From an uncultured Trueperaceae bacterium (GTDB lineage Bacteria; Deinococcota; Deinococci; Deinococcales; Trueperaceae): 64,000 nucleotides of DNA. Position numbers and translations under genes: made by a program. Below the pieces are notes generated by a model, which saw only the letters and a program-made list of their open reading frames with translations, made no database searches and had not been told where the DNA came from. Where the stretch lies: positions 480,001 through 544,000 of the forward strand of contig CAWCXJ010000006.1 of assembly GCA_963799485.1 (NCBI GenBank), written 5' to 3'. Shown in pieces: positions 1 through 64,000 of the stretch. Each line of letters opens with the position of its first letter. The stretch's first letter is position 1.

Positions 1-484
1 GTGGGACCAAGGCGGCGACACTATCGACGACGATGACGTCGACGGCACCCGAACGAACCAGCAACTCGGTAATCTCCAACGCTTGCTCGCCGGTGTCGGG
101 TTGCGAGACCAACAGCTCGTCGGTATCGACGCCCAAGGCTTTGGCGTACCCGGGGTCTAAGGCGTGTTCGGCGTCGACGAAGGCGGCTACGCCACCCGCC
201 CGCTGCGCCTCGGCGATGATATGCAGACTTAGCGTCGTTTTACCGCCGGACTCGGGGCCGTAAACTTCGATGATGCGGCCGCGCGGGACGCCGCCGATAC
301 CGAGTGCCAGATCGACCGACATCGAACCCGTGGAGATAACCCCCTGGGTCAAGATGCCCAAATCGTCGCCCAAACGCATGATCGCGCCTTTGCCGAACTG
401 TTTCTCGATCTGGGTGAGCGTGGTCTCGAGGCTTTTCTGTCTCTGCATATCTTGCTGCGATTCCAATTTTGGTTCCTGTGCCAT
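1..484 (-). CDS. recA: Recombinase RecA, N-terminal part (runs off window start)
   Basis: Minus-strand translation [39 protein letters not shown]...[35 protein letters not shown]...[31 protein letters not shown]; not in ORF track because truncated. Confidence 0.97.
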
Positions 485-512
485 ATGGCCTCCTAAAAAT
501 CGTGTTGTGCGT

Positions 513-1757
513 TTAAGCGTTAAGCACCGCCCAGAGCAGCGAAAGCGCCGCAAAAGCCGCACGTTCGCGTACCCAGTTGCGCTCCAAAGGCGGAAGCTGC
601 AAGCTCCTCACCCTTGAGCACCCGTCCGAACGACGAAACACCGCAAGATGAAGCTCCCCGACGGGCTTCGCCTCGCTACTGTCCGGCCCGGCTACCCCCG
701 TTGTCGCCAGCCCGTAATCACTTGAAAAACGTGTTGTAGCAGCCTCGGCCATCGCCAGAGCAGTCTCGGCGGAGACCGCGCCGTGCGCCGCTAGAAGCGT
801 TTCAGGCACGCCGAAAGCTGCCTTTTGCTGCGCCCTGTATGCTACCACGCCGCCCTCATACGCTGCCGACGCTCCCGCAACCGACGTAAGCAAATCACCT
901 AAAAGTCCACCGGTTAGAGATTCCATCGTTGCCAGCGTCTGGCCTTTAACTTTCAGTTTGTCCAAAATAACGGCGGCGAGTTCGTCGTCGTCTTCGCCCC
1001 AGAGCTTGTCCTCTATCAGGTTGCGCACCTTGCTCTCGACTTCGGCAGCTCCGGCCTTTGCCGCCTCGGGGGTGTCGGCTTTGGCGGCGACGCGCACCTG
1101 TACACCGTCGCGTTTGGCGTAGGTCGCCACGCTCGGATTGGCTCCGTCGGTCAAGTATCCGAGCCGCTCGGCAACCGCCGACTCACCGATGTTATGCGTC
1201 TTGAAGGTTTTGCTGTATAAGGCGGCAGGGGGCAACTCGAGCCGCCTCGCCGCTTCATTTAGCCACATCGGTTTGAGTTCGCGCGGCGGCCCCGGCAAAG
1301 CAATCATCCATTTACGCGTACCGTTCCTTTGTGTCCGAACAAACCACCCCGGCGCAGTCCCTTGCGGGTTGGGGAGCGCCTCGGCTGAGGGAATGAGCCA
1401 CGCCTGTTTGAGGTTTTTTTCAGGAAACTCGCGCATTCCGTAGGCCATAAAACGTTCACGGAGAACGTTTTCCAGCTCGGCGTCGACCGCAGGCGTCTCG
1501 CCAACGACTGCTGCAATGGCCTCACGGGTCAGGTCGTCGTCGGTCGGGCCTAGACCGCCGCACATAATTACCACGTCGCTGCGTTTTAGAGCTTGCTCGA
1601 GCGCCAGCTCGACCCGTTCCAGATTGTCGCCGACGCGCTGCGACCACAAGATGTCGACGCCCCGCCGGGCCAAATCGGCGGCTAGAAAAGTGCTGTTGGT
1701 ATCGACGATTTCGCCGAGTAAAAGTTCAGTGCCAACGCTTAAGAGTTCTGCAACCAT
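513..1757 (-). CDS. cinA: Competence/damage-inducible protein CinA (MoCF-like domain + NMN deamidase)
   Basis: [40 protein letters not shown] motifs; directly upstream of recA; ATG at 1757 follows TATGCT -10 box. Confidence 0.95.
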
Positions 1758-1975
1758 GCAGCCCAGCATACAGGCGTCGTTAGCGTTTAGGCGCGCGCCA
1801 CCTTGCCAAAAGTTTGCCTTACCGGGGGTGCTTTGGCGGGCAACTCGCGCGTCTCGAGGCTGACTGGGGCAATTGCGGCTCCCCCATACATAAAGCTCCG
1901 GGAGTGCGGTGCTACCATAGCGTTAGTGACTTTAGTGCTACCCTCAAAACCCTCTTATCACAGTTTGGGAGACCT

Positions 1976-3418
1976 ATGACTGCAACAAAGGTAACAACTT
2001 TAGGTGAACTCCGCGCGACCCCCTGGGCAACCCGGGCGGGCCGCAGCGTCAAACAAGAACTCCGCGACAACCTCATCTGCCGTTTGCGCGAACATCGCCC
2101 GATATTTCCCGGCATCGTCGGTTACGAATCGACCGTAACGCCGCAAGTCGTCAACGCCGTTTTAAGCCGTCACAACTTTATCTTGCTGGGGCTGCGCGGT
2201 CAGGCCAAAACCCGCATTTTGCGGCAACTTACCGATCTGCTCGACCCCGAAATCCCGGTTTTAGCCGACAGTGAACTTAACGACGACCCTTTTGCCCCTA
2301 TCAGCGGCGAGGGCAAACGCCTCGTTGCCGAGCAAGGCGACGACGCCCGTGTCGCGTGGCTTCCCAAAGACGCCCGTTACGTCGAAAAACTGGCGACGCC
2401 GGATGTGACGGTCGCCGACATCATAGGTGACGTCGACCCGATCAAGGCCGCCAAACTCGGTGTACCGCTAGGGGACGAGCGCAGCATCTTGTACGGGCTG
2501 TTGCCACGTGCAAACCGGGGCATTTTCTCGATGAACGAGCTTCCCGACCTTTCCGGTAAGGTGCAGGTCGCCTTGTTTAACATCATGCAAGAGGGCGACG
2601 TGCAGATTAAGGGCTATCCGATCCGTTTGCCGCTCGACGTGATGCTGGTGTTTTCGGCAAACCCCGAAGACTACACGGCTAGGGGCAAAATCATCACGCC
2701 ACTTAAAGACCGCGTAGGTTCCGAAGTTCGGACGCACTACCCGGCAACTGTCGAAGAAGGCATGGCGATTACCGCGCAAGAAGCGTGGACCGACCGCGAG
2801 CAAGCGGTCAACGTTCCTGACTTTATCGCTGAAATTGCCGAAGAGGTCGCGTTTGTGGCCCGTGACGACTCCCGGGTGGACAAGCACTCGGGCGTTTCGC
2901 AGCGTCTGCCGATCAGTTTGTTGGAAAACATCGTCAGCAACGCCGAACGCCGCGCCTACACGCTGGGCGAAGACCAGCCGATTGCCCGCGTGACCGATCT
3001 TTACGGCGCGCTCGGGGCCGTGACAGGCAAGCTCGAGCTCGAGTACGAAGGTGAACTCAAAGGCGGCGAAGCGGTCGCTCGTGACATCGTGCGCCGCGCT
3101 ATCGGGCAGGTCTACAGCCGCCGCGCCGTAAACGCCGAAACTGCCGAAATTACCGACTATTTCGAGTCGGACAACAACCTCAAAGTTCCCGACACCGTGC
3201 CGACCGCGCAGCTCGTGAACGTTTTCGGGCAGGTACCGGGTCTCGTCGGCGCGGCCCGCGAACTCTCCGGCAGCCGTAACCCGCAAGACGTGGCGGTCGC
3301 TGCCGAGTTTATCTTGGAGGGTTTATACGCCCGCAAACAGGTCGCAAGAAGCGAGGAGCGCGGTTACAGCGCCGCCGAACCCGAGCTGGCGCGCCCGACC
3401 AGGCAGCGCTGGAATTAA
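1976..3418 (+). CDS. ChlI/MoxR-like AAA+ ATPase (magnesium chelatase-like family)
   Basis: Walker A variant [57 protein letters not shown]; paired with VWA gene. Confidence 0.85.
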
Positions 3419-3419
3419 G

Positions 3420-3890
3420 GTGGAACTGGAACCTGCCGTCAAAAAAGGGCTGAGTGGCGCGTTCAGCACGTATGCTGGTCGTATGCATCAGCTTGCAGAG
3501 ATGCTCTCTGACGAGCAGTTTTGGACTAGACCCTATCCGTATGGCAACAGCTTCGGGCATTTAGTTCTCCACCTGCCCGGCAATCTAAACGAGTACCTTG
3601 GTAAAAAGATTGCCGGAACGGGTTACGTGCGCGACCGCGAACGCAAGTTTACAGATACAACAAGACCAGCCAAAGAAGACGTGCTTGCAGCCTTTAACCC
3701 TACTGTTGAGATGATTTTGGCGACGCTCGAGGCTCAAACAGCTGAAACTATGGGTTTGCTACCCGCCGACACCGAAGGTGAACATTTCAGTAATCGTAGC
3801 CGCTTCAGCGCTTTCCTTCACTGCGTGTCACACCTTCACGTCGGTCAGATGATCTGCCTCGAGAAAGAACTGCAAAGGAGCGCCAGCTAG
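3420..3890 (+). CDS. DinB/YfiT-like metal-dependent four-helix-bundle protein
   Basis: [10 protein letters not shown]...RDRERKF...H.HVGQM pattern typical of DinB/DUF1572; C-terminal His motif looks shortened. Confidence 0.7.
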
Positions 3891-3912
3891 GAGAATATCT
3901 CCAAGGAGAGCT

Positions 3913-5169
3913 ATGCCTACGACCCGCTACAGCAAATACGAAGCGACCCTAGACGACCTCGACATGAGCGAGCTGATGAAGATGCTCCAAGACCGGCTGA
4001 TGGAATCGGGCTATCAGCGCAACCCCTGGGATCCCGACCCGAACTATCAGCAGTCGATGCAAGACCTTTACGACGCCATCGCCGAAGCGCTGATCAACAA
4101 CGAACTCGTCAGCGACGAGATGATCGAGCAGGCGATGAACGCCGAAAACTGGATGGATTCGAAACTCGGCGAGGCCGTAAAAGAACTCGCGCAGCGGCTC
4201 GAGCGCGAGGGTTATCTCAAACCGAGTGACGGCGACAGCGAAGAGCGCGACCCGAACAACCCCGGACAGGGCGGTCAAGGCCCCGACCGCGACCCCGGTC
4301 AAGTCAAGTTCGAGCTGACCAATAAAGCCATCGACTTTTTGGGTTACCGCACCCTCAAAGACGTGCTCGGCGGCGCGGGCCGTTCGTCGGTCGGCGCGCA
4401 CGAGACGAAGTTTCAAACGACCGGCGTCGAATCGTCGGCGGAGTCCAAACCTTATGAGTTCGGCGACACCATCAACATGGACGTGGGGGCAACCTTCAAA
4501 AATTCTGCCAAACACGGGCTGAACGCTGACGGTAGTTTCGATTTGCAGTACGGCGACCTCGAGGTCGTCCAGACCGAATACAACTCGTCGGCGGCGACCG
4601 TGGTGTTACTTGACTGCTCGCACTCGATGATCCTTTACGGCGAAGACCGTTTTACGCCCGCCAAACAAGTTGCCCTGGCTTTAGCCCACCTCATTCAAAC
4701 GCAGTACCGCGGCGATACGATTCAGTTTGCCTTGTTTCACAACTCTGCTGAAGAGCTGCCGCTCGCCAAACTCGCGCAGGCGCAGGTCGGGCCGTATCAC
4801 ACGAACACCGCCGAGGGTTTGCGTTTGGCGCAAAAGATGCTCAAACGGCAGAACAAGGACATGAAGCAGATCGTGATGATTACCGACGGTAAACCCTCGG
4901 CGATTACGCTTCCGAACGGGCGCGTTTATAAGAACGCTTACGGTCTCGACCCGATGGTGTTGGGCGAAACGCTCCGCGAAGTCGGCAACTGCCGCCGTCA
5001 GGGGATTCAGATCAACACCTTTATGTTGGCCCGCGACCCTGAACTTATCGCTTTCGTGCAGCGCGTTTCGGCAATGACGCAGGGCAAAGCGTACTTTACG
5101 ACGCCGCACACGATTGGGCGCTACGTCTTGCAAGATTTTCAGTCGAAGCGGACGAAAACGGTCAACTGA
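3913..5169 (+). CDS. von Willebrand factor A domain protein, partner of the AAA+ ATPase
   Basis: MIDAS motif [29 protein letters not shown] region. Confidence 0.88.
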
Positions 5170-5493
5170 TAAGGTATCGGATTAAAGTCTTGCGGTCTCA
5201 CGGGTTTACAGACAAGGAGCCGCAAAACTTTTTTGACTCGAGCCGAGCTAGATCAAGGCCGCACTTGTCGTGCAAACGGGTTCGCGCAGCGCGTGCAACG
5301 ACCCGCGCAGACCGCAAGCAAACTCGGCTTTTGTCCGCCCGTCACCGACGCGGCTGGTAGCTGGGTTCTATAATTGTTTTGCGGACATACCTTGGCCGGT
5401 TGCGCCGCTTCAACGCTCCGTGGGTGGGGACCTGCGGAGTATTTTTCTGCGTATTTTTCTGCTCCCCGCTCCAGGCTGTTTTATGCTGGAGCC

Positions 5494-5817
5494 ATGAACC
5501 GTATCGGCTTTACCCTGCAAGTTCACCCGGAAAAGATTGCAGCGTACAAACGTCATCACCAGGACGTATGGCCTGAGATGCGCGCCGCGCTGACCCAGGC
5601 GGGGTGGCACAACTACTCGCTCTTTATCCGCCCGGACGGGCTTTTGTTCGGTTATTTCGAAACGCCCGGCACACTTGCCGAGGCGCAGGCAAAGATGGCA
5701 GACAGTGAGGTCAACGCCCGTTGGCAGGCGCTGATGGCTCCTTTTTTCGAGCTGCCGGACAGGGCCAAAGCAGATGAGATGATGCGCGAACTCGAGCCCG
5801 TCTTTTACCTGCCCTAA
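5494..5817 (+). CDS. rhaM: L-rhamnose mutarotase family protein
   Basis: YKRHHQDVWPEM...GWHNYSLF...VNARWQALM signature. Confidence 0.85.
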   Translation: MNRIGFTLQVHPEKIAAYKRHHQDVWPEMRAALTQAGWHNYSLFIRPDGLLFGYFETPGTLAEAQAKMADSEVNARWQALMAPFFELPDRAKADEMMRELEPVFYLP

Positions 5818-5877
5818 AGCGTAAAAATTGCGTTCAGCAAACCTGTTCTGCGGTACGATAGCCTTGAGGAGGACGAC

Positions 5878-5976
5878 ATGACGAGTATCAGCACCCTGTT
5901 TGTTATCGTAATAGTCATCGGCTTGTTCGGGTGTGTGCCGCTTTTAGGCGCGCTTTTACCCCGCGACGACGACTAG
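5878..5976 (+). CDS. Putative 32-aa single-pass membrane microprotein
   Basis: RBS GAGGAGG then MTSISTLFVIVIVIGLFGCVPLLGALLPRDDD*; below ORF-track length cutoff. Confidence 0.55.
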   Translation: MTSISTLFVIVIVIGLFGCVPLLGALLPRDDD

Positions 5977-6347
5977 CGTTCAGGTTCGTTGGGGTTTCTG
6001 ACCAGATACCGCGTCCCGCTGACGACGAGTTGTGCGTGGTCACCGGGGCGCGCGTTTGCCGGTCCGTCCGGGCTCAGCACGTCGTAAAGCCGTCCTGTTT
6101 TGACCGACGCCCACTCCTGCCGCTCGGGTGTGACGAGTTTACATACGACGATAACACCTTCTCGAGCGTTGCGTCTGGGGCTGTATTCGGGTAGGTCTAG
6201 GGGCGGGTTCGGCGCAGCGTATTCGTTACGCTGCCGACGCCGCAGAAACCAAAAGCTTATGGCGGCGACGAGTACCCCAATGATGACTTCTTGGGTGACC
6301 AGATAGGCCGCTACGCCCAGCACCAGCGCAATGAACGGCCCTTTCAC
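5973..6347 (-). CDS. Hypothetical membrane protein
   Basis: Two N-terminal hydrophobic helices; GTG start overlaps nfo stop (GTGA). Confidence 0.7.
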   Translation of the reverse strand: MKGPFIALVLGVAAYLVTQEVIIGVLVAAISFWFLRRRQRNEYAAPNPPLDLPEYSPRRNAREGVIVVCKLVTPERQEWASVKTGRLYDVLSPDGPANARPGDHAQLVVSGTRYLVRNPNEPER

Positions 6348-7195
6348 ACGAGCGCCGCGCGCAGCCTTGTAAGGTCGCGCGCATGACCCAGCCCGTCGTC
6401 GCCTGTGGGGGTCTCGAGTAGCATCGGCATTTCAGCAAAGCGCTCGTCGGCAGCGAGCCGGACAAACGTCTCCAGCCCGATTTCACCCTCGCCCAAGTTG
6501 GCGTGCCGGTCGCGCCGCGCGCCGCGCGGATAACGCGAATCATTGAGGTGAAAACAGCCGATGCGTTCGGGGCCAAGCTGCGCCGCTGCGTCGTCCAGAA
6601 ATTCTGCCAAGCCGGTTTTGGTCTGCAGCGGATAGCCCGCGGCGAACGCGTGGCAGGTATCCAGACACACCCCGAGACGTGCGGGATACTCACTCAGCGA
6701 GATGATGTGGCGCAACTCTGCCAACCTGCTGCCGAGGGTCGTACCCTGTCCGGCAGTGTTCTCGAGCAAAACCGGAATCTTATTTTCGGGCCCCAGGTCG
6801 GCAAATACCGTATCCAGTGAGCGGGCGACCGCCGCCAAACCCGCTTCGACGCCCGCGCCCAAGTGTGCTCCGGGATGGACGACCAGACCTTCAACGCCGA
6901 GTTCATGACACCGCGCGAGTTCATCTTTGAGGGCGGCTCGAGACTTCTGCAGCGTTTCCGGATTGGTAGCTGAAAGGTTGATAAGGTAAGACGCGTGCGC
7001 GGTAACAGGCGGGTCGCCGTGTGCGGCTCGAGCCTCCTCGTACTTTGCACGCTCCACCTCGCTCAGTGGTTTGGCTGCCCAACGGTTGGCGTTTTTGACG
7101 AAAACCTGGAGCGCGTCGCAGCCTACGGCTGCCGCGTTGCCGAAAGCTTTTGCCACGCCGCCTGTGGTGGGTACGTGTGCGCCGAGCAGCGCCAT
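6344..7195 (-). CDS. nfo: Endonuclease IV (AP endonuclease family 2)
   Basis: LLGAHV, HASYLINL, HPGAH, LLENTAGQG, CLDTCHAFAAG, HLNDS, DRHANLGEG, LETP. Confidence 0.95.
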   Translation of the reverse strand: MALLGAHVPTTGGVAKAFGNAAAVGCDALQVFVKNANRWAAKPLSEVERAKYEEARAAHGDPPVTAHASYLINLSATNPETLQKSRAALKDELARCHELGVEGLVVHPGAHLGAGVEAGLAAVARSLDTVFADLGPENKIPVLLENTAGQGTTLGSRLAELRHIISLSEYPARLGVCLDTCHAFAAGYPLQTKTGLAEFLDDAAAQLGPERIGCFHLNDSRYPRGARRDRHANLGEGEIGLETFVRLAADERFAEMPMLLETPTGDDGLGHARDLTRLRAALV

Positions 7196-7509
7196 GCTAA
7201 AGGACTCCGCGCCGGCACTGAGGCAACGCGAACGCGTGAGCGCCAGTGCTGGGAACCGTGATACTGCTGCCGGTCAGCAGTCCTGTGAGGTAAACCAAAA
7301 GGTAGCGCGGTACACGGGTAAGAAGGTAGGCGGAAGACGACATATCGGTTTGTACCGCACATGCACCCCTGAGAATGTCGCCTCGAGCGTCCCGGTAGCC
7401 GGTGTCAACTGCCGGACGTCACGCCGATAAATTCGCGGTAGACTTAAAGCCTTGCTTTCTTTACAAGGTCAAAGCGTGCGACTTGGCTGAGAGTTAGCTG
7501 AAAGGCACC

Positions 7510-8826
7510 ATGACACAAACCTCAACGAAACAAGCTTCAACAGAGCAACTCTCGACTTTCGACTTCGGGTTCGACCCCCGCCTCTTGGCAGGCGTAAACG
7601 CTGCGGGCTACCGTAAACCGACGCCGATTCAGGCGCAGGCTATTCCTGCAGCTTTGGCGGGCCGGGATATCTTGGGCCTCGCGCAAACAGGGACAGGCAA
7701 GACGGCGGCGTTTGTTTTGCCGCTTCTCCACCGGCTCGTCGGTGGCCCACGCGGACAGGTTCGGGCGCTGATTGTCGCGCCGACCCGTGAACTCGCCGAA
7801 CAGATTCACAGCGACGTCAAAATACTTGCAGCGGGGACAAAACTGCGGAGCGCGACGGTTTACGGCGGCGTCGGGATGAATCCGCAGGCGCAAGCCTTGC
7901 GCGGCGGAGCCGACATCATCGTCGCGTGTCCGGGACGGCTTTTAGATCACCTCGAGCGCGGTACCGGAACACTCGCCAACATAGAAACCCTCGTGCTAGA
8001 CGAAGCCGACCAGATGTTCGATATGGGTTTTTTGCCTGCGATTCGCGCGCTTGTCAAGCGCGTTCCAAAACGCGCACAAAAGATGCTTTTTTCTGCGACG
8101 ATGCCCCGCGACCTGCGCGCCCTCGCCGAGTCGGTGCTAAGCGACCCTGTGACCGTCGAAATCGGTCGCGCCGCCCCCGCCGAAACGGTCTCGCACGCGC
8201 TCTATCCTGTTCCCCGGCAGCAGAAAACCGAACTACTCAAACACCTTTTGCGCCACACCGACACGCGTTCGGCGCTCGTTTTTACCCGCACCAAGCATGG
8301 AGCCAAAAGGCTTGCCGAACAGCTGGACCGCGATAACTTTTTTGCCACCTCGCTCCAGGGTAATCTGTCGCAAAACAAACGGCAGCGCGCGTTAGACGAT
8401 TTTCGTTCCGGCAACGTCCATGTTCTCGTCGCCACCGACATCGCAGCGCGCGGTATCGACGTGACGGGCGTGTCGCACGTCATCAACTACGACGTGCCGA
8501 TGACCGCCGAAGCGTATACCCACCGTTTGGGCCGAACCGGACGGGCCGAGCGGAGCGGCGCAGCGGTGACGTTTGTCACGGCTGATGATGACAAGGCCGT
8601 CCGCACGATTGAACGGGAGTTGGGGCGGCTCGAGCGCGTCACCCTCAAGAGTTTCAGCTACGACGAAGCGACCACTTCTGCTGATTCGGGGCGGCAACAA
8701 AGTAGGCGGGGTCAGGGTACAAGTACACAGCGCAGCGGCGCACCCAAGCCGGGTACGCCGAACCGTAACGCGCGTAGAGGCGGCCCGTCCTCGAGCAAAC
8801 GGGGTTCCTCAGGGCGGTCGAAGTAG
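7510..8826 (+). CDS. DEAD-box RNA helicase (RhlE-like)
   Basis: PTPIQ, AQTGTGKT, PTRELA, DEAD, SAT, ARGID, HRLGRTGR; basic disordered tail. Confidence 0.95.
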   Translation: MTQTSTKQASTEQLSTFDFGFDPRLLAGVNAAGYRKPTPIQAQAIPAALAGRDILGLAQTGTGKTAAFVLPLLHRLVGGPRGQVRALIVAPTRELAEQIHSDVKILAAGTKLRSATVYGGVGMNPQAQALRGGADIIVACPGRLLDHLERGTGTLANIETLVLDEADQMFDMGFLPAIRALVKRVPKRAQKMLFSATMPRDLRALAESVLSDPVTVEIGRAAPAETVSHALYPVPRQQKTELLKHLLRHTDTRSALVFTRTKHGAKRLAEQLDRDNFFATSLQGNLSQNKRQRALDDFRSGNVHVLVATDIAARGIDVTGVSHVINYDVPMTAEAYTHRLGRTGRAERSGAAVTFVTADDDKAVRTIERELGRLERVTLKSFSYDEATTSADSGRQQSRRGQGTSTQRSGAPKPGTPNRNARRGGPSSSKRGSSGRSK

Positions 8827-8829
8827 ACA

Positions 8830-9525
8830 TTACTCGCTGTCTATAGTGTCTCCGGCTATGTTACCGTCTGAACGTTCAACCTCTACCTCCTCACGCCTGA
8901 GCGTCACCTGCTGCTGCTCGTGACGTTCAGTGCGCCGCGTCGTAATCCGCACCTCTTCGACGAGCATAAGTTGTTTGGTTACGACCAGGACTTCTTCGTA
9001 GAGCGGGATAACCATCGTGTCGCCTTCGTTGCGGGGCAGCGCGGCTTCATCTACCTTGCGGCCTATTTTAATTCGTTCAACCTCGAGGCGTTCTTGAGCG
9101 AGCGGCGCGTCGACAGTTTCGGTGCGTTCCGTAACGTACTTGCGGAGCTGAACCCGGTTGCGCTCTACACGGCGTTTGCCGACCTTTAAGGTTTCCTCGA
9201 CCAGCGGGATGACGGTGTCGCCGGTTTCAGGCGCACCTTCGGTCGTTTGAGTATCGCCCTGGGGCTCTGCTATTCCTGAAGCTGCCAAGTCTGTTTCCAG
9301 CTCGGTCTGCGCCGCGTATTCGCGCAGCTTCAGCCGGAGGTCGTAACGTCCGTCGGCCCTCGGCACCAGCAGTTCAGCCGGTACGAGAAACTGGGCCCCG
9401 TCTTCCAGGTGCAGGAGAATTTGGTTTTCACCTACGCCTTCACCTACGTCGGCGTCTACGGACTCGAGTCGGGCGTTAAAGGCCAGGCCTTCGGCGTCGA
9501 CAACGACTGCATCTGTTTTACTCAT
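8830..9525 (-). CDS. YsnF/AvaK (DUF2382) domain stress protein
   Basis: IPLVEETLKVGKRRVE...IPLYEEVLVVTKQLMLVEEVRI. Confidence 0.85.
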   Translation of the reverse strand: MSKTDAVVVDAEGLAFNARLESVDADVGEGVGENQILLHLEDGAQFLVPAELLVPRADGRYDLRLKLREYAAQTELETDLAASGIAEPQGDTQTTEGAPETGDTVIPLVEETLKVGKRRVERNRVQLRKYVTERTETVDAPLAQERLEVERIKIGRKVDEAALPRNEGDTMVIPLYEEVLVVTKQLMLVEEVRITTRRTERHEQQQVTLRREEVEVERSDGNIAGDTIDSE

Positions 9526-9599
9526 ATATTTCTCCCGGTACTGCTAAAAATCTGCTCCTAGCGCGTGTCTAGGAGCATCGGTTGATTTGCGTTACAAAC

Positions 9600-10469
9600 T
9601 CAGCTCTTTCCGCGTAACCTGTCCCACGCATTTTTGACGCTGCCCTGCGCTTCTTCCCAACTGCTTTTGTCCTTGTTGTTGCGCTCCCAGTCGCTGCGCG
9701 CTTTGCCCTCGACCTCGTGCCACTCGCTGTCTTTATACTGCGGGTCCGAAGCTAACGATTCACCGTAGCGCGACCCGAGTTCTTCGACTTCGACGTCGGC
9801 GCGGCGTACCGTATCACGCACCGTTTCGGTTCGGTTTTCAACCTCTTTGCCGACGACGACCTCTTCGACGACGCGGGCTTCTTTAGCGACCATGGCCTCT
9901 TCGTCGGTTTCGGTGAATTCGATGGTTTTTTCGGTAAAGAGGTCGGCCGTATCGTTGACCCCACGGTCGACTTTCTGCCGGTCGACGTGAATGGTTTCGT
10001 CGCGGAGCGTCACCTGCGCTTCGACGTCGCGTTCGGACACGACCCGTTTGACCCGTACCCCACCACGCTCGACCGTGCGCTTGCCGACCTGGAGCTGTTC
10101 CTCGACGACCTCGAGCCGCTGCTCGCCGCTCGGGTCTGTCTTTGTGCTGGAGGTCTGCGTATCCCCCGACGCGTACTGTGCGTCGCTACTAGCTGCTGAG
10201 GTGTAGTAGCGGTTCATAATCGCGACGGCCTCGTCGGTTCGGTCGTCTTCAGCCTGAACGACGACAAGCGCACCGTCTTGCGTCACGCCCTCGGCGTAGT
10301 CGTGCGCGTCGTCCGGTTCGACACCTGCATCTTTGAGCTGAGACTCGAGGTTGCTGCTGTCACCGTTGTAACGGGTGACGGCGCTGCTGCTAAAACCGCT
10401 GTTGGTAAGGTCGTTGACTACCTCGTCGGCCACGCCGACACTTTCAAATACACCGATGACATTGTTCAT
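9600..10469 (-). CDS. YsnF/AvaK (DUF2382) domain stress protein
   Basis: EEQLQVGKRTVERGGVRV...EEAMVAKEARVVEEVVVGKE; N-terminal general-stress-protein-like domain. Confidence 0.88.
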   Translation of the reverse strand: MNNVIGVFESVGVADEVVNDLTNSGFSSSAVTRYNGDSSNLESQLKDAGVEPDDAHDYAEGVTQDGALVVVQAEDDRTDEAVAIMNRYYTSAASSDAQYASGDTQTSSTKTDPSGEQRLEVVEEQLQVGKRTVERGGVRVKRVVSERDVEAQVTLRDETIHVDRQKVDRGVNDTADLFTEKTIEFTETDEEAMVAKEARVVEEVVVGKEVENRTETVRDTVRRADVEVEELGSRYGESLASDPQYKDSEWHEVEGKARSDWERNNKDKSSWEEAQGSVKNAWDRLRGKS

Positions 10470-10620
10470 CTGCTTCTCCTTTAACTAAACTGAACTGCCC
10501 GGTTTTAGGTAACCGGGCACGTTTGGGAATTTTGAGGTTTACTCTAACCGGGTACGCCCCGAACAAAAATGTAGTTGTGTGACAACGTAAAAGGCTGGTG
10601 GCTCGCCTTGAAGCCGACCT

Positions 10621-11565
10621 TTAACGCCGGCGCTTTTCTTCCCAGGTCGTCCTCACATCGTCTTTGACTTCATCCCAGTTACCGCCGCTGTTGCCCCGCT
10701 CGTATTCGGTGCGCGCCTCGTCTTCGAACTCGTGCCATTCGCGGTTTTCGTAGCGTGCGTCGCTTGCCAGACCTTGAGCGAGTTCCTCGATTTCGACGTC
10801 GGCGCGGCGGACTGTGCCGCGCACGGTTTCGGTACGTTCTTCAACGTCTTTGCCGACGACAACCTCTTCGACGACGTGCGCTTCTTTAGCGATTACGGCC
10901 TCTTCGTCGGTTTCGGTGAACTCGTAGGTTTTCTCGGTAAAGAGGTCGCCGTCTGTGTTGTCCGCGCTGTCGAGTTTGCGGTCAACCGTTTGCCGGTCGA
11001 CGCGGATGGTTTCGTCGCGGAGCGTGACCTGCTCTTCAACCGGGCGTTCGGTTACGACCCGCCGTACTCTCATCCCGCCGCGCTCCACATCGCGTTTTCC
11101 GACTCTGAGGCGCTCCTCTACAACGTCGAGGCGCGTTTCGTCGCCGGTATTTACGGTGCCCCGGTCGCTATCGGTAACATCATCAGTGGTCGTTTCCAAG
11201 CTATCCGCCCCCACGATGTCTGCGTCTACGGGTTCTGTATCGGCGGCGTAGTCGACTTCATCTGCCGCGTAGTCGGCGTCGTTATCTTCGGTTCCGGCGT
11301 AGCGGTTCATGATCTCGACCGCTTCATCGACGTGGCTGTCTTCAACCCGTACCGAAACGAGTGCGCCGCCCTGCCTCAGGCCCTCGGCGTAATAGTTCGC
11401 GTCGGCGTCGGCGACACCTTCACGCTCGAGTTCCCCTTCAATATCGCTCTGATCACCCTCAAAACGGTTGATGTTGCGCTCTTTGAAACCGTTGTTCTTG
11501 AGTTCCTCGACGACCTGATCGGCGACACTTTTATTTTCAAATAGACCGATAACGTTGTTTGCCAT
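10621..11565 (-). CDS. YsnF/AvaK (DUF2382) domain stress protein, paralog of 9600-10469
   Basis: Start MANNVIGLF with RBS AAGGA; same architecture as downstream gene. Confidence 0.88.
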   Translation of the reverse strand: MANNVIGLFENKSVADQVVEELKNNGFKERNINRFEGDQSDIEGELEREGVADADANYYAEGLRQGGALVSVRVEDSHVDEAVEIMNRYAGTEDNDADYAADEVDYAADTEPVDADIVGADSLETTTDDVTDSDRGTVNTGDETRLDVVEERLRVGKRDVERGGMRVRRVVTERPVEEQVTLRDETIRVDRQTVDRKLDSADNTDGDLFTEKTYEFTETDEEAVIAKEAHVVEEVVVGKDVEERTETVRGTVRRADVEIEELAQGLASDARYENREWHEFEDEARTEYERGNSGGNWDEVKDDVRTTWEEKRRR

Positions 11566-12238
11566 TGTTTGTTCCTTTCCTGCTTCTTGATAGAACGTAT
11601 ACGTGTTGTACACATCGCTGACCCAGCGGGTTCTTTTACCCCAGCGAACCCGCCGCCTCCGCACCGCACGCTGCCCTGCCTCCGTGCCTAAGGTGTATGG
11701 TGTCACTCTCTGTACCAAAAAAATGTAGGTATTGACCCCATTCATTTGCACTCTCTAACGAGATACCTGTACTAGTTGCACTAGATTCAGCGCGAGCTTT
11801 TTAGTCTCCGTGTATGCCGGAAACCACTTTCGAAGGCAATCTCTACGGCGCTCAGAAGCTAAGTGCAGAATTTAAGTTAAGCGAGGTGCAAGTCCTCGGT
11901 AGTACAGTATTTTGAAGCCATGCGTGCTTCTTGCGCCATAATGTTTTGGTGAGCTCGAGGTGAGTAAAGCAGACGGATGGGAATGAGGTCGGCTTGCGGC
12001 GGCACGGCAGCTATAAAAACTGAACTGCACGGCTTAAGAACACCACCCGCCGAGACGAGTACATGGGCCTGCTATCTAGGTATGGTCAAACTCTACAAAT
12101 TACGTCAACACTGAACCCAGCTGAACCTGCCTCATGTTGCTCGCGTTGATTGCGAGCAACAGCGTAGCAAACTGCGTGAGCAGGTCAGCAGCGTAGGAAG
12201 CTAGAAACTTGACCGCAAAACTTAAAAGTTTGTAACGC

Positions 12239-12457
12239 TTACTTACGGTTGCGCCGGTACGATTCACCAAAGCGCTTCTGAAACTTCTCGACGCGCCCTT
12301 CGGTGTCGATAAAACGCTGCTGTCCTGTGTAAAACGGGTGGTTGCCCGACCACACATCGACGCGCAGTTCGGGTTTGGTGCTGTACGTTTCCATTACGAC
12401 GTCGCCGTCGCAGTAGACCTTACAGGGTACCATTTTAGGGTGAATATCTTTTTTCAT
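12239..12457 (-). CDS. rpmE: 50S ribosomal protein L31
   Basis: MKKDIHPK...DVWSGNHPFYTGQQRFIDTEGRVEKFQKRF; RBS AAGGAG. Confidence 0.97.
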   Translation of the reverse strand: MKKDIHPKMVPCKVYCDGDVVMETYSTKPELRVDVWSGNHPFYTGQQRFIDTEGRVEKFQKRFGESYRRNRK

Positions 12458-12553
12458 CATTCTCCTTCGGCACGGTCGTCGTCGTGCAAACAAACCAGTC
12501 TAGCAGAAATATTCGGGTTTTGCAGCCTCTGAAATAGCCCAGGTGCATACCTA

Positions 12554-12820
12554 TTACCGGGCCAGCTTGAGGAGCTTTACGAGGTCTTTGGGTTCGTCGG
12601 CGCGAGCCAGGCACCGGGCGACATAGGTCTCGAGCACCACGTCTCCGGCAGCGTCCAAGGCGCTTTTAGCGCTCGCAAGTTGCGTCATTACTGCGGTACA
12701 GCTTTGCTCCTCTTCGATCATCCGTTGCAGACCACGAATCTGACCTTCCAAACGGCGTAAACGGTTGACGATTCTAACTTTTTCGGCCTTATGGTCGGTA
12801 ATAGCGGGGACGCTGGTCAT
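12554..12820 (-). CDS. CsoR/RcnR-family repressor, probably CstR-like (persulfide sensing)
   Basis: NRLRRLEGQIRGLQRM...C..V.TQL.S..SAL; has YVARC where Cu-sensing CsoR has HxxxC. Confidence 0.85.
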   Translation of the reverse strand: MTSVPAITDHKAEKVRIVNRLRRLEGQIRGLQRMIEEEQSCTAVMTQLASAKSALDAAGDVVLETYVARCLARADEPKDLVKLLKLAR

Positions 12821-12826
12821 AACGCA

Positions 12827-12873
12827 AGTATACCCCCTGACCCCATCCGACGTATAGGAATAGGGGGTATACT
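12827..12873. promoter_or_regulatory. CsoR/CstR-type operator with divergent -10 boxes
   Basis: Perfect 12-bp inverted repeat AGTATACCCCCT ... AGGGGGTATACT (C/G tracts), each arm containing TATACT. Confidence 0.75.
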
Positions 12874-12897
12874 ATCAAAGCTAAAGAAGCGGTGGTT

Positions 12898-13539
12898 ATG
12901 TACTTTGAACGAAGTGCCAGAATACGGCTGGCCCGGCCCCTGTACTCGTCGGTGCGTAGCCGAGGCCGGGGCCCACCGACCTAACCGGAAAACTCCTCAG
13001 CGACACCCGTTCACGCGAGGCGTATCACCGGGGGTTGCTACCCGGCGCACTCAACCTCACTGCAGGGAGCAATTTCGAGACCTGGGCGGGGCGGCTGATC
13101 GACCCCGAATGTGAAACGCGCCTCTTGGTTTTGCTAGCCGCAGGTGAACTGGAAGCTTAGGCGCTGCGTGAAAGCGAGCAGGTTGGTATTCGACCATGTA
13201 GCGGATTATCTGACGAGCCTGGAAGACCTGCCTACATAGGCGACGCTGCTGCTCGAGCCCGCTGAACTGGACGTCAATGCCCCCTTCATTCTCGACGTCA
13301 GGACAACAGCCGAACACGGAGATGGGCATATTCCCGAAGCCATGCTGATTCACGCCGGACGATTGCCCGCGCAGCTTGCCGAATTACCGACCGATACCCC
13401 GATCGTTGTTCGTTGCCAGTCGGGGAGGCGTTCGGTTGGCGCAGCAAGTTTGCTGCGTGCGAACGGCTTTGGGAATGTTTTAGAGCTGGCTGGTGGTTGT
13501 CCGAACTGGCAGCGCAGCCAAAGGGCACAGGCCGTTTGA
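12898..13539 (+). pseudogene. Degraded MBL-fold/rhodanese (CstB-like) gene; only rhodanese remnants readable
   Basis: Fragments LNLTAGSNFETWAGRLID and ILDVRTTAEHGDGHIPEAMLIH...CQSGRRS...LAGG separated by stops/frameshifts; 5' boundary approximate. Confidence 0.7.
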
Positions 13540-14022
13540 GTCAAGCTTTACGAGCCGCCCGTGACCCTGGTATGTGGCGGGGTCACTTATCGGTCTTTCC
13601 CGGCATTTCTGCTGCCGGGTAACAAGCCTTTTGGTGCCTCGTCAAATCTGCGCCACGGCTACGCAGTACTTTTACCCAACGCCGCCAAACCTAAACTGCG
13701 TTATGACTGGCGCGCCGAATCGTAGAATCTGACGTTTGCACTTGGTTTGCACTTGGTATCGTTTTGGGTGGCCTGATTGGTGGAGTGCTGCTCTCGCTAA
13801 CCCGGAACCGGTCGCGCTCAGCCGCTGCTGTAAAGAGCATAAAGCAAGTGTGCAGTCTGGGTTGGTACCCACTACCCTTAGCTCGACTTTGCACAGTCAG
13901 GCGGCGTAGCGGAGCCTATCTACCAAGCGCCTGGCAGCCAAGGTTACTGATGTTGCCGAGCGGACGAAACAACATGTGCCTAACACGGTATGGCAGCGCT
14001 GGAACAGCTATAAAATAGCTTT

Positions 14023-14937
14023 GTGGCGAGGCGTAAGCGGATCGTTAGGATTTTTGGTAAAGCGGCGCTTCTCTGGCAGTCGCACAGTGCGCCCCGGTTG
14101 GGGGCGGCGCTGGCGTTTTACACGGTTTTGTCACTCGCCCCGCTGCTCATCGTCGCCGTCGGTGTTACGAGTTTGTTTTTAAGCCGCGCCGAGGTGCAGC
14201 AGGGCATTTTAGAGCAGGTTGCGCTCGCCCTCGGGCCGGAAAGCGATCAAATCATCGGCGTGTTGCAGAGTCTGTTTAGAAACGCCTTTAACGCCTATCA
14301 AACGAGTACCGGTATTATCACCTCGGCAGTCGGGCTGGGCGTGCTGCTCTTCGGCGCGTCTTTGGTACTCGTCGAACTGCGGGCGGCAGTGAATATCCTT
14401 TGGGGCGTCGCCGCGCCCGCGAGCAGGCGTGAAGGTGCGCTTACGTTTCTTAAAAACCGGGCGATTTCGGTCGCGCTGGTTTTGGGTATCGGCATTCTTA
14501 TAGTTGGCGGCCTGACGCTGAGTACCTACTTGGGCGCAAGCCGGGAATTTTTACAAGCCCACCGCGTACCGGTCGCACTTTTGGGGTGGCTCGAGGCACT
14601 TTTCGGCTTCGTTCTGCTGACTCTCTTTTTGGCGCTGCTCTACAAGTATCTGCCCGCAACCCGGGTGCGCTGGCGCGACACCTGGTTCGGTGCGCTTTTT
14701 ACGGCGGTTCTTTTTACCTTGGGGCGCTGGCTTTTCGGCGCGTACCTGACCGAGAGCGCGCTGGGAAGCGCCTACGGTGCAGCAGGCTCACTGGTGGTTT
14801 TTTTGCTCTGGGTTTACTATTCGGCACAACTGTTCTTTTTCGGTGCGGCGCTCTGCCGCGCGGTCAGAGATACGCAGCAACGGCCCATCGTCATCCGCAG
14901 GTCACCCGAACCGTCTCGTTCGCAACCGGACGCCTGA
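14023..14937 (+). CDS. YihY/virulence factor BrkB family membrane protein
   Basis: GAALAFYTVLSLAPLL, LYKYLP, YGAAGSLVVFLLWVYYSAQLFFFGA. Confidence 0.92.
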   Translation: MARRKRIVRIFGKAALLWQSHSAPRLGAALAFYTVLSLAPLLIVAVGVTSLFLSRAEVQQGILEQVALALGPESDQIIGVLQSLFRNAFNAYQTSTGIITSAVGLGVLLFGASLVLVELRAAVNILWGVAAPASRREGALTFLKNRAISVALVLGIGILIVGGLTLSTYLGASREFLQAHRVPVALLGWLEALFGFVLLTLFLALLYKYLPATRVRWRDTWFGALFTAVLFTLGRWLFGAYLTESALGSAYGAAGSLVVFLLWVYYSAQLFFFGAALCRAVRDTQQRPIVIRRSPEPSRSQPDA

Positions 14938-14988
14938 TTAAACACCGTCTAAATTAAACGCTGCCTGACCAAACATTGTCTGATTGAC

Positions 14989-16097
14989 CAAGTATTTCCG
15001 TAGTAAGCTTGCCAGATGCCAAGTGCGAGGTACATCAAGCTGAGCGAGGAAGAAGACAAGCAGTTGCGTGAGATTGAGCATCAGTCGGGACTGCGCGAGA
15101 AAGTACGTTTACGAGCAAGAATTTTGCGTTTGTCGCACCGTGGGCTGAAAGCTGAAGAAATAGCGAGCTACACGGGACGTGAGTAGCGTGTTGCGCGACT
15201 TCAACCGCTGGGAGCAAAGCGGGGTCGAGGGCCTAACTGAGGGGGTGGGCAGCGGTCAGCGGAGTCCTCTAGGCGAGCAAAAGCTTCTTAACGAAAAAGC
15301 TCAGTGAGGAGCGCAGTTGGACGGCCTCACAGTTAGCTGAAGGGGACGAAGCGTTCAAGCTCAAAGTCAACCGCGAAAGTCAACCGCGAAAGTCAACCGC
15401 GAAAGTATGCGGGTGTGCTTGCACGCAATGGGCTACAGCTGGCAACGCCACCGCTACGTGCCTGTCAAACAGCCTGAAGCTGAGGTTCTAGCGGCTAAAC
15501 AAGCCGAGTTCGACAGCTTAAAAAAAGAGCCCTTCAAGGAGCGCATGGCATCCGCCTGCAAGGTGACATCCTCCTGAAATACCTGGACGAGGTGGGTTTT
15601 AGCCGGTCTTTGCCTTTGAGCTATGGTTGGCGTCCCAAAGGCAAGCCCCTAAACGTTCCCAGGCACTGGGGGGCGGCGGGTCGCATCAACCTCATCGGCA
15701 CTTTGTCCTGTACCCGAGGTACTGAGCAGCTCGCGTACCAAGTGCTTGAAGAACGTTGCTACGCAATCCATGTCAAAACGTACCTGGAAACGTTGGCGCA
15801 AGAAGCAGAGCGTCTAGCCCCAGAAACAGTCGTCATTCTCGACAACGCGGGCTTTCACCGGGCGAATCTCATTAAAGACGAACAGGATGCCTGGGCAGCT
15901 CAAGGGCTTACCCTGTGGTTTCAGCCCTCTTACTCGCCTCGGTTCAACCTCATTGAGACCGTTTGGAAAAAGCTCAAAGGCTTTCTCCTGCCCAGGCGCT
16001 GCTACAACTCTAGACAACAACTCCTGGACGCTGTGCTGGCTGCCCTTCAACTCCTCGGCGCTAAAGCTATCTCGCAGTCATAGTATGGAGATACTTA
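14989..16097 (+). mobile_element. IS630-family element, transposase pseudogene
   Basis: Imperfect TIRs CAAGTATTTCCGTAGTA / TAGTATGGAGATACTTA; HTH N-part from ATG 15016 with premature stop; DDE part YLDEVGF...ILDNAGFH...YSPRFNLIETVW. Confidence 0.88.
15363..15406 (+). repeat. 13-bp tandem repeat AAAGTCAACCGCG x3 (slippage duplication inside dead IS630)
   Basis: Three exact copies plus AAAGT. Confidence 0.9.
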
Positions 16098-16186
16098 AAT
16101 CCTGTAGCAGTAGTTAAGCAGTAAACCGGCACACAATAGAACAGCCCCGCTTATCACGAGGCTTCTTTTTTACGTCCCTCACATTA

Positions 16187-16237
16187 TTTCTTTGGTAGCG
16201 ATGGAGAGACTTGAACTCTCGACCTCACGATTATGAG
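16187..16237 (-). repeat. att site (displaced 3' half of tRNA-Met), left boundary of integrated element
   Basis: 51-bp exact duplicate of 25204-25254, ending at the 7-nt anticodon loop (CTCATAA on minus strand). Confidence 0.95.
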
Positions 16238-16458
16238 GTGTATAAATCCCCTAACGCTTCATTACGCTAGATTACAACAGATGACGAGAGACCGTTACAG
16301 ACGCACTTTTACCCTCTACCCCACCCCTGTATGAATGTCTTATCACGCTACGTAACGCGCCTGTAGGTGTAAATAATGTGTAACTCGCACAGGGACTTTA
16401 TGCCGTGAGAGACGGTAAAAGTATGACGACTCGTGATGTGATGTGGTAACATGTACCA

Positions 16459-16848
16459 ATGACGGCGATAACCCCGGACAAGCTCGAGGCGAATAAAGTA
16501 TTCGCCGAGCGGATTATCGACGCCCAAAGACAAGAGGCCGACGCCGCAAAGCGAAACCTCGAGCGGGTCAAGGCGCAGCGCATCCCGCGTGACTCTGTTT
16601 TTATGCGGCGCTGGGGTTGCAGCTTGCGGCGCGTCCCCTTTTTGTACGGTGCGAACGTTACAGCCGCCGAAGTTGACCAAATTGTCAACGCGGCCCGCGC
16701 TGCTCACCGTGAGGCGATTCTAGAGGCTGGCGCGCTTCTCTTAGAGCCGCCGCCGTCGTGGGCACATGCTGACCTCAACGAGCAGCCGCGCCCCGAATTA
16801 CCACTCAGCAAAACCCCAAAAATACTGCAAAACGCCCCGAATAGCTGA
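16459..16848 (+). CDS. Hypothetical protein (element)
   Basis: 129-aa ORF; extended -10 TGGTAACAT 6 nt before ATG. Confidence 0.6.
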   Translation: MTAITPDKLEANKVFAERIIDAQRQEADAAKRNLERVKAQRIPRDSVFMRRWGCSLRRVPFLYGANVTAAEVDQIVNAARAAHREAILEAGALLLEPPPSWAHADLNEQPRPELPLSKTPKILQNAPNS

Positions 16849-16936
16849 TCAAATGGCGCGGGTTTAACCCGTAAACCTTTTGATCTACCGAAGGTTTGAT
16901 CTTTCGATCATCTTCGCGTTTTGGAGCGTTTTTTTA

Positions 16937-17137
16937 ATGACAACTGAACCGCAGGGCTCGCCCTTTTACAACTACCCAGAACTTTGGATTGCGAACGAAA
17001 AGAAGATCGGCATTAACCAATTGCGCGCCTGGGGCCGGTCAAAGAAACTGAGGACGGTGCGTGTGGGCCGCAGAATCCTTATCCCAAAAACTGAGCTTGC
17101 GCGTCTCGCTGAGATTGCCGGAGGTGACGATTCATGA
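16937..17137 (+). CDS. Excisionase-like (HTH_17/Xis) DNA-binding protein
   Basis: IGINQLRAWGRSKKLRTVRVGRRILIPKTELARL pattern; RBS GGAG. Confidence 0.75.
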   Translation: MTTEPQGSPFYNYPELWIANEKKIGINQLRAWGRSKKLRTVRVGRRILIPKTELARLAEIAGGDDS

Positions 17138-17367
17138 GAAATCCCCATCTTGCCAGAGATGGGGACGCGGCGATTCGTAAGCAGAGTTTAACACGAGGTA
17201 CGTGCTGTAATCCACGTAACTACGTGCGCCCCCGACCCCCAAGCCACCGTGAAGTTTCAAAATGTCAACAAGCAAATCACGTCGCGCTCGTGCGGCTGGA
17301 ACGTTATCTAAAGGCACTTACGGCTTACCGGTACCGCCTCGACAATCCGGGGGTACACCGTGCCTGA
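17134..17367 (+). CDS. Hypothetical protein (element)
   Basis: ATGA overlap with xis and overlap with the AAA gene start. Confidence 0.5.
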   Translation: MRNPHLARDGDAAIRKQSLTRGTCCNPRNYVRPRPPSHREVSKCQQANHVALVRLERYLKALTAYRYRLDNPGVHRA

Positions 17368-18859
17368 ACCCAAAACCCTGGAGGAGTGGGAGGCAGAGCA
17401 GGAAAGGCTCGAGCAAACAAAGGCCCGAAAGACTAAGACGCCCACTCCTAAGCCCGCCGACGATAAGCCTAATACATCCGGTCTCAAAACCGAAAAGCAG
17501 CGTGAGACGAAAGCCAAACCCCAAGCCCTGATTACTCGCTTGTCAGACGTGACCCCTCAGGATGTCTCTTGGCTCTGGCACCCGTATATCCCTCTAGGAA
17601 AGCTCACCCTCTTAGAGGGCGACCCCGGCTTAGGCAAGACGTTTATCAGTTTGACCTTAGCCGCTGCGATTACAAGAGGCTGGCCTTTACTCTCTCAGAC
17701 CGGCGCACCTGGAAACGACCTCGAGCCCGCTGATGTTCTCTATATGAGCGCAGAGGATGGTTTAGCCGACACCTTGCGCCCTCGTTTAGATGCCGCCGAC
17801 GCCGACGTAAGCCGCGTTCACGCGCTCACCGGCTGGCGGCTAGATGACGGGAACGAAGGGGTAGAGGGCGCGGTGAGTCTGGGAGACATCCCCATTCTCG
17901 AGCAAGCTCTCAGCGCTGTCAAACCCAAGCTCATCATCATCGACCCGCTTCAGGCTTACTTAGGTGCGAAAGTGGATATGCACCGTGCTAACGAGGTAAG
18001 GCCGCTTCTCTCAGCTCTTGGCAACTTGGCAGAGAAACACGAGTGCGCTGTCATCTGTATTCGTCACCTGTCCAAAGCTATGAGCCCAAAAGCGATTTAT
18101 AGCGGCATGGGGTCTATCGACTTCGCCGCCGCTGCCCGGTCGATTCTCACCGTAGGGGAACACGACGGCGAGCGCCTGTTAGCGCACGTCAAAAGCTCAC
18201 TGGCACCGCAGGGCAAGAGCATCCGCTACGAACTCCGGGATGGTTCACTCAACTGGTTAGGTATCTCGGATGTGACCGCTGAAGAGCTGAGCGGCCCCCA
18301 AATCCAAAGTGCAGAGGGTGAAAGCACCGTAGACAACGCTGTGACCTTTTTGCAGGACTTTTTAGACGACGGCGCACAACCTGCGAGCGCAGCCTTTAGA
18401 GCAGCGAAGCAAGAGGGTATATCCGAACGGACGTTGAAACGGGCCAAGTCACAGCTCGAGGTCAAAAGCCAAAGGATAAGCGCCGGGAATGACGGCGCGG
18501 GCAAATGGTCATGGTCTCTACCGTATAACAGTGGCACTCTTGCCCCCTTGCAAGCAAACCCTGTCACAGACGCGAATCCCGCAAGTGTGCCAAGTGTGCC
18601 AACTGAAGATGTGGCACTCTTGCGAAAAGAGCGTGAGGCACACAAAAATCCGCAAGAGGGCAAGGGTGCCAAGCTTTTACCCTTAGAGGCTTATGACTGT
18701 TTGCGGAAAAGACTCGAGGCTCAAGACTGGCATGTTCCAAGCGCCGGAAAGCTACGCGACTTCTACCGCCGTGCTGATTCAGGAGACCTAGAAGCGCGGG
18801 GTGCAATTGATGACTACCTACAAAACCCGCAGGTCGTGCAAGCACTTGGGGTCAACTGA
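17360..18859 (+). CDS. AAA_25/RepA-like RecA-fold replicative ATPase-helicase with C-terminal HTH
   Basis: VSWLWHPYIPLGKLTLLEGDPGLGKT, SAEDG, LIIIDPLQ, IRHLSK, GSIDFAAAARS; C-terminal GISERTLKRAK. Confidence 0.88.
   Translation: MPEPKTLEEWEAEQERLEQTKARKTKTPTPKPADDKPNTSGLKTEKQRETKAKPQALITRLSDVTPQDVSWLWHPYIPLGKLTLLEGDPGLGKTFISLTLAAAITRGWPLLSQTGAPGNDLEPADVLYMSAEDGLADTLRPRLDAADADVSRVHALTGWRLDDGNEGVEGAVSLGDIPILEQALSAVKPKLIIIDPLQAYLGAKVDMHRANEVRPLLSALGNLAEKHECAVICIRHLSKAMSPKAIYSGMGSIDFAAAARSILTVGEHDGERLLAHVKSSLAPQGKSIRYELRDGSLNWLGISDVTAEELSGPQIQSAEGESTVDNAVTFLQDFLDDGAQPASAAFRAAKQEGISERTLKRAKSQLEVKSQRISAGNDGAGKWSWSLPYNSGTLAPLQANPVTDANPASVPSVPTEDVALLRKEREAHKNPQEGKGAKLLPLEAYDCLRKRLEAQDWHVPSAGKLRDFYRRADSGDLEARGAIDDYLQNPQVVQALGVN
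18532..18671. repeat. Iteron-like TGGCACNCTTG repeats in both orientations (putative origin)
   Basis: Forward 18532, 18612 (degenerate 18540); reverse 18582, 18591, 18661 (degenerate 18653). Confidence 0.65.
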
Positions 18860-19056
18860 TGCCCCGCGCTAGGAAACTGACACAGCCCCGTCTACTCCCT
18901 CAGCTCGAGCCCATCCGACCCGGCGACGCGCTCACTATAGGCGACCTCATTACGCGCTACGAGTGCCGGTGCGGAAACCGTGCCGAAACAGGAATCCGCC
19001 TGGACGCTGTGACCTGCGTTAAATGCGGTGCGGCGATGAAACCGGTGACATCGTGA
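18859..19056 (+). CDS. Small zinc-ribbon protein
   Basis: CRCG...CVKCG; TGATG coupling to AAA gene. Confidence 0.6.
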   Translation: MPRARKLTQPRLLPQLEPIRPGDALTIGDLITRYECRCGNRAETGIRLDAVTCVKCGAAMKPVTS

Positions 19057-19153
19057 AAACGTACCCCGCCGCTCGAGCCCCGCCGACCGCTAAGCCCCTA
19101 GACCTCACCCCGTTCCTGATCCTTTGATCCCTTCAGAGAAAGTAGAGATTACA

Positions 19154-19450
19154 ATGTCCGAACTCAGCCCATTGCAGGTACAAGCGGCAAAACTGCTAGG
19201 CCGTGGCTACACCCCGACCGATGTCAAAAAACACCTCGAGCTACCCCAAACCCTTTTTGCCCAGTGGCGTGAAGATGACGACTTTAACGCCGCTGTAGAG
19301 CGCGAAAAATTCAACGAGACCGGCGCGATAGAAGGCGAAACTCTGCTCGAGGCTGCCTCAGCTTTCGGAATGCTAGACCCCGGCGCACCCATCATCACGA
19401 AAGACCCGTCAGAGCCAAGCCATTACGATCCCGCAGCGGAGGTTAAATAA
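19154..19450 (+). CDS. HTH protein of phage/satellite type
   Basis: LSPLQVQAAKLLGRG.T..DV...L......QWREDDDF HTH pattern; start MSELSP chosen. Confidence 0.6.
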   Translation: MSELSPLQVQAAKLLGRGYTPTDVKKHLELPQTLFAQWREDDDFNAAVEREKFNETGAIEGETLLEAASAFGMLDPGAPIITKDPSEPSHYDPAAEVK

Positions 19451-20119
19451 TGCCCGCCCTAGTTATCCAAGCACGGCGGGCCGTGTCTGACGCTGAGAAA
19501 CAGCTAGCCGCTCTGGAGAAAGAACGCACGCAGCACGCCGAACAGTTGAGCGTGTGTGAAGCTGAAGAACAGGCCGTTGTTAAGGGCCGGGCCGGTCTCG
19601 ACAAGATCACCGCTGTTGGGTTACGTGCCGACGCCGCCCGGAAACAGCTCGCGCAGACCGAGGCAGATATAGCCGAGTTGCTCGAGCGGCTCCCTGACCT
19701 GTCGGATCAGCTCGAGCGTGAAGAGGTAATCAGTTTACTGGCTACCCATGCAACCGAAGGGGCAGCGTCAGAAGTGCGCTTACGGGACGCGCTGCACAAT
19801 CTAACCGAGACCATCCGGGAGCCTTTACAAAAAGTTTTAGAGGCGCACGCCGCTCACCAAATGGCGGTAGAGCGCTACAACGAACTCGGTAAAGAAGCTG
19901 TACCTGGCTACCGCTACAGTTGGCGGCTACAGCGTACAGGGTCTTAAATGGGATGATCCAAACGATCCCGACCGGAAAGCTCTCGAGCGGGAACTTCAGC
20001 GGCGCGGTTATGACCTGAATGCGGTAGTGGCTCCCTTAGTCAAACCTGCTGTAGACGACACCCTTGCCTTTGCGGTCTGGCAGCTCTACCGAAGCACCAA
20101 AGATTTGAGGGGACTCTAA
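19450..20119 (+). pseudogene. Coiled-coil protein with an apparent 1-nt frameshift near 19921
   Basis: ORF stops at 19947 but a 65-codon open frame from 19922 ends in TAA 20117-20119 coupled (TAATG) to next gene. Confidence 0.6.
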
Positions 20120-20634
20120 TGCCCCGCACCTGTAGTGTTTGCGCTCACCCGGAACGTGTTGCAATCGAGACGGCCCTGCTTGAAAATGCGCCATTACGCG
20201 ACATAGCGCGACAATTCTCAGTTTCCAAAGATGCGGTAGCGAGACACAAAGAAAGCCATATCACCGCCCGTCTAGCTTCAGCTCATGCGGCTCAAGAGGC
20301 GACTGACGCCGGTACGATTATGGACAGACTCCGGGCTTTGAACGCTGAAGTTACCGACCTGCTACAAATTGCAAAAACGGCCCGGAACCATGAGCTGAGA
20401 TTAAAGGTTCTAACACGGGCCGAATCCCAACTTGCGCTCGAGGCCAAGCTCTTATCGGAACAGCCGCTCTTGGAGCGTCAGGTCAACGAGCTTTTACAGA
20501 TCAAGATGGTTGAGGCGCTTGTCAGGCTCCGTATCCACTTCGGAGATCAGCCGGGGCTACTCAGGGAAATCTACACGGCGTTCGTAGGTGATGAACCCGC
20601 CGGACACGCGGGCCAGCGTCAGCTACCAAACTAA
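20119..20634 (+). CDS. CxxC + HTH protein, possibly terminase small subunit-like
   Basis: MPRTCSVCAHPER..IETALL..APLRDIARQFSVSKDAVARHK then helical region; function inferred. Confidence 0.55.
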   Translation: MPRTCSVCAHPERVAIETALLENAPLRDIARQFSVSKDAVARHKESHITARLASAHAAQEATDAGTIMDRLRALNAEVTDLLQIAKTARNHELRLKVLTRAESQLALEAKLLSEQPLLERQVNELLQIKMVEALVRLRIHFGDQPGLLREIYTAFVGDEPAGHAGQRQLPN

Positions 20635-20831
20635 GTAGCCTGATCCTGTTACCACGACGCGCTACCGCTCACCCGGCGCGTCGCTAGTATTCCGTAAGTC
20701 CTTGAAAAGCTAGAGCTAGCTCCAACAATCGTGCTGTTGACCCCAGCACGATATTTAATATCAGTGCTAAGCTTTGTCAACTAAACTGTGAAGAAGGCAT
20801 GATTTGATTTGATGCATAATTTAGGAGAGGA

Positions 20832-22043
20832 ATGACGGCTCAAACGCGACGACGGGGAGAATTCAGAGTTGAGTCGCGTGCTCAGCTATTTGATCTGTTG
20901 CAAGACGTTATGGACGTCTCTTACTCTCACCTTCTTGAAGGTCGCCGCCTCGAATATGAAAGAGGGTTGCTTAAAAGCTACATACTTGAGACAGACCTAT
21001 TTCGAGATGAAGAAAAGCTCAGCAATGAGAAGAAGGTCAAGCAATTCATCAAACAGTCCCTGACACCAGAAGCCAAAGCTCGAACCCTTATTACAATTCG
21101 AGAAACAGATGAGGAAAAGTTCTATGAGATCGAATGTACAACCAACAAGCACCAATCGACTATCTACCTTGATGCAAGCACGGATGATAGGTTTTGGCTA
21201 GCCTATTCGATAAGTAATTCGACATCTACTGATTGGTGGTTGGATAGGGTTGTTTCCACGAACCCAAACATAGACTATGCATGGCTGTGGCCTCGGTTTC
21301 TAGAAGGCGTACAACAGCGAGGTCTCCCGCGTGGCTTTGGGCTGGATTATGACTACAGAAGATTTGAGGAAGAGTCAGAAGTAACGAGCTACATCAAAAT
21401 GCAATTATGGGGCGGCGCGGATACCGCAGTAGTTTATGAGACGCTCAAAGGCTTGCGAGAACTCAATGGCAAGATCGTCCTATCTAAAGTGAGGGTTAAA
21501 TCCCTTAGAGATGACGATATTGAACCAGAAAAAGAAAATTTGCATTTTGCTTTAGAGGATATTAAATATACTGGCAAGTTTACGGTTAGGGGAACTGACT
21601 TTGGTGTTCACAACAGAAACCTAAATCGTGTTCGTGCTAGCTATGCGGAAATTGTACGCAGTGTAGAAAATATGTGTGGGCTCAGTTGGGATGTAGACCA
21701 AACAGGTGGAGTTATCCTAGATGGTTACGCAATTAACTTCATTCCGCAAAACCTGACTCTGGATGTTTTGAGCTTCTGTGAACGTGTATTTAGTGGTAGT
21801 CTTCCGTTTCGGCTATTAGGCATGATCAACCTGAAGCACGATAACTACGCAACAGTCAACGTAGTGGATATGCATACAGGAGGAAAGCTTTTCTTTGAGA
21901 TTTCGCCTGATTTAATAACGGTTTATCTACCAAGTGCAACTTGTGGAAATACCATCGCTCGCTTGTATACAAATTTGCAACACTATTTGAATTCCAATTT
22001 TGAGGTTGAGGCAGACAATGGACAAAGACTCTTTCGATTCTGA
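20832..22043 (+). CDS. Uncharacterised 403-aa cargo protein (candidate defence gene A)
   Basis: Long intact AT-rich ORF, RBS AGGAGAGG, upstream extended -10 TGCTAAGCT; no family recognised. Confidence 0.85.
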   Translation: MTAQTRRRGEFRVESRAQLFDLLQDVMDVSYSHLLEGRRLEYERGLLKSYILETDLFRDEEKLSNEKKVKQFIKQSLTPEAKARTLITIRETDEEKFYEIECTTNKHQSTIYLDASTDDRFWLAYSISNSTSTDWWLDRVVSTNPNIDYAWLWPRFLEGVQQRGLPRGFGLDYDYRRFEEESEVTSYIKMQLWGGADTAVVYETLKGLRELNGKIVLSKVRVKSLRDDDIEPEKENLHFALEDIKYTGKFTVRGTDFGVHNRNLNRVRASYAEIVRSVENMCGLSWDVDQTGGVILDGYAINFIPQNLTLDVLSFCERVFSGSLPFRLLGMINLKHDNYATVNVVDMHTGGKLFFEISPDLITVYLPSATCGNTIARLYTNLQHYLNSNFEVEADNGQRLFRF

Positions 22044-22956
22044 CCTAGTTAATTTATTTATTGCACTTTGTAAAGGCTCGAGAAGGCTCAGGCCACACGC
22101 AGAGAAGTTCAGTAGAGAGCTTGGATATAAAGTCTTTAGATTCGAGCCAAAATTTCCGCTCAAAAGTGGAGGATACAGTTCCCCAGATCTTATCCTTCAT
22201 TCAAAAACTTTAGGCAACGCCCTTGTCATGGAATGGACTCGGAACTCTAATATAAATACAGACGAGCGCAAGCAAAATCAGCTGAGCAAATACGTAAGGA
22301 TGGGATCGGACGATCTGCGCGAGAACGCAGGGATGCCAGCAACTTCAGCGAAGATGCATAGCGTCATAGTTGTTTTAGAACCCGCATCTTGTAAGGCTTA
22401 TATATCTTTCCTCTCAAAGCAAGGGTGGACACTTCCTGTTATGTCGTTCTTGACAGACGGCAACAAACGTACTCTAGTTAAGCAAGCGCACCATATATTG
22501 GAACCTCGCACAGAAGAATTTTTCAGGAATCATCTTGAATTCAGTGACATACCTGAAGGCTACATACCCTTCTCACTACAACACATACGCCTCTCCGATC
22601 TCGTTGAGTTAATCACTAATCACCTGATAAGTTTGATCATAAAAGGAGAAACGAAGCGCGTTGACATTGACCGGTTTTGTGAGGGATATCTTACTGGAAG
22701 CTTCAATATTTTCAAACACTTAGGTCACGAAAAAAAGATGGATCTAAGAAATAAAACTGTGAGGATCCTTCAGATTATTGCCCAAGATGAAAAAACTAGC
22801 GATCTAATCTCTCGAACTGGTAGAAAATCGGACACCTGGGAGTTGCTTGATAGAAAGGATTTTCAGTCAAAGTATTCTTTTTATCACAGTGGGCTGATTG
22901 CTATCGTCAATAAGATAAAAGACAATAATCCTATACAGGGTACTTTGTTTGACTGA
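22018..22956 (+). CDS. Uncharacterised cargo protein with PD-(D/E)xK-like N-terminus (candidate defence gene B)
   Basis: Overlaps gene A by 26 nt; PDLILHS...VMEWT...NQLSKY; ends QGTLFD. Confidence 0.8.
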   Translation: MDKDSFDSDLVNLFIALCKGSRRLRPHAEKFSRELGYKVFRFEPKFPLKSGGYSSPDLILHSKTLGNALVMEWTRNSNINTDERKQNQLSKYVRMGSDDLRENAGMPATSAKMHSVIVVLEPASCKAYISFLSKQGWTLPVMSFLTDGNKRTLVKQAHHILEPRTEEFFRNHLEFSDIPEGYIPFSLQHIRLSDLVELITNHLISLIIKGETKRVDIDRFCEGYLTGSFNIFKHLGHEKKMDLRNKTVRILQIIAQDEKTSDLISRTGRKSDTWELLDRKDFQSKYSFYHSGLIAIVNKIKDNNPIQGTLFD

Positions 22957-23008
22957 AAGGAGAAGCAACTAAATGAGCTCACGTTGACATGCGCTATTCA
23001 CTTGACCA

Positions 23009-23046
23009 CAAAAAGACCCCCGACGCTAAACCGGGGGCTTGCTTTG
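23009..23046. terminator. Probable bidirectional intrinsic terminator
   Basis: CCCCCG-loop-CCGGGGG hairpin with an A-tract on the left and a T-rich tail on the right, between convergent genes. Confidence 0.6.
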
Positions 23047-23286
23047 AATTGTAAGTTTAACTAAGTGCCTCGAGCGCCTCTAGCTTCAGAGCACACGTTT
23101 CAACTCGCGTCTAGCAGCGTTCTCTACACATGCCGCTGCTAGACGTTCAGCCTGACTACTTTGACCTAACGCTGATACCTGCCTATGAAGGGCTACAGCT
23201 CCGATAGCGGGTTACTGCCCGATCTACAACCTCTTCAGGGGCAAGATCAAAGATCATTGATCCAGTATTTGCAGAGGTATTCAAGC

Positions 23287-23568
23287 TCATGCGGCGACCG
23301 CCAAAGTATTTACAGCCGGGACAAGGCTGTGAACCTCATCCCAGACGCCGTAATCGACCCGCTGCACAGAAGTCTCAAAAGCGTAGCGGTGTACCGGAAA
23401 AACGACCTCATCACGCTTTAGGTCAGCTAAGGCGACGCGTCGGTTTACTTTGTCGGCGCTCTCGATGATGGCGTAACCAAAGGTGAGGGTGCTCGAGACC
23501 GCTGTGATAATGCCGAGGCCGCGCACCGTTGCGCCTAAAAGTTTGGTTTGTCTGGGTGTATTCTGCAT
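23287..23568 (-). CDS. Hypothetical protein divergent from repressor (possibly truncated)
   Basis: ATG downstream of a TTGACA-N17-TATCAT promoter. Confidence 0.5.
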   Translation of the reverse strand: MQNTPRQTKLLGATVRGLGIITAVSSTLTFGYAIIESADKVNRRVALADLKRDEVVFPVHRYAFETSVQRVDYGVWDEVHSLVPAVNTLAVAA

Positions 23569-23626
23569 TTGGAACTTCGTTTCTAGCTAAGGGATAACTT
23601 TGGACGGTTGCCCTTAGCTGTCTGTA

Positions 23627-23668
23627 ATGATAACAATTATTGACAGTGGTGTCAATATCGTATACCAT
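23627..23668. promoter_or_regulatory. Overlapping divergent sigma70-type promoters with palindromic operator
   Basis: Plus TTGACA(23640)-N17-TACCAT; minus TTGACA(23655)-N17-TATCAT; palindrome TATTGACAgtggTGTCAATA. Confidence 0.7.
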
Positions 23669-23675
23669 GTCTAAT

Positions 23676-23918
23676 ATGGGAATGAACGAAAACATCAGAC
23701 AAACGGTGCGTAACACCATGAACGCCAAAGACGTAAGTACCTACAAACTGGCAGAGCAGGCTGGTATGTCTCAGCCCAACGTGGCGCGCGCGCTTACCGG
23801 ACGATCCGGGAGTATCCCGACAACGTGGCAGCGCATCTTGGACGCGTTAGGGCTCGAGCTGGTAGCTGTACCCAAAGGAACCGACGTAGCCAAGCTTTTG
23901 GCAGAGAGAGAGGGGTAA
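23676..23918 (+). CDS. XRE-family HTH repressor
   Basis: STYKLAEQAGMSQPNVARAL...WQRILDALGLEL; start choice among nearby ATGs uncertain. Confidence 0.85.
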   Translation: MGMNENIRQTVRNTMNAKDVSTYKLAEQAGMSQPNVARALTGRSGSIPTTWQRILDALGLELVAVPKGTDVAKLLAEREG

Positions 23919-23920
23919 CG

Positions 23921-25114
23921 ATGGCGAGACGTAAAAGCACACGGCGCGGTAAGGGTGAGGGTTCTGTATTTGAGTTTGAACGTAACTATAAACAGAAAGA
24001 CGGCTCTATCGTTGTCCGTACCGGTTGGGAGGGTAAGGTCACAGTCGGTTATGACGAAAACGGCAAGCAGCGTTTTAAGAGCGTGTACGGCAAAACGCAG
24101 GGTGAAACACTGGCTAAAGTTGCCGAGATTAAACAGCGGCTCGTAAATGGCACCTATACGGATGTCAAGCTCACTGTCGGCGAATACTTAGAGCAGTGGC
24201 TAAAAGAGAAAGAGCGTAGTGTCAAACCGCGTACCGCGATGCTCTACCGGGAGCAAGCCGAGCGGTACGTCATTCCTAAAGTGGGTAAGGTCAAGCTCGA
24301 GAAGCTCACGCCCTTACACCTTCAGCGGATGATTAGCGAGTTAGCTGACGAGATCGGCATACCGACAGCAAACAAGGCCCGTACCCTTATGTTTGCCGCG
24401 CTAAAACAGGCGGTACGGTGGCAACTCATTCACCGGAACCCGTGTGAAGCTGTTGCCAAACTAAAAGAGACCCGGAAAGAGATGATTCTATGGACGCCCG
24501 CCGAAACCGTACAGTTCTTAGAAGCGGCTCGACCTCATAGACTTTACGCCGCGTTCTATCTGGCTGTGTTTGCCGGGTTACGCCGGGGTGAGCTGCTAGG
24601 TTTGCGCTGGAAAGACCTCACCGGCCCGGTGCTGAGCGTTCGTCAATCCCTCACCGTCTTAGGTGGTACACCTCACTTCACGACCCCCAAGACGCGCAAG
24701 GGGGAGCGGTACGTCACCGTCTCCCCTGACGTGCTCGAGGTACTCGCACAACATCGGCTGATTCAAGAGGCAGAGGCTAGGGCGCTGGGCGATGCCTGGA
24801 CAGATACGGGGCTCATCTTTACAACCGAGATCGGGACGCTGATTCACCCCCGGAACTTTGAACGCAGTTTCAAGGGACTACTGAAGGATGCCGACGTAAC
24901 TACGGCCCGGTTACACGACCTGAGACACCTACACGTCTCGCTACTCGTTTCTAAGGGGTTTGACCCGCGCTCGATAGCCGACCGGGTAGGCCATACGAAC
25001 CCAAGCTTTACGCTCGACGTGTACAGCCACATGTTTGCGAATCAGCGGGCACAGGCCGCTGTAGGGATGGCTGACCTACTCGGCACGGGCGCACAACAGC
25101 GGGAAACGAACTAA
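23921..25114 (+). CDS. int: Tyrosine recombinase/integrase
   Basis: N-terminal GEGSVF arm-binding region; GLRRGELLGL, PKT, HDLRH, VGH, DVYSH catalytic motifs. Confidence 0.96.
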   Translation: MARRKSTRRGKGEGSVFEFERNYKQKDGSIVVRTGWEGKVTVGYDENGKQRFKSVYGKTQGETLAKVAEIKQRLVNGTYTDVKLTVGEYLEQWLKEKERSVKPRTAMLYREQAERYVIPKVGKVKLEKLTPLHLQRMISELADEIGIPTANKARTLMFAALKQAVRWQLIHRNPCEAVAKLKETRKEMILWTPAETVQFLEAARPHRLYAAFYLAVFAGLRRGELLGLRWKDLTGPVLSVRQSLTVLGGTPHFTTPKTRKGERYVTVSPDVLEVLAQHRLIQEAEARALGDAWTDTGLIFTTEIGTLIHPRNFERSFKGLLKDADVTTARLHDLRHLHVSLLVSKGFDPRSIADRVGHTNPSFTLDVYSHMFANQRAQAAVGMADLLGTGAQQRETN

Positions 25115-25209
25115 AATCCTGTAGGTGTAATTAAGGTGTAAACTGGCACACAAGAGAAGCGCCCCACACTTAGCGGGGCTTCTTTTTTGCGTCTCTGACG
25201 TTGTTTCTT

Positions 25210-25286
25210 TGGTAGCGATGGAGAGACTTGAACTCTCGACCTCACGATTATGAGTCGTGCGCTCTAACCAGCTGAGCTACATCGCC
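25210..25286 (-). tRNA. tRNA-Met (CAT), probably elongator; integration target
   Basis: GGCGATG...CACGA-CTCATAA-TCGTG...GTTCAAGT...CATCGCTACCA cloverleaf. Confidence 0.95.
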
Positions 25287-25406
25287 TTACTCTTCCCGTC
25301 TTGCATACAATTTCTCGTTCTGCGCACCCTTAAAGATCAGGCTTGGAACGTAAAACCACTAAGAAGTTTATCACTTTACGCGTCAAGCCTTCAAGGTGTC
25401 TGGGGG

Positions 25407-25645
25407 CAGGGCAACCGCAAAGTCGGCGGTGTAGCTTGGTGAATGACCGAACGAGACTTACCCGAACTGCTCAAGGACTTTGCGGACTTACCCGAATCCC
25501 TGTGACCCGCGCGGGATTCGGCATGAGCTGGTGGACACTGTGTGCATCAACATTTTGGCGGTCGTTTGTGGAGCCAACACCTATAGTCAGATACATCAGT
25601 ACGCGTTGGCGCAAGAGGTTTGGTTGCGGGAGTTTCTGACGTGAC
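25407..25645 (+). mobile_element. ISAs1-family left end and transposase N-terminal remnant
   Basis: CAGGGCAACCGCA terminus; frameshifted MTERDLPELLKDFADLP / DPRGIRHELVDTVCINILAVVCGANTYSQI...WLREFL. Confidence 0.75.
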
Positions 25646-25672
25646 CCCCGAGACCCAAGCCAGAAAGGCTGT

Positions 25673-26842
25673 GAGTACACCATCAACTAAGATTTGCGAC
25701 ATTTGTGGTAATGCCTGGCAAGGGTGTCGCGGGCGGCATCGGTAGAGAACTGCCAGGTGACGGTCGCGCGCTTAGCGTTGCGGTCGCGGATCCAGGCGAG
25801 GACTTCGTGCTCACGCAGAGCCTGGTCAGGAATGCGGCGAGCAAGACACTGTTTGGACAAAGCAGAGAACTCGATCGTGTTCAGCCAACTCGCGCCTTTA
25901 GGGGTGAAGTGAAAGGCAAAGTGCTCGGCTAGCGCAAAGGCGTCGTCGGGGGGCAAGTGGGCGTAGAACGAGCCGCCCTGATGGGTGAGATGGCCCTGCA
26001 CCAACTCAAGCTGTTCGGCCTCGGGAAACTGCGGTTCAAGGTGCTGCATGAAGGCGGTGTACTCTTTGGCCGTGCGGCGCTCGTAGACTTTCGCCCAGCG
26101 TCTGCCGGTGGTAGGCTCGAACGCCAGCGCACACGAGCCGTGTTTGGTGTAGTGGTAGTCCTCTCGCTTGGGCTTGCCCGAGGTCATTGGCAGCGGCACG
26201 ACCGCCGCGCCAATCAAGAAGCAGGGGCGTTCGTCGAAACATGATGACGGGACGTTTTGGATTATAGGGCCGGGCGTAGCGCGCCAGGGCCCCCTCCATC
26301 CGCCGGAGAAACAGCGGCGTGATCTCGCTCAGGCACCATTGCCGCTTGCGGTGCGGCGCGAGTTCGTTTTTTTCAGCACCTCGCCGACCGTGACGTGCGA
26401 GATCGTCTCGACACAACCCAACGCAACCGCTTTGTCCGCCAGCAAGCGCAAGTCCCACCAGGCACGCCCCGCAGGTGCCGGGCTGCACGCCGGCGCCGTC
26501 AACTTCGCCCGCACCTCACCGTCGAAGGCGTGAAGTCGTCCTGGCTGTGGCTGCTCCCGAACCGCCGCTACGTCCTCAACCCCGTAGCGACGGCGGATGC
26601 GGCTCACCGTCGCCCGGCTGACCCCGACCCGTTCGATCACCTCGGCGTCCTTGTGGCCTTCATCGACCAACAGCAGGATACGCGCTCGTACTCGTATCTG
26701 TGACCGCAGGAAATCCTTTAGGGTACTTCCCCCTGGCGCGTCAGCGTCTCTAGCTCGTGGCGTTCCTCCGGCGCTAACTTGACCTCGTAGAGCTTCTTGG
26801 GTAGCCCTCGGTATAATGCATTCCTTGCCTAACGGTGTACTA
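25673..26842 (-). mobile_element. IS630-family element, transposase pseudogene
   Basis: Ends (G/T)AGTACACC; fragments WDLRLLADKAV...LKKNELAPHRKRQWC, FHFTPKGASWLN..E, WQFST..AR. Confidence 0.85.
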
Positions 26843-26869
26843 ACTCAAAAAATTGGTAGAGACACGTGC

Positions 26870-27547
26870 TTAGCGTTGCCACAACCACTCGCGCAACGTC
26901 AAACCGCTTGCCGTAACTTTAGTAGCCTCTTCACGCCCGACGTAACGGTAATGCCACGGCTCATAGATATAGCAGGTCAGCGCCTCTTTACCTTTCGGGT
27001 AGCTCATCACAAAACCGAACTCGGCGGCGTGCTCCTTTAACCACGTACCTTCCGGCGTTTCAGCCCAATCGTCTAACTCCCACGCGGCGGGGCCGTTCGC
27101 GCTGCGAAAGTCAAGCGCGGTACCGAGCTGATGTTCAGAATGACCGGGACGGGCGCTGCTTCTTAAAGCGGCGTCGTAGCCGTCTACCACAACCCAGCGG
27201 TTAAACGTATCAATTTGATAGTTGTATGAACGGTAGGCGGACTGAACCTCGAGCCCCAGCCCAGCCGCCTCAGCTGCCGCCAAGAGCGCTTTTAGGTCGG
27301 GTATCACCAGGCTCCGAACCTGCGTCGCGTCTGTGCCTACGCCTAACGAAGTCAGGGGCTCGAGGTCATCCGGCGCGTAGTCTTCGGGCAGTGCGTAGAG
27401 CGTGTCGAGCAGCGTATAGGGCCAGTCGTCGTAACTTGTGGAGTTGGCGGGACGGTCTTCGTAACCGCACTTGGGTAGCGGAGTTTGAGCAAACGCAAAA
27501 GAAAAGACAGGCAAAACAAGCAAGCTTAAACGCAACATGCTGGGCAT
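26870..27547 (-). CDS. D-alanyl-D-alanine carboxypeptidase (M15B/VanY)
   Basis: Signal peptide; SAYRSY, SARPGHSEHQLGTALD, YEPWHYRYVG. Confidence 0.92.
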   Translation of the reverse strand: MPSMLRLSLLVLPVFSFAFAQTPLPKCGYEDRPANSTSYDDWPYTLLDTLYALPEDYAPDDLEPLTSLGVGTDATQVRSLVIPDLKALLAAAEAAGLGLEVQSAYRSYNYQIDTFNRWVVVDGYDAALRSSARPGHSEHQLGTALDFRSANGPAAWELDDWAETPEGTWLKEHAAEFGFVMSYPKGKEALTCYIYEPWHYRYVGREEATKVTASGLTLREWLWQR

Positions 27548-27953
27548 CGTAACAACCTTTGTGGGTTTAGGGTTGGGGTCGGAGGGTAAAAAACAGTAGT
27601 TTCGGGCTGCCACTTTCATTTACGGCGCTAAAACGTCGGGCCGAAAATCGTCCCGCGCAGCTCCACCGGCTCTGCAAGTATCCATAATGGTAGCGCGGCG
27701 AACAGCAGGATAAAAGCAGCGGCGCTCAGAGCGCCAGCACGCCGCGTAAGTCGCGCAGGGCAGTCCGAAACGCCGCCCAGACGGCTAACAGCGAGTACAC
27801 GCTGACGAAGCCTGCGCCGATAGGGAAGAGCCAGGCGGTCGGGTAGTGAGCGCCACGTTGTCATCGTTGTCGTACGAGCACGCCCGGACACAGTTCAGAC
27901 AAAAGGTGCAGTCCATATTTGAAGTATAGCGATTACCAGAAGCACTGATTAAG

Positions 27954-28142
27954 CTAGGGTCTGTCTGACTAAACTTCATAGCCATAGCATGATGGAAGCG
28001 ACAAGCACACCAGCGCGGTAGTTTCTGCCCCGCTTGTCATGGCGGGTAGCTACAGCACGAAAGTCTTTAAGCCGGTTGATGCAGCGTTCAATAACGTTGC
28101 GACCTTTACAGGCTTGTTTATCAAAGGCGGGAGGTCGTCCCC
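27954..28142 (-). mobile_element. IS5-family 3' remnant
   Basis: [37 protein letters not shown]; end CTAGGGTCTGTCTGAC. Confidence 0.85.
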
Positions 28143-28151
28143 CTTGTATGT

Positions 28152-29262
<1,111 letters not shown>

Positions 29263-29647
29263 CAAATGACACAGTTGCTTTTTTGGTAATTGCTATACTC
29301 GTCAGCACCATCAGGTCGGTCTTGCAGCCGGGAAAATAACCCTGACCATTCACGTGCCGGATTTGCGAAAGCGGAATAAACGCTGCCTGTCCTTGGGTCT
29401 GAGCCGCGTCCGTATAGCTCTCACGCCCGTGCAAGCATGGTCGGCTGCGGAAGCTGCTGCACACCTCCGGGTTGACTGCAACAATCTGTGTCGGCGAGGC
29501 CGTCGGGGACGGCAAAGACCGCGAGGAGCGGTAAAGATGCCGCGTCGCGCGAATATGTGGGTTTGGCGCTAGGCACGGCGTCCTCCAGCTCGGTAAAGCT
29601 TGGTCCCCTTCATTCTTGGTTTCCCTACCGACACGCTCGCCAATCCG

Positions 29648-30046
29648 TCAGTTGCCCGGAACGGTGACATTAAGCTCGCTTTGTGCTTCGCTACCGTCGG
29701 TGAGTGTTACGTCGGCTTGTAAAATCCAGTCACCTGCCATCGTAAAGGCAAAATCCTGAGCCTGGTAGAGTCCGGCTTCGGTGGGAACGGCTTGGGTCGT
29801 CACGGGCTCCATCCCGGCGTGAGTCATGGTGCCGGTAACGGAAACCTGTGCGTCGGTAACGGCCTGGTTGTCTCCCCCTAGCAGGTAAACGCGCACCGGG
29901 GCGGGGCCGACGGCGTTTTTTTCAGACAGCTCGAGGCGCACCCTTAACCCGCCGGTAGTACCGGTGTTACCTGCGGAAGCTGACGACGGCTCCGGTGGAC
30001 GACACGCGGCGAGCAAAACGAGCAGCAAGATTCCGTAGTAACGCAT
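29648..30046 (-). CDS. FixH/YtkA-like lipoprotein
   Basis: Lipobox LAAC; MTHAGM, G.Y....FTMAGDW. Confidence 0.8.
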   Translation of the reverse strand: MRYYGILLLVLLAACRPPEPSSASAGNTGTTGGLRVRLELSEKNAVGPAPVRVYLLGGDNQAVTDAQVSVTGTMTHAGMEPVTTQAVPTEAGLYQAQDFAFTMAGDWILQADVTLTDGSEAQSELNVTVPGN

Positions 30047-30085
30047 TTTTCTACTTTACACTTTCGCTTTCTGACAGATGTCCCG

Positions 30086-30895
30086 TTACTCGACATTTTT
30101 GCCGGCGTCGGGCAAGCGGTTACGCTGCGCCAAAAAACGGACGACACCCCCGGCGAGCGCGCCCGCTAGAACGTCCGGCTCGCGTAGCAGCGCGGCGTCT
30201 GCCGGGTTGCTCAGATACCCGAGTTCGACGATGAGCGCGGGCGTTGCGGGGTGCGCGCTGTAGCGGTACTTGCGGAAATTAAAGGCGTAGTAGCGGCGCA
30301 TCGCGTCCGTTGTGTTTTGCGTGTCGTCGGACAGGCCTGTCACGCGCAGGTAGCCCTCGTCGATAAGGCGTTTGAGTTCGGGCTCGAGTCCGCTCCGGGG
30401 CGGCTGAAAATACGCTGACTTGTAGCCCGTCCGGGTGGCGTCTGAAACGCTGTCGGCGTGAAGCGCTAAGAGTAAATCTGCGCGATAGTCCACCGGCGGC
30501 GTCGCCGAGAGCAGGTCGACGGTGACGCCTTGGGCCTCGAGCGTCCGCTTCAAGGCCAGGGCGACGCTGCGGTTGACCGAAAGTTCACTGAGTTCACCTG
30601 CAAAACCCCCCGTATTGCCGCGCAGATGTGCGAGTTCGGCAGGCTGCCCGGCGGCCCCGGCGTGACCTACTTGCAGCCCGACGCGCGGCGGCCCCAAGGC
30701 AAGCAGTAAAACGAGCCTCGTTCCGTTCTGAAATGCTGTCCGGGTCTGCCCGGTGAGCTCAACGTGCGCCGGGATGAGGATGCCTGAAAAGCTCAGGGCA
30801 ACGAAAAGCAGCAGGGCAAAAAGCTCGACGGCAACAGGCTGAAGGGTCTCGCGGGTGCGCGGCGTCTCACCATCAGTAAAGCGCTCCGTCCACAC
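30086..30895 (-). CDS. N-acetylmuramoyl-L-alanine amidase (Amidase_3)
   Basis: LQVGH...E..VN...LALHAD...IVELGYLSN..D. Confidence 0.85.
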   Translation of the reverse strand: MWTERFTDGETPRTRETLQPVAVELFALLLFVALSFSGILIPAHVELTGQTRTAFQNGTRLVLLLALGPPRVGLQVGHAGAAGQPAELAHLRGNTGGFAGELSELSVNRSVALALKRTLEAQGVTVDLLSATPPVDYRADLLLALHADSVSDATRTGYKSAYFQPPRSGLEPELKRLIDEGYLRVTGLSDDTQNTTDAMRRYYAFNFRKYRYSAHPATPALIVELGYLSNPADAALLREPDVLAGALAGGVVRFLAQRNRLPDAGKNVE

Positions 30896-30943
30896 CTTAG
30901 CAGCCTAGCACAGCGCCCTACACGTCGTTTGTAGGTCTGTACC

Positions 30944-31618
30944 TCAACCCGCCTTGACGATACGCTCTCCGGTCAGCCAGTAGATTGCGTGTTCGTTGAC
31001 ATTTTCAAAGTGGTCGCCGATGCGCTCCAGGTAGCGCGCCATGCTGAGGAGTTTGGTGGCCTGCGAGATGATTTTGGGGTTTTCCATCATATAGGTCAAG
31101 AGTTCACGCTGAATCTGCTCGTACAAATCGTCGATTTCGTCGTCCATCTCGAGTGCAGACCGCGCCGCCGAAACGTCCCCCTCGGCGATGCCGCGAATGG
31201 TCGTTTCGATCATCACATTGAGGATTTCAAAAATGCGTTCGGTATCGACGTACTTTTTAATAGGCGGTTTTTCGGCGAGTTCAGCCCCGACCCGCGCAAC
31301 GTGGCGGGCGTTGTCCCCGGCGCGTTCGATTTCAGCCAGGGTGCGGTGCAGCGCACCTAGCAGGCGCAAATCGGTCGCGGCGGGTTGACGGCGGGCGATG
31401 ACCGTCAGGATGGTCTGGTCGATTTCGGCCTCGAGCGCGTCGATCTTCAGGTCGTTTTCGGCGCATAGTTCGGCGGCTCCGGGTTCGGCGTCGATCAGTG
31501 CACGTTTGGCCAGCCCGACCGACTCGCGCACCAAGGAAAGCATCCGCACGACCGACGCCGTAATCTCTTGTAGGTTCTGGTCAAGGGCGTTCATAGGTGA
31601 GAAGCGTAACATCTCCAT
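30944..31618 (-). CDS. phoU: Phosphate signalling protein PhoU
   Basis: RRQPAATDLR, ERAGD, DDEIDDLY, LERIGDHFENV; start may be a downstream ATG. Confidence 0.95.
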   Translation of the reverse strand: MEMLRFSPMNALDQNLQEITASVVRMLSLVRESVGLAKRALIDAEPGAAELCAENDLKIDALEAEIDQTILTVIARRQPAATDLRLLGALHRTLAEIERAGDNARHVARVGAELAEKPPIKKYVDTERIFEILNVMIETTIRGIAEGDVSAARSALEMDDEIDDLYEQIQRELLTYMMENPKIISQATKLLSMARYLERIGDHFENVNEHAIYWLTGERIVKAG

Positions 31619-31635
31619 ACTATGAGAGCGGGCTG

Positions 31636-32001
31636 TCAGGAGAGCGTCAGCTTTCGGGGGCTACCAAGATTTGCCCCCGGTGCAGCGCTTCGTGCTGCGC
31701 GAGGTGGTGCAACACCCACTCGGGTGAAACGTCGTAAGCGGGCAGGTGCCTGAGCCGCCGGTACTTGGTTTCGTCCATCCCCAGCGTAAAGCCAGTCGGT
31801 TTCAATTGCCGCGAGGTGGTAGAGCAGTGTGCCGGAGGTGTTGCCGCTCGAGGTTTGGGCCCTCAACTGCGCCCGTGTCAACCCTTTTACGGCGCTGAGC
31901 GTACGGGCCCCGGCATCCTCTAAACGCCACAAATCAAGCCCGATAAGCTCGGGATAACCGGGGAGAGGTTGAACGCGCAACGTTTTGCCGGGTCTTGACA
32001 T
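31636..32001 (-). pseudogene. DinB-family gene with internal deletion/frameshift
   Basis: NTSGTLLYHLAAIETDWL followed by loss of frame; out-of-frame WVLHHL.QHE..H.GQI remnant. Confidence 0.7.
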
Positions 32002-32109
32002 GGGCTGAGTATAGACCTAAATACCAGATTTTTGCTCTACCTGACGGCCCGCTGACAAACGGGTAGCTAGAATCGAGCTTGTGAAGAGTTCAGTTTTGGT
32101 GAGTTACGC

Positions 32110-32784
32110 GTGAGCGCGCATATTCTGGTCGTCGAAGACGAGCCGGCAGTGCGTGAACTGCTCTCGTTTCACCTGAGCCGGGCCGGGTTTCGGGTCACCG
32201 AAGCCGAAACGCTCGCCGAGGCTTGGGCGCATGTTGCCGGGGCAGACGCGGTGGTGCTCGACTGGATGCTCCCGGACGGTTCCGGGGTGGACTGGCTGCA
32301 AACGTTGCGGCAAACGGTGAAGGGCGAACGTCGCCCCGTCCTGCTGCTGACCGCCCGCGCCAGCGAAACCGATAAGGTGCGGGGGCTCGACTCGGGCGCG
32401 GACGACTACCTCGTCAAACCGTTTTCGGCAGCCGAACTCGTGGCGCGGCTCCGGGCGCTTTTACGGCGTACCGAACCGGCACGTGTGCACAAAGTGGGGG
32501 CGCTTACGCTAGACGAACGTCAGGGGAGTGCCAGCTTCCAGGGTCGTCCCCTGAGCCTGACCCGGCGTGAGTTTGAGCTGTTGGCGTTTTTGTGCGCGTC
32601 GCCGGGGCGGGTGTTTTCGCGTACCGAACTGCTCGACCGGGTGTGGGGTGAAGACTTTTTAGGTACCGAGCGGACTGTAGACCAGCACGTCGCGCAGCTC
32701 CGGGCGTTGTTGGTCGAGGCCGACCTGATCGAAACCGTGCGCGGGCGTGGCTACCGCCTCAAGGGGCCGGAGCAGGGTGCCTAG
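32110..32784 (+). CDS. phoB: OmpR/PhoB-family response regulator
   Basis: VVEDE, LDWMLP, GADDYLVKPF, wHTH ETVRGRGY; next to phoU. Confidence 0.85.
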   Translation: MSAHILVVEDEPAVRELLSFHLSRAGFRVTEAETLAEAWAHVAGADAVVLDWMLPDGSGVDWLQTLRQTVKGERRPVLLLTARASETDKVRGLDSGADDYLVKPFSAAELVARLRALLRRTEPARVHKVGALTLDERQGSASFQGRPLSLTRREFELLAFLCASPGRVFSRTELLDRVWGEDFLGTERTVDQHVAQLRALLVEADLIETVRGRGYRLKGPEQGA

Positions 32785-33700
32785 TCAGCCACCTTACTTC
32801 GACCTTTTAGCAGAAGGTTTGATTGTGGTAAACGACAGCCGGGTTACGCGGCTTAACGCGGCAGCGGGCCGGTTTTTGGAAGTCGAACCGGACGCGGCAA
32901 GGGGCGCGGCGCTGATCAGCGTGGTGCGCGACCACCGGCTCGAGCAGGTCTTTTTAACCGGCAAAAGCACCGAACTCGAGACCCGTGGTCGGATTTTACG
33001 GGCCTCGGCGACGCCCGAGTGCCTCATCCTTCATGACCTGAGCGAAACACGCCGCGCCCAGGAGAGCGCCCGCGAGCTGTTAGCCGTGTTGTCGCACGAA
33101 CTCAGAACGCCCGCGACCACGATTCGCTCGACCTTGGAGGCACTCCGGTATCCCTTGGAGGAAGCGCAGCGCGAACGCTTTTTAGGCCGCGCCGAAGCTG
33201 AGACCGAGCGTTTGGTACGCCTCTTAAACGACCTGACCGTAGACGTGCGCCCGCCCAAACTCCGGTCGCTGGCGCTGCGCGAGGTCGTCTCACGGGCGCG
33301 GGCGCTGTTGCAAGGCACGTTTTTAGAGCATAAAGTGCAGCTCGAGTGCGCCGTCCCGTCTTTTACGGTGTTAGCCGACGCCGACAAGCTCTTGCAAGTT
33401 TTTATCAACTTGCTCGAGAACGCCGCTGTTCACGGCCCCGACGAAAAAACTATCTTTCTGCAAGCAGAGATGCAGGGTGCGTGGGTGCGGGTTTCGGTAC
33501 GCGACGAGGGGCAGCCGCTCCCCGAAAAGGCCATCGAAAGGCTTTTTGAACCGCACGCGCGGGGGCGCGGCGTCAAGGTCAAGGGAACAGGTTTGGGGCT
33601 TTATATCGTCCGCTCGATTGCCCAGCGTTGGGGCGGTGAGGCGTGGGGGAGACCCTTAGCGACCGGCAACGAATTCGGCTTTAGTGTACCGCTGCGGTAA
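32777..33700 (+). CDS. phoR: PhoR-like sensor histidine kinase (cytoplasmic, PAS-like N-terminus)
   Basis: SHELRTP, NLLENA, DEG, GTGLGL. Confidence 0.82.
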   Translation: MPSQPPYFDLLAEGLIVVNDSRVTRLNAAAGRFLEVEPDAARGAALISVVRDHRLEQVFLTGKSTELETRGRILRASATPECLILHDLSETRRAQESARELLAVLSHELRTPATTIRSTLEALRYPLEEAQRERFLGRAEAETERLVRLLNDLTVDVRPPKLRSLALREVVSRARALLQGTFLEHKVQLECAVPSFTVLADADKLLQVFINLLENAAVHGPDEKTIFLQAEMQGAWVRVSVRDEGQPLPEKAIERLFEPHARGRGVKVKGTGLGLYIVRSIAQRWGGEAWGRPLATGNEFGFSVPLR

Positions 33701-33872
33701 AGCTACGCCGGTGACTCTGCGGCATTTGTTGCGGGGCTCGAGGTTGCGACGAAGCCAAAGCTGCTTTGTTCTTGCGCCCACAGGCTGATTTGCCAGGCTG
33801 ACTTGCTCGAAGCCGGCGTTGAGAACGCCTGTATGAGGTCGTCACCGTAACGCGTTTGCCGGGCGAAAAATC

Positions 33873-36800
33873 TCAAAACGGCACCTCCGCCGGACGCACC
33901 GTTTCCTGGGCCGACCGACCGAAGCGGTTGCCCCGGCCGGCGGCGGCGCGCAGCAGGTTGTTCCGGTCGAGTGTCACGGACACTTTGAGCCACGGGCAGC
34001 TCAACCGGAGGTCGTCAAGGTGCTCTTTGGCAACCCGTAAGGCGTCGGTCTGGTATGTTGCCGTACCCCGTTCGGAACGCACCTTGAGCTGCAGGTTCGT
34101 CGTCCCGGCGTATTCGTCGACGTGCGAGCGGAAGTCTTTGAGCATCGTTTCGTTCACCTCCTCGAGCCGAAACTCGGCGACAGCGACTTCAGGCAGACTT
34201 TCGCGTTCGTCCCAGCGGATCAGCCGGTCGACGACCAGACGGGTGCTGCCGTCTTTATCCGCCGCCTCCGCGACGAGGACGGCGGGCGCGTCTTCTTCCA
34301 ATTTGTCGGCAATATCCTCGTAGGTGCGCCCGAAGGCGACGACCTCTTTGCTGCCGGTTTCGTCGGCCAACTCGAAAAACGCCATCATCCCGCCTGAACG
34401 CGTCGCTTTTTTCTGCACCTTCTGGATCAAACCTGCCAAAACGAGGTGCTGTCGCGGCTCGCCCCGTGCGGCGTCTACCAGGGCCTTATAGCAGCGCCCC
34501 AACCCCGCCACGGTACAACTCGCCGCTTCTGACAGCCCCGGATAGGCGTTCATCGGGTGGTCGGAGATGTATAAACCGAGCGCGTCTTTTTCAAACTTGA
34601 GCAGCTCGAGCCGACTGAGTGGGGTGACATTTTTGGCCTCGGGCGGCCTGGTCTCTTCTGCGCCAAAGAGCCCGAACTGTCCGGCGGAGGCGCTTGCGCG
34701 CTCTGCCGTGCCCCATTTTACGGCAGCCTCGAGGTTCGCTAAAATGGTGCTCCGGTCGCCCAGCTTGTCGAACGCGCCCGCCTTGACGAGATGCTCTAAC
34801 GCGCGTTTGTTGACCGAACTCGCGTCCACCCGTTTGCAAAAGTCGTACAAGTCTTTGAACTTGCCCTGTTCGCGTACCCGTAAAATATGCTCGACCGCGC
34901 CGTCGCCGACGTTTTTGATGCCGTAAAGCCCGAACCGCACGACCGCGCCGACCGGTGTAAAGTCGCTCCGCGAGTCGTTGATGTCGGGCGGCAGAACGTC
35001 GATCCCCAAATGCCTTGCGTCGGCGGCGTACTGCGCCACCTTATCCGAATCGCCGCGTTCGACGGTCAGCAGGGCGGCGGCAAACTCGACCGGGTAGTGG
35101 GCTTTGAGATACGCGGTCTGATAGGAAAGCACCCCGTAAGCCGCCGAATGTGACTTGTTGAAGCCGTAGTTGGCAAACTTCTCGAGCAGATCGAAAATCG
35201 CGTTCGCTTCACCTGCCGGAATGCCCTTTTCTTTGGCCCCCGACAGGAAAATCTCGCGCTGTTTGACCATCTCCTCGACTTTTTTCTTACCCATCGCGCG
35301 CCGCAGCAGGTCGGCCTCACCGAGCGAATAACCCGCAACGGCCTGGGCAATCTGCATAATCTGTTCCTGATAGACCGGAATACCGTAAGTTTCCTCCAAG
35401 ATGGGCTCGAGATGCACCCCGGCTTTGGGAAACTGCTCGGTATAGTCCACCTCTTCTTGTTTGTGGTGCCGCCGGATGTACGTCGGAATATTTTCCATCG
35501 GGCCGGGGCGGTACAACGCCGAAACCGCAATCAAATCCTGAATCCGGGTCGGACGGAGCTTCTTGAGCGTATCGACCATCCCCGGCGACTCGAACTGAAA
35601 CACGCCCGCTGCTTCGCCGCGTGAAAGCAGTTCAAAGGTTTTGGGGTCGCCCGCCGGAAACTCGTCGGGGTTGAGGTCCAGCCCCCGCGACTCCTTGACG
35701 ATACGGATCGCCGCCTCGATAAAGGTCAGCGTCCGCAGGCCCAAAAAGTCCATTTTGAGGAATCCGAGTTCTTCGATGCTGCCCATGTCGTACTGACAGA
35801 CGATGGGGCCGTCGCCGCTGCGAAAGACCGGGGCCAACTCCTGCACAGGTTCACGGGCGATGATGACGCCCGCCGCGTGAACCGAAGCGTGGCGCGTCAA
35901 GCCTTCCAAATTCATCGCCACGTCCATAAACTCTTTCGCGCCGTTGTCGTAGAGCGTTTTAATCTCGGACACTTCGTCCATCGCTTTTTGAATAGGTGTC
36001 GAACGACCAAAGACGACCGGGATGAGTTTCGATACGGCGTCGGCGTCGGCGTAGGGAATTTCCAGCACCCGCGCCGCGTCACGCACCGCAGCTTTCGACG
36101 CCATCGTCCCGAAGGTGGCAATCTGCGCGACCTTATCCTCACCGTACTTTTGCCGGACATACTCGACGACCTCGAGCCTACGCGCGTCCGAAAAATCCAC
36201 ATCGAAGTCGGGCATACTCACCCGGTCGGGGTTCAAAAACCGCTCGAAGAGCAGGTCGAACTCCAACGGGTCGATGTCGGTAATTCTTGTAGCAAACGCA
36301 ACAATAGAGCCCGCGCCCGAGCCGCGCCCCGGACCGACGGCGATGCCCTGGTCTTTGGCCCAGTTGATAAAGTCTGCGACAATCAGGAAATAGTCGGGAA
36401 AACCCATGGCGATAATCACGCCGAGTTCGTATTCGGCGCGGGCCAGAATCGTCATCGCTTCTTCGCTGAGCGTGCCCGCTGTTTTGAGCTTTTCCAGATG
36501 CGCGTAGGTAACGTACTTTGTACCGGCATCTTTGGCTTGCCGCTGACAGAGTTCTCCGGCGGTGGCGAGTTTGTCGAGCACGTCCTCGAGCGTCCCCGAA
36601 GCGTCTAGTTTGACGCTTTCGGTCATGCCCAAGTACTGCCGGTAAAGTGCCTCGTCGATGACCTCGTAGCGTTCTATCAAACCTTCATACGTCTGCACCC
36701 GGAGCTGTTCAGCCAGGGTGCGGCCTGCCGGAATCGGCAGTTCAGGCATCTGATAGATACGGTTGGGACCGATGGGCAAGGTCACGTCGCACATGTCGGC

Positions 36801-37706
36801 AACGGTGACACTATTGGCTAACGCGCTTGGAAAGTCGCGCTCAGGAATGGCGCGGGCCATCTCAGCGGGTGTTTTGACGTAAAACTCGTCGCACGGGAAT
36901 CTGAAGCGTTTGGGGTCGGAGAGCGTGGTTTTGGTCTGAATGGCTAAGAGCGCTTCGTGCGCCTTGGCGTCGTCTTTTTTGACGTAGTGCCCGTCGTTCG
37001 TGGCGATCATCCCGAGGCCGTGTTTGTCCGCTAACTCGCGGAGCATCGGGTTCAGCCGCGTTTGCTGCTCGGTCAGGTCGCGCAAGCTTTCAGTCATCTC
37101 GGCGGCTTCGGTCGGGACGTGGTTTTGCAGTTCGATAAAAAAGTCGTCGCCGTAAATGTCCAGATATTGCCGTAAAACCGCTTCGCCGGCTTCGGCACCG
37201 ACATCGAGCAGGTTGCGCGGCAGCTGCGCGCCCAGGCAACCCGAGAGGGCAATCACGCCTTCGGAATATTCGCGCAGGAGTTCGTGATCTACGCGCGGCT
37301 TCATGTAAAAGCCCTCGAGCCAACCCCGCGAGTTCAGTTTGCACAGGTTCTGATAACCCTTGAAGTTTTTCGCTAGCAGGGTTAAATGGAAGTAACCACC
37401 GTCGAGCTTGGAGGACGGGCGCTTTTTCTCAAAGCGTGAACCAGCCGTGACATACGCCTCAAAGCCGAGAATCGGTTTGACGCCCTCTTTTTCCGCTGCC
37501 TTGTAAAACTCGACTGCACCGTGCATGTTGCCGTGGTCGGTCATCGCCACCGTCGGATTCTCCGGCGAAACCTCCTTGACCCACTTCATCAGGTCTTTGA
37601 TGCGGGCTGCGCCGTCTAAAAGGCTGTAGGCCGTGTGCTGGTGGAGATGCGCGAATTTAAGCGGTTTAGGGGAGTCGGGCTTTGGGGTTTTTAGAGCGTC
37701 CGCCAT
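33873..37706 (-). CDS. dnaE: DNA polymerase III alpha subunit
   Basis: PHP HLHQHTAYSLLDGA, GRGSGAGS, PDFDVDF, GFNKSH; clamp motif QFGLF. Confidence 0.98.
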   Translation of the reverse strand: MADALKTPKPDSPKPLKFAHLHQHTAYSLLDGAARIKDLMKWVKEVSPENPTVAMTDHGNMHGAVEFYKAAEKEGVKPILGFEAYVTAGSRFEKKRPSSKLDGGYFHLTLLAKNFKGYQNLCKLNSRGWLEGFYMKPRVDHELLREYSEGVIALSGCLGAQLPRNLLDVGAEAGEAVLRQYLDIYGDDFFIELQNHVPTEAAEMTESLRDLTEQQTRLNPMLRELADKHGLGMIATNDGHYVKKDDAKAHEALLAIQTKTTLSDPKRFRFPCDEFYVKTPAEMARAIPERDFPSALANSVTVADMCDVTLPIGPNRIYQMPELPIPAGRTLAEQLRVQTYEGLIERYEVIDEALYRQYLGMTESVKLDASGTLEDVLDKLATAGELCQRQAKDAGTKYVTYAHLEKLKTAGTLSEEAMTILARAEYELGVIIAMGFPDYFLIVADFINWAKDQGIAVGPGRGSGAGSIVAFATRITDIDPLEFDLLFERFLNPDRVSMPDFDVDFSDARRLEVVEYVRQKYGEDKVAQIATFGTMASKAAVRDAARVLEIPYADADAVSKLIPVVFGRSTPIQKAMDEVSEIKTLYDNGAKEFMDVAMNLEGLTRHASVHAAGVIIAREPVQELAPVFRSGDGPIVCQYDMGSIEELGFLKMDFLGLRTLTFIEAAIRIVKESRGLDLNPDEFPAGDPKTFELLSRGEAAGVFQFESPGMVDTLKKLRPTRIQDLIAVSALYRPGPMENIPTYIRRHHKQEEVDYTEQFPKAGVHLEPILEETYGIPVYQEQIMQIAQAVAGYSLGEADLLRRAMGKKKVEEMVKQREIFLSGAKEKGIPAGEANAIFDLLEKFANYGFNKSHSAAYGVLSYQTAYLKAHYPVEFAAALLTVERGDSDKVAQYAADARHLGIDVLPPDINDSRSDFTPVGAVVRFGLYGIKNVGDGAVEHILRVREQGKFKDLYDFCKRVDASSVNKRALEHLVKAGAFDKLGDRSTILANLEAAVKWGTAERASASAGQFGLFGAEETRPPEAKNVTPLSRLELLKFEKDALGLYISDHPMNAYPGLSEAASCTVAGLGRCYKALVDAARGEPRQHLVLAGLIQKVQKKATRSGGMMAFFELADETGSKEVVAFGRTYEDIADKLEEDAPAVLVAEAADKDGSTRLVVDRLIRWDERESLPEVAVAEFRLEEVNETMLKDFRSHVDEYAGTTNLQLKVRSERGTATYQTDALRVAKEHLDDLRLSCPWLKVSVTLDRNNLLRAAAGRGNRFGRSAQETVRPAEVPF

Positions 37707-37751
37707 GCTTCATGTTACTCCCATCCGACCGAGGTACCAATCCGACCAAAG

Positions 37752-38051
37752 CTAGGCGGCGCGTTTTTCGGTAACGTGTCCGTCGAAGGTGCTGTCTGTT
37801 ATATAGGCGGGCGTAGTACGGGGCTCGAGCCTTACGATTTTACGCCGGCTCTGCGCTGCTACAGCCGGTTTAGCAACGACTCGCACGACCTCGAGCTGGG
37901 TGGGTGCCGGATACTGCGTCGCGGGGAGCCTGACAAGCGCACGGCGCAGTTCGGCGCATTTTGCCTGGCGGCGTCTGCCGAAATGTTCGATAGCCAGGAC
38001 AAGCAGACCGAGGAGGGCGGCGCGGATAAGGAGGGCGACTTCTGGGCTCAT
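37752..38051 (-). CDS. Hypothetical membrane-anchored protein
   Basis: MSPEVALLIRAALLGLLVLAI; RBS AAAGGA. Confidence 0.55.
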   Translation of the reverse strand: MSPEVALLIRAALLGLLVLAIEHFGRRRQAKCAELRRALVRLPATQYPAPTQLEVVRVVAKPAVAAQSRRKIVRLEPRTTPAYITDSTFDGHVTEKRAA

Positions 38052-38233
38052 CTGGGTTCCTTTCTCGCTACCGGTCGGGTAGCCGAGTGAGCTGAGACCA
38101 GCATACCTTAAATAATAAGGTATTTGATGAGAATAAGGTATATGGTGAGCCGGGCGACGCTCGAGGCTTGTCCAGCCCCGGCAATTCGTCACAGTCACGC
38201 CCTACACGCACAAATTCCTTATACTGGTCTCTT

Positions 38234-39202
38234 ATGAAACGTATCGCAGTCCTTACCAGCGGTGGCGACGCACCCGGCATGAACGCTGCCATCCGCGCAG
38301 TCGTTCGCACCGCGTGTTACGAAAATATCGAAATCTTCGGCGTGACGCGGGGCTACAAGGGTCTTATCGGGGGCGACTTCAAAGAGATGAACGCCCGCAG
38401 CGTCGACAACATCACGCAGCGCGGCGGCACAATCCTCTACAGCGCTCGTTGCAAGGAGTTTTTAGAACCTGCCGGGCGTGCTCAAGCGGCCGAAAAGCTC
38501 CGCGCTAACGGTATCGAAGGGCTCATTGTGATCGGCGGCAACGGCTCGTTTCAGGGCGCGCACCTGTTAGCCGCAGAGCAGGGCGTCAGGGTCATCGGGA
38601 TTCCCGGCACCATCGACAACGACATTTACGGCACCGACGTGACCATCGGTTTTCACACTGCTATGAACATCGCGCTGAGCGCCATCGACCGCCTGCGCGA
38701 TACCGGTCACTCACACGACCGCCTCTTTTTGGTCGAGGTGATGGGGCGGCATTCGGGTCATATTGCGCTGAACGTCGGGATTGCAGGGGGGGCCGAAGAG
38801 ATTCTGGTGCCCGAACGCGAGTACGACATCGACGCCATGGTCGCGTCGATTGCCGCGGGGCGGGGGCGGGGGCGGAGTTCGTCGATTATCGTCGTGGCCG
38901 AGGGCGCGGCTATCGGGGGGGCGATGGCGATTGAAAAACGTATCGAAGCGGCGAGCGGCTATGAAGTTCGCACAACTGTCCTAGGGCACGTGCAGCGCGG
39001 CGGCCCACCGACTACCCGCGACCGGGTTCTCGCGGCGCGGCTGGGTTATCACGCGGTGACGGCGCTCTTGGCGGGACAAACCGACGTGATGGTCGGCGTC
39101 GATAAACGCGACACCGTATTTATCCCGCTGCAAGAAACGTGGGAAAAGCAAAAAGAACTCGAGTGGCACCTCTACGACATCAACAAGATTTTAGCGGGTT
39201 AG
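38234..39202 (+). CDS. pfkA: ATP-dependent 6-phosphofructokinase
   Basis: LTSGGDAPGMN, PGTIDND, EVMGR, LGHVQRGG. Confidence 0.97.
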   Translation: MKRIAVLTSGGDAPGMNAAIRAVVRTACYENIEIFGVTRGYKGLIGGDFKEMNARSVDNITQRGGTILYSARCKEFLEPAGRAQAAEKLRANGIEGLIVIGGNGSFQGAHLLAAEQGVRVIGIPGTIDNDIYGTDVTIGFHTAMNIALSAIDRLRDTGHSHDRLFLVEVMGRHSGHIALNVGIAGGAEEILVPEREYDIDAMVASIAAGRGRGRSSSIIVVAEGAAIGGAMAIEKRIEAASGYEVRTTVLGHVQRGGPPTTRDRVLAARLGYHAVTALLAGQTDVMVGVDKRDTVFIPLQETWEKQKELEWHLYDINKILAG

Positions 39203-39369
39203 CGAGGTACTCGAGCTTACGCGGCAGTCTGCCGGGTGGCTGGACGATGAGGAATAAAGCAGAACGAACATCCTGAATTCTCCCCCCGGTGTTCTTGATT
39301 CTCACCTCCCTCAACACATGCTTGGGCGTAAACGACACCGCACAGGGTCAGCGCACCGTAGAATAATCT

Positions 39370-40020
39370 ATGACGCCAGGCTTGAGCAGTTTCACTGTTT
39401 TCGGCAATAGACCCCCGCAAACTGCCTTACCCGACGCGCTGCGCCGTGAACTCGGCAAAGGCGAGGTGCTCTACCACGCCCAGGACGAAGCCGTAAGCCT
39501 CTACCGTATCGACGAAGGTCTCTTAAAACTCAGCCTCGAGCTGCCCAGCGGACGCGAACGTATCACCCAACTCGTCGGCCCCGGTGATTACCTCGGCGCG
39601 CTCGCTGCCGACGCTTTTTACGGTGAACGCGCCGAAGCACTTTCGGCGAAGGTCAGTGTCAGGGAAGTTGCCAAAGAAAACGCCGAGATACTGGGTTCGG
39701 CCCTTTTGGAGGCGACCGGCGAACAGCTCCGGCGAGTTCGGGACGCGCTCGAGGACACCGACTTGCCCGTCGCCGCCCGCCTCGCCCGGACGCTCCTGCG
39801 CCTCGGTCGGCGATTTGGTCACACCTCCGAAGCGGGCCGGGTTCACCTCACCCTGCCGCTGACGCACGACACCCTGGCGGCGCTCGTCGGCGCAGCCCGC
39901 GAAACGACGACGGCGTTAATCAGCGAGATGCGCGCCGAGGGTGTGCTCAGCGGGACGCGCGGGCGCTACAGCTTTGAACAGGGTGCGCTGCTCGAGTTCG
40001 CCTACTCAGCCGCGTTCTAA
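39370..40020 (+). CDS. Crp/Fnr-family transcriptional regulator
   Basis: cNMP-like domain, LTHDTLAALVGAARETTT HTH. Confidence 0.9.
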   Translation: MTPGLSSFTVFGNRPPQTALPDALRRELGKGEVLYHAQDEAVSLYRIDEGLLKLSLELPSGRERITQLVGPGDYLGALAADAFYGERAEALSAKVSVREVAKENAEILGSALLEATGEQLRRVRDALEDTDLPVAARLARTLLRLGRRFGHTSEAGRVHLTLPLTHDTLAALVGAARETTTALISEMRAEGVLSGTRGRYSFEQGALLEFAYSAAF

Positions 40021-40105
40021 ATTCAAAAGTGTTGCAAAGCTTGTCTTCCTATGGCGCGAGGTTCTTCTTTTGGCTACCGAAGGCTGAGTCATAGTAAACG
40101 CTCCA

Positions 40106-40579
40106 CTACTGTTTGATTCGTTCGTTCAAATCCAGAATAATTCCCTCCGGCCCGCGCACGTAACACAACTTGTAACTGTTCTCATAGTTTTGAATCTCAC
40201 CGAAGATTTCTGCCCCTTTCGCTTTCAATTTGGCAACTAGAGCCTCGAGGTCTTCAACAAGAAAAGCGATGTGCCGTATGCCAAGAGCATTCACAGGAGA
40301 CTGCTGAACGTCCCCTTCATCTGGCGGCGTGTGAAATTTGATGAGCTCTATACTCGCCTCACCGCCCGGTGGTCGCATCATGACAAGTGAGGTTTTGACC
40401 TCTTTAAGCCCGAGCAGGTTGTCCAACAGTGCTCCTTCCATTTCCGCTTCCCCTTGCATCTCTAGTCCGAAATCAAGAAAAAACGTTTTAGCGGCAGGAA
40501 GGTCGTTGACGATGACGCCTATATGATCTATTTTCTTTATCTTTATGATTGTCTCCTTCCGTCTGTAGCAATAGGTCAT
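40106..40579 (-). CDS. VOC/glyoxalase family protein (start uncertain)
   Basis: IDHIGVIVNDL, IELIKF, GIRHIAF.V.DL, YVRGPEG. Confidence 0.85.
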   Translation of the reverse strand: MTYCYRRKETIIKIKKIDHIGVIVNDLPAAKTFFLDFGLEMQGEAEMEGALLDNLLGLKEVKTSLVMMRPPGGEASIELIKFHTPPDEGDVQQSPVNALGIRHIAFLVEDLEALVAKLKAKGAEIFGEIQNYENSYKLCYVRGPEGIILDLNERIKQ

Positions 40580-40797
40580 GTATACCTAGCAAGGTTACGC
40601 CTGCACGGCTTCTCGAAGCTTGCACGTTTACGGCAACCTAATCGGTAAGCGTGTTGTATCTAATCAGCATTTCAAAGAGAGATTGCTACCGTCATCATTT
40701 TAGAATGTGCGTGTTGCCCTGTAAATCTCAGTGGGAAAGCGTTGCTGACCAGATAATACCTGCTAAACGAAGCGTGGCTGTATTTCGCCTAAATAAG

Positions 40798-40830
40798 GAA
40801 ACGCCGCTAGGTCGCCCCTAGTGGCGTTTT
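40798..40830. terminator. Terminator hairpin downstream of tRNA-Ser
   Basis: AAACGCCGCTAGG...CCTAGTGGCGTTTT. Confidence 0.65.
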
Positions 40831-40851
40831 ACTTGTTCCTACCTTTTTCTC

Positions 40852-40943
40852 TGGCGGAGAGAGAGGGATTCGAACCCTCGGTACCAGTTACCCAGCACAC
40901 ACGCTTTCCAGGCGTGCTCCTTCAACCACTCGGACACCTCTCC
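40852..40943 (-). tRNA. tRNA-Ser (GGA)
   Basis: GGAGAGG...CACGC-CTGGAAA-GCGTG, long variable arm, GTTCGAATC, GCCA end. Confidence 0.96.
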
Positions 40944-41054
40944 AGGCGTTCTAGTCGGGCGTCTCACGTCCGGCCCTAGAGTCTAGCAAGTTTTACGGCG
41001 CGTTCGCAATGCCCGCAACATGCCGGAGTGCTTACGCGCGGCTACAATAGCGTT

Positions 41055-41696
41055 ATGCTAAGAGACCGCATTTTTAACCTCGAGACACCCGAAGACGTTC
41101 AAGGCTTCCTCAGCGAAAACCCGACCAGCATCATCTTCAAGGCTGGAACGTGCCACAAGACGATGCAGGGCTTCGGCTTTTTGCAAGAGCAGCTCGAGAC
41201 CAGAGACGACCTCTCGGTCGGCCTGATCCGCGTGGTGCAGGCGCGTCCGGCGAGTAATTTCGTTGCCGAGCAGACCGGCATCGTCCACCAGTCGCCGCAA
41301 GTGATTCTCTACCGTGACGGTGAAGCCGTGTTCGACGCCGACAACTGGGACATTACGCCCGAAGTTCTAGATACCGGCCTCGCCAAAGCGCCCTACAGCG
41401 GCGCGGTTGCCGCCGGCACGAACGCCGCAACCAGCGATTTGACGCCGTATGTGGGGCTACTCGAGCGCTACCTAAACGGGGAACTCGACGACCGCGAGTT
41501 CGAGTTCGCCTACACCACCACCTTCCGCGACGACGCTTCACTACGCAGCCGCGAAGAAGTCGAGGTTTTAGGCAGCATTTTCGGCGACGTCGACCGGCAC
41601 ATGGAGATGCACATGCTTATGGGCGGGCGCGGCAACAGCGAGGTGGTGCGGCAGCGGGCAGCGGCGGCTTTGGAGCAGCTTAAAACGCTTGCTTAA
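41055..41696 (+). CDS. Monothiol bacilliredoxin BrxC/YtxJ (DUF2847) protein with C-terminal extension
   Basis: IFKAGTCHKT, V...RPASNFVAEQTGIVHQSPQVIL. Confidence 0.8.
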   Translation: MLRDRIFNLETPEDVQGFLSENPTSIIFKAGTCHKTMQGFGFLQEQLETRDDLSVGLIRVVQARPASNFVAEQTGIVHQSPQVILYRDGEAVFDADNWDITPEVLDTGLAKAPYSGAVAAGTNAATSDLTPYVGLLERYLNGELDDREFEFAYTTTFRDDASLRSREEVEVLGSIFGDVDRHMEMHMLMGGRGNSEVVRQRAAAALEQLKTLA

Positions 41697-41857
41697 ACTC
41701 ACCTGACCCGAGCTCAACCCTGCTACTACACGGGCCGGGGTGCTAGACTTCTCAGTATGCCGCTACACAGCTCGAGTCCAAACTTGCAGAGGCAACCCGC
41801 CTCTGTTTTTTTACGCCCTTTATCCGCCGCGCCGTTTTTCCGGAGCAGCGTCTTACG

Positions 41858-43405
41858 GTGAAACACGCCCCGGTCAAAGTTTTTCCGGCAACACGCCGCT
41901 GGCTCGACCTGTCGGACTTGGGCTTCGTTTACGGCGTCCTCTGCGCGTTCTCACTGGTGCTGATTAACCCCTGGGGGCGGCCACGGGGTGAAGTCTGGAC
42001 CGACCCGAAGGTCTACGCCGTCATTGCGCTGGCACTTCTAACCTGGAGCGTGCTGCTCGTTCAGCTGGTGCGTTTCGTTTTGCAACGCTTTGGTCGTGGG
42101 CGTCTGTCTCGGTTTTACCCCCCGCCCGCGTGGGGTTGGGCGGCATTTTTGTGGGCGCTATATTTGGGTTTCGGTCTCCTCAGCGTCTACTTCAGTCCCG
42201 TCCGCGCCGACAACGCGCTAATGCCGAATAACGAGATGGGCGACGGCTGGGTCTACTGGGCTTACGTCGCCGCGTTTGTCCTCGGCAACGCGCTCGTCCT
42301 CAAGCGTTTTCCGGGGCTCTTTAAGGCGCAGCTTTACGGTTTTTTGGTCGCCGGACTCCTGACGAGCCTCGCCGTCGTTGCCCAAACTATCGACTGGCGG
42401 CTCGATTTTACTAAAACGATGGGCAAGGTCGCCTCGGAAAACTTCGGGGGTGTGCTCTACAGCAACATTTACGGCGGTCAAATGCCGATTGGTTTCACCT
42501 CGCACCGGGGACACGCGGCTTTTATCGTCGCGGCGCTAGCCGTGCTCGTCCTCGTCTGTCTGGCAAGGGGCTGGCTTGCCAAACGCTACGGCTGGCCGCT
42601 CTACCTGCTGATGCTGGGGAGCGTTTACCTGACCGCGACGCGGGGGGCGCAGGCAGCGTTTATCGGCGGTATGGTCTATCTGCTCGTCCGCTTCTGGCGC
42701 TCCCCGAAAGCTAGGCGCGTTGTTTTGCTGGCGCTTGTACCGCTCATCGTCGGTGGGGCCGGGTTGCTCGGTGCGGTGCTTCTAGGTGCGCCCAACGCTA
42801 CCCGGTCTTTGCCGCCGCTGGCGATGCTGAGCAGCAATCCCGGCGCGTTTACCTCGTTTCGGCTGGACTACTGGCGTATTGCCGTAGACGGGATTCGTGA
42901 ACGGCCTCTGCTGGGTTGGGGTTATAACGGCTTTGGTCTGGCGTTTCCCTACGTCAACGATTTTGAACGGAAGTTCAAGCGCAACCTCGCGCTGCGTGAC
43001 GGCAAAGCCGTTGAAATCGAGACGCTCCGGGGTACCGACCACTACTACTTTCGCTATATCGGTACGGACGGGCTTTTGTACCTCGGACGGGTACTGTCCA
43101 ACAAAGCGCACAACCTCGTTTTGGATGTCTGGGTCTCGTTGGGTCTGGGTGGCCTCATTACCTACCTGCTCCTCTTCGGCGTCTTTCTATGGGTGACGGC
43201 GCGGGGTGAGGGGTGGGGTCTCGAGGCCGTGGCAGTCGTTTATCTGGTCTACACGCTGACCTGGTTCGAGTCGGCACAGTTTAGCCACCTGACGTGGTGG
43301 GCGCTGTCGGCGGGCTTGGCGATGCAGCGGCTACCGCAGACCGTGGTTGCGCGTGCGCCGTTTACGCGCCGCTTTGGTACGCCAAACCAACCCAGCCGGA
43401 GCTAG
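41858..43405 (+). CDS. O-antigen ligase/Wzy_C family membrane protein
   Basis: Multi-TM; TATRGA, R.DYWRIA..GIRERPLLGWG, KAHN. Confidence 0.85.
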   Translation: MKHAPVKVFPATRRWLDLSDLGFVYGVLCAFSLVLINPWGRPRGEVWTDPKVYAVIALALLTWSVLLVQLVRFVLQRFGRGRLSRFYPPPAWGWAAFLWALYLGFGLLSVYFSPVRADNALMPNNEMGDGWVYWAYVAAFVLGNALVLKRFPGLFKAQLYGFLVAGLLTSLAVVAQTIDWRLDFTKTMGKVASENFGGVLYSNIYGGQMPIGFTSHRGHAAFIVAALAVLVLVCLARGWLAKRYGWPLYLLMLGSVYLTATRGAQAAFIGGMVYLLVRFWRSPKARRVVLLALVPLIVGGAGLLGAVLLGAPNATRSLPPLAMLSSNPGAFTSFRLDYWRIAVDGIRERPLLGWGYNGFGLAFPYVNDFERKFKRNLALRDGKAVEIETLRGTDHYYFRYIGTDGLLYLGRVLSNKAHNLVLDVWVSLGLGGLITYLLLFGVFLWVTARGEGWGLEAVAVVYLVYTLTWFESAQFSHLTWWALSAGLAMQRLPQTVVARAPFTRRFGTPNQPSRS

Positions 43406-43406
43406 G

Positions 43407-44171
43407 GTGGAGCTGCGCGAACTTACCAGCATTGCCGAACTCCGGGCGTGCGAGAGGGTGCAGTGCAGTGTTTGGGATGAAGCGGTCCCGGAGGTCACCG
43501 CCGCGTCGTTTCGGGCCGCACAACATGCCGGGGCGCTCGTTGCCGGAGCATTTGAAGGGGAGGCGTTACTCGGCTTCGTCTACGGGTTTCCGTCGTATGT
43601 GGCTGGGCGCGTCGGTCAACACTCGCACCTCTTGGCGGTATTGCCGGAAGGGAGGGGCCGAGGCGTCGGGCAGGCGCTCAAGTGGTTTCAGCGCGACTGG
43701 TGTTTGGTCAGGGGCGTAACCCACGTCACCTGGACGTTCGACCCGTTGCAGGCAAAAAACGCAAACCTCAATCTCGAGCATCTCGGCGCGTTCGTCCAAT
43801 CCTACAAGGTAGATTTTTACGGCACGCTGGGAGGCAGCTTGAACGGTGACTTGCCGACCGACCGGCTCGTCGCCGAGTGGCCTCTGGAAGCGGAGCATAT
43901 TCGGGATTTGGCGGCAGGGGGGAAGAGGCCGACCGCAGAAAAGCCGTCTTGTGCGGGTTTGGTCTGTGGTGAAGACGGGGAACCGGAAGTTTTACCGGCA
44001 GGGGAAGAGCAGCGGGTGTGGCTCGAGCTACCCCCCCAAATCTCCCCCGCAACCGATTTCGATCACGCCCTGCGCTGGCGCTTGGCGCTCCGCAAAACGG
44101 CGTTGCCCCTGATTGAAAACGGCTACCGCGCAACCCGCTTTGTTGCGGGTGGATACGTTTTGGAAAACTAA
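43407..44171 (+). CDS. GNAT-family acetyltransferase
   Basis: HSHLLAVLPEGRGRGVGQALK..QR, WTFDPLQAKNA.LNL, PTDRLVAEW. Confidence 0.85.
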   Translation: MELRELTSIAELRACERVQCSVWDEAVPEVTAASFRAAQHAGALVAGAFEGEALLGFVYGFPSYVAGRVGQHSHLLAVLPEGRGRGVGQALKWFQRDWCLVRGVTHVTWTFDPLQAKNANLNLEHLGAFVQSYKVDFYGTLGGSLNGDLPTDRLVAEWPLEAEHIRDLAAGGKRPTAEKPSCAGLVCGEDGEPEVLPAGEEQRVWLELPPQISPATDFDHALRWRLALRKTALPLIENGYRATRFVAGGYVLEN

Positions 44172-44222
44172 AAAACCGAAAAACCCGGCTTCGAACCGGG
44201 TTTACGAGGCGTTTAGTTTGTT

Positions 44223-44477
44223 TTAGTAGCGTTCGCGTTGCGAACGCTGGGGGCGCGCCGAAGCGGGTGCGGCGTTCGTGACTTCGACGTTTTTGGCCTG
44301 CAAACCCTTCTGACCCTGTTCGACCTCGAACTCGACTTCATCGCCTTCGTTGAGGCTACGAAAACCACTCGCGCTGATCGCGGAAAAGTGACAAAATACG
44401 TCGGCCCCGCCGCCGTCTTGCTCGATAAACCCGAATCCTTTTTCGTTGCTGAACCACTTGACTCTACCTGTTGCCAT
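44223..44477 (-). CDS. cspA: Cold-shock protein
   Basis: [22 protein letters not shown]; terminator hairpin at 44179-44203. Confidence 0.93.
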
Positions 44478-44711
44478 TGTCTAACCCTTAGCCGCACGCC
44501 TGGAAACGTGCCGTGTAATTATGAGCGTTTCCGCTCACGCCCTTGCAGCTGTCGAGCCACTTAAGCAGCTTGAAGTATAGCGCGGGAGACCCTAAAAAGC
44601 AATTTGTTTTTTTATCCAAGTACACACCGCGAGTACACCGGGCAGCTGCGCCGAAAAACGTGCTGCGACAGCCGCTACTGCGCGCTGCACATGTGCGTGG
44701 TAAAACAAACC

Positions 44712-45863
44712 GTGACCGACCTTACCCAAACCGCGACGCGCATCTATCTCTCACCCCCGCACTTAAGCGGCGCTGAACGCACTTTTGTCACCGAAGCCTT
44801 CGACAGCAACTGGGTGGCACCTTTGGGCCCCAATGTAGACGGGTTCGAGCGCGATTTGGAGCGCTACACAGGCGCGGCGCACGCGGCGGCGCTCTCGTCG
44901 GGCACCGCGGCTTTGCACCTGGCTCTGATTCTGCTCGGCGTTGAAGCTGGAGATGAGGTTGTTTGCTCGAGCTTTACCTTTTCCGCATCGGCCAATCCAA
45001 TTGTTTACCAGGGCGCAGTGCCTGTTTTTGTAGGCAGTGAAGCCGACACCTGGAACATCGACCCGGCGGCGCTCGCTGAAGCGTTGGAAGACCGCCAGCG
45101 TCAGGGTAAACCGCCTAAAGCCGTGATTGTTGTTCACCTTTACGGGATGCCCGCAAAAATGACTGAAATTGTGGACATCTGCGCGCGTTACGGCGTCCCG
45201 CTGATTGAAGACGCCGCCGAGGCGCTCGGTTCGGCGTATTACGGTAAGGCGCTGGGCACTTTTGGCGCGTTCGGCGTCTTGTCGTTTAACGGCAATAAAA
45301 TCATCACCACGTCGGGCGGCGGCGCGCTTATTTCCGATAACGCCGAATGGGTTGCTCGAGCTAGATTTCTGGCAACGCAGGCCAGGGACCCCGCGCCGCA
45401 CTATCAGCACTCGCACATCGGTTACAACTACCGCCTGAGCAACATTTCAGCCGGTATCGGGCGCGGTCAGATGCAGGTTTTGGACGACCGGGTAGCCGCG
45501 AGACGCGCCAACACCGACCGTTACGCTGCGTTTTTCGCCGACTATGACGGCGTGACGATGCAAGACGAACCCGAAGGCATGTTCAGCAACCGCTGGCTCA
45601 CAACCATTTTGGTAGACCCGGCCAAGACCGGCGGCGTCACCCGCGAAGACCTGCGGCTGGCTTTAGACGCCGACAACATCGAGGCCCGGCCCCTCTGGAA
45701 ACCGCTGCACCTGCAGCCTGTGTTTGGGCACTATCCGTATTACGGCGACCGGCTTTCAGAACGGCTTTTCGAGCAGGGGCTTTGTCTACCGTCGGGGAGT
45801 AGCTTGACGGATGAGGAGTTTTGGCGGGTTACTGAGATCTTAGGGCGGGTGCTGGGGAGCTAG
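44712..45863 (+). CDS. DegT/DnrJ/EryC1/StrS PLP sugar aminotransferase (PglE/EpsN-like)
   Basis: IYLSPPH, SSGTAALHL, EDAAEALG, SFNGNKIITTSGGG, GLCLPSG. Confidence 0.93.
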   Translation: MTDLTQTATRIYLSPPHLSGAERTFVTEAFDSNWVAPLGPNVDGFERDLERYTGAAHAAALSSGTAALHLALILLGVEAGDEVVCSSFTFSASANPIVYQGAVPVFVGSEADTWNIDPAALAEALEDRQRQGKPPKAVIVVHLYGMPAKMTEIVDICARYGVPLIEDAAEALGSAYYGKALGTFGAFGVLSFNGNKIITTSGGGALISDNAEWVARARFLATQARDPAPHYQHSHIGYNYRLSNISAGIGRGQMQVLDDRVAARRANTDRYAAFFADYDGVTMQDEPEGMFSNRWLTTILVDPAKTGGVTREDLRLALDADNIEARPLWKPLHLQPVFGHYPYYGDRLSERLFEQGLCLPSGSSLTDEEFWRVTEILGRVLGS

Positions 45864-45917
45864 ACTTAACCTATTCAAAAAGTTGACAGCATATTTTTCG
45901 GCGTCTAAGCTGCGGGT

Positions 45918-46616
45918 GTGCTTGGTTCGCTGCTCGCTCTGTTAGGTTTAGCTCTACTCGATAGTATTAACCCGTCGGCGCTGGCGATGACTCTTTATCT
46001 GGTAACGACGGGCGCACGGGCGAGCCGGGTACTCACCTATATCGCGGCTGTATTTATCACCTATTTTGCCATTGGTTTGTCGCTGATGTTGGGGCTGACT
46101 GCGTTACTTGCCACGTTCCAAGGTGTTTTCGAAAGTACTGCAGCGTACATCGTGCAAGCTGTTATCGGCGGTGTCATGCTTATCTACTCTTTTTCGCCCA
46201 ACAAACGCGGACAGGAACAAGGCAAGCACGAACAAAGTACAGAGGTCGAGACGAAAGCGCCGCGTTCGCAGGGATTCGCGGCGATGTTTTTGCTCGGTGC
46301 GACGATTACCGTGGCGGAATTCCCGACAGCGTTCCCTTACCTTGGAGCTATCGGAATTTTGAACAGCCTCGAGCTACCCTTTTCGGGCTGGCTGCCGCTT
46401 CTGTTAGGCTACAACCTGATTTTCGTCGCGCCGCCCCTGCTGCTCTTTGGCGCTTACCGATTTTTGGGCAGCCGTTATAAAGGTTGGTTTGAACGCTACG
46501 AAAACCGCCTTAAGTACGAGGCTCGAGAGACGATGCTCTGGACGGTCGGGATCGTCGGATTTTTGCTTTTGGGAGACGCGCTAAGAAGGCTCGAGGTCTT
46601 TGGCTTACTGAGTTGA
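45918..46616 (+). CDS. GAP/Sap (LysE-superfamily) membrane protein
   Basis: GLALLDSINPSAL, EFPTAFPYLGAI, LLLGYNLIFVAP. Confidence 0.8.
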   Translation: MLGSLLALLGLALLDSINPSALAMTLYLVTTGARASRVLTYIAAVFITYFAIGLSLMLGLTALLATFQGVFESTAAYIVQAVIGGVMLIYSFSPNKRGQEQGKHEQSTEVETKAPRSQGFAAMFLLGATITVAEFPTAFPYLGAIGILNSLELPFSGWLPLLLGYNLIFVAPPLLLFGAYRFLGSRYKGWFERYENRLKYEARETMLWTVGIVGFLLLGDALRRLEVFGLLS

Positions 46617-46739
46617 TGCAGTAAAGCCGATTGCGTCTAATCTTTTTTACGGTTGTACAGCTACAGGCAGACATAACCCATAGACGCTTATGTATAGGCT
46701 TTACCCTGAGAACTCCTAAAGGTTCGTTATACTCCCCTA

Positions 46740-47849
46740 ATGGCAGATTACTACGAGCTTCTAGGCGTCTCGCGTGAGACCGATGCGAACGGGATTAAAA
46801 CCTCCTACCGCAAACTCGCGCTCAAGTATCACCCCGACCGCAACCCCGGCGACCATGAAGCCGAAGAAACGTTCAAGCAACTTAACGAAGCCTACGCGGT
46901 GCTCTCCGACCCGGAGAAGCGCTCGCGCTACGACCGTTTCGGCTCTGCCGACCCGCAAGCACAGTTTTCCGGCGACATCTTCGACATCTTTTCGTCGGTG
47001 TTCGGCGGTGGTTTCGGCGCGGCTGGAGGCCGCGTACAGCGGGGACAACCGGGGGAAGACCTCGAGGCCAATCTTACCGTAACGCTCGAGGAGTCCCGTG
47101 AAGGTGCCGGGGTGCCTTTAGACCTCACACGTTTGGGCCTTTGCGACCGCTGCGACGGCTCACGCGCCGAACCGGGCAGCGAAGGGCGTAAAACCTGCCC
47201 GACGTGCCGGGGTGCCGGACAGGTACGGGCGCAAGCGCAGTCGTTTTTCGGGACGGTCGTCACCAATCAGCTGTGTCCGCAGTGCCGGGGCTTGGGTGAA
47301 ATCGTCACCACACCGTGCGGCAAGTGTATGGGCGCGGGCCGGATGAAGGTCGAAGACACCGTAACCGTCAAGCTGCCGCGCGGTATCGACGCGGGCTACC
47401 GGCTCCGGATTCCGCGTGCAGGCAACGTCGGCCTCGACGGAGCCCCGGCGGGCGACCTGTACGTGTACATCGACTTGGAGCCCCACGAACACCTCACCCG
47501 CGACGGTGACGACCTCCGCTACACCCTCCCGGTCGGCGTCGCGCAAGCTGCGCTCGGGAGCGCTTTTGAGGTTCCCACGTTGGACGACCCCGAAGCGGTC
47601 AACGTGCCGCCGGGGACGCAACCGGGCACCGAGTTTCGCTTGCGCGGCAAGGGGATGCCGCGCTTGCAAAGTATCGGCTTAGGCGACCTTATCGTGACGG
47701 CGCAGGTCGAAATCCCGAAAAAACTTTCGCCCAAAGCGCGAGAACTGATTGAAGCTTACGCCGACGAAACCGGCGAGACGTTGGAGGCCCACGAAACGCT
47801 TGGGCACCGTTTGCGGGGGCTTTTCGGTAAACGCAAAGTCGAGCGGTAA
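46740..47849 (+). CDS. dnaJ: Chaperone DnaJ
   Basis: J-domain HPD, four CxxCxGxx repeats, C-terminal domain. Confidence 0.96.
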
Positions 47850-47886
47850 ACGCGCGCACTACGGGCACAGGCCCGAAGCGCCATAG

Positions 47887-48399
47887 CTAGGGACAATTGG
47901 CGATAACTGGGATGTCTGCGGATGTGCGCGACTGGGTGCCACCGCTTGTTCCCTCGAGGGTTAGGTGGAGGTTTGCCGCACCGATGATTACAGGTTGGGG
48001 AACCGGAACGACAGCGATAACCTGGGGCGACAGGTTTTTTTCAGCTGTTTTGTAAGGTGCGAAGTAGGCGTCCATCACGTAGCTAACTTTGAATCCCGAA
48101 TCTTGGTAAGGGCTGACCCCTTGACTTCTAGGATCGAACGTCTGCATTCCCTTGATTTGTCCCAGCGTTCGACCTTGTAGGTACGACGTCCAGCGCTCTA
48201 TTCCCCCTTCATAACTAAACTTATATGTAAGCGTCGTCGGGCGGTTGTCACAGATGTACGACCTACCTGTATTCGACCCTCGGTAATTGGTGGTGTAGTC
48301 AAACTCGGTAATTCTCAGGTTGGGCGTCACCGGTCCGGGTTGAAAGACAATATTACAACCTGCCAGCAGGCCGACAAAGACGAGCAAAAAACGCTTCAT
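47887..48399 (-). CDS. Hypothetical lipoprotein
   Basis: MKRFLLVFVGLLAGC lipobox. Confidence 0.75.
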   Translation of the reverse strand: MKRFLLVFVGLLAGCNIVFQPGPVTPNLRITEFDYTTNYRGSNTGRSYICDNRPTTLTYKFSYEGGIERWTSYLQGRTLGQIKGMQTFDPRSQGVSPYQDSGFKVSYVMDAYFAPYKTAEKNLSPQVIAVVPVPQPVIIGAANLHLTLEGTSGGTQSRTSADIPVIANCP

Positions 48400-48489
48400 A
48401 GCGTACCTCTTCCGGCGTGGTTTACACGCCTGGTGATGCTCTACTCTAAAGGGCCAGCCTGAGCTTCATTATGACGCTAAGATGAAGTT

Positions 48490-49515
48490 TTACTTAGACT
48501 GGTTTTCTTCGTCAGGGCCTGAGGGGCCCAGTTCACCCAGAATAGTTTCTTTACCCTCAACGACAACAGCTTGACTTTTAAGTCGTTTGGGGAGCAACCG
48601 TTCGGCGACCCCCCGCCCCCGCGTCAGCGCGCCCGCGTAAAGTTCTTTCACCTCCGCTGCTGAAACCGTCTTGCCCTCGGTCGCCCAGACCGACGCCGCC
48701 GTTCCGATCACCTGGGTTCCGGCGTAGGCGACCGCGACTTTCGGCACGAGTCCCCAGACCGGAATCAGCCCGACGAGCCCCCGCGCCACCTGCCGAAAGA
48801 GCAGCCCGCCGCCCAGCACCCCGACGATTTCGACCATCAGCTCTTGCGGGCGACCTGTTCGGCCCGCCGCGAGCGCGACCTTGTAGGCCATTATCAGCTG
48901 GTTTTTACCCAGCACAACGGTATCGGCGACGTTGAGCGGAAGGTTGAGTACCGGGACGATTTCGGCGACGCCCGTACTCGCGGCGTAAAGGGCGTTCGCT
49001 CTGGCAGCTTCCTCGATAAGTCCGCGAATAACCGCCGGGCGAAAAACCGGGAGCTGTTTAGCGACGGCGAGGCGCAGTTTAGGCGAGAGGACGCGCAGGA
49101 TTTCCGGCACGAGCGTGCGGGCGACGGTTTCAGGCGTCAGCGCGTCCAAAACGACTCTGCCGACTTCACCGGGGTGAGGCAACTCGGCTCCAACTTGCGG
49201 CGTGGTGCCTTGCTCTATCAGGCACACGCTCAGCGTCGGGTTACGAGACGCGTTTTGCGGCGCTGCGAAGCCGCGTTGCACGTTGAGTCGCAGGTCTGCC
49301 GTTGCCGCAGCCGGTGACGCGACCACGTAGGGATGGACGCCGCTCCGCCCCACCGTCGCGCTGAGCAGTTCGGCGAGTTTGGCGGCAAGTTCGGCGTCGC
49401 CGGTTGGTAAAAGCGTAAAACGGCGGTCGGCCTCGTTTTTGATGGCCCCCAGATCGACCTCACGCACGAGCGAGAGCAGCCGGGTGGCGTAGAGGGGGCG
49501 GGAAAGCATCTTCAC
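48490..49515 (-). CDS. YcjF/DUF697-like protein
   Basis: ANA.YA..TG..EIVP......DTVVL.KNQLIMAY; IPVWGLVPKVAVAYAGT. Confidence 0.7.
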   Translation of the reverse strand: MKMLSRPLYATRLLSLVREVDLGAIKNEADRRFTLLPTGDAELAAKLAELLSATVGRSGVHPYVVASPAAATADLRLNVQRGFAAPQNASRNPTLSVCLIEQGTTPQVGAELPHPGEVGRVVLDALTPETVARTLVPEILRVLSPKLRLAVAKQLPVFRPAVIRGLIEEAARANALYAASTGVAEIVPVLNLPLNVADTVVLGKNQLIMAYKVALAAGRTGRPQELMVEIVGVLGGGLLFRQVARGLVGLIPVWGLVPKVAVAYAGTQVIGTAASVWATEGKTVSAAEVKELYAGALTRGRGVAERLLPKRLKSQAVVVEGKETILGELGPSGPDEENQSK

Positions 49516-49583
49516 AAACAGCCTCGAGTCATCCCTAGATTGTAAACGACTACGGACTATAAACGTCGGAGCTAGGAACCGAA

Positions 49584-49922
49584 CTAGAAATCGAAGTCGT
49601 CACGCCGGTTGCCGGGCCGGTTGAAGTTGTCGAACTCGTCTAGTGAACCGGGCTCGAGGTCTTGCTCGGGTGGGGAGACGGCGCGCACGGTCGGTCGGGG
49701 GGGCGACGGTTGCGGTGTGCGTGTTCTCGGCGGTTCGGGTTTGAGCGTAGCCTCGAGCCCGTCTCGTCTGGTGTTAAGGCGCGGTTTTGCCTCGTCATCC
49801 GGTTCATCTGCGCTGCGCCGTGGTCTAAAGGCGAACCAGAGCAGCAGCACGAGCAAAACGAGCCACAAAAAAGCCAGCAGCAACAAAAAGACGAGCGGGG
49901 AGAGCGAGAGGCTAAAATTCAT
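49584..49922 (-). CDS. Hypothetical membrane-anchored protein
   Basis: Leu-rich TM then Pro-rich tail ending DDFDF. Confidence 0.65.
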   Translation of the reverse strand: MNFSLSLSPLVFLLLLAFLWLVLLVLLLWFAFRPRRSADEPDDEAKPRLNTRRDGLEATLKPEPPRTRTPQPSPPRPTVRAVSPPEQDLEPGSLDEFDNFNRPGNRRDDFDF

Positions 49923-49959
49923 AAACTAGCTGTATCTTACACAACATACGTGCTATGTG

Positions 49960-50940
49960 TCACCCGGTCAGCTCACCGTTTAAGAGCGACGCGAGCCACG
50001 TCGGTTCGACGTTGCCCCCGCTGACGAGCAGCACGGTCGGGCCGGGGTTAAGCGTGACACCCTGATAAGTGCCGCGCTCGAGCCGCCTATAGGCCGCGAG
50101 CGTGAGTGCGCCGGTCGGTTCGGCGACGAGTTTGGCTTCGGTCAGATACCAGCGGGTCGCCTCGATAATCTCTGCTTCACCGACTGTCACGATGCCCGCA
50201 ATCCGCTGCCGAATCAGCGAAAAGGGCAACGCGCCCAGGTTTTGCGTCCTTACCCCGTCGGCTACCGTGCGCGTGGTCAGGGCCGCGTCCCACTGTTCTA
50301 CGCGGCCCCCGGCAAGTGAAGCTTTGGCGTCCGCCGCGAGTTCGGGTTCGACGCCGATAATCCGGGCGTCGGGGCAAAGCGCGCGGAGCGCCGTGGTGAT
50401 CCCCGACAAGAGTCCGCCGCCGCCGACGCACACCAAGACGTTGGCGACCTCCGGCAAGTCGTGGGCGATCTCGAGCCCGGTCGTGCCCTGTCCCGCGACG
50501 ATCCACGGGTGATCGAAAGGCGGTACACGCGTGTAGCCGTGCGACTCGACCAACGCCTGACAGACGCGTTCACGCTCAATACTCGAGTTTTCGCACCTGA
50601 CGACCTCTGCGCCCCACGCGCGCGTCCGGGTCACTTTGACGGGCGGCGCATTTTTGGGAATGACAATTGTTGCCGGGACGCCGAAAAGGTGCGCGGCGCA
50701 GGCGACGCCCTGCGCGTGGTTACCGCTCGAGTCGGCCACCACACCCTTCGCCCGAACCTCATCGGACAAACTCGCCAGAAAGTTATACGCGCCGCGCAGC
50801 TTGAACGAACCGGTCAGTTGCAGGTTTTCGGCCTTGGCGTAAAGACCTGGTGCTAGCACGAGCAGCGGCGTGCGGCGGGCCGTTCCCCGAATCCGCGCCG
50901 CCGCCGCTTCGATATCACTAAGAGAAACCGTCTGCTGCAT
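49960..50940 (-). CDS. Threonine/serine dehydratase or serine racemase (PLP fold II)
   Basis: KAENLQLTGSFKLRGA, SSGNHAQG, GGGGL, SGGN. Confidence 0.9.
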   Translation of the reverse strand: MQQTVSLSDIEAAAARIRGTARRTPLLVLAPGLYAKAENLQLTGSFKLRGAYNFLASLSDEVRAKGVVADSSGNHAQGVACAAHLFGVPATIVIPKNAPPVKVTRTRAWGAEVVRCENSSIERERVCQALVESHGYTRVPPFDHPWIVAGQGTTGLEIAHDLPEVANVLVCVGGGGLLSGITTALRALCPDARIIGVEPELAADAKASLAGGRVEQWDAALTTRTVADGVRTQNLGALPFSLIRQRIAGIVTVGEAEIIEATRWYLTEAKLVAEPTGALTLAAYRRLERGTYQGVTLNPGPTVLLVSGGNVEPTWLASLLNGELTG

Positions 50941-50974
50941 AGCGCTGAGTTTACGCGAATACCGGTGTGTGAAG

Positions 50975-51610
50975 CTAGTTTGGCTTACGCGGCACGGGTA
51001 GCTCGAGGCCCAGATAACGGCTTCCGGTTCTAAGTAACAGCGTCACGAAAATACCGGCAACGAGCGCCAAGTTTGCGTCGGCGGCGTAGAGGAGAAATAC
51101 GACAAAGGCACCGCACGCCGCCGCCGACGCGTAAAGGTCGCCGCTACGGTACAAGATGCCCGGAACCTGCCCGGTCAAGAGGTCGCGCAGGACGCCGCCG
51201 CCGACGCCGGAAACGGCCCCGATAAAGACCACTCCCCAGAGCCCGAGTCCGGCTCCCAAACCACGCTCCGCGCCGAGCGCCGCAAAAAGCGCCAGTCCCA
51301 GCGTATCGAGACCGTAAAGGAGCCGCCCTTCGTGCAGGTAACGGTGCAGAAAAAAAACGGCTACGGCTACGAGTGCAATCCCCCACAACAACCCCTCGTC
51401 TTGCAGCGCAGTCGGGGGCAAGATGCCTACCAAAATGTCGCGCACCCCGCCGCCGCCAACGGCAGTTACTGCCGCGAGGACGAGGACGCCGAGCAGGTCG
51501 AAGTTGCGCCGCACCGCGATGAGCGCCCCGGTTGCCGCGAAGGTCAGCGTCCCGAGCCAAACAAGCGTTTGTAAAAGCGTCACGCCGTTATCTCCCACCG
51601 AGGCTGCCAC
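50975..51610 (-). CDS. UPF0126/TRIC-family membrane protein
   Basis: Duplicated FAATGA / GGG..RD motifs; start may be GTG 51583. Confidence 0.88.
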   Translation of the reverse strand: MAASVGDNGVTLLQTLVWLGTLTFAATGALIAVRRNFDLLGVLVLAAVTAVGGGGVRDILVGILPPTALQDEGLLWGIALVAVAVFFLHRYLHEGRLLYGLDTLGLALFAALGAERGLGAGLGLWGVVFIGAVSGVGGGVLRDLLTGQVPGILYRSGDLYASAAACGAFVVFLLYAADANLALVAGIFVTLLLRTGSRYLGLELPVPRKPN

Positions 51611-52008
51611 ACGCCCGTAAGCTTAACGTGTAGCAGCAAAAACGTGTACCGGTAAAAATGTTTACCGCTCGAGTAGCCAAAGCCACGTTTGACCGAATTT
51701 CATTTCGACAAGCCTTCAAAAGCGGGTACCTAAAAGCTATACCCGAACCTTTGGGCCGAGGCAAGGTGCTAAGAGGTGCTAAGCTGCTCTTTGTAGCGTC
51801 TTTCGCAAGCTCTGCTGTGTGTCGTTTTTCGTAACGGTTACCCCGTCCCCCCAGGGTAGTCGCGCGGTACAGTTAGGGGCGGAACAGGGCTTTTCAGAGC
51901 CTGCTGGTAGCCAGCCCCTCGAGCATCCGCGCCGGCTCGAGCTAAACCTATAAACGCGCTGCAGGTACCGCGTCGTGAGCGCAAGGAAGGGTAACCAAGA
52001 AGACGTTT

Positions 52009-54873
<2,865 letters not shown>

Positions 54874-54900
54874 GATGTCCCTGCTAAGGATAGGGGAGAT

Positions 54901-56274
54901 ATGGCTGACGTAAAAGTTCCAGAGGTCGGTGAGTCGATTACCGAAGTGTTTATCGGCTCGTGGCTTAAACACGATGGGGAAAGCGTCGAAAAAGACGAGC
55001 CCTTAGTCGAGATAGAAACCGATAAGGCGACGCTCGAGGTACCCGCGCCTATTTCCGGGACGCTGCGCGGCGTTACCAAAAAGCAGGGCGACGCCGCGAC
55101 GGTCGGTGAGGTCATCGCCCAGATTGGTGAAGCGAGCGCGGCTGATACGAGTACCGCTGATACCGGAGACGCTGAACCTGAAACCGGCGAAGCTGACGCG
55201 ACTCGAGTCGAAGCCGAAGGTGAACTTGCTGAAGCCTCCAAGCGTGAAAAAAACGAAGCGCCGGAAGCAGCTTTCGACCCGGAGCCCGGTGAGGCGACCG
55301 ACGCGCAGGCGCAAAAGCTTGCAGATAACGTCGCTGAACCTGATGGTGAACCGCGTATCATGCCCGCCGCGCAGCGCCTCTTGGATGAGAGCGGCCTGTC
55401 GGCAAGAGACGTGCGCGCTACCGGCCCCGGGGGTCGGCTCCTCAAAGAAGACGTGCAGCGCGCGGTAGATGCAAAGAGCAAAGCTGTGCCGCCAAAAGAA
55501 GCTGCGCCCGACGTGTCACCCGCACCGAAGCCGCCTACTCAAAAACCGTCTGAACCGGTAGCCGGCGGCGACCGTCAGGAAGAAGCCGTGCCGATGAGCC
55601 CGCTTCGCCGCCGCATCGCCGAACGGCTCGTCGAGGCGCAAGCCAACGCAGCCCTCCTGACAACCTTTAACGAAGTCGATATGAGCGCTGTCATGGGCCT
55701 CAGAAGCGAGTTCAAGGAAGCGTTCCAAAAGCGCTACGAAGGCACGCGCCTGGGCTTTATGTCGTTTTTCGTCAAGGCTGTCATCGACGCGCTCAAACAG
55801 ATCCCGCAGCTCAACGCCGAAATCCGCGAGCAGCAGCTCGTCTACAAAAACTACTTCGATATCGGCGTGGCGGTCAGCTCGAAAAAAGGCTTGCTCGTCC
55901 CGGTCGTTCGTAATGCCGAGCGGCTTAGTTTTGCCGAACTCGAGCGCGCTATTTCAGACTTCGGTCAACGCGCGCAGAACAACAAGATCACGCCCGAAGA
56001 GCTGCAAGGCGGAACCTTCACCATCTCGAACGGCGGCGTGTTCGGCTCCTTGATGTCCACACCGATTGTCAACCCGCCGCAGTCGGGTGTACTGGGGATG
56101 CACGGCATCTTCGAGCGGCCTATCGCGCTTAACGGCGCGGTGGTGATTCGTCCGATGATGTATATCGCGCTGACCTACGACCACCGGATTGTCGACGGGC
56201 GTGAAGCGGTGACGTTCTTAAAACGCGTCAAGGACGCGGTCGAGAACCCAGCGAGGATGTTGCTCGAGGTCTAG
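54901..56274 (+). CDS. sucB: Dihydrolipoamide succinyltransferase E2
   Basis: Lipoyl [23 protein letters not shown]. Confidence 0.97.
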
Positions 56275-56324
56275 GCTCAACTCGGTCAGTTCGCCGAGAG
56301 GTCCGCGCTGTGTGGGCCTTTTTT

Positions 56325-57310
56325 TAGCACTTCCAATATTTACCGCAACCGCATAAGCCAAGCTATGGGCAGCTGTTCCCTAGACTTACGGGAACGCATC
56401 GTCAAAGCGCATACCGAGAAAGGGCAGAGTAAAAGTGCCGTAGCCAGACGCTTTTTCGGAACCGGGAGCTTGGCGATAACACCTCATCCGGGTAGAAGGC
56501 GGCGGCTCGACGCAAAAGGTTGCGAGGTGTTGTGGCGGCAGGTTGAAGCCCGCCGTGATTGGACACCCCTGCAGCACGCTGCTACGCTTACCGAGACGAC
56601 CGGAGTCAAGCTCAAGAAGTCGTCAATAGGTAACTGGTAACTACCTCAAGCGCTTGGGGATCACGCATAGGTTAGATCCAAAGGCCCCCGGACTTATTCT
56701 CAAAAGAGCTTTGTTGCCAGCGAACGAAATGAAGAACGAGCCAGCTACCTAAACGACGTTACCCGTAAAAAGACGAAGCCACTTGTCTTTATCGACGAGA
56801 TGAGTGCTTACATCAAGCAGAGCCGTAAGTCCGGCTGGGCGGCAAGCGCGGAGCGTGTTTACGCTACCCGACCTAAAGGCAAGAAAGAGCGCGTCAGCTT
56901 GATTGCTACGATAGCCCTTAAAAACGGTAGAACAAGCCCTGGTTGCTCCTGATACGGTCGACAAAATTGCTTTGCTGAGCTTCCTCGAGTCCGCCCTACT
57001 GCTAACTCTTGCCAAAGGCAGTGGTTTAGGCTTGGACGACTGGCGCGTGCATCATGGTGCAGAGGTTGGCGAGCTGGTCGAACGTTTCGGTTGTTGACTC
57101 CCGTATATGCCGACCTGCTAACCTGACCTAAACCCCTGTGAACATCTCTTTGCCAAGCTCAAAGCCTTTATCAAAGCGCTTCGTCCCGAAACCTTAGACG
57201 CCCTCATTCACGCTTTTTGTGATGCAGTCAAAACTGTTACGCCTGAAAACGTCCTTGACTCATTGCTGCACTGCGGCTACAAGCTAGACCAATAATTCAT
57301 GGAAGTGCTA
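56325..57310 (+). mobile_element. IS630-family element, transposase pseudogene
   Basis: TIRs TAGCACTTCCA at both ends; SLDLRERIV, VFIDE, PDLNPCEHLFAKLK fragments with stops. Confidence 0.88.
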
Positions 57311-57530
57311 TCTTAACTGTTTGACGTCGATTTTCTCCGTCCCGCCATACTTTTGACGCCAGCAGTAGAAGCTCCACTCGCTGGTGCCGAGCACGCGGCA
57401 CGTTTCAGCGGACGGGCCCCTTTCCGGGTGCCGCTTTGTCCAAGACGCGGCTGTTTTTCCCCGGCTGGTCTCGCGCTCGAGCTGCCGCAAAATTGTCGAC
57501 GACCAGAGGAAGTCCCTTTAGGGATAATCT
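57308..57530 (-). mobile_element. IS3-family orfA remnant truncated by IS630
   Basis: CRVLGTSEWSFYCWRQKYGG..K..LR. Confidence 0.7.
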
Positions 57531-57792
57531 GTTCGGGGCTAGGTAAAGGCTAAGAGCCTTTGAGCTTTGCTCTAAGCCCTGTGGGTCTTTCGCACGGTCA
57601 TTCCTTTCAGCCTGACTCACATTCCGCTTGGCTCAGGTTTTTTGGGGTTACGTCAACTCTTAAGCGAGAGTTCGTGTTGAAGCGTCTTTTTAACCCCCAA
57701 CGTGACGATCAAGGCGCTGCCGCAGAGCTTTACCGTTGCATATGCCGAACCCGAGAAAAAGGCGTATCATCAAGACCTCATCTTGACGAGTG

Positions 57793-58974
57793 CTATACAT
57801 TAACGAGAAAGGCCGTCAGGTACATCACAACGAGCCCGGCGGTGAAACCTGCCAGGTTGGTTGCCGAGAGCCAGTTTGCCTCACTGCGTTTGGCAGTTCG
57901 CGCCAGGTAGCTGCCCACCTCGACGATGACCTGTAAGATAGCGCCCGCCCCGATACCCAAGAAAAGCGCCGCCCACTGCGCCGAGAAGGCGAACGCTCCT
58001 ATCCAGGTGCCGACGACGGCGGGTAATCCCGCTAAAGCGGCTAAACCGACAAACGTGAGCAAGCTGGTTTTGCGCTTGGTCAGGGGCGCGGCGATACCGA
58101 TGCCCTCGGTGATGTTGTGCAGGGTAAAGCCGACGACGAGGAAAGAGCCGAGCGCCGCCTCGCCGATGGCAAACGCCGCGCCGATGGCGAGCCCTTCGCC
58201 CAGGTTGTGTAGGCCGATGCCCGAGGACAGGTAGGTCGCTAGCGACAGACCTTCAGGCGCTTGTCCTTTGCGCCGCCCTACCACCAGCAGGACCAAAAAC
58301 GATAGCCCCGCTGCCAACCACACCAGGGCTCCTGCCTGGAACGCGCCCGCCGCGCCTGCGGCCAACTCGAGCCCTTCCTGCAACGTGTCTATGAGCAAGA
58401 ACGCCAGCAAGCCTAAAGTGAGGGCGAGCAAAAACTGCAAGCCCCGCCGCCCCAGCGTGCGCAAGTACGGGTAAAAAAGCAGGCCCAGCGTGACCGGCAC
58501 GACCCCGACGTAGATGCCCAGCAGGGCGAAAGCGAGCAGTCTACTCAAGGTAAAGGTGGGCGTCGGCGTCGCCACGGCAATCTCGTGCTGAAAGGACAAG
58601 CCCGTTTTGCTCAGGAGGGTGACGGCGTGCGCTTCGTTCTGGACCCAGGGGTAAGGGATGTCGAGCTGAGCGGTCTGCAAACGCCCCAGTTCGCCGGGCG
58701 GGGTCTGGGTGAACGCCCAGTACGCGCCGTCGACCTGCACCTGGGCGATGGCGACGGGCTCGCTCCCGTCGGCGCGGACCGTCAGGTGAATCCCGGTTTC
58801 GTCTAAAACGGTGCGCTCGACCGTAATTCTTTCGATAGGCGGGGCCGAGACGCCGAGGGGTTTCAGCGGGTCGGTGGCGAGAAAAAGCCAGATGAGCGCG
58901 CCCAGCAGAGCCAGGGGAATCGCCGCCCACAACCAGGCGAAACGCGCTTCTCGGTTCGTTGTCTGGGTACTCAC
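57793..58974 (-). CDS. ZIP-family metal transporter with N-terminal extracytoplasmic domain
   Basis: GIGLHNLGEGLAIG, TLHNITEGIGI; GTG start overlaps oxidase stop. Confidence 0.9.
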   Translation of the reverse strand: MSTQTTNREARFAWLWAAIPLALLGALIWLFLATDPLKPLGVSAPPIERITVERTVLDETGIHLTVRADGSEPVAIAQVQVDGAYWAFTQTPPGELGRLQTAQLDIPYPWVQNEAHAVTLLSKTGLSFQHEIAVATPTPTFTLSRLLAFALLGIYVGVVPVTLGLLFYPYLRTLGRRGLQFLLALTLGLLAFLLIDTLQEGLELAAGAAGAFQAGALVWLAAGLSFLVLLVVGRRKGQAPEGLSLATYLSSGIGLHNLGEGLAIGAAFAIGEAALGSFLVVGFTLHNITEGIGIAAPLTKRKTSLLTFVGLAALAGLPAVVGTWIGAFAFSAQWAALFLGIGAGAILQVIVEVGSYLARTAKRSEANWLSATNLAGFTAGLVVMYLTAFLVNV

Positions 58975-60065
58975 GCCCTCACCTCGAAAAGACTCATCCA
59001 GCCGAGTTCGGTGAACTCGGACTGGTGCGCGTGGAACATGTACTGACCGGGCTCGAAGCCGGCAAAGGAGAACTCTAAAATCCCCCGCTGGCCCTGGCAC
59101 TGCATCACGGTGTCGATGGTCTTTTGGGTCGGCGTGAGGGTCGTGCCGTGGTCGTAGTAGTCGAAGAAGTTGGCGTGCAGGTGAAACGAGTTGATAGGGT
59201 CGAACTCGGTCACGTTAATGAGGTAAACGCGCACGGGCCTGTCCCGCTCTATCTGGATAGGCTTTTTCAGGTAAGCGTGCGCCACCGAGTTGGCGGCGTA
59301 GACCTCGTTCGCGTCGTCGAAGTTGGTATCGAAGCCGTTCATGACCATCACGAACTCCTGCCAGGTCTTGTTTTCGGGGCTGCCTAAGAGCCTCGAGCGC
59401 GCCACCTCCGACTGCTCGGGATGCCGCTCGGGGTCGGGGTCGACGATAAACGCGCCGTAAAGCCCCTTGTGGATGTGACGCTTGAGCGGGATGGCGTGGC
59501 AGTGGTAGAGGTGACAGCCGAAGGGCTCGGCGTCGAACTCGTAGGTGAAACTCTCGCCCGGCTGAATCACCCCGCGCCCGACGCCCGCCACCCCGTCCAT
59601 AAAGGCCGAGTGAATCCCGTGAAAGTGGAGGGTGTGGGGGTGGCTGCCGCCGTTGCCGAAATGCACCCTGACCCGGTCTCCCTCGGTGGCGCGAAGGGTC
59701 GGGCCGGGCACGCGCCCGTTATAGGTCCAGGCGGGAAAGAACAAACCGGGGGCGATTTCTATCTCCTTGTCTACCGCAGCAACATCGAATTCGCGCAAGG
59801 TTTGGCCGGTGTCCAAAGTTGAAACGCGCCCCGTGTCCCAGTCGGTCAAGAGGTCGTGCGGGTCGAAGCCGTTGCGGTCGTTGTCCACCTCGCCCACGGT
59901 TGTCATGCCGTTTTCGCTCATGCCCTCGAGTTGGGGTGCGGCGGTGCCGGGCGTCGCCTCCTGCGCGCCGACGAAAGGGCTCATAAGTTGCCCCAGCAAG
60001 AACCCCGCCCCGCCGAAAAAACCGGTTTTCAGCAGTTCACGCCGCTCCGGGTTTTTAGGGTTCAC
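58971..60065 (-). CDS. Tat-exported two-domain multicopper oxidase
   Basis: ERRELLK Tat signal; HTLHFHG, YHCH...H....L, FHLH, FHAH. Confidence 0.9.
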   Translation of the reverse strand: MNPKNPERRELLKTGFFGGAGFLLGQLMSPFVGAQEATPGTAAPQLEGMSENGMTTVGEVDNDRNGFDPHDLLTDWDTGRVSTLDTGQTLREFDVAAVDKEIEIAPGLFFPAWTYNGRVPGPTLRATEGDRVRVHFGNGGSHPHTLHFHGIHSAFMDGVAGVGRGVIQPGESFTYEFDAEPFGCHLYHCHAIPLKRHIHKGLYGAFIVDPDPERHPEQSEVARSRLLGSPENKTWQEFVMVMNGFDTNFDDANEVYAANSVAHAYLKKPIQIERDRPVRVYLINVTEFDPINSFHLHANFFDYYDHGTTLTPTQKTIDTVMQCQGQRGILEFSFAGFEPGQYMFHAHQSEFTELGWMSLFEVRA

Positions 60066-60643
60066 GCGACCACCGCGCCGCGAATCAGCATGGCGGTATC
60101 TTTGGCGAGTACCTCTCGCCTGCTGCTGCGAGCGACGTGCACCAGCCCACCGAGGGGTTCTCGCCAGATGCCCTGAAACTGCACTCCCGGTTGGACGCCC
60201 AACAGAAGGTAGCTGAGCACATCCGAAGCCTGTACGAGGAACCGGGAAACCTGAAGCGCCAGGCCCGCTGCGACTTCGGCGAGCAGCATATTGGGCGTGT
60301 CCGGCAGGGTGCCGTTGGTTCTGGAGATGGGGTCGCCATATACCTCGTCCCGGTCGTAATCCAGATAGCCGATCAAAAAAGTTCCGACTAGCCGGTGCCG
60401 CCGTACCTGAAGGCGCGCCCCTTGCGCTCCAGCAGGGATCAGCTCGGCCCCGTGATAGCGGGTACGGTGCGCGAGTCCAGGGTCTCTCAGTTTGGTAAGC
60501 ATCCCCGCCACCGAGGCGTCTGACACGCCCGGCGCATCGGCAAGCCGGCGCATCGTAACCGAGCCACCCTGCGCGCCCTGCCAAAAGGTTTTAAGGTAAG
60601 CCTTAACTGACTCCAAGACATATTTTAATTTAAGTTTAGGCAT
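60062..60643 (-). pseudogene. DtxR/MntR-family repressor with internal deletion
   Basis: AYLK...GVSDASV.GML.KL, RRHRL, then DEVY joined directly to GDPI; FeoA-like tail. Confidence 0.75.
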
Positions 60644-60679
60644 ATCTAAATTATAATTTTACGTTACCCAAACTGTCAA
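60635..60679 (-). promoter_or_regulatory. Promoter TTGACA-N18-TATAAT and MntR/TroR-type operator TTTAG-N6-CTAAA
   Basis: -35 at 60679-60674, -10 at 60655-60650, palindrome 60635-60650 covering the ATG. Confidence 0.75.
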
Positions 60680-60714
60680 CCTCGCTACCCTCATGGATGA
60701 TTGATTTAGACTGA

Positions 60715-61500
60715 TGTGTGCGTTTTCTCTCCCGTTCGACTTGTCGCCGTTTTCTTGTTGTCGGTGGCCTTTACCTCGTGTACGCGCTCGTCGCAACCGC
60801 CTTTTTAACGGGCGTCGCCGGAAAACGGATTGTCGCCGCACCAGTCTTTTTGCCTTGCAAGGCGGGCACGGTTCCGGCAGGGTTTGAGCGAGCCCTCCTG
60901 AGTCCGGGATCACCCACCCAACCCGCGCGTCAGGTGTCCGGCGCAGCGCAGCTCCGGCTGCCCGACCTCAAGGTGCATGAAGCCGTACGACCTCCATACC
61001 GTCGGCAGCCAGGCGAGTAACGACCTGCGGCTCAAGTTCGGCGCGACTGTCTGAACACCGGGCGGGGCCGCTCGAGTGAGCGGCGAGCTCGAGGTCTACC
61101 AGTACCTCTACCCGCGAGGCGGAGGTCAAGCGCAGCAGGGCAGGCGCATCGGCACCTTCGACTACCATCAGCGTCACGGTCACCTGCAGACCTTTGCTCG
61201 CTACCAGCTCTGGTCGCCCGGGCCGCAGGGCGAACCGCTCGCGGTGGTGGCGACCAACGACAAAGTCGGCTTCTGCCTCCTGGATATCAAGCCGATCAGC
61301 CCGGAGCGCCCGTCTACGCGGGCTGCCGCGCCGACGTGCAGGGCATCTCAGTCGGCTACGGCGATAAGTACGTAGCTCAGCTCTACAAACAAGACCTCGA
61401 GCTGACGGGCCTGCCCGACGGCAATTACGCGCTTGTTACGGTAGCGATCCCGACAGGGAGATCGCCAGGTCGAGCAGACTGACAGTCGGCGTAAACGGCG
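60715..61500 (+). pseudogene. Lysyl oxidase-like gene, frameshifted
   Basis: Fragments RLPDL, LRLKFGATV, HQRHGHL..FARYQL, KVGFCLLD, QGISVGYGDKY, LTGLPDGNY; ends approximate. Confidence 0.72.
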
Positions 61501-61751
61501 CGTTAGTGTTCGGGAGTGCAGGGTCGGTGCCGAGTGTGCCCAAGACTTGGGTAGCGTTAAGCGGGGCACCACGGCAAACCGCCAGGCTAGCAAGGAACGG
61601 CCCCGGACGACCGCCTGTTCTGGCTAGATAACGGCGAAGAGAACATAGGCAAAGCTGGAGCCGCTGCATAACGCTGTTGATATGCACGCTTATTTCGCGC
61701 ACCCTCCGCTCGCGGGTAGTCGGGAGGACGCGCTCAGGTTAAGATAGTGCT

Positions 61752-62087
61752 ATGACCGTCTCGTGTGACGCTGTAGAACCAGGGGCCGAGCTGCTGCCCG
61801 CCGATGGGTTGATCGATGAGGCCGTCGACCTGCTTAAAGGTTTTGCCGATCACACGCGTTTCAAGATTCTGCTGCTGCTACGCCACGACGAGGTGTGCGT
61901 TCACCGGCTTTCCGAGATGCTAGAGATCAGTCAGTCGGCGGTAAGTCACCAGCTGCGCGTGCTGCGGGCGGCGCGTCTGGTGAGCTATAAAAAACGTGGG
62001 CGGCACGTCTTTTACCGTCTCGCCGACGACCACATCCGCGAGATGCTGACAAACGTCCTGTCTCACAGCGATGAGGTTCACGAGTAG
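61752..62087 (+). CDS. ArsR/SmtB-family metal-sensing repressor (alpha5 site)
   Basis: TRFKIL, EVCV, SQSAVSHQLRVLR, DDH...HSDE. Confidence 0.93.
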   Translation: MTVSCDAVEPGAELLPADGLIDEAVDLLKGFADHTRFKILLLLRHDEVCVHRLSEMLEISQSAVSHQLRVLRAARLVSYKKRGRHVFYRLADDHIREMLTNVLSHSDEVHE

Positions 62088-62201
62088 CGGCGGGCGCAGC
62101 CGGCCCGAACGTGCTTGACGGTAACTACTGAGCAGACAATCTATAGACGCGCAAGTACGAGAGCTGGCCGGTTGATCTCAAAAAGACCCGACAGGTCAAA
62201 G

Positions 62202-62231
62202 CAAACATATGAACATATAAGCATGTGTTTG
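62202..62231. promoter_or_regulatory. SmtB/CzrA-type operator
   Basis: CAAACATATG-N10-CATGTGTTTG inverted repeat just upstream of the ATPase -10 box. Confidence 0.75.
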
Positions 62232-62246
62232 TGGTAAATTTACGGT

Positions 62247-64000
62247 ATGACGACTACTCAGCTTGACCTAAACCTCGTCTTACCCGGTCACCCACCTAGA
62301 ACCGACGTGTGTCTGGAGACGCTCGAGCAAAAACTCGCGCAGACCAGGGGCGTCGAAAAGGCGCACTTCAAAAAAGAGAACGGCAAGACTGAACTTTGCG
62401 TCCACTACGACCCCGACCTGCTCAGTTTGGGCGACCTCGAGCGCGCCGCGAGCCGAGCCGGAGCCGAGGTGCAAGCGCGTTATAAACACGAAACCCTGCA
62501 GCTCGCCGGCCTCCACTGCGCCGACTGCGCAGGCTCCATCGAGGCGGTCACGAAGCGCCTGGACGGGGTGCTGAACGCCAGCGCCAACTACGCCACCGAA
62601 AAGCTGAACGTCACCTACGACGCGCAGAAGGTCGGCCGGGAACACATCAGCCGCGAGGTCAAAGGGCTCGGTTACCGCGTCAAGGGCGAGAACAAGCCTG
62701 TCACGCACCAAGACGACGAGTTAGAGGTCGGCGAGGCGGCGGAGCAAGAAGATACCGGCCACGGCGGCAAGGTTCTGGGCCTGCCGCTCGGCCTGGCGCT
62801 CAGCTTGCTGTCGGGAGCGGCGCTGATTGTCGGCTGGCTCGGCGAGAGCTTTTTCGGCTTTCCCTTCGCGCTGGCGCTGACGCTTTACCTCGTCGCTTAC
62901 GCCGCCGGGGGCTACGACGCCACCAAACACGCCGTCCGTGCGGCGCTCAAGGGCCGCTTCGACATCGACGTGCTTATGGTCGTCGCCGCCCTCGGCGCGG
63001 CGGCGCTGGGCGAGTGGCCCGAAGGGGCGCTGCTGCTCTTTTTGTTCAGCCTGGGGCACGCGCTCGAGCATTACACGATGGACCGTGCCCGCAACGCGAT
63101 TCGCGCGCTGGCCGATCTGACCCCCAAAACCGCGCGGGTCAGGCGCGACGGCGCAGAGCAGGAATTGCCCATAGCCAAACTCGTCATCGGCGACACCGTC
63201 ATCGTCCGCCCGGGCGAGCGGATGCCCGCCGACGGCGAGGTTTTAGAGGGTCGCAGCGCGGTCGATCAGGCCCCCATCACCGGCGAGTCCATGCCGGTGG
63301 AGAAAACGCCAGGGGACGACGTGTTCGCGGGCACCATCAACGGCGACGGCTCGCTCGTCTTTAAGACCACCAAAAACCCCGAGGACTCCACGCTCTCGCG
63401 CGTCGTGCAGATGGTCGAGCAGGCCCAGACCGCCAAAAGCCCCACGCAGCGCTTTACCGACCGCTTTCAGCGCATCTTCACCCCCGTGATTCTGGGGGTG
63501 ACCGCGCTGCTCATCGCCCTGCCGCCTCTGTTCGGCTTTCCCTTCGCGGAAAGTTTCATCCGCGCCATGACGCTCCTCGTCGCGGCCAGCCCCTGCGCGC
63601 TGGCGCTGGCGACGCCTTCGGCGGTGCTCTCGGGCATCGCGCGGGCCGCCAAGAGCGGCGTACTCATTAAAGGCGGGGTCCACCTCGAGAACGCCGGCAC
63701 CGCCCGGGTGGTGGTCTTCGACAAGACCGGCACCCTGACCGAGGGCAGGCCCGTAGTCACCGACCTGTGGACGCCCCAGGGCGATAAGCAAACCGACCGA
63801 GATGAACTGCTGGCCCTGGCCGCCGCCGTGGAGAGCAAGAGTGCCCACCCGCTGGCCAAGGCCATCGTGCAGGCCGCAGAAGCCAAGGGGCTAAAGCTGC
63901 CCCGGACCGGCGACCTCGAGTCCTCGACCGGCAAAGGGGTAAGCGCGCCGGTGGACGGTCAGCCGCTGCGCATCGGCACCCGCACGCTGATGCAGGAGGC
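62247..64000 (+). CDS. Heavy-metal P1B-type ATPase (CadA/ZntA-like), truncated by window end
   Basis: HMA GLHCADC, TGES, SPCAL, DKTGT, HPLA; not in ORF track because no stop in window. Confidence 0.95.
   Translation, partial: MTTTQLDLNLVLPGHPPRTDVCLETLEQKLAQTRGVEKAHFKKENGKTELCVHYDPDLLSLGDLERAASRAGAEVQARYKHETLQLAGLHCADCAGSIEAVTKRLDGVLNASANYATEKLNVTYDAQKVGREHISREVKGLGYRVKGENKPVTHQDDELEVGEAAEQEDTGHGGKVLGLPLGLALSLLSGAALIVGWLGESFFGFPFALALTLYLVAYAAGGYDATKHAVRAALKGRFDIDVLMVVAALGAAALGEWPEGALLLFLFSLGHALEHYTMDRARNAIRALADLTPKTARVRRDGAEQELPIAKLVIGDTVIVRPGERMPADGEVLEGRSAVDQAPITGESMPVEKTPGDDVFAGTINGDGSLVFKTTKNPEDSTLSRVVQMVEQAQTAKSPTQRFTDRFQRIFTPVILGVTALLIALPPLFGFPFAESFIRAMTLLVAASPCALALATPSAVLSGIARAAKSGVLIKGGVHLENAGTARVVVFDKTGTLTEGRPVVTDLWTPQGDKQTDRDELLALAAAVESKSAHPLAKAIVQAAEAKGLKLPRTGDLESSTGKGVSAPVDGQPLRIGTRTLMQE

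Follow-up and report, generated by a model that had tools for sequence, protein, structure and literature searches.

PICIs, with a median size of 9.5 kb, offer the closest comparison for the locus described here, and SaPIs without a capsid-morphogenesis gene are described, too (both in PMC10085698, de Sousa et al. 2023, the source for the SatelliteFinder PICI model); the string 'Deinococ' is absent from the main text of that paper. Our literature searches found no described satellites in Deinococcota. In the usual gene order of PICIs, the integrase, regulators, replicase and packaging genes follow one another from one end, and the gene list of P4-like satellites comprises Psu, Sid, Delta and an alpha primase-helicase.

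In the window, the whole 64,000-nt stretch of an uncultured Trueperaceae genome that was analysed, exact 51-bp direct repeats at 16187-16237 and 25204-25254 were found to bracket an element of 9,068 bp between the repeat ends. The original prediction had placed the end of the repeat identity at the anticodon loop of a tRNA, and indeed this identity begins at tRNA position 33, with the anticodon at position 35, so that the repeat takes in the anticodon loop together with the tRNA's 3′ half. The target was called as tRNA-Met(CAT), and the genome has three tRNAs with a CAT anticodon, this one included. The arm motif CCTGTAGGTGTAA, noted earlier near both ends, has exact copies in the window only at 16360 and 25118; L005, a sister element, likewise carries it at either end (with 1 mismatch in one copy), and these motifs may be arm sites of the integrase. 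The features are as follows:

16093-16186, no strand: probable remnant end of an older sister element (85% over 145 nt)
16187-16237, no strand: left attachment repeat, displaced tRNA 3′ half (exact 51 bp)
16360-16383, plus: arm-type motif, two GGTGTAA-like units 11 bp apart (kept in L005)
16459-16848, plus: 129-aa ORF, no family in Pfam/PHROGs (last 27 aa 59% to L005)
16937-17137, plus: excisionase-like HTH (HTH_17, E 3.5e-4, below the Pfam cut-off)
17134-17367, plus: 77-aa ORF, doubtful (only first 25 codons common to L005)
17360-18859, plus: AAA_25 helicase-type replicase (AAA_25, E 3e-36, passes the Pfam cut-off)
18859-19056, plus: Zn-ribbon protein (75% identical copy in a sister element on C8)
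19154-19450, plus: 98-aa HTH-like protein (one relative found, P0138, 70%)
19450-20119, plus: coiled-coil gene, frameshifted near 19910-19950 (relatives match both pieces)
20119-20460, plus: putative TerS residues 1-114, CxxC-HTH and helical hairpin (53% to L005 TerS)
20461-20634, plus: putative TerS residues 115-171, replaced tail (resembling that of the C2/C3 prophage TerS)
20728-20752, plus: terminator-like hairpin after TerS (consensus scan only)
20832-22043, plus: cargo gene A, 403 aa, widespread family PF25924 (96 relatives)
22018-22956, plus: cargo gene B, 312 aa, near PF27326 (MJECL32; Atlas 0.95-0.96)
23287-23568, minus: 93-aa gene, divergent to the repressor gene (68% identity to a relative in sister element L136)
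23627-23668, no strand: back-to-back promoter-like sites (consensus matches 11/12 and 10/12 only)
23667-23918, plus: Cro/CI-type repressor, 83 aa (PHROG repressor families, best E 1e-8)
23921-25114, plus: tyrosine integrase, 397 aa, intact (Pfam Phage_integrase, E 9e-18; phrog_1)
25118-25141, plus: arm-type motif (exact copy)
25204-25254, no strand: right attachment repeat (exact 51 bp)
25210-25286, minus: target tRNA, anticodon CAT, intact (tRNA call)

Imperfect homology was observed to extend 94 bp beyond the left side of both repeats (85% over 145 nt, against 25110-25254); at 16101 this left flank holds a third arm motif, in degenerate form, and at 16143-16163 a hairpin. It is truncated by an IS630 copy (about 15001-16097) with a DDE_3 match and a 99.5% copy on C4. 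The best interpretation of this flank is that an older sister element ended here and was cut by the IS630 copy; L005 likewise has an integrase remnant to the left of its repeat. In G002 and G005 the tRNA was present, but the flanking genes of the window were not found within 20 kb of it, and synteny thus revealed no empty site. One DNA sequencing run (share 0.05) contained a few short exact stretches of the element but no joints, and nothing that bears on excision or the frameshift.

All of the ORFs named in the original prediction exist, and the integrase and the AAA_25 protein pass the Pfam cut-offs. The integrase is 90% identical to that of L005, which uses the same tRNA site, and the excisionase-like protein is 82% identical to its L005 counterpart. 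Of a PICI regulation module, for which homologues of alpA, merR or stl are typical, only Cro/CI-type and HTH_17 matches were obtained, below the Pfam cut-offs (HTH_31, E 2.6e-5, for the repressor). A primase domain was not found in the element. In L005 a primase comes after the 25 codons that match the 77-aa ORF of the window, while in L134 the AAA_25 relative is fused with a Prim-Pol (784 aa in all) and in L247 it is accompanied by a separate primase. The Zn-ribbon protein is also found in L005 and L007. Stop/start coupling had been described for most of these genes; the coiled-coil gene is frameshifted, and coupling is limited to its second piece, which ends on the TerS start. Unbroken single-ORF relatives (P0132, P0133, P0135 and P0136) match both pieces, and the family also occurs upstream of packaging genes in L130, L125 and L247. 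With the frameshift and without a primase, this copy may be impaired. A search for P4-like genes gave no Pfam or PHROG match in the element; the coiled-coil protein as Psu was a weak lead only (Atlas 0.89), and five of its relatives had no Pfam match.

The cargo pair (20832-22956) has a low GC content of 0.42, gave no PADLOC match and was found in no viral locus; the model of cargo gene A (pLDDT 87) had no clear fold match (best Z 8.1, rmsd 5.6, 206 aligned). Both this pair and the conserved 93-aa gene were missing from the gene list of the original prediction. The density of CTCGAG had been taken as a sign of long residence in this lineage, a reading that was dropped because the density is ordinary: 2.32/kb in the element, a value reached by 111 of 397 9-kb windows, versus 1.98/kb for the genome. 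In the left core there are 15 copies, a number reached by 29 of 803 windows, and the two prophages described below have 1.9-2.05/kb.

The scans of 17 proteins with Pfam and 15 with PHROGs yielded no match to head, tail, TerL, lysis or relaxase genes, in line with the absence of capsid, tail, large terminase, lysis and relaxase genes noted before. An integrase, an excisionase and a helicase would suffice for excision and copying, and the locus could on this ground be an integrative element spread by conjugation or natural transformation, with TerS kept as a relic or regulator. Against this stand the lack of a relaxase match in Pfam/PHROGs and the complete terminase set kept by relatives, and we regard such an element as the least probable of the readings.

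The original prediction had proposed a TerS-like module over 19154-20634, and only a part of it was retained. The product of 19154-19450 had no match among the TerS profiles (hhalign 0.6-1.6% only) and found no support as a second TerS. In contrast, the synteny of relatives supports the CxxC-HTH gene at 20119-20634 as a probable TerS. TerL-N lies directly downstream of CxxC-HTH relatives in 65 of 80 metagenome loci, 2 being without it and 13 cut (65/67 informative loci), and TerL follows directly in 7/9 genome loci. The same order was seen in the portal-bearing viral loci L037, L067 and L090. Gene 33 of Thermus phage Riverbug overlaps TerL and shows 33% identity (E 2e-18); in the Riverbug record it is a hypothetical gene, and the gene after TerL is labelled TerS. 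The window TerS itself gave no TerS match in Pfam or PHROGs, and no paper on the family was found by title or abstract start. Its predicted structure (pLDDT 76) has an HTH and long helices that form a hairpin and a variable C-terminal part. Foldseek of this model against PDB and viral libraries returned nothing at E up to 0.001, a wide fold search returned generic helical matches with the 44RR TerS tied among them (Z 7.6, rmsd 2.4, 70 aligned), and a predicted complex of four copies gave no answer (score 0.23). The TerS tree puts the window clade beside L005, weakly (89/77).

Seven att-bounded relatives of 7-16 kb from the host family, located at several tRNA or other sites, have the same layout, and head or tail matches were found in 0/7 among the selected ORFs scanned. 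Three of them carry a TerS-like gene and TerL split in two genes with no head genes, and TerL is missing from the other four. Virion modules and relaxase genes, which the original prediction had connected with a deleted prophage or an IME, were found in none of the close relatives; the TerS and split-TerL families, however, also occur in true phages. Among the best 80 viral loci, TerL is split in 60, fused in 16 and cut in 4. Head or portal genes were detected in 15 of 41 split-TerL viral loci versus 9 of 12 fused ones, a count made on split loci with at least 3 kb downstream from the first 330 residues of the first one or two large ORFs; L012 has a major head gene. A split TerL as a mark of satellites was rejected, since it also occurs in loci with head genes. 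Such phage occurrences are what one would expect if the element were a deleted prophage, that is, phage remains without late genes; yet both att sites, the arm motifs and the integrase are intact, and the seven relatives without head or tail matches among the ORFs scanned had already weakened this reading, which we consider very improbable.

On sequence comparison, what is new here is that the window TerS is a chimera of the family N-terminal part and a replaced tail. The family profile covers residues 1-114 and ends there (E 3e-37), and over these residues the clade is 58-87% identical. The tail is only 15% identical to that of L005 and 53-58% identical to those of P0002-P0004, whose loci were not found in viral, metagenome, genome or family searches. 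Sliding windows put the crossover near residues 111-120. A P-[EQDA]-W motif occurs in 79 of 106 TerL-coupled TerS proteins and in 0/4 members of the window clade.

A profile of the four clade tails, which was built only after the tail match had been noticed, was searched against 52,969 six-frame genome segments. The TerS proteins of two prophages, on C3 and C2, ranked first and second of the non-self matches (E 0.021 and 0.023; next 0.9), and they stayed on top when the window's own tail was left out (E 0.22 and 0.23; next 1.6). The usual family tail did not find them in the same search. With hhalign, the clade tail matched the phage-type tail at 93.5% (E 2.2e-7), versus 0.3% for the usual tail against the phage-type tail and 0.2% for the clade tail against the usual one. 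The match is short, about 40 residues, and single sequences gave less: phmmer with the window tail alone placed the prophage TerS at E 3.2-3.4 (ranks 4-5 counting self), P0003 was beaten by 25 of 2000 shuffles in a single-sequence tail test, and the prophage-tail profile found the window TerS at E 4.6 among 29,042 segments. At the DNA level the element and prophage tails are only 50% identical, so the C2/C3 prophages are not the recent donor. The coding sequence of the prophage TerS tail runs into the beginning of the TerL frame, an overlap that could by itself explain the tail's conservation. As for function, lambda and P22 TerS use their C-terminal part to bind TerL, and in a lambda/21 chimera the specificities for DNA and for TerL are divided in the same manner (PMC9026076, PMC9611059).

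The original prediction had called for a helper prophage to be sought, and the search revealed two tailed prophages, on C2 and C3, the very ones whose TerS tails match that of the element. Both encode TerL, a major head protein and a portal or scaffold, and C2 also a tape measure; their TerS tails are identical at 55 of 56 positions and the remainder at 94 of 112. Genome searches with Pfam models for TerL (PF03237, PF03354) and portals (PF04860, and PF06074, the latter lacking a control match) were negative, which was misleading given that a capsid search and a profile scan found the two prophages. A common packaging site of element and prophages was not detected (best 15-16 bp, E 0.2-0.8), and with an assembly contamination of 4.63%, C2, C3 and C6 need not be in one cell.

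The tail could also have been swapped together with a phage-type TerL that was later deleted, leaving a decayed own-terminase satellite with an orphan TerS. Such a design exists in G025, where loci L258 and L259 combine a related tail with a full-length TerL (the L259 primase is like that of L005), and the frameshift and missing primase are other lesions of this copy. The G025 TerL has no BLAST match to the C3 TerL; thus tail type and TerL family are not related one-to-one. However, a search behind the window TerS at E up to 1 gave no TerL remnant, stop codons within the tail and shortly after it close the overlapping frame, the terminator-like hairpin follows TerS, and the four att-bounded relatives are likewise without TerL. 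We consider this decay unlikely, although it deserves more weight than the other rivals. If the tail were only a relic, the element would be a damaged member of its family.

The chimera might, on the other hand, bind the prophage TerL or join its TerS ring and so block phage packaging, as interference or defence, without efficient packaging of the element. Packaging inhibitors of satellites and prophages are described in the reports on Rpp (PMC6739421), Gpi (PMC11417361) and TerI (10.1101/2025.02.27.640495), and the window and prophage TerS families show a remote resemblance across 125 columns (77.8%). A pure decoy, though, would presumably have no need of the DNA-binding end, which is intact and, as noted, conserved in the clade, and a decoy role seems doubtful to us.

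The reading we prefer, and hold to be somewhat probable, is a PICI-like satellite that comes from a capsid-less family equipped with a TerS and split TerL of its own, and that now depends on the TerL of a helper. Without a TerL and with a prophage-like TerS tail, the element probably borrows the motor and capsids of a prophage. The helper-dependent satellite first proposed is in this way backed by the TerL synteny, the seven relatives without head or tail matches and the two tailed prophages. More tentatively, and with the balance slightly against it in our judgement, an element of a widespread, capsid-less split-TerL family may have swapped the last 57 residues of TerS for a helper-type docking tail, dropped its motor and become a PICI-type parasite; the tail sequence alone would then name C2/C3 as the helper, giving a first candidate satellite-helper pair in Deinococcota as far as our searches show. 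Under the preferred reading, the 83-aa repressor would keep the element silent until helper induction, upon which the excisionase and integrase would excise it, and the AAA_25 helicase with a primase of the host or of a sister element would copy it. The CxxC-HTH end of TerS would bind the element's own packaging site and the replaced tail would dock the C2/C3 prophage TerL, whereby element DNA would be pumped into helper heads; the cargo pair, probably a defence module, would be carried along.

Helpers of satellites are usually found by experimental hunt; if TerS tails track the recruited TerL, tail matching would predict them, and three small proteins would be enough to test whether TerS-only satellites arose from terminase-complete ancestors. 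The analysis would also extend satellites to Deinococcota and give a common unannotated phage gene family a name, CxxC-HTH TerS.

Compared with PICIs and SaPIs as outlined in PMC10085698, the element is alike in its size of ~9 kb, its integrase, candidate regulators, helicase-type replicase and own putative TerS, the lack of other virion or lysis genes and the position of cargo after TerS. It differs in that neither a capsid-morphogenesis gene nor a primase was found in it, that its TerS family has no Pfam/PHROG model and that relatives of the element carry TerL; unlike PICIs, it has the repressor-integrase at one end and xis-replicase-TerS running from the other, all on one strand. The cf-PICIs, in the account of PMC10085698, are tRNA-island satellites that encode TerL, as do relatives of the element, but they also encode heads and head-tail joining proteins, which are found neither in the element nor in its seven scanned relatives; of the cf-PICI features, own TerL, capsid, portal and head-tail genes all lacked Pfam/PHROGs matches in the element. 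Rpp (PMC6739421) and PLE Gpi/GpsA/GpsB (PMC11417361) are likewise satellite proteins that redirect or block the helper packaging motor. Rpp of E. coli PICIs binds the helper TerS and may lack a TerL-binding tail (PMC9026076), whereas the window TerS keeps a full helper-type tail, a distinction that follows the published descriptions. Chimeric TerS proteins of lambda/21 and the P22 group also combine a DNA-binding N-terminal part and a TerL-binding C-terminal part from different sources (PMC9026076, PMC9611059); those hybrids come from phages, belong to other TerS families and had their binding tested, while here the chimera belongs to a satellite and its binding is predicted. The closest cultured phages to the TerL ATPase of the family are Riverbug and the Meiothermus phages MMP7/MMP17 (46-48%): Riverbug shares the CxxC-HTH gene before TerL, but all of these are complete phages with an unsplit TerL.

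The 9-kb element, in a window on contig C6 (480001-544000), lies between exact 51-bp repeats (16187-16237 and 25204-25254), of which the right-hand one overlaps an intact tRNA gene (anticodon CAT). The repeat identity starts with the first nucleotide of the anticodon loop, the pattern that a tyrosine integrase restoring its target gene would give, and the originally proposed boundaries were confirmed. Exact matches to a 13-bp arm motif occurred in the window at 16360 and 25118 only; the sister element L005 (genome G001), which sits in the same tRNA and whose integrase is 90% identical, also has the motif at either end. Homology extended 94 bp leftward beyond both repeats, and we infer that 16093-16186 is the terminus of an older sister element truncated by an IS630 copy. 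Just past the tRNA (25480-26670) were another IS630-type element and a short transposase fragment. The arm motif, with one mismatch, and integrase remnants were found beside other tRNA genes as well (window 16101; C4:173611, C7:490534 and C8:81108 on other contigs of the same genome), a sign of repeated colonisation by the same integrase clade. The long residence once read from a CTCGAG density equal to or above that of the host was not supported, as the density was ordinary (111 of 397 windows were as high).

Pfam and PHROGs searches of the element matched an integrase, a repressor-type HTH, an excisionase-type HTH and an AAA_25 helicase; in agreement with the original reading, neither gave a match to head, tail, large terminase (TerL), lysis or relaxase genes. 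The helicase contained no primase domain. Among its four closest relatives, taken from 364 genomes of the phylum, that of L134 was fused to Prim-Pol and that of L247 was accompanied by a separate primase, and no primase was identified for the remaining two. The coiled-coil gene was frameshifted, which may be an assembly error; 4 of 5 relatives matched both pieces as a single protein. Two cargo genes had a GC of 0.42 versus 0.56 in the element core, and a defence role for them is a guess from position:

Within 20832-22956: cargo gene A, family PF25924
Within 20832-22956: cargo gene B, near PF27326, with a PD-(D/E)XK-like motif seen by eye

Judged from synteny, the CxxC-HTH gene (20119-20634) is a small terminase (TerS). 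The earlier suggestion of a TerS-like packaging gene was upheld by relatives standing directly before TerL in metagenome, genome and phage loci. In G001, two relatives each stood before a gene for the TerL ATPase (Terminase_6N, E 8e-11 and 7e-9), and next in both loci came a separate RNase H-type gene with a Terminase_6C match below the cut-off. Of 9 genome loci, sampled across several phyla, 7 showed the order TerS, TerL ATPase, nuclease. Among the best 80 metagenome loci, many of which share a small number of record prefixes and are not independent, the ATPase half was directly downstream in 65 and not in 2, and 13 were cut. In Thermus phage Riverbug, the CxxC-HTH gene overlaps TerL, which is unsplit, and the portal and head genes follow. 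This gene 33 (L124:8520-9002), annotated as hypothetical, is the likely TerS of the phage; the TerS label in the record sits on gene 31, after TerL. None of the library models named the CxxC-HTH TerS family, and the matches from fold searches with TerS were not diagnostic.

The tree placed the window TerS with its three closest relatives (P0002-P0004) on a long stem with 100/100 support. A profile of 106 TerL-coupled TerS aligned to all four members of this clade up to residue 114-116 only, and the remaining tail of the window protein showed 13-20% identity to those of L005, L006 and Riverbug versus 53-58% within the clade. A tryptophan motif found in 79 of the 106 was absent from the clade tail. 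Two tailed prophages, related to each other, lie in the same genome on contigs C2 (C2:1-59000) and C3 (L240, L243-L246); PHROGs revealed them, but Pfam searches for terminases and portals did not. In each, TerS is encoded before TerL; between the two prophages both proteins are near-identical (417 of 445 residues), and the head modules are different. A serine-recombinase-like gene was seen by eye at one end of the C2 prophage, and no integrase was found alongside the C3 prophage on its contig.

The window tail was 40% identical to the tail of the prophage TerS over 35 ungapped residues, and a clade-tail profile gave the two prophage TerS as the top two non-self matches among 52,969 segments. 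When clade tail and prophage-type tail were compared by hhalign, 93.5% (E 2.2e-7) was obtained, versus 0.2-0.3% for control pairs. The four clade tails gave local scores of 58, 54, 48 and 34 against the prophage-type tail; 99 usual tails of the family scored 22.5 ± 3.0 (maximum 35). The tail was the sole part to align in the whole-protein comparison (64.8%), and sliding windows placed the crossover near residue 111-120. On the other side, single-sequence scores for the tail match were weak, P0003 was marginal, DNA identity between window and prophage tails was 50%, and genome G025 has a related TerS tail ahead of a different TerL. On these protein comparisons, the window TerS is a chimera of its own family's N-terminal part and a prophage-type tail.

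The TerS proteins of lambda and P22 use their N-terminal part to read DNA and their C-terminal part for binding TerL, and a lambda/21 chimera separates the two functions (available parts of PMC9026076 and PMC9611059). By analogy, the element's TerS would keep its own DNA reader and dock through its tail onto a prophage-type TerL, the element having no TerL of its own. Helper induction would lead to excision, the excised element would replicate, and its DNA would be packaged into helper heads. We regard a satellite with its own DNA reader and a docking tail, packaged via helper TerL into helper heads, as somewhat probable. The anatomy and homology are shown and support the helper-dependent satellite originally predicted; we infer its induction, TerL binding and packaging. 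Decay, in which the element lost its own TerL, would fit the G025 elements, which pair a related tail with their own full-length TerL, but is rather unlikely as no TerL remnant was found in the window element; a pure decoy role for the TerS appears improbable. The G025 elements (L258:6705-8559 and L259:7278-8775) are IS-riddled, with a phage-type TerS and a TerL of another family, and no head genes were seen by eye in either.

TerL ATPase genes were detected in 8 of 127 genomes of the host family (E up to 1e-30), all split, and in 5 of 68 genomes of another family (f4), where they were unsplit. Seven repeat-bounded relatives from the host family (L005, L125, L130, L134, L136, L247 and L248; 7-16 kb) share a layout with the integrase, mostly with a repressor, at one end, while the replicase and small genes start from the opposite one. 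A split TerL is present in three of the seven, with its ATPase half interrupted in L130, and four carry none. Neither head nor tail genes were matched among the selected ORFs scanned in these seven (11 of 20 in L247 and L248, with long ORFs in the relatives' scans limited to 330-400 residues). L012, an element outside the phylum, carries a major head gene. The split TerL comes from phages and was rejected as a satellite mark. Uncultured phages with Mu-, SPP1- and other portal types (L026-L105) commonly have TerL divided between an ATPase gene and a nuclease gene, a subject on which no paper was found among the matches listed.

Several relatives carried further genes. L136 (C8:27737-40368 of the window's own genome), a 12.6-kb sister element at another tRNA(CAT), encodes a primase, AAA_25 and a Zn-ribbon. 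It also has a TerS-like gene of a second type, the one located before split TerL in L126-L132, and has no TerL itself. The repeat-bounded L247:4111-11455 (genome G066, 7.3 kb) has a primase, a helicase 50% identical to that of the window, and a protein of the window's coiled-coil family followed by a 235-aa gene, again with no TerL; by eye, and with no PHROG match, this last gene looks like a third TerS type. Between the two integrase modules of L005 (14838-17930), a SMODS nucleotidyltransferase and a SLATT effector (CBASS-like) were found together with a ParE-type toxin-antitoxin pair.

No paper on a split-terminase or Deinococcota satellite was found in the literature searched, which mostly excluded subscription journals, and for chimeric TerS in satellites PMC9026076 alone contained the term among the matches listed. 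Compared with the PICI core set, in the available part of PMC10085698, the element has repressor-type and excisionase-type HTH genes as candidate regulators, their Pfam matches lying below the cut-offs, and its AAA_25 helicase is primase-less; it shows neither the capsid-morphogenesis gene nor the usual gene order, and was therefore not filed as a PICI. Nor is it a cf-PICI, and its proposed way of working is like that of the PICIs.
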